DNA of 64,000 nucleotides from positions 2,667,945 to 2,731,944 of the forward strand of contig CAVWBS010000001.1 in NCBI GenBank assembly GCA_963753325.1, read 5' to 3'. Source of the stretch: an uncultured delta proteobacterium (GTDB lineage: Bacteria; Desulfobacterota; Binatia; UTPRO1). A model generated the notes under the pieces. That model made no database searches and was not told the DNA's origin. It saw only the letters and a list, made by a program, of their open reading frames with translations. The translations under genes were made by a program, and so were the position numbers. This document shows positions 1 through 64,000 of the stretch, piece by piece (position 1 is the first letter of the stretch; each line of letters begins with the position of its first letter).

Positions 1-62
1 GCGGGGCGCGGGGGCGCTCATGCCCGACGCCTCTTGTGGAAGCCGCGCTACGAGTTGACGCG

Positions 63-507
<445 letters not shown>

Positions 508-508
508 G

Positions 509-2124
<1,616 letters not shown>

Positions 2125-2128
<4 letters not shown>

Positions 2129-2452
2129 GGGATCTCGTGACCGTGCCGGCGGCGCGAGCGTTGCGAGCGGCGGCGTTGTCGCCGGAAATCGACCGCGATC
2201 ACCTGCCCCGGTCCGCGCCGGCGCGTCGGTCCGTCCGCCGGTCGGGTGCGCTGGGAGATCAGCTTGGACGCCACGGGTATCCACTCCTCGGGCACGAGGA
2301 TGCGGATGGTGCCGAGGCTCCCGATGCGCACCGGGATCCATACCGAAACGGCCGTTCTCGAGCAGGCACGGAATGCCCTGATGCTCGAGAAATCCCTTGA
2401 CCAGATACGCCTCCGGCTCGAAAACCGTGGCATGGCACACTTTCCACGACAT
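2125..2452 (-). CDS. Small DUF2007-like protein (putative signal-transducing fold); one apparent frameshift
   Basis: [40 protein letters not shown] (frame of ORF 1376..2821) continues as [27 protein letters not shown] (ORF 2125..2499). The family call is from my memory of the DUF2007 pattern. The stop overlaps the mutase ATG. Confidence 0.5.
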
Positions 2453-2592
2453 GGCGGGGTTTCCGTATAGATGTATCCCCCCGAGACTGCCAAGGCCAAG
2501 GCCGAACCGGGCGCCGGACCGACGAACCCCTCCGAGCGTGCTCCCGCCCGTCTCGGTGACGAAGCAGGAGGCCCCCTGCATGAGGAGGAAGG

Positions 2593-3543
2593 CTAATACT
2601 CCGGCTTGAACTGGAAGTGATGCGTCGTCTGCAGATAGCGGACGGTGCGCGTCTGGGACCGCATGACGACCGAGTTGGTGGTGGCGCCGCCACGGAAGAA
2701 CCGTACGCCCTCCAGGTAGTCGCCGGTCGTGACGCCGGTCGCCGCGAACATGACGTTGCCGCGGACGAGCTCGTCGATCGTGTACCTGCGCTTCAAGTCG
2801 GTGAGGCCTTGCGCATAGCACTGGCGCACCTCGTCCTGCGTCAGCGGCGCGAGGCGCGCCTGCATGTCGCCGCCCGCGCAGCGGAGCGCCGCCGCGGCAA
2901 GCACCCCCTGCAGTCCGCCGCCGACCCCGATCAGCATGTCGATGCCCGAGTCGGGGCGGGTGGTGGCGAGCGCCGCCGAGAGATCGCCGGCGGCGAGCAG
3001 CTTGATGCGCGCGCCGGCGGCGCGGACCTCGCGGATGAGCTTCTCGTGCCGCGGCCGCTCCAGCACGGCGACCGTGAGGTCGCCGACGTACACTCCCATG
3101 GCGTCGGCGAGCGCCTTCAGGTTGTCGCTCGGCGAGCGGTCGAGGTCGATCACCCCGCGGCCTTCGGGTCCGACCGCGATCTTCTCCATGTAGGTGTTGG
3201 GGCAGCGGAAGAACGCCTGATCCTCGGCGAGGGCGATGATCGATAGCGCGCCCGGCCCGCCCGTGGCGCAGATGCTCGCGCCTTCGAGGGCGTCGAGCGC
3301 GACCTCGGCCGTATCGTCGCCGTCGCCCATCTGCTCGCCGACATAGAGCGACGACGCCTCGTCGCGGCTCCCCTCCCCGATCACGACGGTCGCGCTGACC
3401 GGGATGGCGTTGAACGCGCGGCGCATCGCGTCGACGGCCGCCTTGTCCGCGCCGGCCTCGTCGCCGCGGCCCATGAAGCGTGCCGACTCGAGCGCGGCGG
3501 CTTCGGTGACCCGGACGACCTCCAGTGCGAGATTACGATCCAT
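2593..3543 (-). CDS. glpX: Class II fructose-1,6-bisphosphatase (GlpX type)
   Basis: Intact 316-aa ORF: [77 protein letters not shown]. This is the typical GlpX sequence over its full length. Confidence 0.9.
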
Positions 3544-3567
3544 GGATCCTCGTTCGTCCGGCGCGGC

Positions 3568-4879
3568 TCACGCCAGGTTCTCTTCGATGCGCAGGCACAA
3601 GGGGCGGCCCTGCACCGCCTTCATGCGGCGGATCGCACGCAGCGCCGCCTGGACGTCGCGCTCGCGGGCCTCGTGCGTGCGAATGACGACCGGCACCACC
3701 GTCGCCGCGCTTCGGCCCTTCTGGATCACCGTTCCAATACTAATCCGCATGACGTCCGAGCACGCTAGCTATGTCTCCGAGGACGCCGGGCCGATCCCGC
3801 GCCATGATGCGCAGATAGTATGCGGTCCGGAGATCGCCCATCGGCACCAGCGGCATGCGCCGGATGGCGGCGAAGCCGAGGGGCGGCACTCGGCCCGCGG
3901 CCGCGGCGAGACGATTGCGGGCCACCTCGACGAGGTCGCCGACGACCGCGGTTGCGGTGGGCATCATGCCGGCGCCGAGGCCGTAGCACATGCTCGAGCC
4001 GAGCGCTTCGCCGTCGAGATAGATCGCGTTGAACGCGCCGCTCACGCCGGCCAGCACGTGCTCGGCCGGCACGAGGGCCGGATGGACCCGGGCGGCGACG
4101 CGGCGGCCGTCGCTGGTCGCGATCGCGAGCAGCTTGATGACGCACCCGAGCTCGCGCGCATAGAGGACGTCCATCTGGTCGATGCCGCGGATGCCCTCGA
4201 CGGGCACCTCGCGCAGCGTCAGCTCCGCACCGAATGCGAGCGCGGCGAGGATCACGAGCTTGTGCGCGGAATCGGTGCCGTCGATGTCGAAGCTCGGATT
4301 CGCCTCCGCGAGACCGCGCACCTGGGCCTCGCTGAGCGCCTCGGCGAAGGCGCGTCCCTCGTGCGTCATCGTCGAGAGGATGTGGTTGCAGGTGCCGTTG
4401 ACGATGCCGTAGACGCCACGGATGCGATCGGCGACGAGACCGTCGCGCAGCACGCGGACGATCGGGATGCCGCCGCCGACGCTCGCCTCGAGACCGACGT
4501 CGAGCCCCGCCGCCGCCGCCGCGCCGAGGACCTCGCGGCCGTGGACGGCGAGCAATGCCTTGTTCGCGGTGACCACGCTCTTGCCGGCGGCGAGCGCCGC
4601 GAGGACGAAGCGCCGCGCCGGCTCGTATCCACCCATCAGCTCGATCACGATGTCGATGTCGTCGGCGCCATAGACCTGCGCGGCGTCAGGCACGAGCATG
4701 CCCTTCGGCAGGCGCACTCCACGGTCGCGCCTGGTATCGACGTCGGCGATACGCACGAGGCGGAGCGGCGCGCCGAGCCGGGCGTCGATCGCCGCGCGGC
4801 GACGCTGCAGCAGCTTCACGACACCGGTGCCGATCGTACCGAAGCCGATCAGTCCGGCACGGATCTCACGTGCGGCCAT
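3568..4879 (-). CDS. hom: Homoserine dehydrogenase with C-terminal ACT domain; one apparent frameshift near 3745
   Basis: ORF 3740..4879 (IRAGLIGFGTIGTGVVKLL..VVTANKALLA..GGGIPIV..NGTCNHILS..) is followed in another frame by ORF 3568..3750 (ISIGTVIQKGRSAATVVPVVIRTHEARERDVQAAL), which is the ACT domain. Confidence 0.9.
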
Positions 4880-4905
4880 CCGGGTGTGCGGCGACCGGCG
4901 GGGCG

Positions 4906-6111
4906 TCAGCCGGTCCGGGCGCTGCGCTCGGCCGGCACCAGAACGCCGCCCAAGGCCTTGCGGATGCCCCGCACCGCCTGCCGCGTACGGTGCTCGTTCT
5001 CGATGAGCGCGAACCGCACGTAGTCGTCCCCGTACTCGCCGAAGCCGATGCCCGGCGAGACCGCCACCTTGCCTTCCTTGAGAAGGAACTTCGCGAACTC
5101 GATCGACCCCATCGCGCGATACGGCTCCGGGATACGCCCCCAGACGAACATCGTCGCCTTCGGCTTCGGGATGTCCCAGCCGATGCGCGCCAGCCCCTCG
5201 CAGAGGACGTCGCGCCGCGCCTGGTAGAGCGCCACGTTCTCACGCACGCACTCCTGCGGGCCGTTCAACGCGTGGATCGCGGCGATCTGGATCGGCTGGA
5301 ACATGCCGTAGTCGAGATAGCTCTTGATGCGCGCCAGCGCGTGGATGATCTCGCGGTTGCCGACGGCGAAGCCGACGCGCCAACCGGGCATGCTGTAGCT
5401 CTTCGAGAGGCTGAAGAACTCGACCCCGAGGTCGATCGCACCCGGCACCTGGAGGAAGCTCGGCGCCTCGTAGCCGTCGAAGACGATGTCGGCGTACGCC
5501 AGATCGTGCACCACCAGCAGCTCGTGCTCGCGGGCGAACTCGACGATCTTGATGAAGAAGTCGAGCGTGACGACCTCCGTCGTCGGATTGTGCGGGAAGT
5601 TGAGGATCAGCAGCTTCGGCTTCGGCCAGGCCTGCTTCACCGCCTGGAGCAGGTGCTCGAAGAAGTCCTCGCCCGCAATGAGCGGCACCGAGCGCAGATC
5701 GCCACCGGCGATGATGACCGAGTACTGGTGGATCGGGTAGGTCGGGCTCGGACAGAGCACGACGTCGCCGGGACCGAGGATCGCGAGCGCGAGATGGCCG
5801 ATGCCCTCCTTGGAGCCGATCGTGACGATCGCCTCGGCGTCCGCGTCGAGCTCGACGCCGTACCGGCGCCGGTACCAGTCGCAGATCGCGAGACGCAGCT
5901 TGTAGATGCCGCGCGACACCGAGTAGCGGTGGTTCGGCGTCTTCTGCACCGCCTCGATCAGTTTCGCGACCACGTGCGGCGGCGTGGCGCCGTCAGGGTT
6001 GCCCATCCCGAGATCGATGATGTCCTCGCCGGCCCGCCGCGCGGCCTGCTTCAGATCGCCGACGATGTTGAATACATAGGGCGGGAGCCTCTTGATTCTC
6101 GGAAAGTCCAT
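4906..6111 (-). CDS. PLP-dependent class I aminotransferase (AlaC/AspC-like)
   Basis: ORF 4906..6153. The likely start is [14 protein letters not shown] at 6111. Motifs include GMGNPD, NFPHNPT and [15 protein letters not shown] (the PLP lysine motif). The position upstream of hom is a common arrangement. Confidence 0.85.
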
Positions 6112-6264
6112 AGATCCTCGTGTGGTCGCGGACGCGATCCACGATCCTAGCATACTTCGTTACGCGGATAGGAGTCGGGAGGACCCGCGGCCACCCCCGG
6201 TGCGACGACCACGGGCCCCCGCTCGAGGGGGGTGACGAGCGCAGCGCACGGGGGGCGAAATCAA

Positions 6265-6903
6265 TCAGAACCGGACGCCGAACGTCCCCATCGTCGTGAC
6301 GAACTGCTTGTCGGCACGACCCGGCTGGAATGCCTGGTGATAGCTGCCGTAGGCACCGACCGTCAGCTCCAGCACCGGGATCTCGTCGTCGCGATGGTTG
6401 TAGAGCTGGAAGATCGTCCCCTCCACTCCGAGCCCGGCCTGGAGGCCGACGGCGTCCTGGTCGTCGTCGCTGATGAGCGTGTGATGGTTGAACGTGACCT
6501 GGTTGTAGTAGGCGAAGTGGTCCCACTCGACCTGGAAGACGCCGAACGGACGGACGAGGTAGCTCGAGGGCAGGAAGTTGACCCGCGGACCCATGCCGAC
6601 GATGAATGTCTGGTTGGTCTCGTTCGACACGCCCGAAAAGCCCGGTCCGGCGAACTCGTCGTGGCTGTTCCGGTTGTCGTTGAAGCTCTGGGTGAACTGC
6701 AGCATCAGGTCGAGGTACTCGAGCATCTCGTACCCGGCCGCGATGCTGTACGTGCCCCCGATGTGCTGGTCGTGGTGGAAGTCCCCGACGGGGATCATGG
6801 CCCCGCCCTGGCCCTCCAGGAACACGGTTCCAGGCTGAGCGTGCGTGACGCTCGCCAGGGCCAGCGACAGTCCACAGGCAAGCATCGATGCGCGGATTCT
6901 CAT
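6265..6903 (-). CDS. Small outer-membrane beta-barrel protein, function unknown
   Basis: Signal peptide MRIRASMLACGLSLALASVTHAQ. Alternating hydrophobic strands rich in G/Y/F. C-terminal ..TMGTFGVRF ends in Phe, as OMP barrels do. This is the 3' part of ORF 6265..7623. Confidence 0.6.
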   Translation of the reverse strand: MRIRASMLACGLSLALASVTHAQPGTVFLEGQGGAMIPVGDFHHDQHIGGTYSIAAGYEMLEYLDLMLQFTQSFNDNRNSHDEFAGPGFSGVSNETNQTFIVGMGPRVNFLPSSYLVRPFGVFQVEWDHFAYYNQVTFNHHTLISDDDQDAVGLQAGLGVEGTIFQLYNHRDDEIPVLELTVGAYGSYHQAFQPGRADKQFVTTMGTFGVRF

Positions 6904-7067
6904 AGCGCGTCCCCTCATTGCGCCTCCTCCCCTTCTCCACCTCACGACGGTCGACCCTCGGTCCCGACGGCGCGCCAAGACAGCGCGCACAGCGAGAACG
7001 ATAGCGGCCGACATTTCGGAAGGCAAGGCACATTCCGGATACGCCCGCCACGGGATGCCGGGACCTT

Positions 7068-7085
7068 GGGCCCGGCGGCGGGCCC
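7068..7085 (-). terminator. GC-rich hairpin about 10 nt after the recG stop (putative terminator, no U tract)
   Basis: GGGCCCG-gcgg-CGGGCCC, a perfect 7-bp stem with a 4-nt loop, read directly from the sequence. Confidence 0.3.
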
Positions 7086-7094
7086 GTCCGAGGG

Positions 7095-9547
7095 TCAACC
7101 CACGCGGGCGAGCTCGAGACGTCCCGCCCAGCGATCTTCGAGCACGTCCCGCAACGCGAGCGACTCGGGGCGCCGCAGCGTCGGATCGTCCCGCAGCCAG
7201 GCGGCGGCGTCCTCCTGCGCCAGGCGCAGGACCTCGCCGTCCCGCAGGACGCTCGCCGCCCGGAAGTCGGGAAGGCCCGACTGGCGGGTACCGAGAAACT
7301 CTCCCGGCCCGCGCAGCTCGAGGTCCTTCTCCGCGATGCGGAACCCGTCGTTCGTCTCCTCCATCACCCGCAGGCGCTCGCGCGCCTGATCGCCGCGGGC
7401 GTAGGCGGCGAGCAGGAAGCAGAGCGAGCGATGCGCCCCCCGGCCGACGCGGCCGCGGAGCTGGTGGAGCTGCGCCAGGCCGAAGCGCTCCGCGTGCTCG
7501 ATGACCATGACCGTCGCGTTCGGCACGTCGATGCCGACCTCGATCACCGTCGTCGACACCAGCACCTGATGGTCCCCCGCGCTTGAAGCGGCGCATCACC
7601 TCGTCCTTCTCGTCGGAGGGCATCTGCCCGTGGACGAGCCCGAGTCGGTAGCCCTCGAGCGGCCCGGCTCGCCAGATCGCGGGCCATGCGCGTGGCGTCG
7701 AGCAGATCGGTCTTCTCCGACTCGCTCACCAGCGGATAGACGACGTACGCCTGGCGACCGGCGTCGAGCTCCCGCCGCACGAGCTCGAGGACGCGCGCAC
7801 GGTGGCTCTGCGCGATGCACGCGCGTCACGACCGGGCGGCGGCCGGGCGGAAGCTCGTCGAGCACGGAGACGTCGAGGTCGCCGTAGAGCGTGAGCGCGA
7901 GGGTGCGCGGGATCGGCGTCGCCGTCATGAGCAGGATGTCGGGATTCGTGCCATGCCGCTTCAGGCTGGCGCGCTGCATGACGCCGAAGCGGTGCTGCTC
8001 GTCGATGATGCCGAGGCCGAGACGATGGAACGCCACGCCCTCCTGGATGAGCGCGTGCGTGCCGATCACCAGGTCGATATCGCCACGCGCGATGGCGCGC
8101 TCCGTCCGGCCGCGCAGCTTTCCTTGCACCGCCCCGGTGAGCAGCGTGACCCGCAGCCCGACCGGCTGCGCCAGGCGGCGGATCGTCTCCCAGTGCTGCT
8201 CGGCGAGGAGCTCGGTCGGCGCCATCAGCGCCGCCTGGTAGCCGCTCTCGATCGCCACCGTCGCGGCGTGCAGCGCGACCACCGTCTTGCCGCTCCCGAC
8301 GTCGCCTTGCACCAGGCGGTGCATCGGATGGGGCGCCGCCATGTCGGTCAGGATCTCGCGCCCGACCCGCTCCTGCGCGCCGGTCAACGTGAAGGGCAGC
8401 GCCGCGACCAGCTGCTCGGCGCGCGCCGCCGGGACGCGGAAGGCGATGCCCGGCTCGCGCGCGATCACGCTCTTCTTCAAGCGCGACGCCGAGCTGCAGG
8501 TAGAAGAGCTCGTCGTACACGAGCGCGCGGTGAGCCGGCGACGTCGATCGGTTCAGCGCATCCACGTCGGCCTCGCTCGACGGCTGATGCACCCCGCGCA
8601 GCGCCGTCGCGAGATCGATGATCGCGCGCCGACGGGTGATCGCCACCGGCAGCGCGCTCGGGACGCGCTCCGCGTACGCGTCGACCGCGCTGTGCACCAG
8701 ACGTCGCATCGCCCCCGACGAAATGCCGGCCGGCTTCAGGTAGACCGGCACGATGCGGCCGAGCTCGGCGTGCTCGTCGCCCTCGAGCAGCTCGATCTCC
8801 GGGTGGACCATCCGCAGCGGCGTGAGCGCGCGGCCGAGCGTCGACTGCCGGACGGGTTCGATCCGGCCGTGCAGCAGTACCCGTTGCCCGGCGCGGAAGC
8901 GCGAGTGGAAGTAGCGCGAGCTGGTTGTACCAGACGAGGGACAGCGCCCCGGTCGGGTCGCGCGCCACCACCTCCAGGATGCGGCGCCGGCCCGCGAAGC
9001 GCTCCGCCGGCGCGTCGAGCGTCGCCTCCAGCGTCGCGTGCTCGCCGGGGTGGAGCTCCGCGATCGTCCGCACCTCGCGCCGGTCCTCGTAGCGGAACGG
9101 CAGATGGAAGAGCAGGTTCTCGACGGTGGCGATGCCGATCTTCGCCAGCTGCTCGGCGCGCTTGGGACCCACGCCCTTCACGAACTGGACCGGCATGCGG
9201 AGCGTCTCGAGCTGCGGCGCGACTGCCGCGGTGCTGCTCGCATACACGGCCGCGGCCGGCCGCGGACCTTCCGTGCCCGACCCTCCGAGCGCCCCGAGCA
9301 GCTGCAGCATACGGCGGATCGCGTCGAGCGCCGCGTCGCGCTCGCTCCCCGCCACACGGTCGACGAGAACGTCGATCTCGCCGAGCGCGTCCCGCGCCGA
9401 GCCGTCGGCGACCGCGCTCCGGGCACGCGCGATCTTCTCGTGGATCGCGCGCACCGGCAGCGCGGCGCGCGCGATCTGCTGCGGCGCGCCGGCGAGGTAC
9501 TCGAGCGGTGGCCCGAGGGTGCGGACGAGATCCTGCAGCGGTGTCAC
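7095..9547 (-). CDS. recG: ATP-dependent DNA helicase RecG; frame interrupted about 5 times in this sequence
   Basis: Pieces lie in ORFs 8477..10144 ([45 protein letters not shown]), 7726..8811, 7596..8480 ([47 protein letters not shown]), 7544..7780 and 7095..7565 ([41 protein letters not shown]). The GTG start at 9547 overlaps the upstream stop. Confidence 0.9.
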
Positions 9548-10173
9548 GACGATGCGCCCCCGCTGAGCGCGCGGGCGATCCAGCGGCGATAGGACTCGAA
9601 GGGCATGGCCCCGAGCACCGGGACGTCGTTGCCGACCATCATGATCGCCGGCACGCCGTTCACGCCCTGCGCGAGCGCGTCCCGATGCTCGGCGATGACC
9701 GCCGCCCGGGTCGCGGGCGCCGCGCTGACGTCGAACGCCGCGTCCGCCAGACCGACCTCGCGCCAGAGCGCGCGCAGGGTGTCGGCGTCGGTGATGTTGC
9801 GGCTCTCGACGAAGTACGCGCGCAGAAGACGATCGTGCATCGCCCGCAACGCGTCGCGGCCGAGCATCGCGGCCGCCTTCGCCACCTCGTGCGGCGGTAC
9901 GCTGTGCGACGGCGGCCCCGCGTCGCCCGCCCAGGTCCGGAACTCCGGCGCGTCCGGCTCGGCCGCCGGCCGGAGCCATGATTGCGTGTAGGCCCGGAAG
10001 CGCTCCAGCGTTCGACCGGGCTCCGGGTGCGGTCGCAGCAAGAAGGCGCGCCACTCGACTCGGACCGCGTCGCCGAACTCCTCCTCGATGCGCCGCACAC
10101 GGCTCGTCCCGAGGTGGCACCACGGGCAGAGGTAGTCGGACCACACGACCAGATCGACGCGACCGGCATTCAC
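9544..10173 (-). CDS. DsbA-family thiol-disulfide oxidoreductase (FrnE-like)
   Basis: Intact 209-aa ORF with WSDYLCPWCHLG (CPWC active site) and the ..GVNGVPAIMM.. motif typical of DSBA-like thioredoxin-fold proteins. Confidence 0.8.
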   Translation of the reverse strand: MNAGRVDLVVWSDYLCPWCHLGTSRVRRIEEEFGDAVRVEWRAFLLRPHPEPGRTLERFRAYTQSWLRPAAEPDAPEFRTWAGDAGPPSHSVPPHEVAKAAAMLGRDALRAMHDRLLRAYFVESRNITDADTLRALWREVGLADAAFDVSAAPATRAAVIAEHRDALAQGVNGVPAIMMVGNDVPVLGAMPFESYRRWIARALSGGASS

Positions 10174-10280
10174 CGTGCTTCCCCGCTAGCGGTGGATGAG
10201 CGCTCGATCAAGCGAGGGCGACGTTCATTGGGCCACTTGGGGTGACGAATCGGCGCCTCGCGCCGCCTGCGCCGGGACGC

Positions 10281-13499
<3,219 letters not shown>

Positions 13500-13500
13500 G

Positions 13501-14640
13501 TCAGCCTTTCGTGCGCGCCATCAGCTCGACGAAGCGGTGGAAGAGATACTGCGCATCGTGCGGGCCGGGCGACGCCTCGGGATGGTACTGCACGGAGAAG
13601 AGCGGCTCCTTGGTGTGCGTGAGCCCCTCGACGGTATGGTCGTTGAGGTTCTGGTGGGTCAGCTCGGCGAGACCGCGGAGCGAGTCGATGTCGACGGCGA
13701 AGCCGTGGTTCTGCGAGGTGATCTCGACCTTCCCCGTGGTGACGTCCATCACCGGGTGGTTGGCGCCGTGGTGGCCGAACTTGAGCTTGTACGTGCGCCC
13801 GCCGAGCGCGAGGCCGAGGATCTGGTGGCCGAGGCAGATGCCGAAGATCGGCACCTTGCCGATCAGCCCGGCGACGCTCTGGCGCGCGTACGGCACGGCA
13901 TCGGGATCGCCGGGGCCGTTCGAGAGGAAGACGCCGTCCGGCCTCTGCGCCAGCACGTCGGCCGCGGAGGTGGAGGCCGGGACGACGCGCACCCGGCAGC
14001 CGCTCGCGACCAGGTTGCGCAGGATGTTGAACTTGATGCCGTAGTCGTAGGCGATCACGAACGGCCGCGGACCGCTCGTGGTCGGGGGCGCAGCACCCGC
14101 GAGCTGCCACGGCGGCGCGTCCCAGTCGTAGGGCTCGGTGCACGTCACCTCGCGCACGAGATCCACGCCGACCAGGCCCGGACGCGCCTTCGCCTTGGCC
14201 ACCAAGCGCGCCGGGTCGAGATCGACCGTGGAGATGACGCCTTCCTGCGCGCCGTGGGTGCGCAGATGGCGGACGAGCGCGCGAGTGTCGATGCCGGCGA
14301 TGCCGACGATCGCGTGCGCACGCATGTAGTCGCCGAGGCTCTGCTCGGCGCGCCAGTTGCTCGCCGAGTCCCAGTACTCCTTGACGATGAAGCCGGTGAC
14401 GAACGGCCGCCGCGACTCGCTGTCTTCGCGGTTGACGCCGACGTTGCCGATCTCCGGGTACGTCATGGCGACCAGCTGCCCCGAGTACGACGGATCGGTG
14501 AGGATCTCCTGATAGCCGGTCATGGCGGTGTTGAACACGACCTCACCGCCGGTCTCGCCGTCGGCGCCGAACGCGGTGCCCCGGAACATCGTGCCGTCGG
14601 CAAGCGCGAGTACGGCCGGCCGTGCCTTGTCGTCGCTCAG
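13501..14640 (-). CDS. carA: Carbamoyl-phosphate synthase small (glutaminase) subunit; start uncertain
   Basis: ORF 13501..14589 (..[34 protein letters not shown]). The conserved N-terminal strand [13 protein letters not shown] lies upstream of the first ATG. The only in-frame start-like codon after the pyrC TAG is CTG at 14640, 6 nt after GGAAGGAAGGAG. Confidence 0.85.
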
Positions 14641-14658
14641 AGAACTCTCCTTCCTTCC

Positions 14659-15954
14659 CTAGCGGCGGACCCGGGCTTCGCTCTCGCCGATCACGCGCCC
14701 GCCGATGCAGACACCGACGGCGCGCCCGCGCAGCTGCGTTCCCGCGAATGGGGTGTTGCGCGAGCGCGAGCGGAAGGTGGCCGGCTCGACGGACCAGGGC
14801 TGATCGGGATCGAGCAGCGACACGTCGGCAGCGGCGCCGCGGGTGAGCTGGCCGCTCGTGAGGCCGAGAATGCGCGCCGGACCGACGGTCAACGCGCGCA
14901 CCGCCGTCGCCGGCGAGAGGCAGCCGGCGTGGACCAGCGCCAGGGTCAGCCCGACGGCCGTCTCGAGACCGACGATGCCGAACGGCGCCGCGGCGAGCCC
15001 GCGCGCCTTCTCGTCGGCGTGATGCGGCGCGTGGTCCGACGCGATCGCCTCGATCGTGCCGTCGGCGAGCGCCGCGCGCACCGCCTCGACGTCGGCGGCA
15101 TCGCGCAGCGGTGGATTCATCTTGGCGTTGGCGCCGTGCGTCTCGACCGCGGCCGCGTCGAGCGTGAAGTGGTGCGGCGTCACCTCGGCGCTCACGCCGC
15201 GCGCGGTGGCGCGGACGCGCCGGATGTGCGCGATGCCGGCCGCCGTGCTGATGTGCGCCACGTGCAGGCGTCCGCCGATCTCGACCGCCAGCGCGCAATC
15301 GCGCGCGATCATCCGCGCCTCGCCCTCGCCCTCGACGCCGCGCACCCCGAGACGCTCGGCGATCGGCCCCGCCTGCATCGCGGCTCCCGCGCTCAGCGTG
15401 CGGTCCTCCTCGTGGGCGATGATCGGCATGCCGAGCTCGCCCGCGGCCTCGAGCGCGCGCCGCATCACCGCCTCGTCCATGATCGGCAGGCCGTCGTCGG
15501 AGAAGGCCACCGCGCCGGCGCGGCGCAGGGCCGCGAAATCGGTCAGCTCCTCCCCGGCCAGGCTCTTCGTGACCGCGGCCACCGGCACGACGCGCGCCAG
15601 GCCGACCTCCGCTGCCCGCTCGCGGATCCAGCGCGTCACCTCGGCGTCGTCGTTCACGGGATCGGTGTTCGCCATGGCCGCGACCGTCGTGAACCCGCCC
15701 GCGACCGCCGCCGCCACGCCGCTCGCGATCGTCTCCTTGTGCTCGCCGCCGGGCTCGCGCAGGTGGACGTGCATGTCGATGAGGCCCGGCGTCACCCAAA
15801 GGCCGGCGGCGTCGAGCACGGCCCGCGCGCGCGGGCCCTCGCCGGGCGAGGCGACGCCCATGATCTTGCCGTCGTCGATGAGCACGTCGCCGATGACGTC
15901 GAGCGAGCGCACCGGATCCAGCACGCGTCCGTTCCTGATCGCGAGATCGATCAT
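14659..15954 (-). CDS. pyrC: Dihydroorotase
   Basis: Intact 431-aa ORF with GLIDMHVHLREPG (HxH metal ligands), ..ASDHAPH.. and an overall amidohydrolase pattern. It sits between pyrB and carA. Confidence 0.9.
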   Translation of the reverse strand: MIDLAIRNGRVLDPVRSLDVIGDVLIDDGKIMGVASPGEGPRARAVLDAAGLWVTPGLIDMHVHLREPGGEHKETIASGVAAAVAGGFTTVAAMANTDPVNDDAEVTRWIRERAAEVGLARVVPVAAVTKSLAGEELTDFAALRRAGAVAFSDDGLPIMDEAVMRRALEAAGELGMPIIAHEEDRTLSAGAAMQAGPIAERLGVRGVEGEGEARMIARDCALAVEIGGRLHVAHISTAAGIAHIRRVRATARGVSAEVTPHHFTLDAAAVETHGANAKMNPPLRDAADVEAVRAALADGTIEAIASDHAPHHADEKARGLAAAPFGIVGLETAVGLTLALVHAGCLSPATAVRALTVGPARILGLTSGQLTRGAAADVSLLDPDQPWSVEPATFRSRSRNTPFAGTQLRGRAVGVCIGGRVIGESEARVRR

Positions 15955-15964
15955 CGGGCGCGCC

Positions 15965-17878
15965 TCATGCCGCCTTCGGATCGACGTAGGAATAGATGAC
16001 GACCGTGTCCTTGTGCTCGCGATCGAGCTCGCGCAGGCGCACCCGCACGCGCTCGTGCGGCGCCGTCGGAAGGTGCTTGCCGACGTAGGTCGGCTTGATC
16101 GGCAGCTGACGATGCCCGCGGTCGATCAGGACCGCAAGCCGCGCCTCGCGCGGCCTCCCGTAGCGCCAGATGGCGGCGAGCGCCTCCTTGACCGTCCATC
16201 CCGAGTTGATCACGTCGTCGACGACGACCACCGAGCGATCGGCGATCGGTACGGGGTCACCGTCGGCACCACTGCCCGGCCAGCGCTGGATCGCGTCCGA
16301 GCCGGCGTGCACGTCGACGACTCCGAGCTCCACCTCGACGCCGCGAGCGGCACGGATGCGCTCCGCCAGGCGATGCGCCAGATAGGCGCCCGCGGTCTTG
16401 ATGCCGACGATGACGAGATCGTTCAACTCCGGCGTCTCCGCGAGGATGGCGTCGGCCAGCGCCGCGAGGCTGCGCTCGATCTCGCCGGCGTTCATGATCG
16501 CCTTCTGCGGACCGAGCTTGTACGGCTTGTACCCCGCTTCCTCGGCTTGTTTCACCGAGTCGAAGATCACGAGGGTGCCGTCGCGCATCCACCCGTCGAG
16601 GTAGCCGTACATCGGCTCCTCGTAGACGTGGAAGTGCCGCGACTTGCGGTTGCCGATCACCTGGATGCGCACCTCGTGCTCGCAGTAGAGGCACACGAGA
16701 TGGCCGCCCCCGCCACTCTCGCGACGCAGGCGGAAACGGCGCTCCGACGCGACCTCCTCCCGCCGCGTGACGCAGTTCGCGTTGCCGCAGCGCGGGCCGA
16801 CGCGGATGGTGCCCTCGCTGCGCGGCAGCGCGCGAGGCGTCGCCGCCGCGGCGCCGCGGTGATCGAGCAGGAACGTGACGAGCGCCATGCGCACCGGGAC
16901 CCCGTATGCCGCCTGCTGGAAGTAGACACTGCGCGGATCGCGGTCGAGCGCCGCCGAGATCTCGCCCGTACGCGGCAGCGGGTGCATGAGCAGCGTGTGG
17001 CGCATCGACGGATCCTGGAACGTCTCCTGATCGACGCGCAGATACTCGACGCCATCGTCCGCCGTCTCCTGCCGCTCGCGCTGCTGGCGCGTCATGTAGA
17101 GCGCGTCGAGCGTGATCGGCTCGGCCGCCGCCAGCCGCTCCTCCAGGTCGAACTCCTCGTCAGTGAAGAGCGTCAGCTGATGCGGCTTGGCCGGCGTGAG
17201 GTAGAGCGCGTGCACGTCCTGCGCGAGCGCCTTCAGATCGTCGGGGCGCGCGATGCGCGGTCGGTAGGCGTACTCGTCCGCGAGCTGCTGCAGCAGCCAC
17301 GCCGGGAACTCCATCCCGCGCACCGGCACGATGACGATGTTGGCGCCGAAGCGTGCCAGCGCGCGCACCAGCGAGTGCACGGTGCGGCCGTACTTGAGAT
17401 CGCCGCCGACCGCGACCGTCAGGCCCTTCAACGTGCCCTTGGCACGGCGCAGGGTGTAGAGGTCGCAGAGCGTCTGCGTCGGGTGCTCGTGGCTGCCGTC
17501 GCCCGCATTGATGACCGGAATGTCGGCGCTCTCCGCCGCGAGGCGCGCCGCGCCATCCCAGAAGTGCCGCACGACCAGCAGATCGGCGTAGCTGGAGATC
17601 ACCTTGATGGTATCGGCGAGCGTCTCCCCCTTGGCGGCGGACGAGCTCTTCATGTCGGAGGCGCTGATGACGGCGCCGCCGAGCCGCCACATCGCCGCCT
17701 CGAACGACAGCCGGGTGCGCGTGCTCGGCTCGTAGAACACCGTCGCCATGATCGCGCCGGCGGCGGCGTGCACCTTCTCGCGGCTCTTGAGGGCGGCCTC
17801 CATGCGCTCGGCGCGGCCGAAAATCTCCTCGATCTCCTCGTCGGCGAGATCGGCGATGGCGAGCACGTCGCGCGTCAT
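15965..17878 (-). CDS. pyrB: Aspartate carbamoyltransferase catalytic chain fused to a PyrI-type zinc domain, an Ada-like Cys-less module and a PyrR-like phosphoribosyltransferase domain
   Basis: Uninterrupted 637-codon ORF.
- aa 1-338 form the ATCase (EPSTRTR, HEHPTQ, MHPLPR).
- aa ~358-405 are the zinc domain: PRCGNANCVTR..LVCLYCEHEV.
- aa ~406-456 are GNRKSRHFHVYEEP..LVIFDSVKQAEEAGYKP.
- aa ~460-637 are VVVVDDVINSGWTVKEAL..LIDRGHRQLPIKPTYVGKHLP.
The ATG overlaps the pyrR stop (ATGA at 17875-17878). Confidence 0.85.
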   Translation of the reverse strand: MTRDVLAIADLADEEIEEIFGRAERMEAALKSREKVHAAAGAIMATVFYEPSTRTRLSFEAAMWRLGGAVISASDMKSSSAAKGETLADTIKVISSYADLLVVRHFWDGAARLAAESADIPVINAGDGSHEHPTQTLCDLYTLRRAKGTLKGLTVAVGGDLKYGRTVHSLVRALARFGANIVIVPVRGMEFPAWLLQQLADEYAYRPRIARPDDLKALAQDVHALYLTPAKPHQLTLFTDEEFDLEERLAAAEPITLDALYMTRQQRERQETADDGVEYLRVDQETFQDPSMRHTLLMHPLPRTGEISAALDRDPRSVYFQQAAYGVPVRMALVTFLLDHRGAAAATPRALPRSEGTIRVGPRCGNANCVTRREEVASERRFRLRRESGGGGHLVCLYCEHEVRIQVIGNRKSRHFHVYEEPMYGYLDGWMRDGTLVIFDSVKQAEEAGYKPYKLGPQKAIMNAGEIERSLAALADAILAETPELNDLVIVGIKTAGAYLAHRLAERIRAARGVEVELGVVDVHAGSDAIQRWPGSGADGDPVPIADRSVVVVDDVINSGWTVKEALAAIWRYGRPREARLAVLIDRGHRQLPIKPTYVGKHLPTAPHERVRVRLRELDREHKDTVVIYSYVDPKAA

Positions 17879-18405
17879 TGCAGCCGTACCTCGTCGGCGC
17901 CGTCGAGCTCGCGGACGCGGACGTGCACGCGGCGCCGCTCCCCGTGAGGGAGGTTCTGGCCGACGAAATCGGCCTTGATCGGCACCTGGCGATCGCCGCG
18001 ATCGACGAGCGCCGCCAGCTGAACCGCCCGCGGGCGGCCGAGCTCCCCGAGCACGTCCAGCGCAACCCGGACCGTCCGCCCCGTCGAGATCACGTCGTCG
18101 ATCAGCACCACGACATGCTCGTCGATCGGCAGCGGCACGTCGGTCGCGGTCACCTCGATGCGCTCGCGCGGCTGCTCGACGTCATCCCGATATGCCGTGA
18201 TGTCGATCGAGCCGACCGGCACCTCCTGGCCCGTCAGCTCGCGGATCTTGCCCGCGATCCGCTCCGCGAGATGCACACCGCGGGAGCGGATGCCGACGAG
18301 CACGAGCGTGGCGACCTGGGGATTGCGCTCGACGACCTCGTGCGCGATGCGCGCCAGGGCGCGTTGCATCTGCGCTGCCTCGAGCAGGAGGCCCTCCTCA
18401 GCCAT
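17875..18405 (-). CDS. pyrR: Bifunctional pyr operon regulator / uracil phosphoribosyltransferase PyrR (canonical copy)
   Basis: Intact 176-aa ORF: ..RALARIAHEVVERN..LVGIRSRGVHLAERIA..IDITAYRDD..VVLIDDVISTGRTVRVAL..LVDRGDRQVPIKADFVGQNLP. Confidence 0.9.
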   Translation of the reverse strand: MAEEGLLLEAAQMQRALARIAHEVVERNPQVATLVLVGIRSRGVHLAERIAGKIRELTGQEVPVGSIDITAYRDDVEQPRERIEVTATDVPLPIDEHVVVLIDDVISTGRTVRVALDVLGELGRPRAVQLAALVDRGDRQVPIKADFVGQNLPHGERRRVHVRVRELDGADEVRLQ

Positions 18406-18409
18406 GATG

Positions 18410-18448
18410 CAATAGAGAAAAGCCCTCCCGGCCGCAGCCGAGAGGGCT
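18410..18448 (-). promoter_or_regulatory. Intrinsic-terminator-like hairpin plus U tract in the pyrR leader (putative attenuator)
   Basis: In minus sense the stem is AGCCCUCUCGGC-UGCG-GCCGGGAGGGCU: 12 bp, of which 11 are Watson-Crick and 1 is G.U. It is followed by UUUUCUCUAUU and ends 5 nt before the pyrR ATG. In plus sense the stem carries an A.C mismatch and has no T tract. Confidence 0.5.
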
Positions 18449-18553
18449 TTCGAACGAGTGGGACACGAACGTGGAGAGGGTCACCGGACCGACCTTTCCT
18501 GACCTCGCAGGGTCAGATTAAAAGGTTCAAATGCTACGTACGCCCGGTGGTGG

Positions 18554-18955
18554 ATGATGTCAAGCAACGATCCCGCCGAGGCGTTTCGCCTCGACAAGTG
18601 GCTCTGGGCCGCGCGCCTCTTCAAGACCCGCGCGCTCGCCGCGGTCGCCGTGGACGGCGGCAAGGTGCACCTGAACGGCGCGCGCACGAAGCCCGCCAAG
18701 CAGGTGAATGTAGGCGACCTCCTCGTCATCCAACGGGGTGAGGACGAGCGCACCGTTCGTGTTCTCGCCCTCTCCACCCGGCGCGGTCCGGCCCCGGTCG
18801 CCGCCATGCTCTACGAGGAGACCGCCGAGAGCCAAAGCGCCCGGAGCAAACGTGCGGACCGTCGCGGCCTGATGCCGCAAGCTCCTCGTGCGGACGGGCG
18901 CCCCTCGAAGAGGGACCGCAGGGCTCTCACGCGCCTCACCCGGGGTCGCTACTAG
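18554..18955 (+). CDS. hslR: Ribosome-associated heat-shock protein Hsp15 (S4 RNA-binding domain)
   Basis: Intact 133-aa ORF: FRLDKWLWAARLFKTRALAAVAVDGGKVHLNGARTKPAKQVNVGD, followed by a basic tail. Confidence 0.85.
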   Translation: MMSSNDPAEAFRLDKWLWAARLFKTRALAAVAVDGGKVHLNGARTKPAKQVNVGDLLVIQRGEDERTVRVLALSTRRGPAPVAAMLYEETAESQSARSKRADRRGLMPQAPRADGRPSKRDRRALTRLTRGRY

Positions 18956-19101
18956 AGCGGCCGACGGTCCGCGGCGCCCACCGCGGAAGCTTGAGCCGCC
19001 GTTCTCCGCGAGGTAGAGGAACCCGCTCGGGCGCCACGCGGGGTGTCTCCACCTCGCGCCGGAGGCTCCCGAGCGGCACCCACTCCGTAACTTCGAGGGC
19101 G

Positions 19102-20682
19102 ATGGGAATCTTTACCCGACACGCCCTGACGGGTCGCGAACCAGCTACGTCAGGTTCCGATGGCGGCGGGGAGGAGGTCTGGACCCTTGTTCGCGACCGT
19201 TGGCGTCCGCTTCGCAGGCGCGATCGGCGATACGGCGCCGTCATGCTCGCGGTGTTCCTCCTCGGCGCCTGGCGATGGGCGGCGTTCGTCGGCTACGGGC
19301 AGCCCGGGCTGCTGACGTACATGGACTGGACACGCGCCGGTTACTACTACGCGGCGGTGGAAGATTCGCTGCGCCACTGGACTCTGCCGCTCTATTATCC
19401 CAGCGGCCTCGACGGCGAGTGGGTGAACTTCTACTGGGCGCATCCCGACACGCCCCTGCTGCCGCACATCCTCCTCCTGCGCTTCCTCGCGCCCGGAACC
19501 TTCATCCTGCTGACCACGCTGGCCTTCTACGCGGCGGGATGCGCGGGCGTACTCGCCCTCGCGCGACGCTACGACTTCTCGTTGACCGCCACCCTCCTCC
19601 TGGCAGTGCTGTTCCTGGGGAATGGCTACATCGTCGGGCACCTGAGGGCGGGACACGTCGCGTGGCTCGCGTACTTCCTCGTCCCCTGGTGGTGCGTGTA
19701 CACCTGGGCGCTTGCCGACGGGGTGGTCCTCCCGGGCACCGGCCTCGCGCTGGGGAGCATCCTGGCGCTCATCCTGCTGAACGGCGCCACGCACATCGCG
19801 ATCTGGTGCTGGGTCGTTCTCGCGATCATCGCGGCGACCCGCCCGCGCACGGCCCTCGCCGTCATCCACGGCGCCTGCTGGTTCGTGCTCATGACGGCGA
19901 TTCGTCTCGTGCCGACGCTCACCGTGTTTCCGCTGGACGTCGTCACGCACTTCGCGTGGCTCGGCGGCTACCGCTGGAACTTGCTCCTCGCCGCGATATT
20001 CGGCGGACAACCCTGGATACGGCTCCTTCACCCCTACGAGTGGGAATACGATGCCTACCTTGGCGGGCCGGCGATTTTGTTCCTCATCCTGTGCGGACTG
20101 CTCCTGCCGTTCTTCCTCCCGGGTCGCGGCCGCCACATCCGCCTGCTCGCAGCCGTCTCGCCGTTCGTCTTCGCCATGTGCGGAGACTCGATTGCGATTC
20201 TCCGCAACAATCCCAGCATTCCGCTCCTGAGCGGCGAGCGCATACCGACGCGCATGGTCATCATGCCGATCGTCGTCCTGATCATTCAAGCGTGCTGGTC
20301 GTTGGACCGGGTCTTGAAGCGGGCGGGTCCCGCACTCCGGCGTCCGCTCGTCACGTGCGCCGCCCTCCTCCTCTGCCTGACGACCGCCCAGCTCTCGGCA
20401 TACATGATCGTGAGCGCGCCGATCCCGCGGTCGCAGCTCATCGTTCCCCCGCCCTATTCTCCGACGAAGCCGAGCGGGAGCGGCTGGGGGGTGATGCCGA
20501 TCGCGGAGATCGAGCACGACCCACGGAGCACGAAGCGCGAGGTGACCTTCGACATGATCTATGTGGCCGCGATCAAGATGGGCGCCTTGATTACCGGCGC
20601 GGGTCTCGTCCTCGCGCTCGCACAGACACGCCGGGTCGCGGCATCCGGGAATTCGCGCCGGCCACCCGACGTCTCCCCGTAG
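19102..20682 (+). CDS. Polytopic integral membrane protein, function unknown (GT-C-like glycosyltransferase is only a guess)
   Basis: ORF 18991..20682. ATG at 19102 is the first plausible start. There are more than 10 hydrophobic segments (e.g. VMLAVFLLGAWRWAAFVGY, GTFILLTTLAFYAAGCAGVLAL, IAIWCWVVLAIIAA). I recognise no diagnostic motif. Confidence 0.55.
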   Translation: MGIFTRHALTGREPATSGSDGGGEEVWTLVRDRWRPLRRRDRRYGAVMLAVFLLGAWRWAAFVGYGQPGLLTYMDWTRAGYYYAAVEDSLRHWTLPLYYPSGLDGEWVNFYWAHPDTPLLPHILLLRFLAPGTFILLTTLAFYAAGCAGVLALARRYDFSLTATLLLAVLFLGNGYIVGHLRAGHVAWLAYFLVPWWCVYTWALADGVVLPGTGLALGSILALILLNGATHIAIWCWVVLAIIAATRPRTALAVIHGACWFVLMTAIRLVPTLTVFPLDVVTHFAWLGGYRWNLLLAAIFGGQPWIRLLHPYEWEYDAYLGGPAILFLILCGLLLPFFLPGRGRHIRLLAAVSPFVFAMCGDSIAILRNNPSIPLLSGERIPTRMVIMPIVVLIIQACWSLDRVLKRAGPALRRPLVTCAALLLCLTTAQLSAYMIVSAPIPRSQLIVPPPYSPTKPSGSGWGVMPIAEIEHDPRSTKREVTFDMIYVAAIKMGALITGAGLVLALAQTRRVAASGNSRRPPDVSP

Positions 20683-21116
20683 TCCTGGCGGCGAAAAGCC
20701 TTCTACCGCTTGCCCGTCGGCATGACGGCCCGATTGGACCGTTCACCCGCGCCGCATCGGGGCCGCAGCGAGGAGGTGCTCGGGCTCACCTCGGCCGTAC
20801 GGCTCCAGCGGATCATCGCTCGCTCCCGCGCGTGGCGTCGGTAGGTTCGTCCGCGGGGTGATGTCTCGCGAGCAATGACTGCAACTCCGGGTCGCTCATC
20901 CAAGCCGAGAGGATGGGCTGGCGCGCCATCGCCTCCGGCCACCGCAATGGACGATCGGCACGATGGAATCGAACGCGCGTCCCGCGGAAGTCGGCGTAGC
21001 GAAACCTTCCGGATGTCCCGGCGCAGGCTGCTGACTCCCAAGCAGCTGGTGAGCGAGCCATCGAGCGACCGAGCAGGGGCAACAAACGCGCGCCAGGAGC
21101 GTGCGGCGCCGCGGCG

Positions 21117-21946
21117 CTATTGCAGCTCGAACCGCTCCCGCAGCACCTTGAGCAGCGCGACGTTGTCGCTGTGGCCGGTCATCTGGGCCGTGACGAACCC
21201 GCGGAGCGGCCGCCCGAGCAGGTAGAAGTCGCCCATGATGTCGAGGATCTTGTGGCGCACCAGCTCGTCGGGGAAGCGCAGCGGCGTGTTCACGACACCG
21301 TTCTCGCCGATCAGGATGCAGTTGTGCAGCCGCCCGCCGCTCGCGAGGCCCATCTTCTCGAGGGTCTCGATCTCGCGCAGGAACCCGAAGGTGCGTGCCG
21401 GCGCGATCTCGCGCTTGAAGTCCTCGGTGCCGCCGAGACTGAAGGTGAACTCCTGTCGCCCGACGGGGTCCGGGTACTCGCAGGACGTAGTGGACGCCGA
21501 ACGTGTCGGCGGGCTCGATGGCGATGTACTCGCCGTCTCGCGGTCGCCGATCTCGTAGCGGCGATCGATCACGATCTCGTCGACGGCGCCGCCCTGGTCC
21601 TCGACGCCGGCGCTCTCGAGCAGGGCGCAGAACTCCGACGCCGAGCCGTCGAGGATCGGGATCTCGCCCTGCATCTTCACCAGCAGGTTCGTGATGCGAT
21701 AGCCGTGCAGCGCCGCGAGCAGGTGCTCGACCGTCTTCGCGACGATGCCGTCGTGGAAGAGCGTGGTCGCGTAGCCGGTGGAATCGACGTACTCGATCCG
21801 CGCCGGGATCGTCGCGGCCGTGGAGATGCTGCCGAAGACGATGCCGCTGCCCGGCGGGCAGCGGCTGCAGGATCAGCCCGGTGCGAATGCCGGAGTGCAG
21901 GCCCTGGCCGTTCGACGACCACGCTGCGGCTGATGGTGCGCTGCAC
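21117..21946 (-). CDS. lpxC: UDP-3-O-acyl-N-acetylglucosamine deacetylase; about 4 apparent frameshifts in this sequence
   Basis: The GTG at 21946 gives (M)QRTISRSVVVE. After a shift come GQGLHSGIRTGLILQPLPAG (frame of ORF 20896..22431), then ..VKMQGEIPILDGSASEF.. and REIAPARTFGFLREIETLEKMGLASGGRLHNCILIGENGVVNTPLRFPDELVRHKILDIMGDFYLLG (ORF 21117..21680). Confidence 0.85.
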
Positions 21947-22428
21947 CCACGGGCGCTGCGCCGAGCGGGCGCGCGAGCGTGGCGCCGGCGGCGTCGAGGT
22001 CTGCCCTCGACGGTCGCCGGCGCCTCGGCGGGCTGCGACTCGAGCGCGCGATCGACGACGTGCAGCAGACCGTCGAGCGAGAACGGCTTCTCGATGAAGT
22101 CGAAGGCGCCGAGCTTGGTCGCGGTGACGGCGGTCTCGATGTTGCCGTGACCGGAGATGACGATCACGGGCGTCACCGGGTCCGAGTCGCGGATGCGGCG
22201 CAGGAGCTCGATGCCGTCCATCTCCGGCATCCAGATGTCGAGGATGACGAGCCGCGGGCGCTCGCTCTCGATCAGCTGCAGGGCGCCACGCCCATCCTCG
22301 GCCTCGAGCACGCGATAGCCCTCGTCGGCCAGGATGCCGCGCACGCTCTGCCGGATGCCCGCCTCGTCGTCGACGACGAGAATGGTCTCCAGCCCCAAGC
22401 TCGACGCCGGATCGTGTTCGATACCCAT
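21947..22428 (-). CDS. Receiver-only response regulator with NtrX/NtrC-class REC domain; 3' end not determinable from this sequence
   Basis: MGIEHDP..ILVVDDEAGIRQSVRGILADEGYRVLEAEDGRGALQLIESERPRLVILDIWMPEMDGIELLRRIRDSDPVTPVIVISGHGNIETAVTATKLGAFDFIEKPFSLDGLL. The ATG at 22428 lies 4 nt after AGGAGG. No AAA+ or HTH domain follows. The as-given frame runs on into lpxC (ORF 20896..22431). Confidence 0.7.
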
Positions 22429-22436
22429 CACCCCTC

Positions 22437-24747
22437 CTAGTGCAGGACGATCTGCTCGACCTGCCCTTTCACCGGGAGCTCGATGACGAAACGGCTGCCC
22501 CTCGGCTCGTTGTCCTTCACGCGAACGAATCCTTGATGGTCGGCGACGATCGTCGAGACGATCGCGAGGCCGAGCCCGGTGCCGCCCTGCTTGGTCGAGA
22601 AGTACGGCTCGAAGAGGCGGGCGCGCGCATTCGGCTCGATGCCGCTGCCCGTATCGGCGACCTCGAGCCCGACGATGCCATGCGCGCGATGGTAACGCGT
22701 GCTGACCTCGATGCGACGCTCGACGCCGTTCGGCGGCGAAAGCGCCGCGACCGCGTTGTCGAGCATGTTGATGACCGCGCGCTTGATCCCCTCGCGATCG
22801 AGCGGAAGGAGCGGCAACGACGGGTCGGCGTCGAAGCTGAAGCGGATGTCGCGGTGCCCTTCCTTGAACAGGAGCATGGCCTCGTCGACCAGGGCGTTGA
22901 GGTTCTCCGGCGTGTGCTCACCGGCGGGCAGGCGCGCGAACGTCGCGAACTCGTTGACGAGGGTCTTCAGCTCCTCGACCTGGCGCACGATCGTGCGCGT
23001 GCACTCCTCGAAGAGCGGCCCGTCGTCCTTCAAGCGCTCGCCGTAGCGCTTGCGGAGCCGCTGCGCCGAGAGCTGGATCGGGGTGAGCGGGTTCTTGATC
23101 TCGTGCGCGATCCGGCGCGCCACCTCACGCCACGCCTCCATGCGCTGGACCTTGACGATCTCGGTGACGTCCTCGAAGAACAGCACCGCGCCGATGTGCT
23201 GTCCGGCGTCGTCGCGCAGCAGCGTGGCGGTGAGGACGATCGTCGAGCACGCGGCCGCCCGCCACGAGCTTCAGTCTGGCGCTGGGCGCGGCCGCCGCCG
23301 GTCACGCGCCCGGTGTTGCGATGCGAGCTCCGCCATCAGGTCGCGCGCGGCCTGGCAGGTCGGGGCGGGCGAAGACCCCGGCGACGTCGCGGCCGAGCAC
23401 CAGCGCGTCGATCGAGGCCGAGCAGGCGCTCGGCCGCCTCGTTCATCGTGGTCACGCGGCCCTCCTCGTCGAGCGAGACCACGCCGCCGGTCATCGTCGG
23501 CGAGGATCGTCTCCATGTAGCGCCGGCGCTTCTCGAGCTCGAGGTTGCTGGTCTCGAGGTCGGCCGTCATCTGGTTGAACGATCCGACGAGGCGTGCCGA
23601 ACTCGTCGTCGGAGGCGACGTAGCGTGCCCTCGCCGAACCCGATCCGGTACTGCCAGTTGCCCTGCGCGACCTCGCGCGTGCCCTCGGCGAGCTTCTGGA
23701 TCGGCACCGTGATGCCCTTCGCGAGGTAGAATCCCATCCAGGTGGCGCAGAAGATCACCAGCAGGGTCACGAGGACCAGCGTGACGACGTAGTTGCTGAT
23801 GATCGGCTGCTTCAGGATCTTGAGCTGGCGGTACTCCTGGAAGGAGCGCGCGATCTCGGCGCTGCGGTTCGCGACGCTCTGCGGGACGAAGTAGTCGACG
23901 ACGACCGCGCCCGCGACGCCACCGCCGGCCTCGATCGGCACCGCCGCGCGGATGACGTCGCCGTCGACCGACGACTGCATCCGGGTGTCGGTAGCGACCG
24001 CCGAGCGCCGCCGTGAGCAGCGCCGACGGCGTGCCGAGCTGCCGTCTCGGCGGCACCTCGTCGGCGATGCGCCGACAGCGCGTCGCTGCCGATCGACGCC
24101 GATACACCTGGACGGTGCCGACGTTGTACTCGCGCTGCTTCGCCGCGACGAAGTCGGTGCAGCTGTTCGGCGATCGCCGTCGCAGGAGTGCTCGTCGCGC
24201 GAGCACGTGTCGGCGAGCTCGCGCGCGTGGTGCAAGCGCGTCCTCGGAAGCGTGCGCGTAGTACGTCCTGTGCGATGTCGAGCGAGCCGGCGAGCGAGTT
24301 CTCGACCTGGACGTTGAACCAGTTCTCGATCGAGCTGGTCATGAAGCCGAGCGCGACGAGGAAGATCAGGACCGCGGGGAAGATCGAGACCGCGAGGAAG
24401 GCCAGTACGAGACGGGTCCGCAGATGCGAGCCGAGCATGCGCCGCCGGCGCTCGAAGACCAGCTTGAGCGAGGTTGCGCGCGACCAGGAAGACCAGCAGG
24501 ACGAGCAGGATGATGTTGAGGTTGATCAGCAGGAAGAAGATGACGTTGTTCGAGAGCGAGTTCGCTGCTGGAGAACTGCGGCAGGCGGGTCTCGAAGAAG
24601 GCGAACAGCAGCACCGCGAGCGCGGTGCAGAGGATGATCCAGCCCTCGCGGCGGCGCCGCCTCCAGGACGGGGACGGCGCGCTGCGGGACCGCCCCGTCG
24701 TGCGCCGCCGACCTCCAGGGTCGCATGCCGAATCGCATCGCTCTCAC
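22437..24747 (-). CDS. NtrY-like membrane sensor histidine kinase (TM/HAMP/PAS/HisKA/HATPase); many apparent frameshifts
   Basis: The intact C-terminal ORF 22437..23186 carries the H-box RIAHEIKNPLTPIQLSAQ and GTGLGLAIV. Upstream fragments lie in several frames:
- ..FFETRLPQFSSSEL..
- MLGSHLRTRLVLAFLAVSIFPAVLIFLVALGFMTSSIENWFNVQVENSL
- ..LKQPIISNYVVTLVLVTLLVIFCATWMGFYLAKGITVPIQKLAEGTREVAQGNWQYRI
- ..FNQMTADLETSNLELEKRRRYMETIL
The start near 24747 is approximate. Confidence 0.8.
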
Positions 24748-24760
24748 GTCGTCGAACGGC

Positions 24761-24977
24761 TCAGCGGCGGAAGAGAAACAGCAGCAGGGACAGTACCGCG
24801 CTCACCAGCAGACTGCTGGCCGAGCGGAACGTAGATCGTGAAATTGTCGCGCCGGATCATGATGTCGCCGGGCAGGCGTCCGAGCCAGGGCACCCGGCCT
24901 GCGACCAGGACGACCACGACCCAGCGAGCACCAGGACCATGCCCGAGACGATCAGCAGCTTGCCAAGGCCGGTCCAT
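24761..24977 (-). CDS. DUF2905-like small membrane protein; frame interrupted
   Basis: Fragments [17 protein letters not shown] / [34 protein letters not shown] / (my translation) [20 protein letters not shown] match the [13 protein letters not shown] pattern that I recall for DUF2905. This family commonly follows ruvB. Confidence 0.5.
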
Positions 24978-25071
24978 GAGCTCGCGGAACCGCAGAAGGC
25001 GTAGGATTGTAGAGGCCGCTCGCAAAGTTGTCCATACGCATGGACCCTGCTTTTCCAGGCACTTACACGCT

Positions 25072-26101
<1,030 letters not shown>

Positions 26102-26105
<4 letters not shown>

Positions 26106-26692
26106 GAGGCGAGCCTCCGCAACGCCTCGCGGATGAGCTCCGGCAGCGGCGTCGAGCCGGCCGCGGCCGCATGCTGCACCGCGCGCTCCGCCTCCGCCGG
26201 CTTGTAGCCGAGGTTGACCAGCGCCGAGACCGCCTCGGCGCCGTCACCGCGACGGCGCGCCGGGCTCGGCCTGCCGCACCGACCTGCAGCGAGCGGACCT
26301 TCTCGCGCAGCTGCAGGATCATGAGGTCGGCCTTCTTCTTGCCGATGCCGGGAATCGCCGTCAGGCGCCGCGCGTCCCCCTCGGCGAGCGCGCGTTCGAG
26401 CTCGGCCGCCTCGAGCCCCGAGAGCACGGCCATCGCCACCCGCGGGCCGACGGTGGCCACCTGGATCAGCAGCAGGAAAAGCGCGCGCTCGCCCTCGTCG
26501 AGGAAGCCGAAGAGCTGCAGCGCGTCCTCGCGGACGTGGGTATGGACGCGCAGATCGACCTCGGCCCCGAGCGCCGGCAGGCGGGAGAACGACTGCAGCG
26601 ACACCGAAAGCTGGTAGCCGACGCCGCCGACGTCGACGACGATCTGCTCGGGCAGCCTTCTCGAGCAATCGACCGTGGAGGCGAGCGATCAT
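26102..26692 (-). CDS. ruvA: Holliday junction DNA helicase subunit RuvA; frame interrupted
   Basis: [12 protein letters not shown].. (ORF 26102..26707), the middle part in ORF 25747..26604 ([85 protein letters not shown]), and the end ..[18 protein letters not shown]. Confidence 0.85.
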
Positions 26693-27208
26693 CGCCGCCC
26701 CGCGCATCGCGGGCGCAGGGCCGCGATGAGCACCGTGCGCATCCGCGACGTGTGCAGATGACAGAGCGCCAGCGCCAGCGCGTCGGCCGCATCGGGCGAG
26801 AGCGCCACGGTGATCGCCAGCTCCCGGGCGATGGCCTGGCCGACCTGCGCCTTCTCGGCGCGGCCACTCCCCGTGACCGCCATCTTCACCTCGGCCGGCG
26901 TGTATTCGGCGACGGCGATGCCGGCGGTCGCCGCCGCCAGCATCGCGATTCCGCGCACCTCACCGAGCCGGAACGCGCTCTGCACGTTGCGGCCGACGAA
27001 GCTCTTCTCGAGGGCAAGCGCATCGGGACGCCACGTGGCGCAGTGCTCGGCCAGCGCCGCGTGGATGCTCGCCAGCTTGGTCGCCAGCGACGAGTGCGGC
27101 CGCGTCTCGACCGTCCCGTGCGCAACGTGACGGAACGCTCCGGGTCGCCCGCTCGACGACGCCCCAGCCCGTCACCGCCGTACCGGGATCGATCCCGAGC
27201 ACGCGCAT
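26689..27208 (-). CDS. ruvC: Crossover junction endodeoxyribonuclease RuvC; frame interrupted
   Basis: MRVLGIDPGTAVTGWGVVE (ORF 26960..27274) and ..QSAFRLGEVRGIAMLAAATAGIAVAEYTPAEVKMAVTGSGRAEKAQVGQ..PDAADALALALCH (ORF 26689..26985). The stop overlaps the ruvA ATG. Confidence 0.85.
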
Positions 27209-27280
27209 GCGCGCCGGCGTCCTATCCTCGCCACCCCTCATCCCCTCGCTCCCACGCGGAGGGCACCCGGCCACCCGGGA

Positions 27281-28029
27281 TCAAGCGCTCAGGCGCTCGA
27301 CTTCCTCCTGCGGAATGTCGACGTTTGCTGCGACCTTCTGCACGTCGTCGTGATCCTCGAGCACCTCGAGGAGCTTCAGCGTCTGCTCGGCCTCGCGGCC
27401 GCGCAGCGTGATCGTGTTCTGGGGCACCATCGCGACCTCGGCCGAGGCGACCGTGATCCCGCCGCTCTCCAGCGCAGCCTTCACGTCTTCCAGGCGCTCG
27501 GGAGCCACGGTGACCTCGAAGATCTCGCCGCCGTCGCCGATGTCGTCGGCGCCCGCCTCGAGCGCGATCTCGAAGACCTTCTCCTCGGCCGCGGCGCTCT
27601 TGTCGACGGTGATGAGCCCCTTCTTCGAGAACATCCAGCCGACGCACCCGTTTCCCCGAGGTTGCCGCCGTTCTTGCCGAAGACGTTGCGGATCTCGGCG
27701 ACCGTACGGTTGCGGTTGTCGGTGAGCACCGAGACCATGATGGCGACACCGGCGGGACCGTAGCCCTCGTAGTTGATCTCCTCGTAGGAGACGCCCTCGA
27801 GATCGCCGGTGCCCTTCTTGATGGCGCGCTCGATGTTGTCGGCCGGCATGCTCGCCTGCTTGGCGGTCGTGACGGCGGTGCGCAGCCGCGGGTTGGCGTT
27901 GAGGTCACCGCCCCCCATGCGCGCCGCGACCGTGATCTCCTTGATCATCTTGGTGAAGATCTTGCCCCGCTTCTGGTCCTTGATCGCCTTCTTGTGCTTG
28001 ATCGAGCTCCATTTGGAATGCCCGGACAT
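27281..28029 (-). CDS. yebC: YebC/PmpR-family transcriptional regulator; one apparent frameshift near 27640
   Basis: [63 protein letters not shown] (ORF 27481..28215), then [21 protein letters not shown] (ORF 27281..27634). The yebC-ruvC-ruvA-ruvB order is classical. Confidence 0.9.
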
Positions 28030-28247
28030 GAGACTTCCTTTCGTCGCCCGTTCTTGCGCGGCGGCGCGCGCCGGCTCGATCGGAGGGATGCGCGCGCCTG
28101 GCGCGCAGGCGCGCCGCTCGCGATCGGACTCGCAGACCCCTGTGGTTACCATAGCCGGGCGCCGCAAGTAAATCGACGAGGCGTCTCGCGCACTTGTGGG
28201 CCGCGTACGACGCACGCTACAAGGCGGCCATGGGGTGGGGTCGGGGT

Positions 28248-28901
28248 ATGGGTCGGCGCGTGCTCGGCGTGCGCGCCGTGCGCGTCACGCTGCTCGCGGC
28301 CGCGCTCGTCGTCGCGGGGTGCGGTACCCGCGCGCCGATGCCCGAGCCGGGTCACCCGCAGATCGGCGTCGCGTCCTGGTACGGGCCGGGCTTCCACGGG
28401 CACGCGACCACGAGCGGCGAGATCTACAACGCGTACGACCTGACGGCGGCCCATCCGCGACTCCCGCTCGGCACGCGCGCGCGGGTGACGAACCTGACGA
28501 ACGGCAGCGCCGTCGACGTGCGCATCAACGATCGCGGGCCATTCGTGAAGGATCGCGCGATCGACCTCTCCTACGCGGCCGCCCAGAAGCTCGGTGTCGT
28601 CGGACCGGGTACGGCGCCGGTGCGGATCGAAGTGATCGCGCGTCCACCCGGCGACTTCACCCGCGTGCGCTACTGCGTGCAGATCGGGTCGTTCGGCGAG
28701 CGCGAGAAGGCGGACGCTGTGCGCGCCAACCTTGCCCCCACATATGACGACGTCTATATAAGCCCGGTGCGGGCGCGCGCAGAGCTCTTCTACCGAGTGC
28801 GCGTCGGTCCGTACGACGAGCGACACGATGCCGAGCGGCGCGCCGTCGAGTTGAGCAGCATCGGCTTCCCCGCCGTCGTCACCGAGGAGCCCGTACGTTG
28901 A
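28248..28901 (+). CDS. rlpA: Septal-ring lytic transglycosylase RlpA-family lipoprotein (DPBB + SPOR domains)
   Basis: Lipobox LVVAGC. The DPBB core is [55 protein letters not shown]. The SPOR-like C-terminus is [28 protein letters not shown] 28194..28901; I chose the ATG at 28248. Confidence 0.85.
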
Positions 28902-30250
28902 GGCGCGCGCTCGCGCTGGCGCTCGTCTGCACGCTCGCCGGCGGTTGCGCGTCCTATCGCTTGATTCGCGACGGCCAGGTCAACGTCGGCGCGGCGGATC
29001 GCGTGAGGGCCAAGCTCGTCGCCGTTCGTGGTCTCTCCTTTCGCCAGCCGGTGCCGGTCGAGGCCGTCACGGTGGCGCAGGCGCGCACGATGCTCGACCG
29101 CGAGCTGCACGCGCAGTACAGCACCGAGGAGCTCGCCACCTTGAGCCGCGTCTATGCGCTGCTCGGATTGGTTCCCGCCGGCACCGACCTCGAGCGCGCG
29201 TATCTCGATCTGTACAGCGCGCAGATCGCCGGCTTCTACGACCCGATCGAGCGACGCATGGTCCTGGTCGAGGGCGTCGTCACCCCCGACTTCACGACCC
29301 GCCTCCTCGAAGGCGTGATGCGCCGCGACTTCGCGGGCGAGCTCGTACTCGCCCACGAGCTCACGCACGCGCTCCAGGACCAGTACTACGGCCTCGACTT
29401 CGGGCGCAACAATCTTGGCGAGGACGACGCCCAGCTGGCACGTCACGCGGTCTATGAGGGCGACGCCACGCTCGCCGGATTCGCCGCGGTGCTCGGTCAG
29501 TTGAAGCCGGGCGCCGCGGTGTCGCTCGCGCACAAGCTCGAAGGCATCCCCGGCGCGATGGCGCGCGCCTATCCGGAGATTCCGGCGGCCGTGCGCGAGA
29601 CCGTCGTGTTCCAGTACGTCGCCGGCGTGAACTTCGTCTCCTGGGCGTACCAGCGCGCGGGCTGGGAGGGCGTGAACGCGCTGCTGGCGCATCCGCCGGT
29701 CTCGACCGAGCAGGTGCTCCATCCCGACAAGTACTTCATCCACGCCGAGTATCCCCTGTCGATACACGTCGCCGGCCTCGCGTCGTACGTGCGGGACGGC
29801 TGGCAGGTCGTGGAGAACGCCACCGTGGGCGAGTTCCTGATCCGCGTGCTCGGCGAGCAGTTCCTCTCCGGAGCGCGCGCGCAGGCGGTGGCCGCGGGAT
29901 GGGACGGCGACCGTCTGGTCGCGTTCACCCACGGCACCGACGTCGCGCTGGCCTGGCTGACGGCGTGGGACAACGAGACCGAGGCGGCGGAGTTCTTCGC
30001 CGGCTATGCGGCCATCCTGGCCGCCAAGCATCCCGGCAGCGCGAGCGCACCCGCCGCCGACGCAACCGTGGTAGCGTCGTCCGAGGGCGCCGCGCCCTAC
30101 CGGCTCGAACGCCACGGCACGATGGTCTTGTCGATCGAGGGGCCGCTCGACGACGACCTCACCCGGGCCGCCGACCGCATCTGGCGTCACAGCACGTCGC
30201 AGCGCACGACGCCGTGGGTGCCCATCGATCTCGCGGCGGTGCACCGCTAA
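28898..30250 (+). CDS. Lipoprotein with HExxH zinc-metalloprotease motif, family unknown
   Basis: Intact 450-aa ORF. It has the lipobox TLAGGC and the motif LVLAHELTHALQDQYYG. The TTG start overlaps the rlpA stop (TTGA). Confidence 0.6.
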   Translation: MRRALALALVCTLAGGCASYRLIRDGQVNVGAADRVRAKLVAVRGLSFRQPVPVEAVTVAQARTMLDRELHAQYSTEELATLSRVYALLGLVPAGTDLERAYLDLYSAQIAGFYDPIERRMVLVEGVVTPDFTTRLLEGVMRRDFAGELVLAHELTHALQDQYYGLDFGRNNLGEDDAQLARHAVYEGDATLAGFAAVLGQLKPGAAVSLAHKLEGIPGAMARAYPEIPAAVRETVVFQYVAGVNFVSWAYQRAGWEGVNALLAHPPVSTEQVLHPDKYFIHAEYPLSIHVAGLASYVRDGWQVVENATVGEFLIRVLGEQFLSGARAQAVAAGWDGDRLVAFTHGTDVALAWLTAWDNETEAAEFFAGYAAILAAKHPGSASAPAADATVVASSEGAAPYRLERHGTMVLSIEGPLDDDLTRAADRIWRHSTSQRTTPWVPIDLAAVHR

Positions 30251-30266
30251 ACGCCCGTCCGCCCTT

Positions 30267-30285
30267 CCGCGGCGTACCGCCGCGG
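30267..30285. terminator. Perfect 8-bp GC hairpin between convergent genes (possible bidirectional terminator, no U tract)
   Basis: CCGCGGCG-tac-CGCCGCGG, lying between the stops at 30250 (+) and 30292 (-). Confidence 0.3.
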
Positions 30286-30291
30286 CCTTGC

Positions 30292-31260
30292 TCAGTCGAA
30301 CAGCCGCAGGAAACCCTGGGCGTGGAGCGCCTCGGCGAAGGACTCTTCGTACGCGGTCTCCGGCGACTCACGCACCATGCGGTCGAGCGCGTGCGCGTCG
30401 TCCCCGACGAGGATGCGCCAGCGGTCGGTGCGCACGCCCTCGAGGATAACCGTCGCCGCCTGCGCCGCGGTGACCGGCGCGTTGTCGCGAAACGCGAGGG
30501 CGAGGTGGTGCATGGCGCTCCGGACGTCGTCGTCGCTCATCGCGTCGACAGGGAGGCCACGGTGGGCGAGCACCTCCCGGACCGCCCGCACGTCGTCCGC
30601 TCCCATGTGCAACGCGTCGGGCTTGCCGAGGACCTTGGCGGTGTTCATGACGATCGAGGTGCCGATGTGACCGGGCATCACGACGGCGACCTTCACGTGC
30701 GGGGCGTTGACGCGCAGATCGGTGATGAGCGCCTCCGAGAAGCCCTTCACCGCGAACTTGGCGCTGCTGTACGCGGTGTGCGCGATGCCGGGGCCGAGGG
30801 CGGCCCAGAAGCCGTTCACGCTGCTGGTGTTCACGATGTGAGCGTGCGTGCTCGCGATCAGCGACGGAAGGAAGGCGCGCGTACAGTAGTAGACGCCGAA
30901 CCAGCACACTCCGAACGTGCGCTCCCATTCGGCGCGGTCGTCCTTCACGAAGCTGCCGCCGCCGCCGATGCCGGCGTTGTTGAACAGCAACTCGACGTGA
31001 TCGGTCGCGTGGTCGCGCAGGACGGCATCGCGGAACGCGAGGACCTGTCGCTCGTCCGCCACGTCGCACCCGTGCGTCGTCACCCGCACGCCGGAGGGCG
31101 CGCCGCTCTCGCAGAGCCGCTTCGTCTCAGCCATGTTCTCGGTCGAGACGTCGCACGTCGCCACATGGCAACCGGCGGCGCTCAGCTGCTCCGCCAGCGC
31201 CCGCCCCATGCCCGTGCCGCCGCCGGTCACGACCGCCAGCTTGTCGCGGAAATCCTTCAT
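30292..31260 (-). CDS. Short-chain dehydrogenase/reductase (SDR) family oxidoreductase
   Basis: Intact 322-aa ORF with VVTGGGTGMGRALA (TGxxxGxG), NNAG and YSSAK (YxxxK). Confidence 0.85.
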   Translation of the reverse strand: MKDFRDKLAVVTGGGTGMGRALAEQLSAAGCHVATCDVSTENMAETKRLCESGAPSGVRVTTHGCDVADERQVLAFRDAVLRDHATDHVELLFNNAGIGGGGSFVKDDRAEWERTFGVCWFGVYYCTRAFLPSLIASTHAHIVNTSSVNGFWAALGPGIAHTAYSSAKFAVKGFSEALITDLRVNAPHVKVAVVMPGHIGTSIVMNTAKVLGKPDALHMGADDVRAVREVLAHRGLPVDAMSDDDVRSAMHHLALAFRDNAPVTAAQAATVILEGVRTDRWRILVGDDAHALDRMVRESPETAYEESFAEALHAQGFLRLFD

Positions 31261-31295
31261 GTCGTCCTATCGCATCGCTCAGCCGCGCCGCCGCG

Positions 31296-31652
31296 TCAAC
31301 GCCCCCGGGGCGGGCGGCGACGCGGCGGCGTGGTCTCGCCCACGATCCAGGCGAGGTAGTCCGGCGCGCCGCCTTCGATCGGCAGCACGATCACCTCCGG
31401 CAGCTCGTAGCTGTGGAGCGCCCGGATGCGCGCCGCGACGCGGTCGGCGGTCCCGCGCCGCGTCTTCACGACGAGCAGGAGCTCCTCCGCGCGCTCCACG
31501 GCCCCGCGCCAGCGGTACACCGACGTGACCGGCGCGATGTTCACACACGCGGCGAGCCGCTCCCCGACCAGCGTCGACGCGATCCGCTCCGCCTCGGCAC
31601 GCGAGCCGGCGGTGCTGAGCACGACGACGGCGGTGGCGCGACCCGCGGTCAT
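31296..31652 (-). CDS. cutA: Divalent-cation tolerance protein CutA
   Basis: Intact 118-aa ORF: VVLSTAGSRAEAERIASTLVGERLAACVNI.PVTSVYRWRGAVE..EELLLVVKT..LHSYELPEVI. Confidence 0.85.
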   Translation of the reverse strand: MTAGRATAVVVLSTAGSRAEAERIASTLVGERLAACVNIAPVTSVYRWRGAVERAEELLLVVKTRRGTADRVAARIRALHSYELPEVIVLPIEGGAPDYLAWIVGETTPPRRRPPRGR

Positions 31653-31671
31653 GCGGCGGCACGGCGCGCGG

Positions 31672-32797
31672 TCACGGTGCCTCTCCGCCGAGCCGGCTGC
31701 CCGCGGCCACCCAGGCGTCGATCAGCCGCGGATACTCGATCGTCTTCGCCGGGATCGGCGGCCGCTCCGGCGGCCGCGCGCGTCGCCGGCGCCAGCGGCG
31801 CCGCAGCCGTCCACGCCAGCCACCGAGCGCGTGCGCCGACGGCAGCACCTCCGCCACCTCGAGGTCGCGCCGCAGGCTCGCCGCGGCAGCGGGCGCGACG
31901 TACCCGCGCCGCGCGAGATCGTCGAGCGAGTTCCGCAACCGCTCGCGTGTGTAGGCGGAGCGCTCGAGCAGCGAGCGCCCGACGGCCACCACGGCGCCCG
32001 TCGGTACGACCCCCTCCTGGCGCAGCACGACCGCGGTCTGGAAGTAGTTGAAGGTCGGCACGAGACGCGCGCCGAACGCATGGAAGCGCTCCGGCGGCGT
32101 GCGGCGCTCGAGATTGATCAGGATGCGCCGCACGGCATCCGCCGGGACCACCCGCTGGCTGAGCGCCTTGATCTCGACCAGCCGCGCCGGATCGATGCGC
32201 AGCCGCACGAGCACGTCGGCGAGCACGTCGGGGTCGAGCCGTCCCGCGATGACGTCGGCGTACAGACGAGTAGATGAGCGGATCGGATTCCCAGTCGTCG
32301 CCGAAGAGGAACTCGACCGCTCCGGGCGGTGCCGCGAGCCGGGCCTTCAGCAGCTCCGCCAGCTTGAAGCCGACCTGCTCGCGCAGGAACCGGAAGCGGC
32401 CGCGCACCAGGTGCTGCAGCTGGTCCTTGAAGACCATGCCGTCGCACTCGATGCCGTCGAGCGCCAGCTTCTCGCGGATCGCGCGCCCGATCTGCGGCGG
32501 GCTCGCGGAGATGAAATACACGAAGGCGGCGCGCTGCTCGCGCCGCGCGCTCGTCTTCAACGCGCGGATGAGGGCCACGACGCCGGGCTCGTCCACCTTG
32601 TCCTCGGCGCGCTCGAACGGCACCCGCATCATCTTCCGCAGGCTCTCGAAGTCGCTCTTGAGGTAGGTCTTGTCGAGGTCCCACCGATAGATCACGGTCG
32701 CCGGCGCCGGCCGTGGCCGAACGCGGCCGCGCCCGATCAGGCGCGACCAGCGACGCGCCCCTGGCCAGCGCCCGAGGAGCCCGCTCCACCCGATCAC
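31672..32797 (-). CDS. HAD-like DxDxT phosphatase resembling App1/DUF2183 lipid phosphatases; one apparent frameshift near 32270
   Basis: ..VIYRWDLDKTYLKSDF..FVYFISASPPQIGRAIREKLALDGIECDGMVFKD..FLFGDDWESDPLIYS (frame of ORF 31649..33715), then ..DVLVRLRIDPARLVEIKAL.. (ORF 31672..32226). The GTG at 32797 overlaps the plsX stop. The family assignment is from pattern memory only. Confidence 0.5.
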
Positions 32798-33810
32798 CGG
32801 ATCGCCTGGATGCCGGCGGCGATCTCTCCGGGAACGCCGTCGCGCACCGCCTTGGCGGCCACCTTCACCGCGTTCTCGATCGCCCGCGCGGTGGAGCGGC
32901 CGTGGGCCTTGAGGAACAGGTGCTCGAAGCCGAGGAGCGGCGCGCCGCCGTACTTCGTGTAGTCGGCGAGGTGCGCCACCTCGCGGATGCCGCGTGACAG
33001 CAGCGCCATACCGAGGCGCCACAGGACGCGCTGCTTCACGGCGTTGCTCGCCACGTCGGTCACGACGTCGGCAATGCCCTCGATCAGCTTCAACACGACG
33101 TTGCCGAGCAACCCTTCGCACACGATCACGTCGGCGCGTCCCTTGGTGACGTCGTTGCCCTCGATGTTGCCGACGAAATCGATCCCGCCGAGACCCGCGA
33201 GCTGTTGGTAGGCCTCGGTCAGCACATCCCCGCCCTTGAAGGACTCGATGCCCATGTTGAGCAGTCCCACGCGCGGCCGGTCGACCTTGGAGACGCGGCG
33301 CGCGTACGCGCTGCCCATCACCGCGAACTGCACCAGGTCGAGCGCGTCGCAACGGATCGTGGCGCCGACGTCGAGGAGGAGTGCCAGCTGGTCCTGCCCC
33401 GGATACTCCGTCTGGCGCGGGTAGACGCTTGCCAGCGCCGTCTTGCGGATCCCCTTGATCGCGCGGAAGTGCCGCGCGCAGGCGAGGATGCAGGCGCCGG
33501 TGTTGCCGGCGCTCACGAGTGCCTGCGCGTGCCCGTCGGCGACGAGCTTGGCGCCGACGGCGATCGAGGCATCGCGCTTGACCTTGAGCGCCTCCTTCGG
33601 CGCCTCGTCCATGCCGACCACCTCGCCCGCGTGGCGGATGCTGATGTGCTCGGGATTGTACGACACGGACTCGAGGATGCGCTGGATGCGATGCTCGTCC
33701 CCGACGAGCACGCACTCGATCGCCGTCGAGAGCGAGGCGCGGGCGACGCCCTTCACCACCTCGTCCGGCGCGAGGTCACCGCCCATGGCATCGACGGCGA
33801 CTATCGGCAC
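32794..33810 (-). CDS. plsX: Phosphate acyltransferase PlsX
   Basis: (V)PIVAVDAMGGDLAPDEVVKGV..VSAGNTGA..LLNMGIE..KGGD..IVCEGLLGNVVLKLIEG..GAPLLGFEHLFLKAHGRS. GTG at 33810 follows GGAGGGGG. This is the 3' 339 codons of ORF 32794..34101. Confidence 0.9.
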   Translation of the reverse strand: MPIVAVDAMGGDLAPDEVVKGVARASLSTAIECVLVGDEHRIQRILESVSYNPEHISIRHAGEVVGMDEAPKEALKVKRDASIAVGAKLVADGHAQALVSAGNTGACILACARHFRAIKGIRKTALASVYPRQTEYPGQDQLALLLDVGATIRCDALDLVQFAVMGSAYARRVSKVDRPRVGLLNMGIESFKGGDVLTEAYQQLAGLGGIDFVGNIEGNDVTKGRADVIVCEGLLGNVVLKLIEGIADVVTDVASNAVKQRVLWRLGMALLSRGIREVAHLADYTKYGGAPLLGFEHLFLKAHGRSTARAIENAVKVAAKAVRDGVPGEIAAGIQAIR

Positions 33811-34055
33811 GCCCCCTCCCTCACGCCAGTCGGCGCCGCAGGGCCGCCGCCGTCGATCCGGTGTTTGAACGCCTTTCGTCCGTCGATCGTCAGGACCGGA
33901 ATGTCGAGCCCGTAGACGGCGGAGAGATCCGGGTCGGCGCTCACGTCGACGATCTCGAGCGTGCACGGCGTCGTGCGCCGTACCTCGTCCACCACCGCCT
34001 TCATCTCCTCGCACAGCTCGCAGTCCGGCTTGCCGTAGAGCACGAGGTGTCTCAC
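33801..34055 (-). CDS. Glutaredoxin-like small redox protein (DUF836/Glutaredoxin_2-like)
   Basis: (V)[54 protein letters not shown]. It carries a CxxC motif. The GTG overlaps the DUF2064 stop. An alternative end ..LRRRLA-TGA at 33821 is possible if one more indel is present. Confidence 0.65.
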   Translation of the reverse strand: MRHLVLYGKPDCELCEEMKAVVDEVRRTTPCTLEIVDVSADPDLSAVYGLDIPVLTIDGRKAFKHRIDGGGPAAPTGVREGACR

Positions 34056-34751
34056 GGCGCACGGAGGGATCGCCGGCCGGGGCGCACGCGCTCCGGCGCA
34101 CCGCGTGCCAGGCGCGCCAGCGCCCGGCGAGTGCGCGGGCAGGGCGTTTCGCCGAGCGTCGCGAGCGTGGTCACGTGGCGCGTGAGGTGCGCGACATCGA
34201 CGTCCGTGTTGACGTCGTACCAGCAGGGCAGCACCACGGGCGCGATGCGCGCCCGGGCCAGCCGCGCGAGCGTGCGCGCCAGGACCTGCCCGCTCTTCCA
34301 GGGAATGCGCGAGAACAGATCGGGCAGCGGCGCGCGCACACCGAGGAGATTGTAGCGGCCGTCGAGCGTCGGCCCGACCACGACGCGCGCCTGCGCCAGC
34401 GCATGCAGACGCGGCGGCGACGTGCGCGAGCGGCAAGGTCGGCGCGTCGCTGCCGAGGAGGACGACCCGCGGCACCGAGTCGAGCGCCATCGTCGCGAGA
34501 CGGCGGAGCCGCGTGCCGAGATCGCCCTCGCCCTGCACGATCAGCGACAGGCCGTGGCGACGCGCCAACGCTGCCACCCAGCCGTCGGAGAGCAGACGAT
34601 CGGACGCCAGCGCGAGGGGAACCTCCGGCGCGAAACGCTCGCAGGTATCCTCGACGAACGCGCGGTAGAGGTCGGCGGCGCCGGCCGCGCCGAACGTCGG
34701 CATCAGACGTCTCTTCACCATGCCGGGGATCGGCTCACGGACGAGCATCAC
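34052..34751 (-). CDS. DUF2064 (TIGR04282-type, nucleotidyl/glycosyl-transferase-like) protein; one apparent frameshift near 34400
   Basis: [48 protein letters not shown] (ORF 33801..34751), then [37 protein letters not shown] (ORF 34052..34381). Confidence 0.6.
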
Positions 34752-34805
34752 GACGAGGGCTCTCGTGTGGGCACTGGCGGGGTCGATGCTGTTCTGTACC
34801 CGGCG

Positions 34806-34834
34806 TTGACAGGAGGAGCAAGCTCACATACTGA
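34806..34834 (+). promoter_or_regulatory. Candidate sigma70-type promoter for rplU-rpmA-obg
   Basis: A perfect TTGACA at 34806-34811 is followed at 15-17 nt by CATACT/TACTGA, which is a weak -10. It lies about 30 nt upstream of the GAGGGA SD and the rplU ATG. This rests on sequence pattern only. Confidence 0.3.
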
Positions 34835-34862
34835 ACGGGATTCGGCTGCGAGGGAATTACCT

Positions 34863-35221
34863 ATGGACTACGCCGTCATTCGCTCCGGAGGGAAGCAGTA
34901 TCGCGTGCATCCCGGGGAGACGATCCGTCTCGAGAAGCTGCCCGCGGAGCCGGGCGCGGGATTCGTGTTCACCGACGTGCTGCTGACGTCGTCCGACGGC
35001 GGCCTGCAAGGTCGGCAAGCCCCTGCTCGACGGCGTGCGCGTGACGCGGCGAGATCGTGCGTCACGAGAAGGCCAAGAAGATCCTCGTGTTCAAGAAGAA
35101 GCGACGCAAGAACTACCGTCGCCGCCAGGGTCACCGCCAGCACCTCACGGTCGTCCGCGTGACGGGCATCGAAGGGACGGCGGCCGCGTCCCCGGTCGCG
35201 GAGGGCGAGCATGGCGCATAA
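34863..35221 (+). CDS. rplU: 50S ribosomal protein L21; two apparent frameshifts (about 35010 and 35045)
   Basis: [41 protein letters not shown] (ORF 34422..35162). By my translation the text resumes [42 protein letters not shown].., ending at TAA 35219-35221. Confidence 0.85.
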
Positions 35222-35465
35222 GAAAGGGCAGGGAAGCAGCCGGAACGGCCGTGACAGCCAGGGCCAGCGCCGCGGCGTGAAGGTCTTCGGCGGCGAGATC
35301 GCGAAGGCGGGAAACATCCTCGTCCGCCAGGTCGGCACGCGCGTCCATCCCGGCACCAACGTCGGTCTCGGACGCGACTTCACGCTGTTCGCGAAGATCG
35401 ACGGCGTCGTGCGCTACGAGCGCTTCGGGAAAGACCGCAAGCGCGTCAGCGTCTACTCCCTCTAG
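35211..35465 (+). CDS. rpmA: 50S ribosomal protein L27
   Basis: Intact 84-aa ORF: [61 protein letters not shown]. Confidence 0.95.
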
Positions 35466-37815
<2,350 letters not shown>

Positions 37816-37819
<4 letters not shown>

Positions 37820-39127
37820 ACGACGTCGACCGTGCCGCCGGCGGCATCGGCAGCGCCGGCAGCAGCGAAGCCGCCGGCAGCATCGAGGATCGCATCGTCG
37901 CCCTGTGCCGGGCGGCGCGCGCCGCCGCGCCGATCCTCGCCGGCGCCTCGACGGCGGCGAAGAACGCCGCGCTGCGGGCCGGCGCCGGCGCGCTCCGCCG
38001 CTCCGAGGCAGGCCTCCTCGCCGCCAACGCCGAGGACGTCGGGCAGGCGCGCGCCGAAGGTGCGGCGCCCGCCTTCCTCGACCGCCTGACGCTCACGCCG
38101 GCGCGCATCGAGGCGATGGCGGCCGGCGTCGAGCAGGTCGCCGACCTTCCCGATCCGGTCGGCGAGACGATCAGCGAGTGGACGCGGCCGAATGGCCTCC
38201 GACATCGCGCAGGTGCGGGTGCCGCTCGGCGTCATCGGCATCATCTACGAGTCGCGGCCGAACGTGACCGCGGACGCCGCGGCGCTCTGCCTCAAATCGG
38301 GAAACGCCGTCGTCCTGCGCGGCGGCAAGGAGGCCTTCCGCACCAGCCGCCTGATCGCCGCCACGCTCCGCGACGCGGCCGGCGAGCTGCCGCGCGACGC
38401 GCTCGCGTTCGTGGATACGACGGACCGCGAGGCGGTACGCGTGCTGTTGCGCCAGGCGGACGCGATCGACGTGATCATCCCGCGCGGCGGCGAGGATCTC
38501 ATCCGCGCGATCACCGAGGGCTCGCGCATCCCGGTGATCCAGCACTTCAGCGGCATCTGTCACGTCTACGTCGACCGTGCGGCCGACGTCGCGGTCGCGG
38601 AGCGCATCTGCATCAATGCCAAGACGCAGCGTCCCGGCGTGTGCAACGCCATGGAGAACCTGCTGGTGCATCGCGACGTCGCGGCGCGCTTCGTGCCGGC
38701 GATCGGCGAGAAGCTCCGTGCCGCCGGGGTCGAGCTGCGAGGCTGCCCCGAGACGCTGCGGCTCCTGCCGTTCGCCAAGCCGGCGACGGACGCCGACTGG
38801 ACCACGGAGTATCTCGATCTCGTGCTGGCGGTGAAGGTCGTCGACTCGCTCGACGAGGCCATCGCGTTCATCCGCCGCCACGGGTCCGGACTGGCCGATG
38901 CCATCGTCACGACCGACGACGCCGCCGCGGGACGCTTCACCCGCGCCATCGACTCCGCCGCCGTCTTCGTCAACGCGTCGACGCGCTTCACCGACGGCTT
39001 CGAGTTCGGCTTCGGCGCGGAGATCGGCATCAGCACCAATCGGCTGCATGCGCGCGGGCCCATGGGCCTGCGCGAGCTCACCACGTACAAGTACGTCGTG
39101 CACGGCAGCGGCCAGGTACGCGCGTGA
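37816..39127 (+). CDS. proA: Gamma-glutamyl phosphate reductase; one apparent frameshift near 38195
   Basis: The N-terminal part lies in ORF 37792..39159 (..[39 protein letters not shown]). The rest lies in ORF 38192..39127 ([54 protein letters not shown]..). ATGA overlap with proB. Confidence 0.9.
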
Positions 39128-39149
39128 GCGGCGCGCGGACGGACCTCCC

Positions 39150-39798
39150 GTGCGGGTAGGCCTCTTCGGAGGCACCTTCAACCCCGTGCACGCGGCGCAC
39201 CTCCGTGCGGCCGAGGAGGCCCGCGAGGCCTGCGCGCTCGATCGCGTCGAGTTCGTGCTGGCGGCGATTCCGCCGCACAAGCCCGGCGCCGCGATCGCGT
39301 CGGTGTCCGATCGGCGCCGCATGGTCGAGCTGGCGATCGCCGACAACCCGGCGTTTGCCCTCAATACCAGCGAGGTCGATCGTCCCGGGCTCTCGTACTC
39401 GATCGATACGATCCTCGCCGCGCAGACGCGCGCGCCCGCCGCCCGGTTCACGTTCCTCCTCGGTGCCGACGCCTTCGCCGAGATCGAGAGCTGGAAGCGC
39501 TACGACGAGATCTTCACGCGCTGCGACGTGTGCGTCCTCTCCCGGCCGGGGAGCACGATCGCACGCCCGCCGATTGCGATGGAAAAGACGTTCTGTTACG
39601 ATTCCGCTCGTCGCGTGTATGTCCACGTCTCCGGAAACGCGCTCCGCTTCCTCGCCATCACACCGCTCATGATCTCCGCCTCCGACATACGGCAACGCCG
39701 TGCCGAGGGACGCTCGATCCGCTATCTCGTGCCCTGCGCGGTCGAGGCCTACCTGCGCGAGCGCGAGACTCTACGCCGGGGGGATCGCGGCATCTTGA
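39150..39798 (+). CDS. nadD: Nicotinate-nucleotide adenylyltransferase; apparent frameshift near 39760
   Basis: (V)RVGLFGGTFNPVHAAHLRAAEEA..PPHKP..ISASDIRQRRAEGRSIRYLVPCAVEAYLRER (frame of ORF 38898..39893). After a 1-nt shift it ends ..RLYAGGIAAS-TGA at 39796-39798 by my translation. Confidence 0.85.
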
Positions 39799-40177
39799 CC
39801 CCGCCCGACGGCCTGCAGAAAGCGCTTCTCTGCATCCGGGCGGCGTTGGACAAGAAGGCGCTGGACTCGTCGTGCTCGACGTCGGCACGCTGACGTCGAT
39901 CGCCGACTACCTCATCCTCTGCACCGGCCGCTCCGACCGTCAGGTGCAGAGCATCGCGCAGGCGATCGAGGAGGCGCTCGAGGCCGAGGGCGCACGGCCG
40001 ATCTCCATCGAGGGCATGCAGCGCGGGCAGTGGGTGCTGCTCGATTGCGTTGACGTGATCGTCCACGTGTTCTATCAGCCGGTTCGCGAGTTCTACGACC
40101 TCGAGCGGCTGTGGGAACACGCGCCCCGCGTGCAGTTGCCCGAGCCGCTCCGGACGCAGGCGCTCGCGGGTCACTGA
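39795..40177 (+). CDS. rsfS: Ribosomal silencing factor RsfS (Iojap family); apparent frameshift near 39868
   Basis: The TTG at 39795 gives ..LQKALLCIRAALDKKALD. After a shift comes VVLDVGTLTSIADYLILCTGRSDRQVQSIAQAIEEALEAEG..WVLLDCVDVIVHVFYQPVREFYDLERLW (ORF 39530..40177). Confidence 0.85.
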
Positions 40178-40199
40178 ACCACCGAGCGACCAAACCACG

Positions 40200-41527
40200 A
40201 TGCTCCGGCTGACTATCATCCTCGCGACCATCGCCGCCGCGCTCGTCGGCCTCGGATACCTCTTCTATCTCGAATCCCGGGTCGGTGACGGTGCAGCTCT
40301 CGCGCTCGACGCAGTGTGAGCGCGCCCCTGCCGCTCGTGCTCCTCGCGGCCTTCAGCGTCGGCGCGGCGCTGACGTTCGTGATCGCGCTGGTACGCGCAG
40401 AGCCGCCATGCCGTGCTCGGCTGGCGCTCGCAGCGCGGCGCGCGGCGCGCGCGGCGCCAGCAGGTCCGCAAGGAGCACGGGCTCGGGCTCGCCTGGCTGG
40501 GCGAGCACGAGAAGGCGCGTGCGCTTGCTGGCCAAGGCGCTGCGCGACCGCCCGGACGATCTCGCGGCGTTTCTCCTGTTCGCCCGCACGTTCCTCGACG
40601 ACGGCGAGCATCGCCGCGCCCGGGCGTGCTTGCAGGAGGGCCTCGACCGCCGCGGCCCCGATCCGAAATTGCTGCTCTTCCTCGGCCGAGGCGCAGCGCG
40701 GCGTCGGCGATCATCGCGCGGCCGATCGCGACGCTCGAGCGCGCCCGCCAGTCGGACCCGATGAGCCCGCGCATCCTCACCGCCCTGCGCGACGCGTACG
40801 TCGCGGCGGGGAGCTGGCCCGACGCCGCGCGCGTCCAGGAAAGCTATCTACTGGCGACCCGCGAGCCGCGGCCCACGCCGATGCCGAGCGACGCCTGGTC
40901 GGCATGCGCTACCAGAGCGCGCTCGCGGTGCAGGATCCGGGCGGACGCGCCAGCGAGCTGCGCGCCTTGCTGCGCGCCTTTCCGGATTTCGAGCCGGCCG
41001 CCGTCAGCCTCGGCGACGTGCTCGTCGAGATGGGACAGGTGCGCCAGGCCGAGCGCGTCTGGCGCCGGGCGCTCGCACGGGGCGCCCGCGCCGGCATCCT
41101 CGATCGACTCGAGCGCCTCCTGCGCGGCGGTCCGCGGGTGAAGCGGCTCGACTCCTTCACGCGCCGGCTGGTGCGGCGCCGTCCCGAGGACGGCACCGCG
41201 CGGCTCTTCCGCGCCCGCCAGCTCATCCGCGACGGCCGGCTCGACGAGGCGGGCAACGAGCTGTCCCTCGTGCCGGAGCCCTGGAACTCGCTTCCCGGCT
41301 ACCATGCGCTGCTCGCCGAGCTGCACGTGCGTCGCGGTGCCCACGAGGACGCCGTCACGGCCTTCCGCCATGCGCTGGCGGCGGGCGCCGTCGGCGCCTT
41401 CCACTGCCGTGTGTGCGACGCGGAGGCCGATGAGTGGCGCGGCTTCTGCCCGAGCTGCGGCAGCTGGAGCAGCTACCGCTCGAGCTTCGAGCTCGACGGC
41501 GCCGCGCCGGCCCCCTCCGACCACTGA
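40200..41527 (+). CDS. LapB/YciM-like TPR protein with C-terminal rubredoxin-type zinc finger and a LapA-like N-terminal membrane segment; multiple apparent frameshifts
   Basis: MLRLTIILATIAAALVGLGYLFYL.. and ..PLPLVLLAAFSVGAALTFVIALV form two TM segments. TPR-like repeats are spread over ORFs 40285..40764, 40413..41141 and 40316..41527. The C-terminus is ..FHCRVCDAEADEWRGFCPSCGSWSSY. Confidence 0.6.
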
Positions 41528-41531
41528 GCGC

Positions 41532-42738
41532 TCAGCGCGAGCGCCGCCGACGGCGCGCCCGTGCCGGCGTGTGCGGTGCGCTGCGCTCGCCGAACAGGAA
41601 CCGATGCATGCGCGTCAGGCCGGCGACGTCGTGCAGATCGGAATCGAAGTTCGGCACGGTCACGAACGGGACCTTGCGCGAGAGGCCGCCGCGGAATTGC
41701 TCCATGCGGAGCGCCTCGCCGCGCGCCAGCAGCTGGTAGTCGACGAAGTTGCGTGCGAGCCAGCGCGCGCTCGGCGCGTCGATTCCGATCTCGACGACCG
41801 CCGCCTCGATCACCGCCTCGTCGCCGTGCGCGACGGTGCCGGCGGCGAACGCCTCCGGATCGGCGGGGAACTCCTCGTGCACGCGATTGAACACGACGCC
41901 CTTGAGCGGCATGCGCAGGGCGCGGATCCGATCGGAGAAGAACTCCGCTTCGGTGAGGACCTGCTCCTCCGGTCCGGTGACGAGGAGAAAGGCGGTCGTC
42001 GCCGCGCGCAGCACGTCGTGGATCGTCTCGGTGCGCGCCGAGAACGCGTCGAACATGCCGCTCATCGCCGAGAAGAAGTCCGAGATCTCGGCGAGCGCGG
42101 CAATGCCGGTCGCCTCCTCGAGCTTGCGGAAGAGGAAGCCGGCGGTGCGATTCATCGCCTTGGCGGCGACCCAGCCGCGGGAGAGGTACGGCATGACCAG
42201 CCAGCGCACCAGGCGGCGATCGAGGAAGTCGCGTATGCGCTCGGGTGCCTCGAAGAAGTCGAGGGCATGCTTGGTCGGCGGGGTGTCGAGCACGATCAGA
42301 TCGTAGGCCCCGCTCTCGACCAGGACGCAGAGCTGCTCGATCGCCATGTACTCGTACGAGCCCGCGAAGTTCTCGCGAGAGGTTCAGGTAGAAGCGGTTG
42401 CGGAGGATGCGCTCGCGGACGTCGTCGGAGGGGGCGTGGCGCGCTACCAGGCGGTCCCACGATCCCTTCTGGTCGAGCATCATCGCCGAGAGCGTCCCCG
42501 GCGCATCGAGGCCGTGGCGCGCCATCACCGCGGGGTCCACGAGGCGCGGCTCGTCGCCGAGCGCGCCGAGACCGAGCGAGTCGGCGAGCCGGCGCGCCGG
42601 ATCGATCGTCAGCACGACGGCGCGGCGCCCCTGCATCGCGCCCCAGAGCGCGATCGCCGCCGACGTCGTCGTCTTGCCGACCCCGCCCGAGCCGACACAG
42701 ATGACGACGCGATGATCGCGGACGATCGCGTCGAGCAT
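41532..42738 (-). CDS. ArsA/Get3-family P-loop ATPase, second paralogue (TKH variant); one apparent frameshift near 42350
   Basis: MLDAIVRDHRVVICVGSGGVGKTTTSAAIALWGA..VVLTIDPARRLADSLG (frame of ORF 41473..43173), then ..YDLIVLDTPPTKHALDFF.. (ORF 41532..42347). Confidence 0.75.
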
Positions 42739-43736
42739 CAGCGTCCCCCGGACGCCGGGCCGCCCGCCGGCTTCGCGCGACGCCCCCCCGCCGTCGCCGC
42801 CCGCGCGACGGCGCCGAGCGCCGCGAGCTGCCGTTCCGCGCCGGCGAGGAGCTGGCGGACCTCTCCGAGGCCGAACTCCTCGGAGAAGAGGAACGGCAGC
42901 TCGACCGTCGCCATGGGAACGCTCGACCGCAGGCGCTGCAGGTAGTGCGCGTTGATCGCCGCCCACCCGGCCTCCTCCCGGCCGCACCGCAGCACGTTCG
43001 CCACGAGCGGCGACGCCGCTGGCAGCGCCGGCAGAGCGTCGGCCGCGAGCGGCGCCGCGTGCACGCGGTTCACGAACAGCACGCCGAGCGGGACGCGCAG
43101 GTGGTCCCGGAGCTGCAGGTACATCTCGCTGGTCTCGTTGACGGGCATCTCCTCGGCGGTCGTCACCGGACACACCGCCGTGCGCGCGGGGTCACGCAGC
43201 AGGTCGAGCACCTTGCGCGCCTCGCGCTGGACCAGGCCGGCGCCGAACGCATCGTGCGCCGCGGCCGGCATGCGGAGATACTGCAGACTGTGTCCGGTCG
43301 CCGGCGCGTCCACGACGATCGCGTCCCATTTCTTGCCGCGCGCCGACTCGAGCTGCTCCTCGTACCAGATCTTGCCGACGGTCATGAGCTCCTTCAGTCC
43401 GGGCGCCGCGGCGACGAAGTGATGGTACAGCTTGCTGCCGACGACCATCTTCTGGACGCGCTTCACCGGCAGCACGAGGCCGAGGTATTCCGACAGCGCG
43501 GTCTCGCCGTCGATGGTGAGAAAGCAGAGGCCGGGGAAGACCTCCATCGGCGCATCCGTGCCGCCGTCGACGCCGAGCACCTCGCCGAGGCGGCGGCCCG
43601 GGCCCATCTGCGCGAGAAGCACCCGCTTGCCGCGCTCCGCCAGCGCCACCGCAAGGAGCGCGGCGACCGTGCTCTTGCCGACGCCGCCCTTCCCCACCAC
43701 GAAGAGCACCCGCCGCTGAAGGAGGTCGTCCGTCAT
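42738..43736 (-). CDS. ArsA/Get3-family P-loop ATPase, first paralogue
   Basis: Intact 332-aa ORF: VLFVVGKGGVGKSTVAALLAVALAERGKRVLL and ..WDAIVVDAPATGHSLQYL. Its stop shares 1 nt with the next ATG (TGATG). Confidence 0.8.
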   Translation of the reverse strand: MTDDLLQRRVLFVVGKGGVGKSTVAALLAVALAERGKRVLLAQMGPGRRLGEVLGVDGGTDAPMEVFPGLCFLTIDGETALSEYLGLVLPVKRVQKMVVGSKLYHHFVAAAPGLKELMTVGKIWYEEQLESARGKKWDAIVVDAPATGHSLQYLRMPAAAHDAFGAGLVQREARKVLDLLRDPARTAVCPVTTAEEMPVNETSEMYLQLRDHLRVPLGVLFVNRVHAAPLAADALPALPAASPLVANVLRCGREEAGWAAINAHYLQRLRSSVPMATVELPFLFSEEFGLGEVRQLLAGAERQLAALGAVARAATAGGRRAKPAGGPASGGR

Positions 43737-43809
43737 TCGACGTTCCGTAGCCGGTCACGGTATCATCGCGCCGGATGATGGACCACCGACAGCACGCCGA
43801 CGTGCCCGG

Positions 43810-44610
43810 GTGAGTGTCGGCGCGGCGCTCGTCATCTTCATCGCCGGGGTCGCGGCGGGCCTCGTCAACGCCGTCGCCGGCGGCGGCACCCTGCTCTCCT
43901 TCCCGGCGCTGGTATGGCTCGGGCGCGACCCGATCGTCGCGAACGTCACCAACACGATCGCGCTCTGGCCCGGATCGCTCGCCGGCATGCTCGGCTTCCG
44001 CCGCGAGCTGCGCGGCGGCGGGCGGCTCTTGCTCCTGCTGGCCGTCCCTTCGGTGCTCGGCGCGGTCGCGGGTGCGACGTTGCTGCTGCACACCTCCTCG
44101 CGCACCTTCAGCCGTCTCGTGCCGTGGCTCATCCTGTTCGCGACGGCGCTCTTTGCCGCGCAGGGACCGATCATGCGCGCGCTCCCGCGCTCGCCGCTCG
44201 ACGCCGCCGGGCGCGACGACGCGACGGGGCGCGCGCGATCCGTGACGCCGCGGTGGGCCCTGAGCGCCGCGCTCTTCCAGTTCGCCGTCGCCGTCTACGG
44301 CGGCTACTTCGGCGCCGGGATGGGCATCATCATGCTCGCCGCGCTCGGCCTCCTCGGCATCACCGACATCTTCCAGATGAACGGCCTGAAGAACGCGCTC
44401 GCGTTCGCCGTCAACGCCGTGGCGGCGATCTACTTCGGCTCGTACGCGCAGGTCGGGTGGGCCGACGCGCTGGTGCTGGCCGCAGGGGCGATCACCGGCG
44501 GCTGGGGCGGCGCCGCGGTGGCGCGTCGCGTCGGCCGCGAGGCGATTCGCCGTGCCGTGATCGTGATCGGCCTCGCGATGGCCGCGTCGCTCGCCTGGCG
44601 GCATCCCTGA
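43810..44610 (+). CDS. TauE/SafE-family sulfite/anion exporter membrane protein
   Basis: Intact 266-aa ORF: ..GLVNAVAGGGTLLSFPALVWLG..ANVTNT.., with an internal repeat ..YGGYFGAGMGIIMLAALGL. Confidence 0.8.
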   Translation: MSVGAALVIFIAGVAAGLVNAVAGGGTLLSFPALVWLGRDPIVANVTNTIALWPGSLAGMLGFRRELRGGGRLLLLLAVPSVLGAVAGATLLLHTSSRTFSRLVPWLILFATALFAAQGPIMRALPRSPLDAAGRDDATGRARSVTPRWALSAALFQFAVAVYGGYFGAGMGIIMLAALGLLGITDIFQMNGLKNALAFAVNAVAAIYFGSYAQVGWADALVLAAGAITGGWGGAAVARRVGREAIRRAVIVIGLAMAASLAWRHP

Positions 44611-44613
44611 CGC

Positions 44614-44635
44614 GGCCGCCCCGCCGCGGGCGGCC
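44614..44635. terminator. Perfect 8-bp GC hairpin between convergent genes (possible bidirectional terminator)
   Basis: GGCCGCCC-cgccgc-GGGCGGCC, lying between the stops at 44610 (+) and 44650 (-). Confidence 0.35.
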
Positions 44636-44649
44636 TGCTGGTCCCCGGA

Positions 44650-46503
44650 TCAGTGGCAGGTGAGCTTGGCGGCGGTTCCCGCGCAGCGCGGCTTGAGGCC
44701 GCCCGGCGGGTTCCACGCCACGCTGGCGCATTCCGGCTGCGCGCCCAGGATGACGGTGGTGCGCACGGCGGACACGTCGGGCAGCCCGACGGTCGCAACG
44801 CCCTTGCCCGTCATCGACCAGAGCAGCAGCCCGTCGGTCTTGCGCGAGCGGTCCCTCACGACCGCCTTCGTGATGCCGCCGTGCGTCCCCGCGGGATCGC
44901 GGTAGGTCCAGGTCGTGCCGGAACGGTTCAGCGTCCAGCCGACACGGCTCACCGCGGCGCCCCCCGGCAAGGTGACGTCGAGGCCGCCCGGTCCGGACGC
45001 CGCATCGACGACCAGACGAATGCCGTTCGCGACCGGATCGACGCCCGTCCAAGGCCTGGGGATCACGGCCTGGCCTTTCGCACTGAGCGAGAAGGGCGTG
45101 GCGCGCAAACGCAGCGACGGCTTCGCGAGCGCGATCCCGCTTCCGCACGCGGCGGCGTTGGCGCAGGCGCAACCGGTGCACACCTCGCCGGCAGCGCAAT
45201 CACCGTCGGCCTCGCACTGCTCGCCGGGATCGACGTTGCCGTCACCGCAGTGCAGGAGCTGGCGCTCGTACGCCCCGACGTCGACGCCCGTACCGACCGG
45301 ACGCGCGCCGCCGTCGAGGTCGTCGGGCGGCGCCCCGTTCGCGGTGCCCGCGTCCAACGCCGGACTCGTCGGCGCGAGGTGGAAGTCGCTCGTCGGCCCG
45401 ACGAACAGGGTGGACGGCGTCGCGATGAAGGAGTGCAGATCGTAGCCGAGCCCCTGCCAGGCGGCGAGGCCGATCACGGTGTCGCCGCTGTCGATGCTGA
45501 AGCGGCTCATCACGCTGTTGTAGTCGCTCACGAAGCCCGGACGGCTCGAGTCGTCGATGTCGATCACGCCGCGAAACGCGTGGTAGCTGTAGAGGATGTT
45601 GTTGATCACCCGATTGCCCGTCGAGCCCGTGTTGATGTTGACGCACCAGCGCGCGTCGAGGGCGTTGATGATGGTGTTGTTCACGACGAGGTTGTTGCTG
45701 GAGCCGGTGGCGCCGTCGATGCGGTAGAGGCTGATGCCGCTCGCGTGGTTGTCGTAGAGGAGGTTGTTGCGCACGACGCTGTCGGTGACGCCGTCCATGT
45801 TGATGCCGGAGCCGCCGCCGGCACCGTTGCCATAGATCACGTTCCGCTCGACGAGGGCGTTCGAGATGATGCCGTCCTCGCCCTGGCTCAGGTCGCCGTT
45901 CATGTGGATGCCATTGGCGTGGTTGTCGTGGACGACGTTGCCGCGGATGATCGGCCGATCGCCGCTGTTCGAGACGTAGATCCCGTGCTCGATGACCGAG
46001 TCGTGCGCCTCGTTGTTCTCGATCGTGAAGTCGTACGCGTGCCCGCTGAAGATGCCCCAGTGGCCGTTGTGCCCCGTGTGGCAGTTGCGCACGGTCACGA
46101 ACGACGACACCGCGACCCGGATGCCGGCGCGCGTCCGATCGTTCACGACGAAGCCGTCGATCACGACGTCGTGGGTGTTCTCGACGTTGATGCCGTCGGG
46201 CGTGGTGCCGTTGTCGGCGGTGATCCGTACCGCCGATCCGTCGGCCAGGAACGTGATCGGACTGCCGGGAGCGCCGCCGCGATCGAGATAGAAGCCCTGG
46301 TAGCTGCCGTCCTGCACGTGCACGGTGTCGCCGGGATTGACGAGGGCCGCCGCATGACCGAGCGTGGCCCAGGCGGTCGCGAGCGACAGGCCGTCGGCGC
46401 CGTCGCTGCCACCATTCTTCACGAAGTAGCTGGTCGCGGCGGCCGGCCCGGCGAGCGCGAGCGACACGGTCAGCGAGGCGGCGAGACGCGCCAGCGAAAC
46501 CAT
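44650..46503 (-). CDS. Secreted right-handed parallel beta-helix repeat protein with a C-terminal Cys-rich (myxobacterial-type) repeat and an unknown terminal domain
   Basis: Intact 617-aa ORF. Signal peptide MVSLARLAASLTVSLALAGPAAA. Repeated ..NN.I..N...GI.. turns (RNNLLYDNHASGISL, VVNNTIINA, NRVINNILY). Then CGDGNVDPGEQCEADGDCAAGEVCTGCAC. It ends ..CAGTAAKLTCH. Confidence 0.75.
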   Translation of the reverse strand: MVSLARLAASLTVSLALAGPAAATSYFVKNGGSDGADGLSLATAWATLGHAAALVNPGDTVHVQDGSYQGFYLDRGGAPGSPITFLADGSAVRITADNGTTPDGINVENTHDVVIDGFVVNDRTRAGIRVAVSSFVTVRNCHTGHNGHWGIFSGHAYDFTIENNEAHDSVIEHGIYVSNSGDRPIIRGNVVHDNHANGIHMNGDLSQGEDGIISNALVERNVIYGNGAGGGSGINMDGVTDSVVRNNLLYDNHASGISLYRIDGATGSSNNLVVNNTIINALDARWCVNINTGSTGNRVINNILYSYHAFRGVIDIDDSSRPGFVSDYNSVMSRFSIDSGDTVIGLAAWQGLGYDLHSFIATPSTLFVGPTSDFHLAPTSPALDAGTANGAPPDDLDGGARPVGTGVDVGAYERQLLHCGDGNVDPGEQCEADGDCAAGEVCTGCACANAAACGSGIALAKPSLRLRATPFSLSAKGQAVIPRPWTGVDPVANGIRLVVDAASGPGGLDVTLPGGAAVSRVGWTLNRSGTTWTYRDPAGTHGGITKAVVRDRSRKTDGLLLWSMTGKGVATVGLPDVSAVRTTVILGAQPECASVAWNPPGGLKPRCAGTAAKLTCH

Positions 46504-46643
46504 CGCTGGAGATCTACGGCCGTGCGCGCGGCGCGGTCAAGGCGAGAATGGGCGGCGCACGCGCCAACCGGGCGGCGCGCCGCGTGCGCGGGTCGAGCGC
46601 GATGCGAACGCGCGCGCAAAGGCGCACGGCAGTCGCGCGAGCG

Positions 46644-47423
46644 TCAGCGCCCTTTCCACTGCGGCTTGCGCTTCTGCGTGAACGCGAGGACGCCCTCCAT
46701 CATGTCCTCGGACTTGAAGAGCGCGCCGACCAACGGGTAGCTGCGCGCCATCGCGTCGGCGAGCGGAAGGCCGAGGCCGTCGAGCGCAGCCTGCTTCGTG
46801 GCGCGCACGGAGCTCGGCGCGCACTCGACGATGGCGTCGGCGAGACGCGCGGCGGCGGCGCGGAGACCGGCGGCGGGCACGACCTCGTTGACGAGGCCGA
46901 CGGCTTGCGCTTCGGCGGCGGTGATCTGCCTGCCCGTCAGCAGCATGCCCATCGCGAGCTTCAGCGGGATCTGCCGCGGCAGCCGGTGCACCCCGCCCGC
47001 GAGCGCGGCGAGGCCGACCCGCGGCTCGGGAAGACCGAAACGGGCGTGATCGGCGGCGACGATCAGGTCGCACGCCAGCGCCAGCTCGAACCCGCCGCCG
47101 AGGGCGAAGCCGTTGACGGCGGCGATCGTCGGCTTGACGAGGTCGAAACGCGCCGTGATGCCCCCGAAGCCGCCGCTTCCGAGCGTGATGCTCTTGGTCC
47201 CGTGCTGCGCGGTGTACTTGAGGTCGTTGCCGGCGGAGAACGCCTTGTCGCCGGCGCCGGTGAGGACCGCGACCCAGCACTCCGCGTCGGCCGCGAAGTC
47301 GTCCCAGGCGGCCGAGAGCTCGAGGTTGGCCGGCGGATGCAGCGCGTTCATGACGTCGGGTCGGTCGATCGTGATCCATGCGACCCGACCGATCTTCTCG
47401 TAGGTGATGAACTCGTAGCCCAT
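46644..47423 (-). CDS. Enoyl-CoA hydratase/isomerase (crotonase) family protein
   Basis: MGYEFITYEKIGRVAWITIDRPDVMNAL..AFSAGNDLK..AAVNGFALGGGFELALACD. This is the 3' 259 codons of ORF 46644..47951. Confidence 0.85.
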   Translation of the reverse strand: MGYEFITYEKIGRVAWITIDRPDVMNALHPPANLELSAAWDDFAADAECWVAVLTGAGDKAFSAGNDLKYTAQHGTKSITLGSGGFGGITARFDLVKPTIAAVNGFALGGGFELALACDLIVAADHARFGLPEPRVGLAALAGGVHRLPRQIPLKLAMGMLLTGRQITAAEAQAVGLVNEVVPAAGLRAAAARLADAIVECAPSSVRATKQAALDGLGLPLADAMARSYPLVGALFKSEDMMEGVLAFTQKRKPQWKGR

Positions 47424-47446
47424 GACGTGCTCCTCCGCTGGCGTTG

Positions 47447-47914
47447 CTAGATGTCGAGCAGGACGATCTCGCCGCGGACGGCGCCACTGTCGATTCGCAG
47501 GCGGGCCGTCGCGATCGGCAACGTGAAACGCCGCGGACCAGCGCTCCCGGGATTGACGAAGAGTACCCCGTCGCGCTCCTCGATGCGAGGACGATGCGAG
47601 TGACCCGAGATCACCGCCGCCACGCCGTCCGCCACCGGATCGATCGCGAGCGCGTGACGGTCGTGCAGGACGTAGAGACGCGCGTCGCCGACCTCGAGCA
47701 GCGCCGTCTCCGGAATGTCGCCCGCCCACGCCGCGCGATCGTTGTTGCCGCGCACCGCCGTGACCGGGGCGATACGCCGCAGCTCGCGCAGGACCTCGGG
47801 CGCGCCGATGTCCCCGGCGTGGACGATCGCGTCGACACCGGCGAGCGCGGCGACCGCCTGTGGCCGCAGCAACCCATGCGTGTCCGAGATCACGCCGACG
47901 CTGCGGACGCTCAC
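47447..47914 (-). CDS. YfcE/MJ0936-family metallophosphoesterase
   Basis: (V)[42 protein letters not shown]. The GTG overlaps the fabF stop. Confidence 0.8.
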
Positions 47915-49188
47915 GCGTCCCAGCGGCGGAACGCGAGGCACACGTTGGCACCGCCGAAGCCGAACGAGTTCGAGAGCGCGACCCGCGGTGCGGCGGGTCG
48001 TGCGACGTTCGGAACGTAGTCGAGATCGCACGCCGGATCGGGCTCCTCGTAGTTGATCGTCGGCGGCAGCATGCCGCGTGCGAGCGTCAGCACCGTGTAC
48101 GCGGCCTCGATGCCGCCGGCGGCGCCGAGCGTGTGGCCCGTCATCGACTTCGTCGAGCTCACCGCGACGCGCGACGCGTGCTCGCCGAAGACGCGTTTCA
48201 ACGCCTCCGTCTCGCTGGCATCGTTGTACTGCGTCGACGTCCCGTGGGCGTTCACGTAGTCGACGTCCTCCGGCACGAGACCGCCGTCGGCGAGCGCCTG
48301 GCGGATGCAGCGCATGGCGCCCTCACCGCCCGGCGCGGGCGCCGTGATGTGGAACGCGTCCTCGTTTGTGCCGTAGCCGACGACCTCGGCGAGGATGCGC
48401 GCGCCCCGCGTCTGCGCGTGCTCGAGCGCCTCGAGCACCACGACGCCCGCGCCCTCCGCCATGACGAAGCCGTCGCGCCCCTTGTCGAACGGCCGGCTGG
48501 CACGCTCCGGCTCGTCGTTGCGCGTCGAGAGCGCGCGCATGGCGATGAATCCGCCGATGCCGAGGCCGCAGAGGGCCGCCTCGGTACCGCCGGCGATGAC
48601 GGCGTCCTGGTAGCCGTGGCGGATGTGCCGCAACGCCTCCCCGATCGCGTTCCCGCCCGAGGCGCAGGCACTGGTCGGAGTGAAGTTCACGCCCTTGGCA
48701 CCGAGATGGATCGCGATCTGCCCCGGCGCCAGGTTGGCGATGACCTTGGAGATGAAGAACGGAGAAACGCGGCGCAATCGGCTCTCGAGGAAAAGCAGAT
48801 GGAACTGCTCGATGCTGGCGATGCCGCCCATCCCGACGCCGACGATCACCCCGACGCGATCCTCGTTGGCGGCGGAGATCTTCAAGCCCGACGTCTCGAC
48901 CGCCATGCGCGCGGCACCCATGGCGTACTGGATGAACGGGTCCATCTTCTTGATGTCGCGCCGCTCGATGTATTCCTCGGGCACGAAGTCGTGCACCTCG
49001 CCGGCAATGCGCGACGGAAAATCGGCGACGGGGAAGCGCGTGATCGGCCCGACGCCGGACCGACCCGCCATGAGACCGGACCAGTTCTTCTCGACCCCGG
49101 TTCCGAGCGGCGTGACGAGCCCGACGCCCGTGATCACCACACGTCGCCGGGCGTCGTTCTGCACGTCGTTTCCCACGGAGCGTTGCAT
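47911..49188 (-). CDS. fabF: Beta-ketoacyl-ACP synthase II
   Basis: ORF 47911..49242. [29 protein letters not shown] (active-site Cys), [23 protein letters not shown] chose the start at MQRS (49188); 49242 is also possible. Confidence 0.9.
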
Positions 49189-49333
49189 GCTAGGAAGGCC
49201 CCCCGAAGGAGTCAAGGTGAGAGATCGGGCATAACGACTCATCGCGAGCTGCAGCCCCAGCGCCTCGACGAGGCGTCCGACGCGTTCACGCGCGCCATTG
49301 TCGCCACCGGCGTCCTCGCCCTAGAGTACGGAC

Positions 49334-49900
49334 GTGAGCGGCGTCCGCGCGACGATCGGCGGCTGTGCTCTCGTGCTCGCGCGCGGCGACGTCACGACCG
49401 TCGCGCTCGACGCGATCGTGAACGCCGCCAACCATACGCTGCTCGGCGGCGGCGGCGTGGACGGCGCCATCCACCGTGCCGGCGGCGCCGCGGTCACCGA
49501 GGCCTGCCGACGGATCCGCGCGGCCGAGTGGCCGGACGGCTTGCCGACGGGCGAGACCGTGCTCACGACCGGGGGGAAGCTGCCGGCGCGCCATGTGATC
49601 CACACGGTCGGACCGGTCTACAGCCGGAGTCCGCAGGTGCCGGCCCTGCTGGCCGCCTGCCACGAGAACAGCCTCGCGCTCGCCCGCCGCCACGGGCTCC
49701 GGACGGTCGCATTTCCCGCCATCTCGACCGGCGTCTACGGCTACCCGCTCGACGAGGCGGCGCCGGTCGCGCTCGGCACGGTCGCGAAGGCGCTGACGCG
49801 ACATCCCGGGGCGCTCACCGAGGTGCGCTTCGTCCTCTTCGATCGCCGCGCGTACGACGCGTTTGCCGTGGCCCTGACGGCGATGCCGCCGGCGGACTGA
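49334..49900 (+). CDS. Macro-domain protein (O-acetyl-ADP-ribose deacetylase, YmdB-like)
   Basis: Intact 188-aa ORF: DAIVNAANHTLLGGGGVDGAIHRAGG..HVIHTVGPVY..AFPAISTGVYGYP. Confidence 0.85.
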   Translation: MSGVRATIGGCALVLARGDVTTVALDAIVNAANHTLLGGGGVDGAIHRAGGAAVTEACRRIRAAEWPDGLPTGETVLTTGGKLPARHVIHTVGPVYSRSPQVPALLAACHENSLALARRHGLRTVAFPAISTGVYGYPLDEAAPVALGTVAKALTRHPGALTEVRFVLFDRRAYDAFAVALTAMPPAD

Positions 49901-50744
49901 GGCGTCGGCGCGCCGCGTCCCGACACGCGCCGTCCCACAGCGCCGCGGTGAGACCCGCCGCCGCGGCGAGGCGCGCCGCCAGAAGCGCGTGCAGATCGGC
50001 GTCGAGCCGCCGGAAATACAGCGCCGAGCCGACGCGCGTCCCGCGCCGGGCGACGCGATCGGCGGCCAGCACCGGGCCGACGGCCGCGTACGAGGCTTCG
50101 AGCGCCGCGAAGAGCGCCTCCTCGCTCCGCTCCGGCGGGACCGCCCGTCCGCGACCGACCCGGCCGGCGTCGCGCTCGAAGGCCGCGAGCCGCTGGTCGA
50201 CGAGGCGCGCTTCGATGCGGCGGTGCAGCCCGCGCTGCCCCGTCCGCTGCCCGTCGAAGTCGACCGTGGCGTGGAGCGGCATCGTCGCGTCACCCGCGTA
50301 GTGGGCGAGATGGCCGGCCGTGCGGCGTGCCGCGCGCCACTCCCCGCGCGCGACCTCGGCGGACAGCTCGCGCGCGACGCGCCCCCCGTGCCACGGCAGC
50401 ACGCCGTTCCGTTCCACCACGGCGCGGCCGTAGCGCTTCACGGCGGCACCCTCGTCGCGCGGCAGCGCCGCGAAGGGAGGCGGGCCGTAGGCGTCGAGAT
50501 TGAGGAAATGCCGCACCTCCTCGGCGGCGCCCTCGCGCGGCTTCAGCACCGTGTCGGGCTCGAGCGCGGCCGCCGCGATCTCGTCCGCGTGCCCGTCGAC
50601 GAGCGCGCGGCAACGCGTCAGGGTCGCGGCGCGGAGCGCGATCCATCGATGCGCCGCGAGCCCCCAGGCCGCCGCCGGCCGCGCCGGCGCGACGCCGCAC
50701 AGCAGCAGGCAGATGGCGACCCGTCCCGCTGCCCGGCCGCTCAT
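49815..50744 (-). CDS. Secreted zinc phospholipase C / S1-P1 nuclease superfamily protein
   Basis: The signal peptide ends ..PARPAAA followed by WGLAAHRWIA. A mature N-terminal Trp is the hallmark zinc ligand of this fold. It also carries ..HLAHYAGDATMPLHAT..GLHRRIE. The ATG overlaps the ecfT stop. The 3' end overlaps the convergent macro gene by 86 nt, so the exact stop is uncertain. Confidence 0.55.
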   Translation of the reverse strand: MSGRAAGRVAICLLLCGVAPARPAAAWGLAAHRWIALRAATLTRCRALVDGHADEIAAAALEPDTVLKPREGAAEEVRHFLNLDAYGPPPFAALPRDEGAAVKRYGRAVVERNGVLPWHGGRVARELSAEVARGEWRAARRTAGHLAHYAGDATMPLHATVDFDGQRTGQRGLHRRIEARLVDQRLAAFERDAGRVGRGRAVPPERSEEALFAALEASYAAVGPVLAADRVARRGTRVGSALYFRRLDADLHALLAARLAAAAGLTAALWDGACRDAARRRLSPPAASPSGPRQTRRTRGDRRGRSAPR

Positions 50745-51508
50745 CGCGGCACGATGCGTCCGGCGCCACTGATCCACGCGCCCGCGTACCCGACCGCGAT
50801 CGCGGCGGCGACCCCGACGAGCAGCCAGTCGCCGGCCGTGACGGCGGGTCGCGGCAGACCCGTGCGCTTGCGGCCGGCGCTGAAGCCGCGCACCTCGAGG
50901 GCGAACGCCATCTGGTCGGCACGCCGCAGGCCGCCGATGAACACCGGGACGATGACCGGCACGTAGCGGGCGATCCGCTGGTGCAGCGGTCCGCGGCCGA
51001 AGTCGAGTCCGCGGCAGCGCTGCGCGTCCACGACGGTGAGCGCCGAGTCGAGGAAGACCGGCACGAGACGAAAGGCGAGCGTCACGACGAACCCGACGCG
51101 ATACGGCACCCCGAGGCGGGTGAGCGCGAAGGCGAACTCCTCGACGGTGGTGGTGGCGAGGAAGAGGAGGCCGGCGGCGAGAAACGTCTCGAGCTTGAGC
51201 GCCATCCCGAGACCGAAGCGCCACGCCTCGGAGGGATCGGCGGCGGTCGCGCGGCCCGGATAGAAGAACGCCCAGATCGCGAGCGTGAACACGAACACGG
51301 GCACGACGATCCAGCGCAACCGCCAGAGGTTCGTCGTCGCGCCGGCGGCGACCGTCGCACACAGGACGAGCAGGGTCAGGGGGGCGATGGCCCGCGGATC
51401 GTCGAGCAGGAAGGCGGCAACGAAGAGCAGCACCATGGCGAGCAGCTTCGCCACCGGATGGCGGCGATGCAGCGCGCTGCCGCGGTCGAGGTAGAGTGAA
51501 AGCGCCAT
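50741..51508 (-). CDS. ecfT: Energy-coupling-factor transporter transmembrane subunit EcfT (CbiQ family)
   Basis: Intact 255-aa ORF: ..LHRRHPVAKLL..EEFAFALTRLGVPYRVGFVVTLAFRLVPVFLDSALTVVDAQRCRG. Confidence 0.85.
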   Translation of the reverse strand: MALSLYLDRGSALHRRHPVAKLLAMVLLFVAAFLLDDPRAIAPLTLLVLCATVAAGATTNLWRLRWIVVPVFVFTLAIWAFFYPGRATAADPSEAWRFGLGMALKLETFLAAGLLFLATTTVEEFAFALTRLGVPYRVGFVVTLAFRLVPVFLDSALTVVDAQRCRGLDFGRGPLHQRIARYVPVIVPVFIGGLRRADQMAFALEVRGFSAGRKRTGLPRPAVTAGDWLLVGVAAAIAVGYAGAWISGAGRIVPR

Positions 51509-51509
51509 C

Positions 51510-53246
51510 TCAGGAGGCCGATCCCGTGGACGCCAGCACGGTCACGAGCTCGTCCACCGATCGTACGGCGTGTCCGAGCGCGAGGCCGACACGCGTCGCG
51601 GGAGGCGGCTCGAACGCGGCGGCGCGCAGCAGGTCCGGGTCGAGGATGAAGCCCGCAAAGTCCCCGTCGAAGACGAGGCGTCCCGCGTGCATCACGAGCA
51701 CCCGCTCGGCGCATTCGGCGACGACCCACGGCGTATGGGTGATGAGCACGATCGCCGTGCCGCTCGCGCGCAGCCGCAGCAGCAAGTCGAGCATCCGTCG
51801 CTGCTGCGGATGGTCGAGGCCGGTCGTGGGCTCGTCGAGGATCAGGACGCGGGGCGCCATGGCGAGCACGGTCGCGACCGCGAGCCGCTGACGCTCCCCT
51901 TTCGACAGCAGGAAGGGATCGTCCTCGCTGCGCGCGTCGAGCCCGACGGCGGAGAGCGTGTCGCGCACGCGCGCCGCGAGCGCGTCCCCGGCGAGCCCGA
52001 AGTTGCGGGGCCCGAACGCCACCTCCTCGGCAACGGTGGCCGCGAAGAGCTGATCGTCCGGATTCTGGAAGACGTAGCCGATCCGTTGCGCCACGCGATC
52101 GAGGGGCAGCCGCGCCACGTCGCGGCCGTCGAGCCTCACGCGTCCCTGCGTCGCGCGCAGCAGCCCGTTCAGGTGCTTGGCGAGCGTGGTCTTGCCGGAG
52201 CCATTGCGGCCGACGATCGCGATCAGCTCGCCCGGACGGAGCCGCAGGCTCACGTCGTCGACGGCGGTCGCGCCGTCGCGATAGCGGTAGGTCAGGTGCT
52301 CCACCTCGAGGATCGGCGCCGGCCCGACCGGTGCCGGACCGCTCGGCACCGCCGCGGCCGGCCCGGGCTCGCGCGGCGCTTCGACCGCGCTCGCGGCGGG
52401 GAAACGGCGGCGCAACATCGTGATCGCGTCCGGAACGTCCAGCGGCACCTCGACCCCGAGCCGCCGGCCGAGGACGGCGAGGTCGTGCGGGCGGACGCCG
52501 CAGGCGAGACACGTCTCGACGTCGCGGGCCAGCGTCTCGGCCGCGCCCATCGCGACGACCGCACCATCGCGCATCAGGTAGAGCCGATCGGCGGCGACGA
52601 GCGGCTCGATCTCGTGCTCGACGGCCACCAACGCGACGTCCTGCGCTCGCAGCCGCTGCAACGTGGCGTAGAGCTCCTGTCGTCCGCTCGGATCGAGATC
52701 GGTCGCCGCCTCGTCGAGCAGGATCACGCCCGGCGCCATCGCGAGGATGCTCGCGATCGCGAGGCGCTGCTTCTGGCCGCCGGAGAGCTCGCGCGGATCG
52801 CGGTGCATCACATCCCGCAGCCCGACGCGCGCGAGGGCCGCATCGACGCGGCGCGCGACCTCGGCCGGCGGCAACGCGAGCTGCGCCGGGCCGAAGGCGA
52901 CCTCGAGGCGGACGTTGGTGGAGAACAGCTGCGCCTCGAAATCCTGGAAGACCATCGCCACGCGGCCGGCGAGCGCCCCGGGGGGCGCCCCGAGGACCTC
53001 GGCACCGTCGAGCAGGATCTCGCCCGCCGTCTCCGCCGGCGCGAGCGACGGCACGAGACCGTTCACGCAGCGCAACAGGGTCGACTTGCCGGCACCGCTC
53101 GCACCCATGACCGCCACCAGCTCGCCCGCACGGACCGTGAGCGAGACGCCAACGAGCGCCTGCGCCGGCGGCTCGGTGAAGCGGCAGGCCAGCGCCCGCA
53201 CCTCCAGACGGGACGCAGGGCTCCGCGCGGCGGCCCCGGCCGTCAC
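51510..53246 (-). CDS. Fused tandem ABC ATPase of an ECF transporter (EcfA1-EcfA2)
   Basis: This is the 3' 578 codons of ORF 51510..53996, with two complete ABC cassettes: GASGAGKSTLL..LSGGQKQRLAIA..ILLDEAT and GRNGSGKTTLA..LSKGERQRLAVA..LILDEPT. The GTG at 53246 overlaps the S-component stop. Confidence 0.9.
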   Translation of the reverse strand: MTAGAAARSPASRLEVRALACRFTEPPAQALVGVSLTVRAGELVAVMGASGAGKSTLLRCVNGLVPSLAPAETAGEILLDGAEVLGAPPGALAGRVAMVFQDFEAQLFSTNVRLEVAFGPAQLALPPAEVARRVDAALARVGLRDVMHRDPRELSGGQKQRLAIASILAMAPGVILLDEAATDLDPSGRQELYATLQRLRAQDVALVAVEHEIEPLVAADRLYLMRDGAVVAMGAAETLARDVETCLACGVRPHDLAVLGRRLGVEVPLDVPDAITMLRRRFPAASAVEAPREPGPAAAVPSGPAPVGPAPILEVEHLTYRYRDGATAVDDVSLRLRPGELIAIVGRNGSGKTTLAKHLNGLLRATQGRVRLDGRDVARLPLDRVAQRIGYVFQNPDDQLFAATVAEEVAFGPRNFGLAGDALAARVRDTLSAVGLDARSEDDPFLLSKGERQRLAVATVLAMAPRVLILDEPTTGLDHPQQRRMLDLLLRLRASGTAIVLITHTPWVVAECAERVLVMHAGRLVFDGDFAGFILDPDLLRAAAFEPPPATRVGLALGHAVRSVDELVTVLASTGSAS

Positions 53247-53998
53247 AGCAGCAGGAGACCCGCGACCGCCACCGCGAGCGGGGGCAGGACGAGGACGAGA
53301 AAGCGGAGATTGCGCGACACCGCGACGAGCGTCGAGGCGTCGAGCCAACCGCCGGAGACGAGATTGCCGAGCACGAACGCCAGCAGCGTCCCGGCAACGA
53401 CGAGCCCCACCCCGAGCGCGCGGCGCCAACGCGGCCGCGGCGGCGGGACGCCGAGGATGTCCGTGTGCAGGAGACGCGCCCGGCGCACTCGCGGGTAGAG
53501 GACCGCGAGGAGGAGCGGCGCCAGCACGGCGCTGGTGACGAAGTTGTTCACCACGATGACGTTGGCGAGCAGCGCGAAGGGCACGAAGCCGAGGAGCTGT
53601 AGCCCGAAGCCGACGGTCGCCGCGCAGAGCACGCACGCGGTGGCGATGATCGCGAGCAGCAGCGTCCAGCCACCGACGCTGCGCGGCACCGGATCGTCGC
53701 CGGCGGCGCACGCGCGCCACAGGCGATAGGGCACGAGCGCATAGAGGAAGTTGCCGACGAACCCGAAGAGATCGCCGGGCCCGAGCCCGGTGAAGAAATC
53801 GCCGATCAGGTTGCCGAACGCCGCACCCCAGGCCGCCGCCGGACCGAAGAGGAACGAGCAGACGATCGGCAGGGCGTTCGCGGGACGGAAGTGCGTCAGC
53901 CCGGGGATGAGCGGCACGACGATGAACGGGATCAGCACCGCGGCGTAGAGCGAGGCGCACATCGCCGTGAGGACGACCATCCGCGTGTTCCGCCACAT
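53243..53998 (-). CDS. ECF transporter substrate-capture (S) component, substrate unknown (QueT-like at best)
   Basis: ORF 53243..54070; the likely start is MWRNTRMVVLTAMCASLYAAVLIPF at 53998. About 6 TM segments and the motif ..FRPANALPIVCSFLFGPAAAWGAAFGNLIGD. It sits directly upstream of ecfA. Confidence 0.6.
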   Translation of the reverse strand: MWRNTRMVVLTAMCASLYAAVLIPFIVVPLIPGLTHFRPANALPIVCSFLFGPAAAWGAAFGNLIGDFFTGLGPGDLFGFVGNFLYALVPYRLWRACAAGDDPVPRSVGGWTLLLAIIATACVLCAATVGFGLQLLGFVPFALLANVIVVNNFVTSAVLAPLLLAVLYPRVRRARLLHTDILGVPPPRPRWRRALGVGLVVAGTLLAFVLGNLVSGGWLDASTLVAVSRNLRFLVLVLPPLAVAVAGLLLL

Positions 53999-54077
53999 GT
54001 CCACCAGCTCACGCACGAACCGCTGCCCGCAGGCGCCGCTCGTATGGTACGATTGTCGTGATGGGGTCAAGGCGACG

Positions 54078-54620
54078 ATGACGCGCGGGCGGTTTCTCCG
54101 CCTCGAATGGCTGCTGTCGGCGGCGCTCGTGACGATCGGCCTCGCCTGGGCGACCGTGCGCCATCTGCCGCTTGCGGCGCGCTGTCACCCGACGCCGGTC
54201 GCGATCGCCACGGGCGCCCTCGTGGGCGCGTTGCTCTGGCTCGCCATTCCGCTCCTCTTCTGGGCGCCCGCCATGCGGCGAGTGCGTGACACGACGCTCG
54301 TGCCGTTCAGCCGCTCGCTGCGCACCCGCGACATCGTCGTGATCGCCCTGCTGTCCGGCGCATCGGAGGAGTTCTTTTTTCGCGGCGTCCTTCTGCCCGA
54401 GGTCGGCCTCGGCCTGTCGAGCGTCCTCTTTGGACTGCTGCACGCGGTGAACTGGATCTACGTCGTCTGGGCGTCGATCACCGGCGCGGGCCTCGGGCTC
54501 CTCGCCGATCGTGGCGGCTCGCTCGTCGCCCCCGTGGTCGCGCACGCCACCTACAACTTCGGCGCGCTGATGTTGCTGCGCCGGCAGGCGACGGCACCCA
54601 CGGCACGACGATCGTCATGA
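54078..54620 (+). CDS. CPBP-family intramembrane glutamic endopeptidase (CAAX protease-like)
   Basis: ..LLSGASEEFFFRGVLL..LFGLLHAVN..VVAHATYNF. This is the 3' 180 codons of ORF 53967..54620. Confidence 0.8.
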   Translation: MTRGRFLRLEWLLSAALVTIGLAWATVRHLPLAARCHPTPVAIATGALVGALLWLAIPLLFWAPAMRRVRDTTLVPFSRSLRTRDIVVIALLSGASEEFFFRGVLLPEVGLGLSSVLFGLLHAVNWIYVVWASITGAGLGLLADRGGSLVAPVVAHATYNFGALMLLRRQATAPTARRSS

Positions 54621-54708
54621 TCGCGTCGCGTGAATTGCGTCCGCGCCCGGGTTCCGTTAGCGTCCGGCCGACGAGCGGTGCCGTCCGGCCCGCGCGGGAG
54701 GAATCGAG

Positions 54709-55704
54709 ATGACCCGTTTCGCCATTCTGCTCGGGACGCTCGCGGTCCTGGCCGCCTGCGGCAGCAGCCCCAAGCCGAAGCTGAGCGCCGACGCGTACTA
54801 CAACGAGGCGTCGGACGCCTTCGCGCAACGCGACTACGACATCGCGGCGAAGCACTACAAAGAGCTGCTCGACCAGTACCCGTTCGATCCGCACGCCGAG
54901 GAAGCCGAGCTCCGCATCGCGACGGCGCACTACAAGAGCCACCACTACCCGGAAGCGATCGCGGCGTTCAACGACTTCCAGCGCATGCACCCCATGAGCC
55001 CGCATCTGCCGGAGGTCTACTACCTGCTCGGCAAGAGCTACATGGACCAGATGACGACCAGCGATCGCGATCAGGGCGCGGCGGAGAACGCGCACGGCTG
55101 GTTCCGCGTCGTCATCGAGCGCTATCCGACCAGCCCGTTTGCGGTGAAGGCGAAGCACCGCCTGACCCGTTGTCGATTCGCGCTCGCGGATCACGAACTC
55201 CGCATCGCGACCTACTACCTGAAGCGCGGCAACCTGAAGGCCGGCGAGAATCGCGTCAAAGGCCTGCTCGAGAACTACCCGGACACGCCGGCTGCGACGC
55301 GCGGCCTCGAGGCCCTGGCCGACGCCTATGCCGGCGCCGGCGATCACGAGCACGAGACCCTGGCCCGTGCGGCCCTGGCGGAGCGGCCGAGCGCGGACGC
55401 GACGGAGAGCAAGGCGGCCGCCGAGGACGGCGGCGGCAAGAAACACGAAAAGAAGAAGGACGCCCGGCTCGACGACCCGCCGGCAACGCGGGTCAGCCTG
55501 CCGGCGCCGTCGGTCGGGGGACCGGCATCGGCGCAGATGCTCGCCGATCTGACCGCGCGCTACGGTCCCAGCCAAGGCGTGAGCACCGCCGCGACCGCAC
55601 CCTCGCTGATCGATCCCGTCAAGTCGAAGAGCAGCTTGTTGAGCGATCGTGCCGCGGGCGGCGGTGCGGGCGCCGGCGCGCCGGGGCCGCTCGGCGGATA
55701 CTGA
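54709..55704 (+). CDS. bamD: Outer-membrane protein assembly factor BamD (lipoprotein) with a long low-complexity C-terminal tail
   Basis: Intact 331-aa ORF. Lipobox LAACG. ..AYYNEASDAFAQRDYDIAAKHYKELLDQYPFDPHAEEAELRIATAHYKS..YLLGKSY..RYPTSPFAVKA..YYLKRGN. Confidence 0.8.
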   Translation: MTRFAILLGTLAVLAACGSSPKPKLSADAYYNEASDAFAQRDYDIAAKHYKELLDQYPFDPHAEEAELRIATAHYKSHHYPEAIAAFNDFQRMHPMSPHLPEVYYLLGKSYMDQMTTSDRDQGAAENAHGWFRVVIERYPTSPFAVKAKHRLTRCRFALADHELRIATYYLKRGNLKAGENRVKGLLENYPDTPAATRGLEALADAYAGAGDHEHETLARAALAERPSADATESKAAAEDGGGKKHEKKKDARLDDPPATRVSLPAPSVGGPASAQMLADLTARYGPSQGVSTAATAPSLIDPVKSKSSLLSDRAAGGGAGAGAPGPLGGY

Positions 55705-55705
55705 C

Positions 55706-56404
55706 GTGCGTGACGGTGCCGGCGTCGCGATCGTCGGCGTCGGCGCGCTCGGCTGCGCCGCGGCGGAGGCGCTGGCGCGCGCCCGTATCGGTCGCTTGAT
55801 CCTGCTCGACGGCGACGTCGTCGAGCGCTCGAATCTGCACCGGCAATTGCTACATCGCGACGCCGACTGCGGCCGCCCGAAGGTCGATTCCGCCGCCGAT
55901 CGGTTGCGGGCGCTCGCCCCCGGAACGCCGATCGAGGGCCGCGGCGTGCGCGTCACCGCGGCGAACGCCGAGACCCTCCTCGCCGACGCGACGTGCATCG
56001 TGGACGCGACCGACGGCTTCGAGAGCAAGTTCCTGCTGAACGACACGGCGGTCGCCCTCGGGACGCCGCTCGTCCACGCCGGGATCGTGCGCTTCCTCGG
56101 CCAGCTCATGACCATCCTGCCCGGCCGGACCGCCTGCTACCGCTGCCTCTTCGGCGTGCCGCCCGAGCCCGGCGACGTGCCGTCGTGCCAGGAGGCCGGG
56201 GTGCTCGGCTCGCTCGCCGGCACGATCGGCCTCTTGCAAGCGGCCGAGGTCCTTCGCTACCTCACCGGGAGCGGCCCGCTCCTGACCGATCGGTTGCTCA
56301 CGTACGACGCGCTCGCGAATCGCTTCCGACACGTCCGCCTGCGGCGCAACCCATCGTGCGCCACGTGCGGACCGACGCTCGCGAGAGCCGGCCGCAACAG
56401 CTAG
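55706..56404 (+). CDS. ThiF/MoeB/HesA-type E1-like adenylyltransferase (nucleotide-binding competent, lacks the usual N-terminal RYSRQ segment, no rhodanese domain)
   Basis: The GTG at 55706 lies 1 nt after the bamD stop. VAIVGVGALGCAAAEALARARIGRLILLDGDVVERSNLHRQ..GRPKVDSAA..DATDGFESKFLLND..CYRC..SCATCG. Confidence 0.8.
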   Translation: MRDGAGVAIVGVGALGCAAAEALARARIGRLILLDGDVVERSNLHRQLLHRDADCGRPKVDSAADRLRALAPGTPIEGRGVRVTAANAETLLADATCIVDATDGFESKFLLNDTAVALGTPLVHAGIVRFLGQLMTILPGRTACYRCLFGVPPEPGDVPSCQEAGVLGSLAGTIGLLQAAEVLRYLTGSGPLLTDRLLTYDALANRFRHVRLRRNPSCATCGPTLARAGRNS

Positions 56405-56430
56405 AAGACCCGAAGAGAGGAGACCCACGC

Positions 56431-56712
56431 ATGGCCATCCAGGTTCGCATCCCCACCCCGCTCCGCAAGCTCACCGGCGGCGCCGAGTCCGTCAGCGGCA
56501 GCGGCGCGACCGTCGCCGCCCTGGTCCAGGATCTCGAGACGCGGCATCCGGGCCTGAAGGAGCGCATCTGCGACGACTCCGGCAAGGTGCGCCGCTTCGT
56601 CAACGTCTACGTGAACGGCGACGACATCCGCTTCCTCGACAATCTCGAGACGCCGGTGAAGGACGGCGACGAGCTCTCGATCGTTCCCGCGATCGCCGGC
56701 GGGACGCGCTGA
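56431..56712 (+). CDS. cysO: CysO-like MoaD/ThiS-family sulfur-carrier protein ending ..AIAGG-TR
   Basis: 93-codon ORF after the SD AGAGAGGAG: MAIQVRIPTPLRKLTGGAESVSGSGATVAALVQDLETRHPGLKERICDDSGKVRRFVNVYVNGDDIRFLDNLETPVKDGDELSIVPAIAGGTR. It closely resembles the M. tuberculosis CysO sequence as I remember it. Confidence 0.75.
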   Translation: MAIQVRIPTPLRKLTGGAESVSGSGATVAALVQDLETRHPGLKERICDDSGKVRRFVNVYVNGDDIRFLDNLETPVKDGDELSIVPAIAGGTR

Positions 56713-56741
56713 GCGCGGCATCGCCGTCTTCCGCCCGCCCG

Positions 56742-57656
<915 letters not shown>

Positions 57657-57668
57657 CGCGAGAGCGTC

Positions 57669-58256
57669 GTGCGGCTCGATGACGCGCAGATCGAGCGGTA
57701 CAGCCGACAGCTGATCCTCGCCGAGATCGGGCCGAAGGGTCAGGCCACGCTCGGCGCCGCGCACGTGGCGATCGGCGCCGAGGGTCCGGCGGCGGAGCGC
57801 GTCGCCGCCTACCTCGCCGCGGCCGGCGTCGGCCACCTGACGCTGCCGGCGGCGCTGCACCCGCTGATCGATCCGGCGCAACCCGACGTGAGCCTGGCGA
57901 CGTGGCCGCCCGCTCCCGACGCGGCGGTCGACGCGGCCCTGGTCGCCCCGGGTGAGCCGCTGGCGGCGACCCATACGTTCTGGATCGACGGCGGCCGCGC
58001 CAGCGAGAGCCCCCCCTGCCCCGCGTGCGCCGTGGCGGCGCTCGGCGTCGCGGCCCCCGTCGACCCGCTGCTCGGACCGGTCCGCGACGCCGTCCTCGGC
58101 ACCGTCGTCGCGACCGAGATCGTGAAGGCCCTCCTCGGGGTCGGCACCGGCATGCGCGGTCGGGTGCTGGCGTACGACCCGGCGTCCGCCACCTTCACCA
58201 GCACGGCGGTCGGGGCGCGCCCCTCGTGCGTCTGCGCGCATCGGTCTCCCCCATGA
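57669..58256 (+). CDS. Degenerate ThiF/MoeB-like protein (keeps the N-terminal RYSRQ segment and Cys motifs, lacks the GxGxxG nucleotide loop)
   Basis: 195-codon ORF: QIERYSRQLILAEIGPKGQATL.. The usual GxGGLG loop is replaced by VAIGAEGPAAERVAAYLAAAGVGHLTL, and there is no D.D.V..SNL.RQ motif. It keeps PPCPAC and PSCVC. Confidence 0.6.
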   Translation: MRLDDAQIERYSRQLILAEIGPKGQATLGAAHVAIGAEGPAAERVAAYLAAAGVGHLTLPAALHPLIDPAQPDVSLATWPPAPDAAVDAALVAPGEPLAATHTFWIDGGRASESPPCPACAVAALGVAAPVDPLLGPVRDAVLGTVVATEIVKALLGVGTGMRGRVLAYDPASATFTSTAVGARPSCVCAHRSPP

Positions 58257-58343
58257 GCGCCCGAGCCTGGCGCAATCCGGCCAGATCTGATTAGGTACCC
58301 GTTCCGCCCGATCCCACGCAGCGCTCCAAGGAGGTCCGGTTCC

Positions 58344-59597
58344 ATGACGTTAGGCTGCTTCCCGAGGCTCACGTGCCCCACTCGCCGGGCACATCGTATC
58401 CGGCTCGGCTGCGCCGCGCGCCGGCCGCGGAGTCCGCTCGTGAGCGGCGCGACGATCCTGCCGCACGGCGGGACCCTGGTGAACCGCTGGGCGACGGACA
58501 AGGAGCGCGCCGGCTGGATGGCGGAGATCAAGACGCTGAAGCGCATCCAGCTGACGCGGCGCCAGATCTCGGACCTCGAGATGATCGGCGTCGGCGCGTT
58601 CAGCCCGCTCGAGGGCTTCATGGGCGAGGCGGACTACCGCGCCACGCGCGAGCGCATGCGCCTCGCGAACGGGCTGCCGTGGACGATCCCCGTCACGCTC
58701 GCCGTCACCAAGGACGAGGAGCGCGATCTCCACGCCGGTGACGACATCGTCCTGCTGGAGGACGAGCGGCCGCTCGGCATCCTGCACCTCGCCGAGAAAT
58801 TCACGTACGACAAGGAGCGCGAGGCGGCCGAGGTCTACGGCACCACCGAGGCGGCCCACCCGGGCGTCAAGGTCGTCTACGACCAGGGCGACGTGTACCT
58901 CGGCGGCAAGATCACGCTTCTCGATCGGCCGAAGGAAATCCCGTTCGCCGATCACCGCCTCGATCCCCTCGAGACGCGGGCGCTCTTCATCGAGCGCGGC
59001 TGGAAGCGCATCGTCGCCTTCCAGACGCGCAACCCCGTCCATCGCGCACACGAGTACATCCAGAAGTGCGCGCTCGAGATCGTCGACGGCCTGCTCCTCC
59101 ACCCGTTGGTCGGCGAGACGAAGGGCGACGACATTCCGGCCGACGTGCGCATGGAGTGCTATCGGGTCCTGCTCGACAAGTACTACCCGAAGGACCGCAC
59201 CGTCCTCTCGGTCCTGCCGGCCAACATGCGCTACGCCGGGCCGCGCGAGGCGATCTTCCACGCCATCATCCGCAAGAACTACGGCTGCACGCACTTCATC
59301 GTCGGCCGTGATCACGCCGGCGTGGGCTCGTACTACGGCACCTACGATGCGCACTACATCTTCGACAACTTCACCGCCGACGAGATGGCGATCACCCCGC
59401 TCTTCTTCGATCACACCTTCTACTGCAAGGTGTGCGACAGCATGGCCTCGGCGAAGACGTGTCCGCATCCCTCCAGCGAGCACGTCACGCTCTCCGGTAC
59501 CAAGGTGCGGGAGAAGCTCGCCGCGGGCGAGCGTCCGCCGAAGGAGTTCAGCCGGCCCGAGGTCGCCGACGTGTTGATCGGATCGATGCGGAAGTAG
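58344..59597 (+). CDS. sat: Sulfate adenylyltransferase (ATP sulfurylase)
   Basis: Intact ORF: ..[70 protein letters not shown]. The ATG at 58344 lies 9 nt after AAGGAGG and adds a 32-aa Arg/Cys-rich extension. The GTG at 58440 is an alternative start. Confidence 0.9.
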
Positions 59598-59801
59598 GCG
59601 GCGGCTGGCGACACGGGACGGATCGCCACCCGGCTCTCGCGTCCGTTGCCGCCCGAACACCAGCCCGCCGGGCACCAAGCCGTGCAGGGCGAGGTGCATT
59701 CACGTCGGGTCTTGATTGTTCGCAGGGCACGTGCTGAGACGCTCGCGCGAATCCGGATGGTTTCGCACGCCCACAGGAACGACAATCGATGGAGGTGACG
59801 T

Positions 59802-61549
<1,748 letters not shown>

Positions 61550-61561
61550 TCCGGAGCCGTG

Positions 61562-61595
61562 GCGCGGGCTCATCGTCACCACGATGAGCCCGCGC
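61562..61595 (+). terminator. Perfect 15-bp inverted repeat hairpin 12 nt after the glnK stop (terminator or protein-binding palindrome; no T tract)
   Basis: GCGCGGGCTCATCGT-cacc-ACGATGAGCCCGCGC, read directly. This is the strongest hairpin I found in the window. Confidence 0.5.
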
Positions 61596-61671
61596 GCACG
61601 TTGCGATGCGCTTTCGAGACGGTCGCGCGCCGGCCTACCGTGATCGGCGGATCGCCTGCTATCCGAGGGGT

Positions 61672-63108
61672 GTGGATTCGCGCCTGCGCCGCTGGGTCGT
61701 CGCCATCGTCGTGCCCGTGTCCTTGTGGTCGATCCTGACCCGGGCGCATGGGGACGTCGCGACCGTCGGCACGAGCACCGCGCGCACGACGGTGTGGGTG
61801 ATCACCCTCTGTCTCGTGATTGCCGGAGTGTTCACGGCCGCATTATGGGCCCGCTGGCGCGTCGAGCCCTCCTACGGGTGGTTTGCGGCGGCGATGTTTG
61901 CCTGGGCCGTCGTGAATCTGAACGTGCTGGTGGTGGACATCCCGATCGGAGGCATCTTCTGGTACGGTCTGCGGTACGGCGCTCTCGGCTGCTGGGCCTT
62001 GCTCGTCGCGTTGTTCCTCTCGTCCTTCCTCGGCGACCGGCCGCCATTCATCGCGGGCGGGAGCCTCGTGCTCGGTGTCGCAGGGCCGGCCGCGGTCGCG
62101 TTGCTTGTGGCGCTGGATTCGCGTCGAGCGCAGCTCGTGGCGTGCGCGTGGATCACGTGCACACTCCTCGTCCTCGCATACGCAACGCGCGGTATCGCGC
62201 GGGTGGTCCGCGGTCCCGCGGTCGATGTCGGGGTCGTGCTGCCGAACGTCCTGGGCGTGAGCGTGCTCGGCTGCGCGGTGCACGATTGGGCCATCGTCGT
62301 CGGCCTGGACGCGACCGACCATTTCTATCTGCCCTACGCGGCGCCGCCGGTCCTGGTCGGCATGGGCTGGGCGTTGTTGCGACGATTCGTCGGTGCGCTG
62401 CGCCACTCCGAGGCGCTCGTCGCCGACCTCGTGCGTCGCGTGGAGTTGAAGCGCCGGGAGCTGGCGCGCAGCCACGCGCGCCTCCGAGAGGTCGAGCGCA
62501 TCCGCATCCTTGCCGGCGAGCGCGAACGTCTCATGCGGGAGATGCACGATGGTCTCGGCACGCATCTGGTGTCGACGCTTTCGTTGCTCGACGGACACCC
62601 GACGCCTCGCGAGGCGGTCGCCGCGGCGATTCGTGCCGCGCTCGACGACCTCCGGCTGATGATCGACTCGCTCGAGCCGCTCGAAGGCGATCTCCTGGGC
62701 GCGCTGGCAATGTTGCGGACGCGCATGCAGCCGCGCCTCGAGGCGGCCGGCATCGGCGTCGAGTGGCGGGTCTCCGACCTGCCGCTCCTCGCCGATCTCG
62801 GTCCCCACAAGGTGCTGCAGGTCCTCCGCATCCTGCAGGAGGCGGTGACGAACGTTCTCAAGCACGCCGGCGCGCGCTCGATCATCGTTCGCACCGGCGC
62901 GGACGACCTCGACGCCGCCCGTCGCTCGATCCGCGTCGAAATCATCGATGACGGTCGCGGCTTCGACCCCCCCGGATCCGTCGGCCGGGGCCTCCACCAC
63001 ATGCGCGGCCGTGCCATGGACATCGGCGCGACGGTCGAGATCCACGCTTCGCCGTCGGGCACGACCGTCACCTTGCGGATCCCGGCCGAGATACGGGGAG
63101 CGGCGTGA
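61672..63108 (+). CDS. Membrane sensor histidine kinase (multi-TM sensor, HisKA_3 / NarL-type, HATPase_c)
   Basis: ORF 61606..63108; GTG at 61672 is a plausible start. About 7 TM segments, the H-box ERERLMREMHDGLGTHL, and ..LQEAVTNVLKHAGA..DDGRGF..GRGLHHMRGRA. Confidence 0.8.
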   Translation: MDSRLRRWVVAIVVPVSLWSILTRAHGDVATVGTSTARTTVWVITLCLVIAGVFTAALWARWRVEPSYGWFAAAMFAWAVVNLNVLVVDIPIGGIFWYGLRYGALGCWALLVALFLSSFLGDRPPFIAGGSLVLGVAGPAAVALLVALDSRRAQLVACAWITCTLLVLAYATRGIARVVRGPAVDVGVVLPNVLGVSVLGCAVHDWAIVVGLDATDHFYLPYAAPPVLVGMGWALLRRFVGALRHSEALVADLVRRVELKRRELARSHARLREVERIRILAGERERLMREMHDGLGTHLVSTLSLLDGHPTPREAVAAAIRAALDDLRLMIDSLEPLEGDLLGALAMLRTRMQPRLEAAGIGVEWRVSDLPLLADLGPHKVLQVLRILQEAVTNVLKHAGARSIIVRTGADDLDAARRSIRVEIIDDGRGFDPPGSVGRGLHHMRGRAMDIGATVEIHASPSGTTVTLRIPAEIRGAA

Positions 63109-64000
63109 GAATCGTCCCCCTCTCGAGCGTGCGCTGGCTGGTGCTGCTCGGCGCGACCGCGGCGAGCTGGCTGCCGCTGGTATGGCTCGAAGCGCTGCTC
63201 TCGGTGCAGCCTCCCGGGCGCCTCGACCGCGCGGAGTTCACCGCGGTCACGGGCGAGTCGATTCCGCCGGATGCCAGCGGGTGGCATGCCGTGACATTGC
63301 CCGACGACTGGCGCGCGCGTCGGCCGGGTGTGCGCGAAGGCTGGTATCGCCTTCGCTTCCGCGCGCCCGCGGCCGGCGAGTCGCGTTGGGCGGTCTATCT
63401 GCCCACGGTCACCATGAACGCGGTGGCCTATCTGAACGGCGAGCGCATCGGCGACGGTGGTCGCTTCGACGGTCCCATGGGGCGCAACGCGAATCGCCCG
63501 CTGCTCTTTGCCATGCCCGCGGGCGCGCAGCAGCCGGGCGAGAACATTCTGCATCTCCGTGTCGAGGCGGATCTGCTCGATGCGGGGCTGCTGCCGGCCG
63601 TCTATGCGGCGCCTCTCGAGGATCTCGCACCGGTCTACCATCGCGCCGCCTTCATCCGGCAGACGCTGCTGTGGGCGCTGATCGTCTTTCGCCTCGTGGT
63701 CGCCGCGTTCACGGCGGCGATCTGGGCGATGTGGCGCAGGGAGGCTTACTACGGCTGGTTCTCGCTCTGCGCCGTCGCTTGGGTCGTCGCCGAGCTCAAC
63801 CTGACGGCGATTCCGAACCCGGTTTCCACCGCGGCCTGGTACTGGCTCTTCAACGTCGCGATCGGCTGGTGGGGCATCTTCGGCGCACGTCTCGTGCTGA
63901 GCTTCGTCGGCGTCTCCCGTCCACGGGCGGAAGGCATGCTCATGGCGTTCGGCATCGCGGGTTCGCTGGTGCTCGGGATACTGGCGGCTGCCGGATCGCC
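63105..64000 (+). CDS. 7TMR-DISM-type membrane sensor protein (extracellular DISMED2-like domain plus TM bundle), 3' end beyond the window
   Basis: Not in the ORF track because there is no stop in the window. My translation from GTG 63105 (GTGA overlap with the kinase stop) is open to 64000: VRIVPLSSVRWLVLLGATAASW..GWHAVTLPDDWRARRPGVREGWYRLRF..VYLPTVTMNAVAYLNGERIG.., followed by TM segments LLWALIVFRLVVAAFTAAIW and YGWFSLCAVAWVVAEL. Confidence 0.6.
   Translation, partial: MRIVPLSSVRWLVLLGATAASWLPLVWLEALLSVQPPGRLDRAEFTAVTGESIPPDASGWHAVTLPDDWRARRPGVREGWYRLRFRAPAAGESRWAVYLPTVTMNAVAYLNGERIGDGGRFDGPMGRNANRPLLFAMPAGAQQPGENILHLRVEADLLDAGLLPAVYAAPLEDLAPVYHRAAFIRQTLLWALIVFRLVVAAFTAAIWAMWRREAYYGWFSLCAVAWVVAELNLTAIPNPVSTAAWYWLFNVAIGWWGIFGARLVLSFVGVSRPRAEGMLMAFGIAGSLVLGILAAAGS

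Follow-up and report, generated by a model that had tools for sequence, protein, structure and literature searches.

An ATCase of Candidatus Binatia carrying a PyrI-type zinc domain and a diverged PyrR paralogue in the same chain: a candidate built-in nucleotide sensor

The window analysed here, a 64-kb stretch of DNA from a soil-dwelling member of the candidate phylum Binatota, contains a pyr operon in which one gene encodes an ATCase fused to several other modules. A predicted PyrR-binding leader RNA (18414..18529, minus strand), which includes an intrinsic terminator hairpin, lies directly upstream of a canonical pyrR gene of 176 aa (17875..18405, minus strand; NF003549 206 bits against a cut-off of 138). 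The leader was recovered with RF00515 in a permissive local search as a full-length match (48.7 bits with a gathering score of 54, E = 2.6e-5), and a search of the whole 64-kb window with Rfam at the gathering threshold gave no match; the prediction is supported by an orthologous leader site in L002, which scores above gathering at 57 bits, and the site in L020 scores 40.7 bits. The ATG of the fusion gene (15965..17878, minus strand) overlaps the stop codon of pyrR at an ATGA junction, and from this overlap the two genes are considered translationally coupled. Next in the operon are pyrC (dihydroorotase; 14659..15954, minus strand), whose product resembles an ordinary amidohydrolase-type DHOase, and carA (13501..14589, minus strand), both assigned from the ORF list and synteny, and then carB (10281-13499), which has two compensating frameshifts in this assembly. 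The synteny pyrR > fusion > pyrC > carA is fixed, and the canonical pyrR stands upstream of the fusion in 77 of 80 loci.

The fusion gene is a single uninterrupted ORF of 637 codons plus stop with an ATG start. Its product consists of an ATCase, a linker, a PyrI-type zinc domain, an Ada-like module and a PyrR-like domain, in this order, and searches with Pfam and NCBIfam models found all of the expected families (OTCace_N/OTCace, PyrI_C and Pribosyltran). Altogether, 112 full-length homologues are colinear with it at identities of 49-94%, so the intact four-module ORF described in the initial annotation is genuine and conserved. Mean column identity in the family alignment is 0.65-0.79 per module as opposed to 0.35 in the linker (aa 341-357; 16808..16858, minus strand; pLDDT below 50 over 344-355), indicating that all four parts of the fusion are under selection. 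An AF2 model of the whole 637-aa chain (pLDDT 81.5, pTM 0.71) suggests a defined inter-domain arrangement.

An assembly or annotation artefact, in which indels have merged the reading frames of three separate genes (pyrB, a remnant of pyrI and a second pyrR), deserves attention since indel errors do occur in the window, as in the carB gene mentioned above. However, independent assemblies contain the same single ORF intact, in more than 110 protein clusters. Of the 80 species-representative genomes, 67 have it complete and a further 5 lack part of it solely because a contig ends there. Interruptions occur in the other 8, all of which are 'MFD' MAGs, and four of these also have a broken pyrC or carA next to it. 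The artefact is therefore rejected as effectively refuted, with a next to negligible chance of being correct.

The N-terminal part (aa 1-340; 16859..17878, minus strand) was identified as an ATCase catalytic domain by Pfam, NCBIfam, invariant motifs, Foldseek and phmmer. It matches OTCace_N over aa 3-144 (E = 1.4e-48, 165.2 bits, gathering score 29.9), OTCace in two stretches (E = 4.1e-21, 76.1 bits, gathering score 29.4) and TIGR00670 (291.1 bits, cut-off 236.95). All of the catalytic residues checked are present (in E. coli numbering STRTR, R105, HPTQ, R167, R229/Q231 and HPLPR), and the motifs STRTR 52-56, R104/H105, HPTQ 132-135, R165, T263/R264/Q266 and HPLPR 299-303 are invariant in 113 sequences. 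The closest PDB matches are the enzymes of P. abyssi, M. jannaschii and E. coli, with phmmer scores of 253 bits for the two archaeal ATCases, 210 for E. coli and 137 for B. subtilis; the Foldseek TM to P. abyssi ATCase 1ml4 is 0.88. Judged from these sequence relationships, the catalytic part belongs to the PyrI-partnered ATCase lineage, the same as that of the E. coli-type (class B) PyrB6-PyrI6 enzymes (36-40% identity, TM 0.82-0.88).

The aspartate domain contains a family-specific insertion at about aa 229-256 (17111..17194, minus strand), defined by the alignment and by invariant columns. An insertion of ~35 aa in a complete ATCase chain had been proposed previously; it is real and measures ~38 aa relative to P. 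abyssi, with query residues 201-256 pairing with P. abyssi 204-221. It is flanked by a 'DALYLTP' strand that looks duplicated and by the catalytic 'DALYMTRQQRER' strand, has P229, P232, H233, L235, L237 and T239 as invariant residues, and combines a mean column identity of 0.67 with low pLDDT over 232-242. A tandem duplication of the YMTR strand/240s region is not claimed as its origin, the only trace being a 9-column match ('dAlYLtP.q / DAfYmTR.Q') with a probability of 24%.

Between the ATCase and the PyrI-type zinc domain (aa 358-405; 16664..16807, minus strand) there is nothing but the variable linker of 17 aa. The zinc domain is recognised by PyrI_C (PF02748) over aa 363-406 (E = 3.4e-7, 30.4 bits, gathering score 23.4) and shows the ligand pattern CxNxNC...CxYC of class B regulatory chains. 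The ligands C364, C369, C396 and C399 are invariant across 113 homologues. The same holds for N366 and N368, the counterparts of Asn111 and Asn113 in the E. coli r-chain motif CPNSNC. The best 11 PDB sequence matches are all ATCase regulatory chains, and the domain aligns to E. coli PyrI 109-149. The PyrI allosteric nucleotide-binding domain (PF01948) gave no Pfam match at E <= 1 in the fusion protein. Hence both the zinc domain and the absence of its usual allosteric partner, as first read from the DNA, are upheld.

The zinc domain is followed by a conserved module of beta-beta-alpha-beta-alpha topology (aa 406-457; 16508..16663, minus strand) which was characterised with AF2, Foldseek and hhalign. 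Residues G409, W430, F439, K443, A445, E446, E447 and G456 are invariant, and the predicted structure has a pLDDT of ~80. The three best Foldseek hits among 350,542 PDB chains are N-Ada structures (1u8b, 1wpk and 1zgw; E = 0.5, probability 0.89, TM 0.54), and hhalign aligns the module to the Ada profile with 85% probability (P = 5.8e-6) over only 23 columns, including the segment '...v.F.s...A..aG[FY].P.K'. Ada_Zn_binding (PF02805) scores 12.7 bits on the fusion protein, below the cut-off of 23, and sub-threshold matches are found in 18 of 37 family members (best E = 0.0062). The profile of the module gave no significant match among PDB sequences (best E = 0.22), and in a large protein collection it recovered four fragments of the same fusion family and no other context.

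Ada coordinates zinc through C38, C42, C69 and C72. Unlike N-Ada, the module has neither these four zinc-ligand cysteines nor a methyl-acceptor cysteine; the hhalign register places Tyr453 at C69 and Gly456 at C72, and the module contains 0-2 Cys across the family. Taken together these data point, weakly but consistently, to a remote resemblance at the level of the fold, without family membership. The suggestion of a Cys-less Ada-type module thus stands as far as the fold search, the hhalign match and the missing ligands are concerned, but the sub-threshold Pfam score and the Foldseek E-value fall short of it.

The C-terminal domain (aa 458-637; 15968..16507, minus strand) is a PyrR-like PRTase, as originally proposed. 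Pribosyltran covers aa 459-601 (E = 1.1e-15), the bifunctional PyrR model NF003549 covers aa 458-623 (152.6 bits, above the cut-off of 138), and the alignment with B. subtilis PyrR (1a3c) gives 123 bits over ~170 residues. The other PyrR models all score below their cut-offs (NF003547, 143.6 of 230 bits; NF003548, 138.1 of 218; NF003546, 112.1 of 268; NF003545, 87.8 of 140). With ~41% identity to the canonical PyrR encoded next door, the domain is best described, from its sequence, as a diverged PyrR paralogue.

We take the basic RNA-binding surface of B. subtilis PyrR to comprise T18, R19, H22 and R27 in helix 1 together with R141, R146 and K152. Mutagenesis of the B. subtilis protein by Savacool and Switzer in 2002 reportedly showed the helix with T18, R19, H22 and R27 to be essential for RNA binding. 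In the fused domain of 79 genomes R19 is replaced by A/S, H22 by D and R27 by D/E (B. subtilis numbering), and the net charge of helix 1 is -3.6 compared with +1.4 in the canonical PyrR, which retains R15, R19, H22 and R27 as well as YRDD and GRT. The fused domain has in this respect lost PyrR's RNA-binding signature, as read from these replacements.

These observations bear on the proposal that the fusion protein is a 'trigger enzyme' whose PyrR-like domain recognises RNA (the pyr leader or some other), with ATCase itself thereby signalling the status of the pathway to gene expression. The domain does derive from PyrR and keeps the equivalents of R141, R146 (R/K) and K152, the operon leader has a predicted PyrR-binding site, and the fold that the adjoining module resembles binds nucleic acid in Ada. 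Nevertheless, the RNA-binding helix is acidified, and the gene immediately upstream encodes a canonical PyrR that has kept the signature and has a binding site of its own. Control at the RNA level is already supplied by this pyrR, present in 77 of the 80 loci, and by the PyrR-binding attenuator. The earlier idea that the enzyme also binds RNA is accordingly disfavoured, and we regard it as very improbable.

The part of the domain that would hold a ligand is better preserved. The PRPP/nucleotide loop VDDVINSGWT retains the motif VDDVxxxGxT, and D554, D555, G560, T562 and RGHR are kept in the family alignment. Other elements have changed: the flexible-loop YRDD is replaced in 79 Binatia genomes (Y by P/G, R by A/E/D and the second D by A), whereas it is conserved at ~97% in the canonical PyrR, and the contrast between DITAYRDD in the neighbouring protein and DVHAGSDA in the fusion, already pointed out in the initial annotation, is borne out by the alignment. 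In addition, GRT has become GWT in the Binatia clade, and the PPi-loop Arg (R42 in B. subtilis) is variable (R40, H25, A14 in the family), being Ala in the protein of the window. The variable PPi-loop position and GWT indicate that ligand specificity may differ from that of PyrR, or that binding may be weakened.

A bifunctional enzyme could also account for such a fusion, with the C-terminal domain acting as a salvage UPRTase joined to ATCase for co-expression or co-localisation, and with the zinc and Ada-like modules as structural spacers. UPRTase activity is known for PyrR proteins (PMC7430163), the acidic pair of the PRPP motif and its Gly-x-Thr are invariant, NF003549 scores above its cut-off, and two divergent members of the family (P0129 and P0146) still have FRDD/YRDD and GRT. 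Yet the loss of YRDD throughout the 79 Binatia genomes and the variable PPi-loop Arg both argue against an active enzyme, and it would remain unexplained why the PyrI docking domain has been retained with its zinc ligands and interface Asn residues invariant. We consider this interpretation unlikely.

The PyrR-like domain might instead heterodimerise with free PyrR and titrate its RNA binding according to the state of ATCase, thereby coupling enzyme activity and attenuation. Such partner-switching would agree with the co-encoding and apparent translational coupling of the two paralogues and with their identity of ~41%, and PyrR proteins are obligate dimers (PMC7430163). It is a purely inferential proposal, the same level of identity together with the divergent helix 1 argues against a conserved hetero-interface, and the zinc domain again finds no explanation; we consider it improbable.

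The interpretation that accommodates the zinc domain as well as the retained loop is an ATCase with built-in regulation, in which a PyrR-derived nucleotide sensor is tethered through the PyrI zinc domain. We give this tethered sensor about an even chance of being right. In the proposed mechanism, the predicted catalytically competent ATCase would carry its regulatory apparatus in the same chain. The zinc domain would dock on the carbamoyl-phosphate domain of the catalytic trimer, as in E. coli-type ATCase, with the Ada-like module as a rigid adaptor, and the C-terminal domain would bind nucleotide at the retained PRPP/5'-phosphate loop. Dimeric PyrR is known to bind both UMP/UTP and GMP/GTP (review PMC7430163). 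For the fused domain a uridine nucleotide, e.g. UMP or UTP, seems to be the likeliest ligand, and a guanine nucleotide or PRPP may antagonise it as with PyrR. The domain probably dimerises like PyrR and could thereby connect two trimers, so that six fused chains would form a D3 hexamer comparable to c6r6. A ligand signal passing via the zinc domain would then shift ATCase activity and provide feedback at the enzyme level, and the canonical PyrR, acting with the leader attenuator, would independently control transcription of the operon. What the analysis demonstrates is the identity of the domains, how conserved they are, the missing RNA-binding signature and the setting in the operon; docking, dimerisation, the identity of the effector and any allosteric effect are all parts that we infer.

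Several known systems resemble the fusion in part. The class B PyrB6-PyrI6 enzymes presumably share its logic, in which the zinc domain links a nucleotide sensor to the catalytic trimer. In contrast to them, the fusion is one polypeptide with an insertion in its catalytic domain, it lacks the CTP/ATP-binding domain, and its sensor is a PyrR-type PRTase fold placed C-terminal to the zinc domain via the additional Ada-like module. It had been suggested that the nucleotide-sensing half of PyrI was swapped for the PyrR-type domain. A sensor docked via the zinc domain of a PyrI-partnered ATCase is indeed the best-fitting reading, but the exchange is not like-for-like: the sensor of PyrI is N-terminal, and here it follows the zinc domain through an extra ~50-aa module. 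With the sensor joined to the other end of the zinc domain than in PyrI, signalling through the allosteric-zinc interface as in E. coli cannot simply be taken for granted.

A curated family of natural PyrB-PyrI fusions (NF009916/PRK13376) likewise unites catalytic and regulatory parts in a single chain that begins with the catalytic one, which shows that this order is workable for such a fusion. Unlike the protein of the window, that family has a complete PyrI (allosteric and zinc domains), and NF009916 matches our protein only over aa 3-184 of the catalytic part (93.6 bits, cut-off 800). The PyrR proteins of B. subtilis (1a3c) and B. caldolyticus (1non) share the PRPP-loop acidic pair and RGHR with the fused domain, which differs from them in the acidified helix, the lost YRDD and the change of GRT to GWT, in a C-terminal extension (IYSYVDPKAA) and in being covalently joined to an enzyme. 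Class A ATCase (Pseudomonas PyrB with an inactive DHOase, PyrC') likewise has a non-PyrI partner from the pyrimidine pathway; there, however, the DHOase-like partner is a distinct polypeptide, and nucleotide binds to the catalytic chain.

More than 110 full-length homologues of the fusion were found, and the module occurs in 169 species genomes, nearly all of them Candidatus Binatia MAGs. The fusion is thus the standard pyrB of Candidatus Binatia, and appears to be uncharacterised. Our literature searches for PyrB-PyrR or PyrI-PyrR fusions, and for Binatota together with pyrimidine, returned nothing relevant. The impression that no PyrB-PyrI(Zn)-PyrR architecture had been described is consequently retained for the literature searched, but the architecture itself is not rare. 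Current annotation calls the protein either 'PyrR' or 'ATCase catalytic subunit', which explains why the architecture has gone unrecorded. That other organisms might have a stand-alone Zn-Ada-PyrR regulatory chain was also considered and rejected: the two candidates of 313-327 aa (P0122 and P0123) begin with 'MALIAWL' and 'MALLKFL', i.e. the C-terminal helix of ATCase, and are truncated gene calls.

ATCase is a textbook model of allostery for which few regulatory solutions are known, namely PyrI, PyrC' in class A, direct binding of UMP in plants, and unregulated trimers. The tethered sensor would be a new regulatory architecture for this enzyme, and the fusion looks like an undescribed route to nucleotide control. 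Stated in full, the proposal is that these proteins form a hitherto unrecognised class of allosteric ATCases, which in the genomes examined is almost restricted to Candidatus Binatota and which kept the zinc domain and exchanged the CTP/ATP domain for a neofunctionalised PyrR paralogue via a Cys-less Ada-fold adaptor. Such an enzyme would be of the c6 type, bridged by PRTase dimers and regulated by UMP/UTP, perhaps with guanine nucleotide or PRPP as antagonist, and one ancestral protein would have given rise to both the RNA-level and the enzyme-level regulators of one pathway. In this complete form we hold the proposal tentatively, at somewhat less than an even chance.

For the genomes themselves, the fusion offers a near-diagnostic marker of Binatia. 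The two PyrR copies seem, from their sequences, to represent a clean case of duplication and sub-functionalisation, in which one copy keeps RNA binding and the other loses it and joins an enzyme. If the tethered sensor is true, allosteric control would be able to evolve through the swapping of sensor modules on a transmission element that is itself conserved, and the fusion would be a ready-made system for how signals cross the zinc domain.

The fusion is encoded by 637 uninterrupted codons (15965-17878, minus strand) of even G+C content (0.68-0.71), and is part of a minus-strand pyr operon. The stop codon of pyrR (17875-18405, -) overlaps its ATG as an ATGA junction, and pyrC (14659-15954, -), carA (13501-14589, -) and carB (10281-13499, -) follow it. 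Pfam matches to OTCace_N (aa 3-144; E 1.4e-48, 165.2 bits, gathering score 29.9), OTCace (in two stretches; E 4.1e-21, 76.1 bits, gathering score 29.4), PyrI_C (aa 363-406; E 3.4e-7, 30.4 bits, gathering score 23.4) and Pribosyltran (aa 459-601; E 1.1e-15, 57.7 bits, gathering score 26.3) are all above threshold, as are the NCBIfam matches to the ATCase model TIGR00670 (291 bits, cut-off 237) and the PyrR model NF003549 (aa 458-623; 152.6 bits, cut-off 138). The module boundaries of the initial annotation, drawn from the sequence alone, are essentially correct throughout by these matches.

Indels do occur in the window, as two compensating frameshifts in carB, and would fit a fusion ORF created by assembly or annotation error. 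However, the single intact ORF originally described is colinear with its orthologues, over 110 protein clusters, all full-length and with identities of 49-94%, share its four Pfam domains and 67 of the best 80 loci carry a complete single ORF, so that such an artefact is excluded. In carB itself the frame is left and regained about 150 codons later (around 10690-11160, -) while the correct CarB (LMNVQYAV and onwards) is readable in another frame; these two indels are probably assembly errors.

When each species was represented by a single genome, 169 genomes carried the middle-module motif. ORF integrity and gene order were assessed at the best 80 of these loci, whose labels are nearly always Candidatus Binatia, Binataceae or 'delta proteobacterium' MAG. 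The ORF is cut by a contig end alone in five and interrupted in eight, all 'MFD' MAGs, four of which have pyrC or carA likewise fragmented. The order pyrR, fusion, pyrC, carA is found in 77 of the 80, and the remaining three end at a contig edge. A second sub-family (e.g. protein P0076; locus L081, 3458-9959 of the 3.36-Mb contig ctg33932), with GRT in place of GWT in the PRPP loop and about 50% identity, has the order pyrR, fusion, carA, carB and no interposed pyrC. The labels Candidatus Acidiferrales (L046) and Trinickia sp. (L067, a 1.6-kb contig) on two loci probably reflect mis-binning of Binatia contigs and not real occurrences in those groups. Few fusions are seen among the 50%-identity library representatives (P0121, P0129 and P0146). 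Apparently stand-alone proteins of 313-327 aa were rejected as truncated gene calls, their starts falling within the ATCase C-terminal helix. Very divergent fusions (32-40% identity in the C-terminal half) lie on 2.3-kb metagenome contigs (L082-L084; P0146, P0129), one of them Lys-rich and apparently from a low-G+C organism; judged by these sequences, the family reaches past the Binatia genomes seen.

The ATCase domain (aa 1-340) has all catalytic residues invariant in 113 sequences. Among solved structures it is nearest to PyrI-partnered enzymes, with 253 bits to Pyrococcus abyssi and Methanocaldococcus jannaschii, 216 to Arabidopsis, 210 to E. coli and 137 to B. subtilis, and a Foldseek TM of 0.88 to 1ml4. 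The insertion noted before the YMTR segment is present and comprises about 38 aa (query 201-256 aligned to P. abyssi 204-221), with P229, P232, H233, L235, L237 and T239 invariant in the 113 sequences and model confidence low in part. It is bracketed by two like strand motifs, HALYLTPAK and DALYMTRQQ (aa 223-265; 17111-17210, -). Their resemblance may reflect local duplication of the segment bearing catalytic R229/Q231 (E. coli numbering), a strand; hhalign aligns nine columns at 24% probability. The following linker (aa 341-357) is the sole poorly conserved part of the fusion (column identity 0.35).

The zinc domain (aa 358-405) corresponds to E. coli PyrI 109-149; its 11 best PDB sequence matches are all ATCase regulatory chains, and C364, N366, C369, C396 and C399 are invariant in 113 sequences, as expected of the PyrI-type module first proposed. 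The PyrI allosteric domain has no Pfam match in the fusion. The next module (aa 406-457) is conserved like the enzyme itself (column identity 0.69) and is confidently predicted as beta-beta-alpha-beta-alpha. Three independent approaches each point weakly to Ada: N-Ada structures 1u8b, 1wpk and 1zgw rank 1-3 among 350,542 PDB chains in Foldseek (E 0.5, probability 0.89, TM 0.54); Ada_Zn_binding is the only Pfam model to recur below threshold, in 18 of the 37 members (E 0.0062 at best); and hhalign, comparing the module profile with one built from 27 Ada domains, assigns 85% probability over 23 columns (P 5.8e-6) in the register already suggested. Because the metal ligands are missing, as had been recognised (Ada C69 is Tyr453 and C72 is Gly456, with 0-2 Cys per module across the family), the module is predicted to be Ada-like in fold but outside the Ada family.

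The C-terminal domain (aa 458-637) matches B. subtilis PyrR with 123 bits and shares about 41% identity with the adjoining canonical PyrR, in agreement with a second, divergent PyrR. Specific RNA-binding residues of PyrR were reportedly defined by Savacool and Switzer in 2002. We aligned 79 fused domains and their 79 adjoining canonical PyrRs to the B. subtilis protein. The canonical copies retain R15, R19, H22 (or M), R27, the YRDD loop (~97%), GRT, R141, R146 and K152. The fused domains keep the acidic pair and G-x-T of the PRPP loop, RGHR, K/R146 and K152, whereas R19 is S/A, H22 is D, R27 is D/E, YRDD is gone, GRT is mostly GWT and the Arg of the PPi loop varies, being Ala in the window's fusion. 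Helix 1 has a net charge of -3.6 ± 1.7 in fused versus +1.4 ± 1.4 in canonical copies. RNA is bound by the PyrR dimer, loaded with UMP/UTP, via a basic concave surface, and guanine nucleotides antagonise this binding (PMC7430163). The fused copy thus resembles a nucleotide-binding domain from which RNA binding, and probably catalysis too, has been lost, and the alternative that the enzyme also binds RNA is unlikely given the acidic helix 1 and the replaced R19, H22 and R27. A bifunctional ATCase/UPRTase is possible from the domain's ancestry in PyrR, but fits poorly with the lost YRDD and variable PPi-loop Arg. The divergent P0129 and P0146 still have FRDD/YRDD and GRT, suggesting stepwise specialisation from canonical PyrR.

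RNA-level control appears to be supplied apart from the fusion. A full-length match to the PyrR binding site (RF00515; 18414-18529, -; E 2.6e-5), whose 48.7 bits fall slightly short of the gathering score (54), ends in a G+C-rich terminator hairpin and U-run directly before the pyrR ATG. The orthologous site at locus L002 (4147-4262) reaches 57 bits, above the gathering score, and a Binataceae locus 40.7 bits; this indicates classical PyrR attenuation in the Binatia bacterium. An S4-domain (Hsp15-like) gene (18554-18955, +) is divergent from the operon, and beside it a 563-aa ORF without a Pfam match (18991-20682) looks like a multi-pass membrane protein. A 511-aa ORF (20896-22431, -) begins with a response-regulator receiver domain (aa 17-126) and then crosses lpxC out of frame, LpxC profile positions 92-266 being read in an overlapping ORF (21117-21680, -); either this is a further frameshift, or the receiver domain lies immediately ahead of LpxC or is fused to it.

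We suggest that the fusion is probably an ATCase that regulates itself. This agrees with a catalytic domain of PyrI-partnered ancestry, with the invariance of the zinc site and of the asparagines in CxNxNC, with strong constraint across all the modules and with the predicted structure's pTM of 0.71 for the whole chain. The zinc domain would dock on the catalytic trimer in class B manner, the Ada-like module would act as a rigid adaptor, and the PyrR-derived domain would sense nucleotide, most likely uridine nucleotides, and probably dimerise, linking two trimers; a kinetic effect of nucleotide on the ATCase would follow. Heterodimerisation with free PyrR, by analogy with the canonical dimer, is speculative. 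The proposed swap of the PyrI sensor holds in that this sensor is absent and a PyrR-like domain present, but the topology differs, the sensor lying after the zinc domain here and before it in PyrI. A plausible history would be read-through fusion of pyrB and pyrI, loss of the allosteric domain with the linker as remnant, and gain of an Ada-like and a PyrR module at the C-terminus. There is no curated family for this architecture: the fusion falls below the cut-off of NF009916, the NCBIfam model for PyrB-PyrI fusions (93.6 versus 800 bits), and family members are annotated plainly as 'ATCase catalytic subunit' or 'PyrR'. Although the architecture is not rare, no description of a PyrB/PyrR-type fusion was found in the literature searched, which omits most subscription journals, so that an earlier report is possible. 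As a putative allosteric ATCase whose predicted sensor differs from that of PyrI, the fusion is of considerable interest to enzymologists.
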